Shown piece by piece: positions 1 through 64,000 of a stretch of 64,000 bases of DNA; positions within the stretch are counted from its first letter, which is position 1; each line of letters begins with the position of its first letter. The translations under genes were made by a program, and so were the position numbers. The notes below the pieces were generated by a model that was not told the DNA's origin, searched no databases, and saw only the letters and a program-made list of their open reading frames with translations. The DNA is taken from positions 1 through 64,000 of the forward strand of contig JAQGDQ010000804.1 in assembly GCA_030141605.1 (NCBI GenBank), given 5' to 3'. This DNA comes from Tubiluchus corallicola (lineage: Eukaryota > Animalia > Priapulida).

Positions 1-554
1 AAATTATGCATGAAACAAGGTAATTGATGTTTTAAGTCCGCTTAGAGGCTCTCTATGGTCACAAAATTGCAATTTCTTGCTGGCTCCAAGGGGGCGAACC
101 CCTCAATACCATTGGGGGCCTAGGCGACCCCAAAACCGCCAACCTGTTTCTCATCCCTGTAGTTGGCTGTTCCATTCACCGTGCAGGAGAAAACATCATT
201 TCAAAAGTAGCTCAGTATTGCTAGTTTTCGCGGAGTAAGCATGCATTATGATCAGTCTCGTCAAAGGGCCTGCTATTCACAAATATTAAGGTGTTCTGTC
301 TACTTCTATCAATCTTTTAATTCCAATCATGTGACATTGCAAAGGTTGACGCGAAGGGGTCTGAAGTGTGAGAATATAACGCTCCAAATGATGTGCATTG
401 TGATGCTGGCAGACTTTGTGATCTATATAGCCGAAAAGGAACAAAAAAGTCAAACTTTCACAAGAACAGAAGAAGCTCCTGGCATTTGCATCAATAGCTG
501 CTTGTTGCATAATTTATGTTAATATTTTGTATCAGAAATTTGATAACAGCTAAT

Positions 555-917
555 GACAAGCTAACACACCTATTTTGATACCAGTACAAGCTAACACACT
601 TATTTTGATACCAGTACAAGCTAACACACGTATTTTGATACCAGTACAAGCTAACACACTTATTTTGATACCAGTACAAGCTAACACACCCATTTTGATA
701 CCAGTACCAGCTAACACACCTATTTTGATACCAGTACCAGCTAACACACCTATTTTGATACCAGTACCAGTAACACACCTATTTTGATACCAGTACCAGC
801 TAACACACCTATTTTGATACCAGTACAAGCTAACACACCCATTTTGATACCAGTACCAGCTAACACACCTATTTTGATACCAGTACAAGCTAACACACTT
901 ATTTTGATACCAGTACA
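555..917. repeat. 30-bp minisatellite, about 12 copies
   Basis: Tandem unit GCTAACACACCTATTTTGATACCAGTACAA; explains the repetitive ORFs at 491-945. Confidence 0.95.
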
Positions 918-1736
918 GTAGGGTAAATGAATAAAAACTTTTCATCTAATCTGTTTACAACTTTCCTACTTTGAAGGTTTGGATGAGATACGAACATAGA
1001 TAGACGAACCTAGGCTTAGCTTTAGGAATACGTGTCTCCAATCATCACAAGTTTCCGGAATTACACACATTAGTGTAGTAATTTGACAAACCCTAAAAAC
1101 CGTTACATCCACTCCACTGACCTAACACCTTTCACTAGCAGTTTGAAACGATTAATAGTTATGCCACACAGAACTGTGACAGTCTAGAATACTAGGAAAT
1201 TGTGTTTTTGAAATTTAAAAATGTGTGCAATTATACAGATATCGCTATATTAGAGCACCTTCAATTGTTGATTGCTAATTTTTGATAGCCTGATAGGATA
1301 TTCGTATAGCTTGTTGCTTGCTTTTCTACTGTTTATGACTAACAAAATCTGTAGATTTACGGTTTCTAAAGTGTGACCATTATCAGGTGATATTATAAAG
1401 AAATCACAATGCTCAATACAAATATAAAACTATTAATCGTTCCACATTACTAGGCGAAAGTTGCTAGATCAGTGGTGTGGATATAACAGTTTTCAATGTT
1501 TGTCAAATTACTACGCAAATGGGTATAATTTCCAGATCTTAAGATAAGCGGAGAAAATTTGCTTATGCTAGTAGCTCACCAAATCCCTAAAGTAGGAAAA
1601 GTAGTAAAATGATTGGATGGAAAGTTTTTCACCTCACGGTACTGTACAGGCGTATGTGTAAAAGCTTTATAATAACTAAAGTGTAAAAGCTCAGGAAGCT
1701 TGTTGCTACCGGCTGCTTTGCATCTAAAAACAGTGA

Positions 1737-1860
1737 CAGCAAAGAAAACACAACAACAACAACAACAACAGCAACAGCTACGGCAACGACAACAACAATA
1801 ACAACGAAAACAACAACAGCAACGACAACGAAAACCACAACGACGACGTTGACGGCAACA
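1737..1860. repeat. Degenerate (CAA/CAG/CGA)n microsatellite
   Basis: Run of ACA/ACG/GCA triplets. Confidence 0.85.
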
Positions 1861-3775
1861 TGAAGGGCACACCAAAAGTAGCCACAACACCGTCGCCACA
1901 CGTGCATCATTCGCTTCACACCATGGTAGCAACAAGAATCAAATTGTGTAAACAAGAATCAATAGAAGAGCCACAGATGGCCATGAAATCTACCACCATA
2001 CAGAATTTGTTAGGAGCATGTCAACAGTTATGAGAAAAATACAACGTTCCTCCATGCTGCTTTTGTGTCAGGCAGTTTGAAGAGAAATACACGCCCATCA
2101 AGAACTCTGTTCGTTATGAAAGGCTTAGAAGACTTGAGTAAAGATTTTTCTAGCTTATATGCAAGTCTGAAGAATTGCGACCACCGTATAATTACCGCCA
2201 TGCTTTAGTGGGTGATAAGTACGACCCCTGCCAAACCACCGATCGAGTGAAATGGGATCATAATGAAAAGCTTTATTATAAAAAATGTGGGTAGAATAAG
2301 CAGTTTATTCGGTGATAGTTTTAGTCATGAAAAATTAATTTCATGAACTTAGCCAAGCTGCAAAGTAAAACAAAGATTGTAGTTCTACCATTATGATTTT
2401 TTTTCAAAAAGCAGAAACAGTGTAAACACAAAGAACATAATAGGCCTTTTATCACGAAAAATAAGTTTTTTACAAACAAAAGAACTTTGAGTTTTTTAAT
2501 GGAGAAAATTACCTTTAAGTCACAGGAAAAGTTTAAAATTTGTTAACAACTCTCTTCACGCTTATTCACGCACCTTATTTTGATTTTTATTAAGCTTAAT
2601 TTAAATTATCATTGCAAATTTCCATAATTATTTTTTCTGTTTTTTTCAACTCTATAGTTTTCTTCCATGTTTCTATAACACCACAGATAGCATCGAAATG
2701 ACAGCACTTTTTCACTAAATGTACAATGTATATTCACTTATAAAAAGAACATAAAAATAGTTATTTGCCTTTGTTATCATTTTTACCTCCAAATAATGAG
2801 CATAAATAAAGAATAAATAAAAAAATATAAAAATAAACCACATTTTTATAAACAATCTGACAATCACAGTCATACTCTAACTAATTAACAATAGCCTTAG
2901 TTGTCAGCTAATTTTGTTAAAAGTATTGGATACCAGAATCCCACTACTGTCATTGCCACAGGTGGCGCTGTTTGTTCCAGGGAGGAAAATCACAGGCCTG
3001 TTCAGTCATGTCGACGGATGGCAGGCGTGGGAATAGCAATCCCATGGCCAGGTATCGGGTTCAAATACAGACTAGTTAACAATTCTTCACTCTCTCGTTT
3101 CTTTGTTTAACTCATTACCCGCAAGGTGTAATAATTGTTAAAAATAAACCACAATGGTTTACAAACTTTCTGGCACTCACAGTCATAATACAGTTAATGA
3201 ATTTTAATGAATTGTTTTGATAGTTTGATTGTCCTAGCTGTTTATAATGAAGCTTTTTGTCAACATTAAACACACGCTGAAGAACTAAGCTTTTTGTCTA
3301 TTTATGTCAAACTAATATTTGTGCGCATGCGTATGATATCAACATATAATTAAATGTATATATAGTATTACGCCGCTTATCAGCCATAATTAATTAGTAA
3401 TTAACATCTTACCTTATTAATTGTGAAATTATCCTCCTAATAAAACTTGAACTGAAGCTTTTCGTCAACAAGCGCTGTTATCTTCACTGATTGGCACAAA
3501 TATAAATCTTCTTTTAACAATATTGCATAAATTCACTATAAAATCAATAATCTATTCATCGGACAGAAACACAAAACAACCATTCCCTTCCTCAGACAAT
3601 GCTCAACTGTTTGCACTGTATGTCTTCAATGCAGCAGTAAGAATAAACCCACCAAGCCACATTCGGCACATCTGTTTTGGGGTGTGTCTCCTGAAAGTCG
3701 AGCTCAGATTACAAACGGGTGGTCACTTGTGGAATGCTAAGCTCGTACCTACGACGTAAACGAGATTTATTTATT

Positions 3776-4080
3776 ATTAATAATAATAATAATAATAAGA
3801 ATAAGAATGAGAATGAGAATGAGAATGAGAATGAGAATGAGAATGAGAATGAGAATGAGAATGAGAATGAGAATGAGAATGAGAATGAGAATGAGAATGA
3901 GAATGAGAATGAGAATGAGAATGAGAATGAGAATGAGAATGAGAATGAGAATGAGAATGAGAATGAGAATGAGAATGAGAATGAGAATGAGAATGAGAAT
4001 GAGAATAAGAATAAGAATAAGAATAAGAATAAGAATAATAAATATGTCTTGAAATTTGATACCACACACACACACACACT
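3776..4080. repeat. Compound microsatellite (TAA)n-(GAGAAT)n-(AAGAAT)n-(CA)n
   Basis: Directly visible. Confidence 0.97.
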
Positions 4081-4156
4081 TTGCCTTGTTGCGTCGGTAG
4101 TTTTAATTATTTTTTTTCCTGTCAGTAAGATCAAAAATGTGTTTTGGTGAGCAAGT

Positions 4157-4529
4157 GGTGCACACTGGGAAGGTGGAAAGCTTGGTGCACACTGGGAATG
4201 TGGAAAGCTTGGTGCACACTGGGAAGGTGGAAAGCTTGGTGCACACTGGGAAGATGGAAAGCTTGGTGCACACTGGGAAGGTGGAAAGCTTGGTGCACAC
4301 TGGGAATGTGGAAAGCTTGGTGCACACTGGGAAGGTGGAAAGCTTGGTGCACACTGGGAAGGTGGAAAGGTTGGTGCACACTGGGATGGTGGAAAGCTTG
4401 GTGCACACTGGGAAGGTGGAAAGCTTGGTGCACACTGGGAAGGTAGAAAGCTTGGTGCACACTGGGAAGGTGGAAAGCTTGGTGCACACTGGGAAGGTGG
4501 AAAGCTTGGTGCACACTGGGAAGATGGAA
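4157..4529. repeat. 27-bp minisatellite, about 14 copies
   Basis: Unit GGTGCACACTGGGAAGGTGGAAAGCTT. Confidence 0.95.
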
Positions 4530-4961
4530 TGTTTTAATTTTTTTGGAACACTCTTTAAAATTAGTTTTTCTTTCACTTCCTCATCAATAGATACACATCA
4601 ATCTCTGTGCGCGTGTGTGTGTGTGTGTGCGTGCGTGCATGTGTGGGTGGGTGTGGGTGTGTGCGTGGGTGCGCTTAGATTTAAACCAAATTTTATTTGA
4701 CATGAAAACATTTATATGTGGCCGATCAGTTGGGCATTTCTAAAATTAGATAAATTAAACTGGATCGACTTGTCCTAACTACTTGGATTGTTTTTTATTT
4801 TCATTAATTTGATCAATTATTTCAGCAATTTACCAGCAAACCAGGTTTTTACTTGTGCATTCTCTGATTAATATAGCATTTGAATACAAATTATAAGCAA
4901 CAAATGCATTAAAAAGCAGAAGATATGCACTGACAGACAAATGAACTAGGACTGGCATTAA

Positions 4962-6522
4962 CCCGTATAGGGTCACGATTTTTTACAACCGATTTTGGTA
5001 ACGGGGGGGGGGGGTAAAAAATTAAACCCACCTTAATTCGTAAATTACTTTTGGTAAATCGCCGTGTTTCATTAGTAAACAGCAACAGCATAATTTGTGG
5101 TGATGCTGACCACCATAGGATACATTATACCTCTGCTTAAAGACATGTGACTTACTAGTAATACGATAGTTAAATTTACTTAGTTACGTTCCCCCTTGTG
5201 CATGCGAATAAGACGATCACGTATTCTTGCATTGCTTACCCGTTTCCCACATCTGAAGATGTTGAGTGACTGAGTTTATGACCTGATTGATTGTCTTTGT
5301 AGTTGTGAGTAGACTAGCTATACGTCAGCATACAGACGTCTGACATTTTGTTTTATCAGATACATCGCCAGTATAATGTATAGACAAGCGAAGTAAAGTT
5401 TCGACAATTTTAAAAAATCGACATGGTGGTGATTTATTTCGTGGTGAGATAATGCGCCTAAAATAAATAACTGAAAGTATTTTGTGCACAAAACATATTT
5501 AGAAAAAGTCGTAGAAAAGGTTTACTGGGATGCATATGGTCAGGGGCGTCGTGCACCAAAAAAAATTGGGGGGCCCGACTGTATATAATGGTGGAACTTA
5601 ACTGTTTAAAAAACGTATAATTTTAAAAAAATAAACAGTATTTTGCGTGCAAGAAAACGATTTATTTATTCCCAACTGGCATTTAACTTAAAGCTATAGC
5701 AACGGAAACTAAATTAAAATTAAATTAAATTACAGTAGATACAGACGCCGTAGAACCTGGGTCGGGAACACGGTTGGACTTGAAAAATGAAGTTAGATTG
5801 GCCTTGACATCGTTTAAGAAATATAGGCAAAATCGAAGCGAAAACTAGCAAAGATTTTCCTAGCAGGAGAAAATGATGAAATGTGCTCAAAATCACGCCC
5901 TTTTATGCAGCAAACTCGTGGGAAAGAGTCACTAAGGACTAGCAAAGAGTAGGCAATGTCCAATCAGGAGGTAGCTGAGCCGTGGCTCATCAATTTGTAT
6001 CTCCCAAACCGACTCTCTGGTACTAGGCTAGCTCGACAAACTGACTCTCGGGTACTAGGCTAGCTCAACATGACTTCAATGTTTGCATTGTTTTTACTCT
6101 ATTATTTCACTTATTCTCTATTATGACCCACTGCTGAACGAAGCTCGAGTGCTAACTGAGCCGTTTTGTTAACTAACAGTCTTTTGTGCAAAGACGCTAA
6201 TGCTACTCAACGAGCTGTTAACTATTCCTGCCTGCCTCCTGAATAGATTACATGCAAACAAATTAACTACATCCCGACTTTCGGGTAAACACATACTCAT
6301 GCTCATACTGTTCGCATTTATGGAGCGCTGGCCGCGTGTCAAAAAGTCGGAAATAAATTTGCTTACCGGTCTCATTACGAGCCGCTGACACCCTTCAAAT
6401 TTTTGACATTTTCTAAAAAAATTGGGGGGGGGCTATGGCACGACGCCACTGATATGGTAAAAGGGTAAAATGCAAAAAACCGGTCTGGGGTTAATTTTTT
6501 ACCCCCTGTGACCCTATAAGGG
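4962..6522. mobile_element. Non-autonomous piggyBac-like DNA transposon
   Basis: TTAA on both flanks (4958-4961, 6523-6526); TIRs CCCGTATAGGGTCAC / GTGACCCTATAAGGG (14 of 15 match); no transposase ORF. Confidence 0.85.
5541..6451. mobile_element. MITE with hAT/P-like termini nested in the piggyBac-like element
   Basis: TIRs CAGGGGCGTCGTGC / GCACGACGCCACTG (13 of 14 match); flanking direct repeat ATATGGT (5534-5540, 6452-6458). Confidence 0.85.
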
Positions 6523-8464
6523 TTAAGGTGAAGTAGCAGCAAATATTAAGGCCAGTGTGAATCTGACTTAATAAATTTTAATTTTGTAGCCATGGTGGCT
6601 CCATCTAGCTGGAAAGTTTAAAGTGTGGGCATTGACCTAGTTATGTAAGTTTACTTCTATTAATTTCTATTTTGATTTATTCATTGATACTTTTGAATGG
6701 ACTAAATAACTGTCAATCTAACTAAACTATGTAACTTTTCATAAAATTAGTCAATGTCAGTCACCTTTGCTTTTCTATTTTAATTTTTAAATACTTCAGA
6801 AATAAAGATCAGTGGTTTACATTAAATTCAACTGAAAATTTTGAAGATTTTACACAAATGCCTGTCAAAGACACTAGCACTGCACAATCAGTAAAGAATT
6901 TATCAACGAGTTGGGCTGTCACAAACTAGTAAAACAAACATATAAATAAACGCTCATGAGATTTAATGAGCATAATACTGTTGTAGAAGTTTATTTGATG
7001 TAAAAAAGGTTTTAGCCAAAAATCTCGTAAAAAAATTAACATGTATGAACACGGTACCTTTGACAAAAAAGTTAATACGACAGGCATACCTGGACAATTT
7101 CGTTATGCCAAAGACGGGCAATAGTATACATTGTGGGGAGTTTTGCTAATACTTAATAATAAAAAAACTAAATTTGTGATTCTTCATTAAGCAGTGCACA
7201 AATATAACAACAATGCCTCTAATGTTAAAACAAAAGTGCATCTATGTGGCCTTTGCTCCTTTGTGTAATGCATTGTAATATAATTAGTAGGGTCAATATA
7301 ATAGAACAAATAACCCTGCGCCAAAAAATGCAAGAAAATCTTGCGTTTTTGGTCCATTACTATTTGGTCCAGAAAATAACTTATGAAGATTTGACCATAA
7401 AATATCTAATAATGACGTCAAAAAGATGACTACGCTCGCATATTGTTGACAGATTTACTGTAACTTTCTTGAATGCTGTTTGGTTACGTTTACCATTCTT
7501 GTATGTACGTGGATTGACAACGAGACTATGATTTTGATACATCGCAAAATACGGACTTTAAAATACACATCGCAAAGTTAAACCAAATTTTCAACCATTG
7601 ATTTCATCTGATTAGCAACTTCAAAAACAATGTAATTAACCTGACAGTGTCGGTTGTTTGTTCTTTGCAAAACACCCAGTGACAACTCAGCATCACGAGA
7701 GATACATGCCTACTAACATCCACTTGCTCACTGTCTTCCCATTATGTCACTGACAAGCTCCGTATCAATTTTTTCTTTAGTTGCACGAATGATGTTCAAT
7801 GTTACTTTAAATGCTACTTTCAAAACCTCTATTTTTCATTAAACTTTTTCAAATTGGACAGGAACTGCATTCAAATTTGGAGTCCACTGTAGCTTTAGTC
7901 TTCAAAAATCAAATTAAAGGTTACTACTAATTACTGAACAAGTAGTATGTCACGTACCAGTGCTTGCATGATTGTTCATACACATTATGAAAAAGAAATT
8001 CCGATCAAACACATTAGATTTGTTTCAGCATCACTTTTATTCGTCATACTGATTACTGCAAAACACCACTATAATACACTAAATACGTCTTTTCCTATTT
8101 GCTGTAATTTTTCTCTCATAAATGAAAGTAAAATTGTCACAAATTGTTACCAAATAAACAGCTTTACAATAGCATATTGGCATGGTGAACAAGTTAATAA
8201 ATTCCATAGTGGACCTTAAAAATTACATTTTTGATCTTATTGTTGATAACAAAAGCTATTCAAAATTCACTGACTTTAGCTTATTAGCATTAAATGTATT
8301 TCTGAAACACCAATAAAACTTGATCCACAAAATACAGAAAATTATTATTAGTAAACAAAGGAGTAAACAGTTTCCTTGATAATCAAACAGACTGAGAAAA
8401 TCCGAATGTTCAGATGTTTTTACTGCATGAATATCTGTGAAGAAGATATTTGATAGTGAAGTTA

Positions 8465-9075
8465 TCTAACCAACACCAAGAATATGTAACTGCACTGCAG
8501 AAAGCTGACTACACTCATAGAATACCACATAATTCAATAAGATAAATAACAACTTGTTCTTAATAAGCAACTTACTTATGTGTATTGTGTGGTAATAAGA
8601 CTTTGTAGTGTAGTGTAGTGTAGTGTAACCAATACAAAGTATATATACTTGCACAAACGTGAGCATAAAATAAAATAAAATACCCTCACGAAATACCACA
8701 TTATTCAACTGCTAAATGATATCTTATTGTTAATAGGCACCTTATTCATGTGTAATAATAAGTGTTTGTAGTGAAGGTTCATAACCAACACAAAGTATAT
8801 ATAATTGCACTACAGCGAGCATAAAATAAAATAAAATATACGCACAAAAACCACATTATTCAACTGCTAAATGATATCATATTGTTAATAAGCAACTTAT
8901 TCATGTGTATTGTGCGATAATAAGACTTTGTAGTGAAGGTGCCTAACCAACACAAAGTATATGTAATTGCACTACAGCGAGCATAAAATAAAATAAAATA
9001 CTCTCACGAAATAACACATTATTCAACTGCTAAATGATATCTCATTGTTAATAGGCAACATATTCATGTGTATTG
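8465..9075. repeat. Diverged tandem repeat of about 150 bp, about 4 copies
   Basis: Recurring TAACCAACACAAAGTATAT...GAGCATAAAATAAAATAAAATA...CACATTATTCAACTGCTAAATGATATC. Confidence 0.85.
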
Positions 9076-9640
9076 AATGGGGGCAATGAGCCTTTTCACT
9101 ATTTCGCTACACACACGCACAGTTACTGTAGGTCAATGTTGTTGAAAAGACTTATTGTTCAACAACAAAAGGTAAAATTGAAAAAATAAATAAAAACCAG
9201 GGATTCTGAATAAACACCTTCTCAGATAAACCTTTCACAAGTTTGATTTGTTGCAGTCTGCTAATTAATATGTAAATTAAAAGGTAGTTGCAAAATTTTT
9301 TGTTACATTTTTTATCAGTAGTCTTTCTCTTGGTTGTCCAATTAGTGACGGGAGGTAGCCAAAAATAACATTATCCAAAAATTAGGAGATGTCCAGGCTC
9401 TTAAATGGCAAATAGTAGCCATTATAAGCAATGACTTGTCTGTTTGTGGGTTGTCAGAGAGAGAAAGTCTAATTTAACAGTGAGTTTTACTATTTGGTAA
9501 CCAGATTGTTATGGGTCTAGTTGCAGGTGATGATCTCAGTAAAAGTAGTTTGCCTAAATACCAATTAAATAGCCACTGAAGGAATTGTGGGTAGTGGTGT
9601 ACAAGTTTCCAACGTTGTACCTAAGGTAAACTTCATTTGC

Positions 9641-33099
<23,459 letters not shown>

Positions 33100-34700
33100 C
33101 TTGCTTCTGGATCTGACACCTGCTTAAAACTTTGTCGTTGATCTGTGACTGTTATAATTTTGTTAATAGGACGGCCGTCTTGTTATAGCAGCCTCAAAAA
33201 CACATAGAGCGAGCATGCTAATTTAGCTGTCAATCAAGTTTTACCTGTCAATAAAATGATAAGAACCTACGCAGGTGAAAATGACGATTAAAGACATTAG
33301 GAAAAGATCAGGCTAGTTTATTAAGCAAATAAGTAAAAACATTTGCCTGTGAGTCGTTGAGATAGTTTCTTGTTTTGAGATAATAAAACTTAACCAAGTT
33401 CTTTGGCAAATAAATGAAACACAAGTCACCTTCACTGGCCTAGCTTTTTGTTATCATAATAATCTAATCGTAAATGACCTTGCCTAAACTTGAACGCAAA
33501 GAGATCAACATTAGTGCATTACTTAGCGTAATTTCCCGATGTACATGCAGTGAGTGCGTGTACTTACTTATATCAATAAACGATCAATCAGTGATTGATA
33601 TTAGTGGTAGAGGTGACTGAATAACCTTGACTTTGTAAAAAAAAGTCTATCAAATTATTCTAGTGTAATTTACACTAAGCTAATGAACAAGCAGTTGCAA
33701 TCACTTTATTAAAGCGAGTGAGCATAAAGACAATTTTTGAATGTACATCTTTGAGTGGGAGCCTTAAAGGTTGATCATATTTTTGTTAGTGGTGTTGCTG
33801 TTATTGTTGCTGCTGCTGCTGCTGTTGTTGTCTGTGTTGCAGTTTTGTTGCTGATGCTGTTTTTGTCGTTGTTGTTGCCACATTTATCTTTGAAAGTTGT
33901 CAGAAGCCCCTGAATGTGTATGGGAAAAATTTTCTGCTTAGATAAAGACCGAAATTTAATTGGATTGAAACAGGAATATCGAACGACAAATAAAAACGCC
34001 TCGATGAGACAAGTCGAATGGTATATATTCTTCAGTTTGGATAAGGGTGGTTGGTTTGGTGACCCTTGGTCTTTTCCGCCTTTATTTTAGTTTTTAGCTT
34101 TTGTTTATGTTTATTTTGTAACATTCAGAGACGAACAAATTTTTTACTTACTCACGTATAAGTTATATCCATATTGGTCGGCGACCCACCATGAGGAAAA
34201 AACGTACATTGTGTGTCAAAAGATACATTGTCAAAACATACATTGTGTGTCAAAAGATACATTGTGTGTCAAAGGATACATTGGAGACAGAAAGGCCTGC
34301 TTCTGGTTTTTAAAGGCAGTGGCTTGTAACCCATCAGATGGCCATGAATTACTTCACTGGGAAATGTAATTTCTTTGTAACCAAACAATGCAACTTCAAT
34401 AAAATCACATTCACATTGATTACCCTCAAACAAAATTATGACGTCATTTCAAGATCATTTTAAAGGCGAAGATCATATACACAACATCATGAAATCTGTA
34501 AATAATTTTTTAAAAAACGAATTAATGTTAATGAAAGCTTAATTTGTTGGTAATAAAGTAAGCCAATCCACTTGCAATGAATTAAAAATGTGCCACTTGA
34601 CTACAAAGAGACTACTACTTGGCTAGAAATCTCTACAGTTGCCTTCAAGATTTCTGTTCCATGTAAAGGGGCTGTACCTTCGATAAACTTTACTTTGTCA

Positions 34701-35907
34701 AGGAATGAGCTGTCCCACGTGTTTCAACTCAGAACAAAGCTAGTATATTTCTGCTAGGTTCGGCATCTCATCTTCGAGGAGTGAGCTGTCCCACGTGTTT
34801 CAACTCCGAACAAAGCTAGTATATTTCTGCTAGGTTCGGCATCTCATCTTCGAGGAATGAGCTGTCCCACGCGTTTCAACTCCGAACAAAGCTAGTATAT
34901 TTCTGCTAGGTTCGACATCTCATCTTCGAGGAATGAGCTGTCCCACGTGTTTCAACTCTGAACAAAGCTAGTATATTTCTGCTAGGTTCGGCATCTCATC
35001 TTCGAGGAATGAGCTGTCCCACACGTTTCAACTCCGAACAAAGCTAGTATATTTCTGCTAGGTTCGGCATCTCATCTTCGAGGAATGAGCTGTCCCACGC
35101 GTTTCAACTCCGAACAAAGCTAGTATATTTCTGCTAGGTTCGGCATCTCATCTTCGAGGAATGAGCTGTCCCATGCGTTTCAACTCCGAACAAAGCTAGT
35201 ATATTTCTGCTAGGTTCGACATCTCATCTTCGAGGAATGAGCTGTCCCACGCGTTTCAACTCCGAACAAAGCTAGTATATTTCTGCTAGGTTCGGCATCT
35301 CATCTTCGAGGAATGAGCTGTCCCACGCATTTCAACTCCGAACAAAGCTAGTATATTTCTGCTAGGTTCGACATCTCATCTTCGAGGAATGAGCTGTCCC
35401 ACGCATTTCAACTCCGAACAAAGCTAGTATATTTCTGCTAGGTTCGGCATCTCATCTTCGAGGAATGAGCTGTCCCACGCATTTCAACTCCGAACAAAGC
35501 TAGTATATTTCTGCTAGGTTCGACATCTCATCTTCGAGGAATGAGCTGTCCCACGTGTTTCAACTCTGAACAAAGCTAGTATATTTCTGCTAGGTTCGGC
35601 ATCTCATCTTCGAGGAATGAGCTGTCCCACACGTTTCAACTCCAAACAAAGCTAGTATATTTCTGCTAGGTTCGGCATCTCATCTTCGAGGAATGAGCTG
35701 TCCCACGCGTTTCAACTCTGAACAAAGTTAGTATATTTCTGCTAGGTTCGGCATCTCATCTTCGAGGAATGAGCTGTCCCATGCGTTTCAACTCCGAACA
35801 AAGCTAGTATATTTCTGCTAGGTTCGGCATCTCATCTTCGAGGAATGAGCTGTCCCACGTGTTTCAACTCCGAACAAAGCTAGTATATTTCTGCTAGGTT
35901 CGGCATC
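34701..35907. repeat. 76-bp satellite, about 16 copies
   Basis: Unit AGGAATGAGCTGTCCCACGYGTTTCAACTCCGAACAAAGCTAGTATATTTCTGCTAGGTTCGGCATCTCATCTTCG. Confidence 0.97.
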
Positions 35908-36545
35908 GGTACCGAAACTAGAATATTTCAAAAAATATTAAGGCATCAGGGAAAAACTCCTGTCATGACATATGGAGAAATGCACGTTGTGAAAGATTGC
36001 CCAGTTAAAACTGCTTGATAAAGTTGAACGTAACAGTCAGCATTGAAACTGTACCAACAATAACGGTACAGAAAACAGCCACTATTTAAAGATTACATGA
36101 TCGAAATTACTTTGTTGAAGTTGAATAACAGCATCCGATTAAAGATTATTTTATTGAAAATATCACTATTAAAACAACTAAATGGACAGTAACTTATACT
36201 TAAATTTAAAAAAATTAATAGCTTGTTGTTTATCATAAAATTCAGATTTGTGCACAATCCAAATCATACTCATTAGCTCCCTGAAAAATATAAAAAGCGA
36301 TCTGACAAAACTAAAATAACAAATCAGTGACGAGTCAACGACCTATCGTATGCCCAATGGTCTATTGACTATTGTAGTCACGGGGCAGGCATAATTCTAA
36401 AATAAAAGAAATCAGCCGTCGAGACAGCAAGCACAGCAATAATATGTTCATCAGTTTAGTGAATTGGCGCTCAAAATTACGCCCACTGCGCCAAAAATTA
36501 CGTTCAAGTCCATCAAATTAGGGAGACCTACTGCTATGTCAACGA

Positions 36546-37600
36546 CTTCTTCTTCTTCTTCGCTGAATCAAACGTCCAGGGACATGATTCTGCTCACCTC
36601 TCTATGCCAGGACTCCCTACACGCTGCAATGCCCCAAGTACATTTGTTTCTAAGGATCAATGCTGAAGTGTTTAAATCTTTCTGTGCAAAATCTAAGTAA
36701 GTTAACATCTGTCCTCCTGCAGGTTTTTAGCTGGTTCTATGGCTTGTTGAAGAGCAATCTTCACTGGAATATCATCAGGTAGTCTAAGCATATGCCCAAT
36801 CCATCTTAAACATCGCCTTTTTATTTTTCTTGTCCAAGGTTCTTCTTTTATTTTTTCATATAGATCTTTGTTTGAAATTTTCTTTGGCCATCTAATACCC
36901 AAAATGTTTCTGTAATTTCGCCTTTGAAACGCATCGATTTCAGCTTTATGACTTGCTTTTAATGTCCAGAGCTCAGAGTTATACAGAAATACAGTTTCGA
37001 CTAAGGCTGAGAATATTCTGATTTTTGTTTCTAAAGAAATATTCCTATTTTCAAAAACTTTTGTTAGTTTTGAGTAAGCCGATAATGCCATTATCTTTCG
37101 TCTTAATATGTCGTCCTCTGTTGCTAGCAGACTACCGAGATACTTGCATCTTTGCCATGATTCATCACCATGGCGTGTTAGTGAAACTCTTCAGTTTTAT
37201 TTTTGTTTATAACGAGATCCATTCTGTTCAGTTTCTCCTCTATTGAGTTTTTTATTTCATCTACTTCTTCTTTGTTTCTTGTAATCCATGCCACATCATC
37301 AGCATACTGCATTGATATCGTAGTTGACTTACTTTGTAGAGAGCTGTAACTGTGTTCTTGTCTTACTTCATTTGGTATTAATTTAGGATCAAGAATTGTG
37401 TAGTTGTGATCTTCTAGGTCTTTCAATGGTATAACTTTGTCCTCAGTGAGAGCAATGGCAAGATATAAAGTGAAAAGTACAGGGCTTAGACAGTCACCCT
37501 GAGGTACTCCTTTTCCCTTCACACCTGACTTGAATTAATGTATTTTCTAACATTATACTTATGATGTATATTTCATCAGGTTCAAGGATTTCTTCAACGA
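36546..37600 (-). mobile_element. 5'-truncated, frameshifted RTE-like LINE (reverse transcriptase C-terminal part)
   Basis: GVPQGDCLSPVLF, QYADD, KYLGS, FLYNSELWTL, RWIGHMLR motifs; (GAA)n tail at 36546-36561. Confidence 0.88.
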
Positions 37601-38977
37601 CGGTGGCCAAGAAAGATCAGGAAATATGAAGAATCTTTGGAATTTTGCGTATGACATAAAAATCAGTATCAGTAACGGCCAGATACACAGAGATATTGTG
37701 ACAGTGCTGAATGTAAAATTGAGTGCTCTAACTAGAGGTTCTAATCCGAATAAGCGATGCTCATTTTTAATGATAATTTCTTAACACAATTTAACGTAAC
37801 ATTGATTTGAAATTTTGATATTTCCTTCTACTTGTAGAGGTCGTCGAAAAGGGACACAACGACACGATTTCTATATTTCGCTCTTTAAGATTTTCTATAT
37901 TGCTCAGTGCTGCAAACCTTTGATCTAGTACGGTTATGGGCATTGTAATTTTCTCTTTTGGTTTTGTACATTTCGTTGTATATTTTTAGTTTATAGAATA
38001 AAAACTACTGTACTTTTCTTTATGTATACGAGATTATTTATTTACACGCTAGCTGGATCTAACTCACATAATAGTCTTTATTATATATATGCAAGCGTTT
38101 TCTTTGCAACGAAGCAGTAGTAATAGTTTGATCAATATCCTATAGTTATGCGTTCTTATGTCTAACCTACAGCGCGCCTTTTTTGAGATTAGCAGTTACT
38201 AAACTAATATAATTAGGGCAACTTTACTTAAATCAAATTGGATAACGTCTGCTGACATTGCGCTTTATAATTTGCTGTTACCAACTATTTTGGCAAGTTT
38301 CTTGTGAAATATTACATCTCTTCTGAAGTATTAGCAACAAAAGTTTTTATTCTCGCTAAGTGAATCATAGGTTCAATTGTTGTTGCAGGTTAAAAACGTC
38401 AGTTAAACGATATCTGTTTGCTTCTTATATAAACTAGTCTTGATAACCACCTATTGTTCCTGTGTGACACAACAGTCACAACTTTGTGTTCTTTTTGAGT
38501 AAAATTCAGAGTGCTTCGTCATCTCATGAGCCGAATCTCCACAAGCCACTCTCCCTACCCTTTTGAACATTCTTTTATCCATCACTTCTATCCTTACTTT
38601 GCCCAACTCTTTTTTTAAATTGCCTAAAAACCTTCGGTTTTTTTGTTCTTTTTTTTAACAACCTAACGAGTTTTACTTCTGGTTCTTGCCATTTATTATG
38701 TGCACGCTGTCATATAATCATTATTATTAATATCTATTTTTTCCCAGTGTTTCTTGATATTGTATTTGTATTTACATTTCCAAATAAATTTATTATTATT
38801 ATAAAAATTGCACAATTGTATTCGGAATTTTTTTTTCAAAAAACATTCACAACAAAGTGTCCGGTGCCCAAACTACCGTGTCCACGTTCTGATTTTGAAT
38901 TGCTGGACTAAGCTACAGTCCAGATAACAGACTGACGTGCCAGCTTCTTTGTAAAAAACAGAAAAAGTTAATAGTGA

Positions 38978-38991
38978 TCTTTTTATTTCAG
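38978..38991 (+). promoter_or_regulatory. Candidate 3' splice acceptor upstream of SPTSS
   Basis: TCTTTTTATTTCAG. Confidence 0.55.
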
Positions 38992-39066
38992 CATGCTATG
39001 ACTGTAACTGGATTTCTCTGAGCAAAGTGTGATGTTAGTCCATGTTGGTCATTAGATCAGTGAAAA

Positions 39067-39354
39067 ATGGACACTGTTAATTCAAGTGAACTGAACTCTA
39101 CAGAAGACAGATCTGGTTTAGGAGTACAAAGGAGACGCGGACTTCATGAACGATTCTTGTCGTACATTCACTGGCTATATCTGCAATACCTCCTGGGAAC
39201 AGCGTTGTACATGTTGGAGCCCTGGGAACAGGCCGTATTTAATTCAGTAATTGTCGTCATTTTTTGCATGTCTGTTTACACAACTTACGTGTTCTTGCCT
39301 CAGTACACTAGGAATTTATTGGTATATGCAGGCATTTCAGACAGCTTGTTATAA
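39067..39354 (+). CDS. SPTSSA: Serine palmitoyltransferase small subunit (SPTSSA/SPTSSB family), 95 aa, intronless
   Basis: WLYLQYLLGTALYMLEPWEQAVFNS...YTTYVFLPQ matches the family signature. Confidence 0.93.
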   Translation: MDTVNSSELNSTEDRSGLGVQRRRGLHERFLSYIHWLYLQYLLGTALYMLEPWEQAVFNSVIVVIFCMSVYTTYVFLPQYTRNLLVYAGISDSLL

Positions 39355-39369
39355 ATCCTTGTCTCACAG
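39355..39369 (+). promoter_or_regulatory. Candidate 3' splice acceptor between SPTSS and AIRIM
   Basis: ATCCTTGTCTCACAG directly after the TAA; no ATG between it and 39402. Confidence 0.65.
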
Positions 39370-39401
39370 AGTGTGATTTAGAAGATTTCTGTTATTGGAT
39401 T

Positions 39402-40001
39402 ATGCAAAAAGCCTTGTTTGCTGAAGCGCAGACATTTTTTAGTGTTGCTAGGCAACAGGTATCCGCTTGGAAAGAAGTTATTAATTCAGGAGAAACAAAC
39501 TTCAATAATTTGGAAAATTTTGCTGAGCAGCTTTCCGTCATAAAACTCACATCGGCCGAGTCATCAGACATATTATTGCAGTTTCCCGATGTGAAAGACA
39601 AAGTGATTGTTAAAATTCTGGAAGCTTGTGAAGGGCAGACGGCTCAGCTGTTGGAGAAGTTGCAAAAACTTGGCGAGATCTCCGTGCAAGTAACACAGAA
39701 CGCTGACAAAGTTGAAGAAGTTTATCAGGCATCAGATTTGCCGTTAGACGTGATTCTTCAAGCGACCGCTACACTTCCGTCGGTTGCAGATATACTAGAG
39801 TTTGTGAATCGATATAAAACGGTTTTCTCTAACGAACATGAGAACAAGACGAACTATTTGCAAAAGTTAGATTACTGGAACGTTGACGTACTTCGAAGAA
39901 TTAAAAACCTGTGGCTAAAAACTAGAGCAATTGACGAACTGGAAAAGAAGGTGGCGCCATACCTTGTCTATTTTATGAAAGAAAATTTCAAAACAGGATA
40001 A
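39402..40001 (+). CDS. AIRIM: C1orf109/AIRIM (AFG2-interacting ribosome maturation factor) orthologue, 199 aa, intronless
   Basis: Length about 200 aa; motifs QQ..W, LENFAEQL, FPDVK, LQ.TA..PSVADILE and terminal V.F are collinear with human C1orf109 as recalled. Confidence 0.85.
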   Translation: MQKALFAEAQTFFSVARQQVSAWKEVINSGETNFNNLENFAEQLSVIKLTSAESSDILLQFPDVKDKVIVKILEACEGQTAQLLEKLQKLGEISVQVTQNADKVEEVYQASDLPLDVILQATATLPSVADILEFVNRYKTVFSNEHENKTNYLQKLDYWNVDVLRRIKNLWLKTRAIDELEKKVAPYLVYFMKENFKTG

Positions 40002-40016
40002 TCTTTTTTGCTTTAG
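40002..40016 (+). promoter_or_regulatory. Candidate 3' splice acceptor between AIRIM and OTUD6B
   Basis: TCTTTTTTGCTTTAG directly after the TAA; no ATG between it and 40070. Confidence 0.72.
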
Positions 40017-40069
40017 CTACTGTTACCGCTCAGTTTTTTCCGGCACTGATTGCCGTGACTGTTCCCGTA

Positions 40070-40948
40070 ATGGCAGAAAGCTCTGAAGATCTTCAGCAAA
40101 GACACAGACAAGAGCGGAAAGAGTTGCAGAGTTACATCCAGCAGTTGAAGCACGCCGTTCCAAAAGGCGACAAAAAGAAGAAAAAAGAAGTAACCGCGGA
40201 AGTAGCCAGGCTGACGGCAGAACTGGAAGAAAAACAGGCAAAGGAAAGTGCGGGTTCGAATCCGGAGAGAATCCTGGAAGATGAAATGAAGAAGCTGAGT
40301 GTCGACTCCAGTGACGTAAACTCTCCCCGCGAACAAGCCGAGATCACAGATAGACAAAAGAAAAAGTCAAAGGCACAGAAGAGGAGAGAAAAAAAAGCTG
40401 AGATGGAAAAAGAGAGAGAAAGGAACATCGCGGAACAAGAAGAGGAGAACTTACTTGGTTCGCGAAACGTAGAAGCGCAGAAACTTGCCTCTCTTTTAGC
40501 TTCTAGAGGTTTAGCGATACATGAGGTTCCTTCCGATGGAAATTGCTTGTACAATGCAATAAGCCATCAGCTAAACCTCAAAGGCAAATTCTTAAACGTT
40601 CAGACGTTGAGACGGTTGACATCTCAGTACATGGTCTCTCATCCTGACACTTTTCTTCCCTTTCTTGTCAATCATGACACGGGGGAACTGCTGAGCGCCG
40701 ACGATTACGACTCGTACTGCGACGACATCGCCAACACGACCGCGTGGGCCGGACAGCCCGAGATCCGAGCCGTTACGCAAGTCCTGGAGGCGGCGATCGA
40801 AATCTTGCAAGCGGATGGTCCCTTGATCATCATAGGTGAAGAATTTGCTCATAAGGAATCACTCAGTATCACTTATCATCGACATGCTTATGGTTTAGGA
40901 GAACATTATAACTCTACTTTACCATTAACAGAAAACTCCGACAGTTAA
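40070..40948 (+). CDS. OTUD6B: OTU deubiquitinase OTUD6B orthologue, 292 aa, intronless
   Basis: RHRQERKELQ N-terminus, SKAQKRREKK, catalytic PSDGNCLY and YHRHAYGLGEHYNS; first ATG is 40070 (the track starts at an upstream GTG). Confidence 0.96.
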   Translation: MAESSEDLQQRHRQERKELQSYIQQLKHAVPKGDKKKKKEVTAEVARLTAELEEKQAKESAGSNPERILEDEMKKLSVDSSDVNSPREQAEITDRQKKKSKAQKRREKKAEMEKERERNIAEQEEENLLGSRNVEAQKLASLLASRGLAIHEVPSDGNCLYNAISHQLNLKGKFLNVQTLRRLTSQYMVSHPDTFLPFLVNHDTGELLSADDYDSYCDDIANTTAWAGQPEIRAVTQVLEAAIEILQADGPLIIIGEEFAHKESLSITYHRHAYGLGEHYNSTLPLTENSDS

Positions 40949-41144
40949 TGAAGTAAGAAGGCTATGAATATGTAATGTTCGTGGCACTGATTGGTTTAAT
41001 GTAGCCACAATTTGAATTTGTTTTGTGATGAATCACTGATTACTCATTTTGATAGCAATGGTGTGCATTGGAAGTTTTGTATGCAATTATTGTAGCACAT
41101 TGATTTTGATGATAATGATGGGCCATTTGATTTTTTTGTGGTAA

Positions 41145-41150
41145 AATAAA
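41145..41150 (+). terminator. Candidate poly(A) signal for the three-ORF cluster
   Basis: AATAAA about 200 nt after the OTUD6B stop, followed by T/GT-rich sequence. Confidence 0.6.
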
Positions 41151-42185
41151 CATGCTTTTTATCACTCATATTTGTTCAACATTTTTTGTTTATTCACCCT
41201 TATTTGTTCTATTTAAAAAAAGCAAAACTTTGGTGAGATACAGAGCCCAGAACTTCTCAGCAAGTTATATATATAATATGATATCCGTCATTTCTATATA
41301 ATTGTGCAATCCAGCACTCAATGACAAGACCTACTCATTGTAGATGGTTGAGGTTGGACTGGAATCTAGCTGATCAACAAGGCTAAGCTTCTAGAACAAG
41401 ACAGTGTTCAGATGTAGGTGTCTTAGCCATGTTCAGATGTGAATATGTCATCTCTCTACGAGGATATTATATACATAGCTTGCAATAAACGCAGCTCTCA
41501 TAGTTTTCAAGCATATATTTATTTTACACATACATTTTACTCAGTTCAGTTTCTATCTGGTTGGTTAAACATGGTTAAAGTTATTGACTTCAGTTTAGTA
41601 ATGAAATTCTCACTTCCCGCGCAATCCTAGGGTCTAACATCAGTGGCAGCTCCTGCATAGGCACTGTGGAACTGCAGCGCCCCCTGCAGTTCTTTACTCG
41701 ATATTATCAATAACATACAATATTATGAGTCTTTTTCTTTAATTCTTTCTTTATACTTGTACATTCTTCAATCCTTAAGCTTAATGTCACTAGCCATCCC
41801 CTAGCTCAAGAAAAAAACCACAAAAATCCTTGTATGGCTTCATAGCTCCACGGAAGTGAGCTTCATAGCTCACTTTGTTTGGCTGTTGTGAGCATACGGC
41901 TATGCACTGATGTCCAAGATAAGAAGCTGCACGCTACGTAGAGAAAGCACTGTCGCTCACACAGTGCCGACCCTGTTTTTGCAAGTGTAAGGTAGTGTTT
42001 CTTTCTCGTGTTTCTTTTATACGTTTGTTTTGTTTTTCACAATATTAAAACAATGGCTAAAAATCTTTTGAAGCAACGCCCTCACCAACTTCCACTGTCT
42101 AACGTGGTTTACACATTCAAATGAGGAATCATCGTCAAATCAAGTCACTCAGCTCAGTCACTTTTGAATTTGCTTAATATAACTG

Positions 42186-44000
42186 CTATTTATTAGCATG
42201 TTTTTTTACGCTGTGAATTTTTAAACCATGCATGTGTCGAAATGCTGCTCCACATTCAGTACAGATGCATGGTTCTTCTTTTGAGTGAACTCTCCTCGTG
42301 TGCTTGTTTAAATAAGTTGCATCAGCGAAAGCTAGAGAACACTCGGTGCACTTAAATGGTTTTCTACCCGTATGACTGCTCATATGTATTTTTAAGTTTG
42401 CCGAGTATCGATAAGCTGCACCACACTCGCTGCAAATGTATGGCCTTTCCTGTGTGTGAACCCTCATGTGCCTTTTCAAATGAGTTGTATCAACAAAAGC
42501 TGATGAACATTCAGTGCACTTGTAAGGTTTTTCTCCAGTGTGAATTCTTAAATGTGTTTTTAAACTAGCAGACTGACTAAAAGCATGTTGACATAAAGTA
42601 CATTTAAAAGGTTTTTCACCTGTATGCACCCTCATGTGTATTTTTAAAGTGTGAGATTCGAAAAAGCTTGCTGGACACTGAGTGCATTTACATGGCTTCT
42701 CAGAAGAATGAGTTCTCATGTGTTTTTTCAAAACATTGGGACAATTAAATGAAGAGCTGCAAATGCTACACTTGAATGGCTTCAACCCAATATGGCTCAA
42801 TATGTGTCTCCTCAAAGAAACTAACTGAGCAAAAGTGGCATTGCACTTATCACATTTATAAGGTTTTACTCCTGTGTGAGTTCTCATATGTGTCTTAAGG
42901 TGTGCCATGTCAATAAAAGAGGCTTCACATTTATCACACTTGTACGGCTTTCTGCCTATGTGAATCAGTAAATGTTTCTTTAAGCTAGATGAATACCCAA
43001 AGACTGCTTGGCATTTGTCACATTTGTAAGGTTTCTCACCCGTATGGCTCCTCTTATGTGAGGTTAAATGTGACGAGTGAATGAAAGCAGCACAACACTT
43101 GTCACATTTAAATGGTCTTTCTCCTGTGTGAATCATCACATGCTTTTTCAAACTGAAAGCATGACCAAAGGAAGCTTGACATTGGTCACACTTAAATGGC
43201 TTATCTCCAGTATGCATCTTTAAGTGCCTTTTCAGATAACATTCCCAGGAGAAACTGGCATTGCAGTGGCTACACTTAAAACGCTTTGCAGATCCAGTGT
43301 GAATCTTCATGTGAGTAATCAAGTGAGTAGAGTGACTAAATGTCACATGACACAGCCGGCATTGAAAAAGCTGAGTCACCAAATGTTTTCTCAAATGCTT
43401 CTTCAAGGTGGATTTGACAGAAAAAGCAGAATTACATTGACTACATTTATAAGGTCTTTCGCCCGTGTGACTTCTTCCGTGTACCTTCAAGCCTGACAAG
43501 TCCCTAAAGGCTGCTGCACATTCAGTGCATTTAAATGGCTTATCTCCCGTGTGAGATTTAACATGTCGTTTCAAGCTGGACTTATGATTGAAAGACGTCT
43601 CACACATATCACACTGAAATTTCTTCTCACAGCTGTGGGTTCTCAAGTGTGAGGAAGTTTTGAAAACCGACAGACATAGGAGACAAGCGAATGGTGGTCT
43701 TTCTAGTTCTGCTGCTTTTGAAGAGGATCCGTCATTTTGTCCATCCAACAGATTTTCTTCAAACTTTACATCATCATTTGTAAGAGAGTCTTCTTCAAAC
43801 TTTGTAAAGTTATCGAGATCATCAACTTCACATTCTTTATCATCAACTTTCCCACCTTCTAACTGGTATGACGAATCTGGATCATACTTCACAGCATTGT
43901 CACTAACGCTAACATCGCACGCTTCGTCGCAAACTTCCGATGCTGGCTCAATTTTAATTAGAAAGCTTTCCAGTTGATAAACATTATGATGGGTATCCAT
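42186..44000 (-). CDS. C2H2 zinc-finger protein, 604 aa, 17 intact fingers plus one degenerate, single coding exon
   Basis: Repeated CxxC-x12-HxxxH with TGEKP-type linkers; acidic N-terminus; acceptor TTTCATCCCTTACAG about 50 nt upstream of the ATG. Confidence 0.95.
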
Positions 44001-44454
44001 GACGACCAGTTAGTGCTCAAGCATCAGCTGATTAGATGATTTTTGTCATTCCTGTAAGGGATGAAATTGTTTAATTTTAATTGCGGATGCATTAAGACAT
44101 AGCAAATAAATGATCCAAGGTGAAAATAATATTATAGCATTAACAATTTCGTAAAGACAATTCTTACAAGACGACTTTAAAAATGTTCCAGGTAATGTTG
44201 TTACCCATTGTTCGACAGTGGTATAGATTTTACGTGTAAATTCTGTTAGCCTGCTATCATTTGAGGATCAATAAACGAAAAATATGTAGAATGTCTATGC
44301 AGTATTGATCATTGGTAGACAGACTAATAGCATGTATTATAGCACGCAGTTTTGACTTTGTGCAAAATGTTTTGGATGGTTTTGTTGTGATTGTGTGCTG
44401 TTGGTGTTGGTACTGTAGGTGTCGTCATTGTTGTCATCATCATCATCATCACCA

Positions 44455-44822
44455 TGGTAGATGTGGTGAGTGTGCTGTGAATGGTGTGGTGGGAAAGTAA
44501 GGTGGGTGTGGTGTAGTTTGGTCTCGGTGGTGTGGTGTAGTTTGGTCTGGGTGGTGTGGTATTGATGGTGTGGTATGGGTGATATGGTGCGGATAATGTG
44601 GTGTAAAGTGGTGTGGTGTGCTATGGTGTGATGTTGTGGTATGGTGTGGAGCGTGTTGCGAGTGGAGCAGTGGGTGGTGTGGTGTTGATGATGTCGTATG
44701 GGTGATATGGTGCGGATAATGTGGTGTGGTGTGCTATGGTGTGATGTTGTGGTATGGTACGGAGCGTGTGTTGCGAGTGGAATAGTGAGTTAGTGTGGTG
44801 TGATGTGGGTTATTGTTGTGAG
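44455..44822. repeat. Degenerate (GGTGT)n low-complexity tract
   Basis: Directly visible. Confidence 0.85.
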
Positions 44823-45959
44823 TTTATGCGCAAATTTTTTTGCAGGGTTTGGCTAGTGTATTATGAATACGGAAACACTCTGTATACTTGCACATCTGAG
44901 TTAAAGAAATCTACGGCCAGGTCTATCGCCACTATGGAGCTGAAAAGTACCTAACAAATTACTCTAAGTAATAATAATATACCGAGTTCATCAAACATTA
45001 TAAAATATGAATAACGACAAATCTGACACTAAATAAACAAAAATATTCTGTATCTTTATTGTTCAGCAGTTGTAAAAATATTATTTATTAGACCATAAAT
45101 GACTAACCAAACAAAAAGAAATCAGATATGCTGTAATATAACATTCAAAAGAAATGCATACGAGTTAAAAATGAGTTTTTGTGACCAAACTTGTGTGCGT
45201 GTTTAAGTTATTTTGCATATATATGCTGTGCTTTTCAATTCTGCATAAAACATTATTTATTGTTGCACATTAGAGTACCTCTACACTTGTTATTAACGGT
45301 ACTGTCTGTCCTATTATTGTTCACGTCTGTGATGTAAAATTCAGTTGAGTGACGTAAAATGAGTTATGAATCAGGTTTATTAACCTTTTTTGATACTGTA
45401 GTAATGTTTTTATTGACTATAATAGTTGTAAGCAGTGACTTGCTTGGGGTGCTATTACAATGGTACAAATTCCCTGCTAATTGAATTTAGAAACCAGAAA
45501 AAATAGGAACTTTGAAATTCGGACACAGCTTGGCTGACTAGTTATAATAATGGACTGTCAGGAGGTTTGGGTAACACGGCAATCTAACGATTATGGTGCT
45601 GCCTTGCGAGCAGATGGTCTATGGTTCAATTCCAGGCTGTGTTATAACTTGTCACGTTTCCTGCATTTCAAAGGTTGGTTTTCATACATTAACTCTGGTA
45701 ATTTTGGGTTTGTGCCATTATGCTGTCCTAGAAATTTTTTTGCCTTGAAATGTTTTAATATTTACTTACTAATGTAACTTTAATTACAGATTATGAAGAC
45801 TTGACATTATCACTACGCTTAGGATGTTATGTATTGGTTTGCTTCTACTTCTGGCAGTAAATAGTGAGCATTTCTGCATGTTTTTTATCTGTATTGTCCA
45901 TTGAATTTAAATGAAAGTTTTTAAAAGTCATCCTAAGTAAGGAAACCTTGAAAGGAAAC

Positions 45960-46510
45960 CTACTGTTTCTTCACATATGCGCCACTAGTTCTTCGCTGTT
46001 ACATGCATTTCACCATTCACTAGAATGATGGCACTAGCATCTGCATTTCGGAAATGCATTGCACAAAAAACAGGTGTTGCATCTCTCAGTTCAAGTGTGT
46101 TAGTGTGTGACTAAATACACACGTTCGACAGTTCAAATATGAGCATGATAAGTTTGAAATTTGTATTTTTATCTTAGAACTTGCCAAGTGACTGCAGTGT
46201 ACAACACACTGAATATTTTACAGTAGCGCTGTACTTCAATTTTTGCTTTCACAAACACGTGCAACACGTTCGTGGAATATTTCTGATCTTGAACATTATG
46301 TCAGTTTGTGACTTCAGTATGTCAGTTTATTTGGGCTCGCCCACCATTAATTAAGTTTTTAGTCTATTATTTAATTATCAGAAACGCTTTTGCAGTATTA
46401 ATTGCGTTAAAATGTATACTTTTTTCCGTACTTGCAAATGGGTTAGTATATGAAAAATCAGCCTGTCTTCCTTTAAAGTCCACGTTTCCTCATCTTACAT
46501 TACAAACAGC
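45960..46510 (+). mobile_element. Unclassified dispersed repeat, copy 1
   Basis: CTTCAATTTTTGCTTTCACAAACACGTGCAACACG...ATTATTTAATTATCAGAAACGCTTTTGCAG recurs at 59340-59660 and inverted at 52620-53090; its left part recurs inverted at 53450-53745. Confidence 0.75.
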
Positions 46511-47804
46511 AGTCTTCTATCCCACTTTGTTATTCTTCTACGGCAATTATTACCGTCATTTACTTCAAACAAGCTTTACATAAATATTTTGTTTAAAAAA
46601 ATGGTATCACTCAAAATTATTAAATAAAGTAAAAAAGTGAAGAGAAATATATAATGATATAGTACAATATTAGTAATAAAAACAGCGATTATAAAAATGT
46701 TAATAGGTCTAATCGATAAACCAGTTATGCTAACTTCAAGCAAAACTTTTTAATAATTCTCGTAAAACATACAAGCGGGAGAAATTAACATGATAATGTC
46801 TACAGTAGAGGCCTAAAAGATCAGAAGCGCATCCAGAAAGGGTTGACTGGACCACTCACTTTTGAGGAAAAAATTAAGTATAATCAAGTATCCAGTTTTA
46901 AAGACAGGCAAATTAACTTAATACTGTAACGCAGTGTTATAGCTTTGCGAAGTCAGGAGAGTTCCTTTTACAAGTTATACAAGTTTATTTATTTATTTAT
47001 TAACTCAGCATCTAACAGTTATAATAAAAATACAGATAATTTCACTGAAGTAAATATAAATATAAATGCAATATTATCCTGAAATTACAAAAGAGATTCT
47101 TATGCAGCATACACATGTGCGAATTACATTACAGAATAATTTTGATGCATACAGTTTGAGCATCACCTTTGCATAACCACGCGTATACACAGACGAATAC
47201 TGTTATTTCAATTGAAAAATTACTTAAAATTCATCACCAACTTTTAAAATTTACAAACTGCAAAAAATATTATCAACTTAAGTCTCGAATTGTTGTTACG
47301 ACAGCTCATATCTTCAAAGACGAAAACCAGCACATTTAATTCACTTTCATTTTTGTGATAAACGCAAATGCCAAACATCAAATCAGTTGCAAATGAAAGA
47401 CGGACGAATGCAAAGGTTCACGATACTTAAGAAAACTAGTGTTGTTATCTTCGTTATTACTAATACTAACTTTATTTAAAACTGAATAGATTTTTTTGGA
47501 AAACAGTCTTTCTCTTCTATATTATTATTTATATGAATAATAAGGGGTTTTTGGGATCCATGTATCGCAACATTAGCTATTAATTTTATCTAATAGCAAA
47601 CTCCGTTGAAAGGAATGGACTGATTAGCCGTGTCATTTTTTTAGATTTTAGAAATTTTACAAAGGAAAAAACGTTAATATACAATTTTTATCGAGACTAC
47701 TGGCATGCCTCTGGACAACAATAGGAAGAAAATGTTGTAATTGTGCTGCCTAGATTAATGGTAAATTTGAGAAACAAAACAGAAGTGCATTAAATGATTT
47801 CTTT

Positions 47805-48050
47805 CTCACACTCACTCACTTTCACATACTCACTCGCTCACACACACATACACATCCTTCCAGAATGAGGACAAGGTACGAAAGGTAAAAATTCAACATG
47901 TTGATGAGGAACACGAACACACACATACACACACACACAAACACACACACACAAACACACACACACACACACACACACGCATATACACTTTCTTCTAGAA
48001 AGAGGACAAACTGCAAAAGGTAGAAATTCAGCATGTTGCTGAGGAATACA
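47805..48050. repeat. (CA)n tract within a short duplicated unit
   Basis: GAGGACAA...AAAGGTA.AAATTCA.CATGTTG.TGAGGAA occurs twice around CA runs. Confidence 0.8.
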
Positions 48051-50454
48051 TGAACGATACATGTTAGTACGATGATGTTATGACGACGATTAAGTCATGA
48101 TAATATTTCCTTAGCATAAACATAGCCAAACTAAGAAGAAAGTAAAAAGAGGCACAATTGATTGCATATTGTATTACATAGTTTTATAGGGATGAACTGA
48201 CAGTTGTGAGTATTTGCATGTACGTACTGTGAAGCAATGATTGTATATACACTATACATATTCAAAGTGATCATTCGAAATACTTGGCAAATACGTGTGA
48301 TTTAAGATTTTTCTTTAGTTTATGAATTGACAGAAGTTTTAATGTATTCAAGTAATTTATTCCAAGCTGACAGTTTCCATGAGCCCAAGTTCTCATTAGT
48401 CCATTTATTCTAAGTTCCCATTAGTGGAAATAAAGTGTTTACCAACATAAGTTCTTGAAAATTTAATAGTAGACATAGACATTTTTATTTATCTCCTCAT
48501 TTAATCCAGTACACGAATTGGCTATTATTTTTATAGATATTGATTAAAAACGATAAATTAAGCATAAAGGAAAGAGTTAGGAGTAGTATATTTATAATAT
48601 ACAATTAATAATATATTCATTGTATCCAAGTCGCCCATTTTACATTAAGTTTAGCTGGTTTATTGAAAAAGTTTGGAAATAACTTCAAACGAATCTTTAT
48701 AAATATATACAGAGGTACCGTAAGACAACAGATCTTCTAACCTAAAAATTTTACTATCAAGATAATGAGCTTTAGTGACTGTTGTTCATTTAGGTAATTT
48801 ATGAAAAATACAAACAAATTTTCTTTGTAGTCTTTGAAGTTTAAACAAATTAGATAGATAAATTTACGATGCATGAGTCATTGAATGAATTACCCCGAGA
48901 ACTTATTAATCTTTTTAACTTTACTATTTTGTCCTGGATTTTTGGGTCCTAAAGCATGTGCTTTGTATGCCTAATGGCGCCGGGCTTGCTGCGATAACAG
49001 ACAAAACACAATAAAACAAACAAACTGAGGCATTAACTTTGGAGAGTTAAAATCAACTAAAATTATTATCCTGCACTTAAACCCCAACTTTATATTTTAC
49101 TAATAATATCATTTTTCATACTTTTCTTTTTGCGCCATTTGTAACTACCTTTGCTTTGTGCCGTTTTTTCCTGTGCCACTTTTACCGTGCCATTTTTATC
49201 TACATTCTTCAATATGCAGTCACGACTCACTAGTCAGAGCTGTGTAGAAATTGGTAATTCAGGAAGGGACGTAACCGAAAGAAGTAGATAGAAAATAAAG
49301 CATCGCTAAATTAACCTCACGTCGACGCGAAATACGTGCAACAAATACTTTTTCAATTTTATGTTTTTCGCAATAACGAGGTTAGTATTTTTCGCAGCGT
49401 TAAATTCTGCATTTTTTCACGATTGGTGTTAGCTATAAATTATAATTACTATTACTAAGGTAATAATTAGATATTTTTAAAATCTATCTGCGATAAAATG
49501 AAAGAGTTTATTTTTACCTTTAACGATTGCTAGGTGGTAATTGGGAAAATCGCTGAGAAAAACCAGGTAAGACCTCCTGCAATGATGTGACTCACCGTTG
49601 CTTGTAATGTATGTATTTTCAAAACACTTTTGTTAGCAACGTGAAGTTCGTACGAAAAATTTGAGGTAGAATTGATTAATAGTAAGCACTTGTGGGAACA
49701 TTTTATCGACAGGTTTTAAAGTGATGTGGAGAATCAAATTTATTGGAAATGTGTGTGAAGACACAACCTTTAATTCTTACCACGCTGTATTTTTGTGTGA
49801 TATCTTCCCTGTAATATGATGTTGTAGATTTCGAATCAGACAAATTTGTGTTGTTCGATACCCCCGATGTTGCATATTGGAATAACCCAATATTAAGCAA
49901 AATTTGATACTTTCCCTATATATCGGCTTCAACTTTCAACCATTCAGAAGAGGCAAAGCGCATATGACCGCTTAAGTCTTCTGCAAAGCATGATACATCT
50001 TTCTGTACAGTTTGGAGATACTCGTGATCAAAGATTAGTGTTGCCTGCTTAGTATGGGTGAACATTGTGGTAAACACCTCACTATAAACAGATGATTTTC
50101 TAAGGTGAGACAATGAACTGCTAATGGCAATTTAGCTGTTTTCAGGACTGCCATCCAACTGAGAGCTAGGCGTAGCATTGCTTAGCTTGTGTGGCCAAAC
50201 GCATATCGTAGCTACATACCCTTTTGTTTGCAATTCTATTTTTAGCAAAATTACACGCAGCTTTTTTTGCCACTTTTATGTTTGCACAAAAAGCAGGATT
50301 ATTTGTTAGTTTGTAAGATTGTAAAGATTGTCTGTTTGTGAAATATTTCGCAATTTCATGATTTTTAACACTTTACTTATAAATATAGCTTGAAAGAATT
50401 GGACAACAAAACAAATTGAACGCGAAGTCGATGAAGTAAATAAAATGAAAGGAA

Positions 50455-62300
<11,846 letters not shown>

Positions 62301-63328
62301 GTCGGTGTTCAGTCCAGCTCCTAGAGGGCACATTTTTCTTACGTTTTGCAAATGTTGTATTTAGATCATAAATCATAAATTATGTTTTTTAGTTTAAGTC
62401 TTTCAGGATCGCACATTTTAAAAGTGATTTAATTGGATAAAATTATTTGACCTATCGAGTAGCTGAGTCTGGTGTACACTTGCGTGAAAGTACACCATTT
62501 TATTGATTGCCTGCTTGCTGTAGAACTGCCTACTGTTCCAGGAAAAGCTAAGCAATCAGCCAAGGACAAATTAAGATCATTTCATCTTTTAACAGGAATT
62601 TTCCTTAAGAATAGATTAGACTTGAGACCAATGATATCAGAGTGTTGTGTCTGGATAGTTGAAATTTTCTGAATTAGTTGATTTCACACAAGTGATACTG
62701 TACATTGTTACAGTGCAAACACTGCAGTTACTGAAAGCTTTTTTGAATTTACTCATCAAAAATTGATTTTTAATTTGTGTAAGGCAAGCAAATGCATTTC
62801 ATATATAATTTTGAATGAAACTCCATTGTGTGAAGAGAAGAAACCGACAAAAATTATCAAATATAATGTAATCGCTGCTTAGTGAGAGCAGTTTTTCATG
62901 AAGCCATGCAAAATGCAGCAAATGCTTATGATCCTGAAGGAGTTAACTGACGAACTATGTTAGATTTATTCCTGGGTTTGTACTTTTTCCAAGATGTCTG
63001 AATAAAATATTGTGCTTTGTTAATTTTTTTGATTATAATTTAATATCCTTTCCATTTTCAACTGCAGTTGATAACTATTTCACTTAGTTTAGACTTGTTG
63101 ACTCTTTACTCTGCTGAACACAGGCTTGTTTGTTTGTTTACTTGTTTGCGCCGAGATGCGAGAACCCGCCAGAGCCATCTATTGAGTGTTTTAGCAAATT
63201 CCTAAAAGGTTATTGCTTGCCTTTGGTTTGCATTCCACGGAAGTTAGCATTGATGTAAAATGTAGCATTGGAGCAAAATGTGTGAACGGAGCTTAACCAC
63301 GGAAGTTTTGTTTTTTGTCCAGTGTTGT

Positions 63329-63996
63329 CAGGGATGTTACCAAAATCAAAATTTATCAAACATAAGATACCCATTCATTAGAATATTAATCTGTTTAATT
63401 GTTTTTGGATTTAAGTATCCTTAATGATTAACGTTTAAAGATACGCCTCATTGCCGGTAGGAGCACGTCACAAGCTGTTATGTAAACGAGATTTTCGCTT
63501 TATTTGAACTCGACCAGACGGTTTAGTCTAGTGGTAACGCGTCTGCTTTCCGTCTGAGAGGTCGTGAGTTCGAACCAGCGGCCGGGTGATACCAAAGACT
63601 TTAAAAATGGTACCTGCTGTTGCCCTGCCTGACGCGTGGTATTTAGGGTAAAAGTGGGGTAATAATAGTCTCTGTTATGTAGTTGTAGGTTGTTATTTAC
63701 AGTCGGCGATAATAGCTCTTTGAGCTAATGTTAATTGTTCACCCAAAAGCCGACTTCAAATAAAGATTATTATTATTGTTATTATTATTTAGCCAAGATT
63801 TTTCAGCAGTTTTTGACATCTAGGAGAAAAGAGGAGCTAAACTGGATAAATTCTCGTAAAACTTCTGAGAAATGCTACGGAAAAGTAACTGAAATTTTAG
63901 CTGCGAAAGTTAATAAATTTTGCCAAAATCGAAACTTAACCAAAAGTGTGATTATCAGTAAACCGAACGGAAAATTTCGTTTCCGTAACATCCCCG
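63329..63996. mobile_element. hAT-like MITE
   Basis: TIRs CAGGGATGTTAC / GTAACATCCCCG, similar to the element at 50869; right TSD truncated by the window edge (AGTG vs AGTA). Confidence 0.65.
63512..63790 (+). mobile_element. tRNA-derived SINE (core resembles Meta-type SINEs) inserted in the MITE
   Basis: A box TAGTCTAGTGG, B box GTTCGAACC, core GATACCAAAGACTTTAAAAATGGTACCTGC, AATAAA and (ATT)n tail. Confidence 0.8.
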
Positions 63997-64000
63997 AGTA

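Follow-up and report, generated by a model that had tools for sequence, protein, structure and literature searches.

Operons resolved by a trans-spliced leader (SL) and polycistronic mRNAs translated by scanning, the latter known from insects, are usually treated as separate solutions. Our studies have identified a three-gene locus in an animal genome that bears marks of both. The SL operons of Ciona intestinalis lack intercistronic DNA, are rich in single-exon genes and have upstream cistrons that are mostly without AATAAA (PMC1488885, PMC2760879). SL operons are also common in chaetognaths (PMC12460157) and Macrostomum (PMC8629364) and have been shown in Hydra (PMC3273482). Operons of the SL type hold 15-20% of the genes in several animal groups (PMC12460157, PMC8629364, PMC1488885, PMC2760879), and the lineages that bear an SL have been tabulated (PMC7986045), a source that lends no support to an SL in nemerteans. 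As to polycistronic loci, Drosophila has 159 that are dicistronic, 7 that are tricistronic and 2 that are tetracistronic (PMC4528330). In a silkworm tricistronic mRNA, starts with A at -3 and without G at +4 are leaky (PMC2978622). The bicistrons of green algae have few AUGs and weak internal contexts, and a weak ORF1 start is favoured in them (PMC11892635).

The locus lies in a window, by which we mean the whole 64,000-nt stretch of DNA that was analysed (Table 1). An earlier note on this DNA had described three intact ORFs on one strand, encoding unrelated proteins and set 47 and 68 nt apart. This was borne out by the ORF coordinates and by Pfam, where each protein matched its family above the curated cut-off (ORF1, PF11779 SPT_ssu-like, E 2e-18; ORF2, PF15011 CA109-like, E 1e-20; ORF3, PF02338 OTU, E 9e-29). 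Atlas searches confirmed the protein families and gave nothing further. The note was also correct that the spacers contain no canonical AATAAA and that the first one follows ORF3. Positions 38784-41144 are free of this motif, and within 38000-42200 it occurs at 38783, 41145 and 41484 and nowhere else. Variant hexamers are present at 39350 (TATAAA, across the ORF1 stop) and 39979 (AAGAAA). No Rfam family matched within the 64,000-nt window. Since RNA folding of five stretches gave a single z of -2.4 (39960-40090), with the others unremarkable, an IRES-like structure is unsupported. Because of the tight spacing, the one canonical poly(A) signal and a probable linkage of the genes in two relatives (see below), a single transcription unit is likely, and we regard co-transcription of the three genes, in whatever form, as highly probable.

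Table 1. Features of the three-gene unit and their positions in the window
Feature	Position	Strand	Description
Acceptor-like site 1	38976..38991	+	pyrimidine tract and CAG; no donor within 500 nt upstream
Four short uORFs	38993-39001, 38998-39021, 39032-39055, 39042-39080	+	their ATGs between site 1 and ORF1
ORF1, SPTSS (serine palmitoyltransferase small subunit)	39067..39354	+	95 aa, intronless; start context A-3/G+4
Spacer 1	39355..39401	+	47 nt, without ATG; acceptor-like site 2 inside, ending 39369
ORF2, C1orf109/AIRIM (ribosome maturation factor)	39402..40001	+	199 aa, intronless; start context A-3/C+4
Spacer 2	40002..40069	+	68 nt, without ATG; acceptor-like site 3 inside, ending 40016
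ORF3, OTUD6B (deubiquitinase)	40070..40948	+	292 aa, intronless; start context G-3/G+4
AATAAA, first canonical one of the unit	41145..41150	+	predicted common poly(A) signal

The other genes of the window had been said to sprawl. This holds for two intron-rich neighbors whose names were read off their translations, an Ig-repeat gene of about 20 kb on the minus strand (from ~33.1 to 12.3 kb) and a HECW-like gene of more than 9 kb with exons at 53.3 to 62.3 kb. A C2H2 zinc-finger gene with a single coding exon (42186-44000) lies tail to tail with the three-gene unit. Both the zinc-finger and the Ig gene have an acceptor-like site immediately before their first ATG; such a site before a start is therefore not special to the unit.

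Similar to the operons of Ciona, the locus consists of unrelated single-exon genes with an acceptor-like site right behind each upstream gene, and its stop-to-start distances lie within the Ciona-type spacing (same strand, <100 nt). In contrast to those operons, none of the three genes has an intron, and AUG is avoided in the middle ORF. Tight clusters of housekeeping genes with an unpaired acceptor before the downstream genes are likewise found in the operons of chaetognaths, Macrostomum and Hydra; SL addition is documented in those animals, whereas the locus offers acceptor-like sites. Among the papers listed on polycistronic mRNAs and operons, none describes, by its title or the start of its abstract, a linkage of SPTSS, C1orf109 and OTUD6B, and these names are absent from three supplements of the chaetognath paper (PMC12460157). 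The unit likely works like an operon or a polycistronic mRNA, and is assignable to neither family on its DNA alone.

The locus also resembles the polycistronic loci of Drosophila, in which stop-to-start gaps are short, the genes are mostly unrelated and small proteins are over-represented. In Drosophila, it is usually alternative promoters or polyadenylation sites that give rise to monocistronic forms, and not spacer acceptors as predicted here. Many of the fly loci carry downstream promoters (PMC4528330), and the three genes could be separately promoted in the same way, with a promoter for ORF2 and one for ORF3 inside the coding sequence upstream of each and with 3' ends that are shared or cryptic. 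Such promoters would fit the TATAAA at 39350, which is 52 nt before the ORF2 start, and the CpG observed/expected ratio, which is ~1.05 in ORF2 and ORF3 compared to 0.71 for the window. However, no TATA-like site precedes ORF3, and separate promoters would explain neither the acceptors without donors nor the scarcity of AUG along the whole of ORF2. We consider this arrangement quite improbable. The likelihoods that we attach to this and the other readings are judgements and not computed odds.

Homologue searches bear on the age of the linkage. ORF1 had three matches, the best of which was P0122 (88% identity) and the second P0123 (53%). The sole match to ORF2 among 158 candidates was P0001 (79%), and the best match to ORF3 was P0002 (78%; best 120 of 1295 matches listed). 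P0122, P0001 and P0002 are single Logan proteins, each with a longest contig of 3078 nt. A profile search for ORF2 over 1.84 billion representatives gave 33 matches. The next best after P0001 was P0131, with 31% identity over 192 aa, which groups with the ORF2 of the window in a quick 31-row tree (SH-aLRT 84). P0123 and P0131 have a contig of 4039 nt in each case. Based on these equal sizes, the genes probably share one contig in each relative (the 3078-nt set and the 4039-nt pair). By the same reasoning, the linkage is probably old and has been kept in both. Synteny in related genomes, which the earlier note had proposed as a check, is indirectly suggested by the equal contig sizes of all three homologues in one relative and of two in the other, but no OTUD6B match on a 4039-nt contig was among the best 120 of 1295.

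Among the named animals, both C1orf109 and OTUD6B are found on sequences of identical length in four of the five species that have both among the matches listed (Glandiceps, Lineus, Sinanodonta and Branchiostoma lanceolatum; Potamilus is the exception). In Sinanodonta, the locus tags of the two genes are 391 apart. The pair probably shares an old chromosome in these animals without being neighbors there. Local rearrangement and intron loss are therefore favored over random retroposition as the origin of the cluster. If retrocopies or pseudogenes had recently come together by chance, with no expression in common, this would account for three intronless genes, while OTUD6B matches at several other genomic loci are split. 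Such splitting into pieces, as by introns, was seen in several of 15 metagenome OTUD6B loci (of at least 593 pattern matches; 1-7 kb, distant), and none of the 15 had a tblastn match to the ORF1 or ORF2 proteins. Against a pile-up, all three ORFs are intact and 78-88% conserved in a relative, and the linkage probably persists at the 31% level of ORF2 identity. In addition, the differences between ORF3 and the contigs of sequence run X1 lean synonymous (8 synonymous and 5 non-synonymous among 13 listed), and the old shared chromosome suggested by the four named species speaks against random insertion. This explanation is largely refuted, and we give it very little credence.

The lineage of the animal was approached through OTUD6B. 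The best named match is a hemichordate with 54% identity, and the top named matches are all bilaterian (best 120 of 1295). In a tree of 42 rows, of which 41 were chosen from those best 120 of 1295 matches, the polytomy that holds the window pair lies outside the deuterostomes (100/96) and molluscs that were sampled. AU tests left both a chordate (P 0.14) and an ambulacrarian position (P 0.057) unrejected. Among the best 120 of 1295 OTUD6B matches, the named species included no tunicate, chaetognath, flatworm or cnidarian. For a tunicate, chaetognath or flatworm whose operon is of the ordinary sort, the finding would be routine. If the animal belongs to a group with no known trans-splicing, the locus would bring one more lineage to bear on how often operons have arisen.

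A pyrimidine tract and YAG had been noticed before each ORF, and we found all three, ending at 38991, 39369 and 40016. Our acceptor model was made from 10 acceptors of neighboring introns whose positions come from reading frames rather than from RNA. By this model, the three AGs score in the top 0.6%, 6.5% and 1.1% of the 7455 AGs in the window, and they rank 2nd, 11th and 3rd of the 180 on the plus strand between 38700 and 41200. The chance that a random stretch of equal length has as good a site is 3.9%, 17% and 4.9%, respectively. As modeled, the three acceptor-like sites are better than chance. The site before ORF2 is only moderate, since several AGs inside the ORFs outrank it. The two internal AGs both end exactly 15 nt past the upstream stop, a regularity that the earlier note did not mention; a TAA is followed 10-25 nt on by as good an AG in 167 of 3718 cases at the level of site 2 and in 25 of 3718 at that of site 3. 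The first ATG after the AG was held to be the true start of ORF2 and ORF3. This is so, but it means less than it seems to, as 57% and 40% of equal-length stretches of the window are ATG-free anyway.

The absence of a strong donor shortly upstream was confirmed. The best GT in 38500-38990 scores -2.4 bits, where true donors score -1.5 to 7.7 bits (leave-one-out). Candidates exist farther upstream at 38398 (2.7 bits) and 36697 (5.9 bits); the better of these is equalled or surpassed by 0.5% of all GTs, which is chance level given that 267 GTs were scanned. Inside 38991-40070 the best donor reaches 1.7 bits in a model that included one faulty training site. The X1 contigs carry a T>C variant in the tract of site 1, which stays pyrimidine-rich in that allele, and the X1 allele lacks the upstream ATG at 38998. 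An unpaired acceptor is what attracts an SL (PMC8629364). Since such acceptors draw an SL and no donor is nearby, we lean towards a trans-spliced SL; if a leader is spliced here, it is somewhat more likely to be an SL than a local cis exon.

One use of these sites would be in a Ciona-type SL operon. A leader trans-spliced to each acceptor, with polyadenylation at or just before it, would yield three monocistronic mRNAs, the upstream ones with 3' UTRs of ~15 nt. Single-exon genes on one strand less than 100 nt apart, upstream cistrons without AATAAA and acceptors without a nearby donor all agree with this, and the TATAAA at 39350 could serve as a variant poly(A) signal. The chordate placement that was not rejected, and the 15-20% of genes that such operons hold in several animal groups, are further points in its favor. 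However, it leaves unexplained why ORF2 avoids AUG and why the internal contexts are weak, and we regard it as unlikely. The earlier note had proposed that one pre-mRNA yields three mRNAs. The single unit is likely, but three separate monocistronic mRNAs do not explain the AUG-poor ORF2.

Leaky scanning had been called implausible on the grounds that ORF1 and ORF2 contain many internal ATGs. The count is only 4 and 3, so that argument rested on a wrong number; ORF2 is AUG-poor, and the internal contexts are mostly weak. The three internal ATGs of ORF2 open 1, 10 and 8 codons. In total, ORF2 has 3 AUGs where about 10 are expected (P about 0.01; this test and the others on AUG came after the data had been inspected). 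Its out-of-frame ATGs number 2 where 4.0-4.8 would be expected, for which three nulls give P 0.046-0.14, a weak depletion when taken alone, and ATG is the 2nd to 7th most depleted of the 64 triplets out of frame. The same is seen in the protein. One internal Met is present in each of the window ORF2 (residue 192), P0001 (192) and P0131 (188), whereas 28 other full-length C1orf109 homologues have a median of 5, the first by residue 176 or earlier. Two long off-family matches and one dynein-named match were left out of this set of 28, three of which likewise have one or no internal Met. A late single Met in the two lineages gave a Fisher P of 0.002 in a test made after looking. The internal contexts were judged by a rule borrowed from other eukaryotes. 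By this rule, neither a purine at -3 nor a G at +4 is present at 6 of the 7 ATGs inside ORF1 and ORF2. The corresponding figures are 1 of 11 for ORF3 (P 0.002) and 36 of 91 for three control ORFs (P 0.04).

Because its ATGs are few and weak and a single late Met is found in three linked C1orf109 proteins, scanning through ORF2 is plausible. An ORF2 that is AUG-poor in both linked lineages, together with mostly weak internal contexts, is what marks ORFs traversed by scanning ribosomes. The start of ORF2 is of the kind described as leaky in the silkworm tricistronic mRNA (PMC2978622), and that of ORF3 is strong, as expected for the last ORF of a scanned mRNA. With the silkworm uENF1-uENF2-PP mRNA (PMC2978622) and the green-algal bicistrons (PMC11892635), the locus thus has in common serial ORFs, few AUGs, weak internal contexts and a strong last start. 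In those systems a mature polycistronic mRNA and scanning have been demonstrated and the ORF1 start is leaky, whereas here the ORF1 start is strong and acceptor-like sites are present. Further, the silkworm proteins are related to each other, while those of this locus are unrelated housekeeping factors. Contrary to what scanning would lead one to expect, the start of ORF1 is not in a weak context. ORF1 shows no AUG depletion (2 out-of-frame ATGs compared to 1.0-1.8 expected) and has two family-conserved internal Met; its homologue P0123 has four. ORF3 shows no depletion of out-of-frame ATGs, and is Met-poor (1.0% compared to a median of 2.0%).

Scanning could be the whole of the matter. One mature tricistronic mRNA would then depend for its translation on nothing but leaky scanning and reinitiation, with only the first acceptor used, if any, and the internal AGs incidental. 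The uORFs would shunt ribosomes past ORF1, and the shortness of ORF1 would permit reinitiation. This accords with the AUG-poor ORF2 in two lineages, the weak internal contexts and the leaky class of the ORF2 start. Four upstream ATGs, which the earlier note did not mention, lie between the first acceptor-like site and ORF1, and the last uORF overlaps the ORF1 start out of frame; in addition, a 16-codon ORF ends 25 nt before the start of ORF2. The ORFs are ordered from short to long, intronless and served by one AATAAA, and the assembled contigs are colinear across the AGs. On the other hand, the internal acceptors, which share the +15 offset and of which one is in the top 1.1%, would be a coincidence. 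The ORF1 start is unlike the weak ORF1 start of the algal bicistrons, and ORF1 is without AUG depletion. Translation by scanning alone is possible, and we hold it to be doubtful.

The acceptors speak for splicing and the avoidance of AUG for scanning; neither mechanism alone explains both, and for this reason we prefer a reading that combines splicing and scanning. We tentatively favor ORF1, ORF2 and ORF3 as one transcription unit expressed as nested 3'-coterminal mRNAs through leader splicing and scanning. We predict that the three genes are transcribed as one unit with a common poly(A) site, and that a leader is joined to the acceptor before each ORF, so that each ORF would come first on some of the mRNAs. 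Upstream messages would not be cut at the spacers. On the longer messages, ribosomes may leak past the ORF2 start or reinitiate beyond it, scan the AUG-poor body of ORF2 and so reach ORF3. The absence of introns 3' of the first stop would shield these long messages from nonsense-mediated decay (NMD). An intronless downstream region fits this scheme, since polycistronic mRNAs tend to be built for escape from NMD (PMC3951408).

Overall, the three-gene unit is real, probably old and likely co-transcribed, and what is new is the occurrence of acceptors and AUG avoidance together at one locus. If the combined reading is true, a translational constraint has been written into the methionine content of a protein. 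It would also offer a simple genome-wide screen, namely a search for AUG-poor single-exon genes ahead of close neighbors. The predicted scheme resembles the adenovirus late unit, in which one cis leader is joined to several acceptors and the nested 3'-coterminal mRNAs use a common poly(A) site. That unit differs in being viral and in having a cis leader, whereas the genes here are nuclear housekeeping genes. We can speculate, at rather long odds, that an animal lineage without known trans-splicing has kept a virus-like unit of this kind, with one promoter, one poly(A) site and one leader joined to three acceptors. The unit would have lasted for as long as it took C1orf109 to erode to 31% identity, and the middle protein would have been purged of Met so that ribosomes can scan through to the third gene.

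Contigs from two sequence runs cover parts of the unit. Neither run is on record as RNA; run X1 may be DNA and run X2 is RNA by guess, and both consist of assembled contigs only, which cannot show 5' ends. X1 contigs are colinear over 38942-39400 and 39934-40830, unspliced across all three AGs, and they also cover repeats and intergenic stretches, hence may be DNA. No joints or loose ends at the three AGs were seen among 15 of 22 joints and 12 of 208 loose ends. Seven pieces are listed for X2, with a likeness of about 85-96%, and they fall within each of the three ORFs. The X1 contig that starts at 39934, a position not at an AG, carries 24 unmatched letters at its start.

The relative's protein that best matches the window's OTUD6B (P0002, 78% identity) starts 5-6 residues upstream of the OTUD6B start in the window. 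These additional N-terminal residues resemble the translation of nt 40055-40069, within the spacer that separates C1orf109 from OTUD6B. This similarity indicates that part of the putative OTUD6B 5′ UTR is conserved, as judged from the translated spacer.

Among named homologues, the sequence that carries C1orf109 is as long as the one that carries OTUD6B in four animals (a hemichordate, a nemertean, a bivalve and amphioxus), which suggests that the two genes belonged to a single ancestral linkage group. At an unrelated locus (L003:1384-4053), an intronless OTUD6B lies upstream of a co-oriented multi-exon gene, which, based on a motif, we take to resemble alanyl-tRNA synthetase.

Features flanking the SPTSS-C1orf109-OTUD6B unit are listed in the table.

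Features flanking the unit in the window
Feature	Position	Strand	Remarks
Ig-like gene	12313-33124	-	Signal-peptide exon, ATG at 33099
Tandem array, ~57-nt units	34700-35910		Adjoins LINE-like fragment
LINE-like reverse transcriptase fragment, broken	36600-37540	-	5′ of unit
C2H2 zinc-finger gene	42186-44052	-	Single coding exon, 604 aa
HECW/NEDL-type ubiquitin ligase exons	53268-62300	+	Name from reading of translation
tRNA-derived SINE-like element	63500-63780	+

Upstream of the unit, a strong acceptor-like AG was also seen at 38747, 244 nt 5′ of the acceptor-like AG preceding SPTSS (38991). Contigs of sequencing run X1, which may be DNA, cover the stretch around it at a repeat-like depth.

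Acceptor-like sites were likewise noted in two neighbors. In the Ig-like gene, where seven or more Ig-like exons in tandem are nearly identical, one such site immediately precedes the signal-peptide exon ATG, and a candidate strong donor lies at 34151. The zinc-finger gene, positioned tail to tail with the unit, has an acceptor-like AG 52 nt 5′ of its start, directly followed by a short uORF. In the HECW/NEDL-type gene, an exon near 54990-55280 is apparently duplicated in part, and the large exon carries a coding 30-nt tandem repeat near 60070-60270. The SINE-like element may resemble MetaSINEs.
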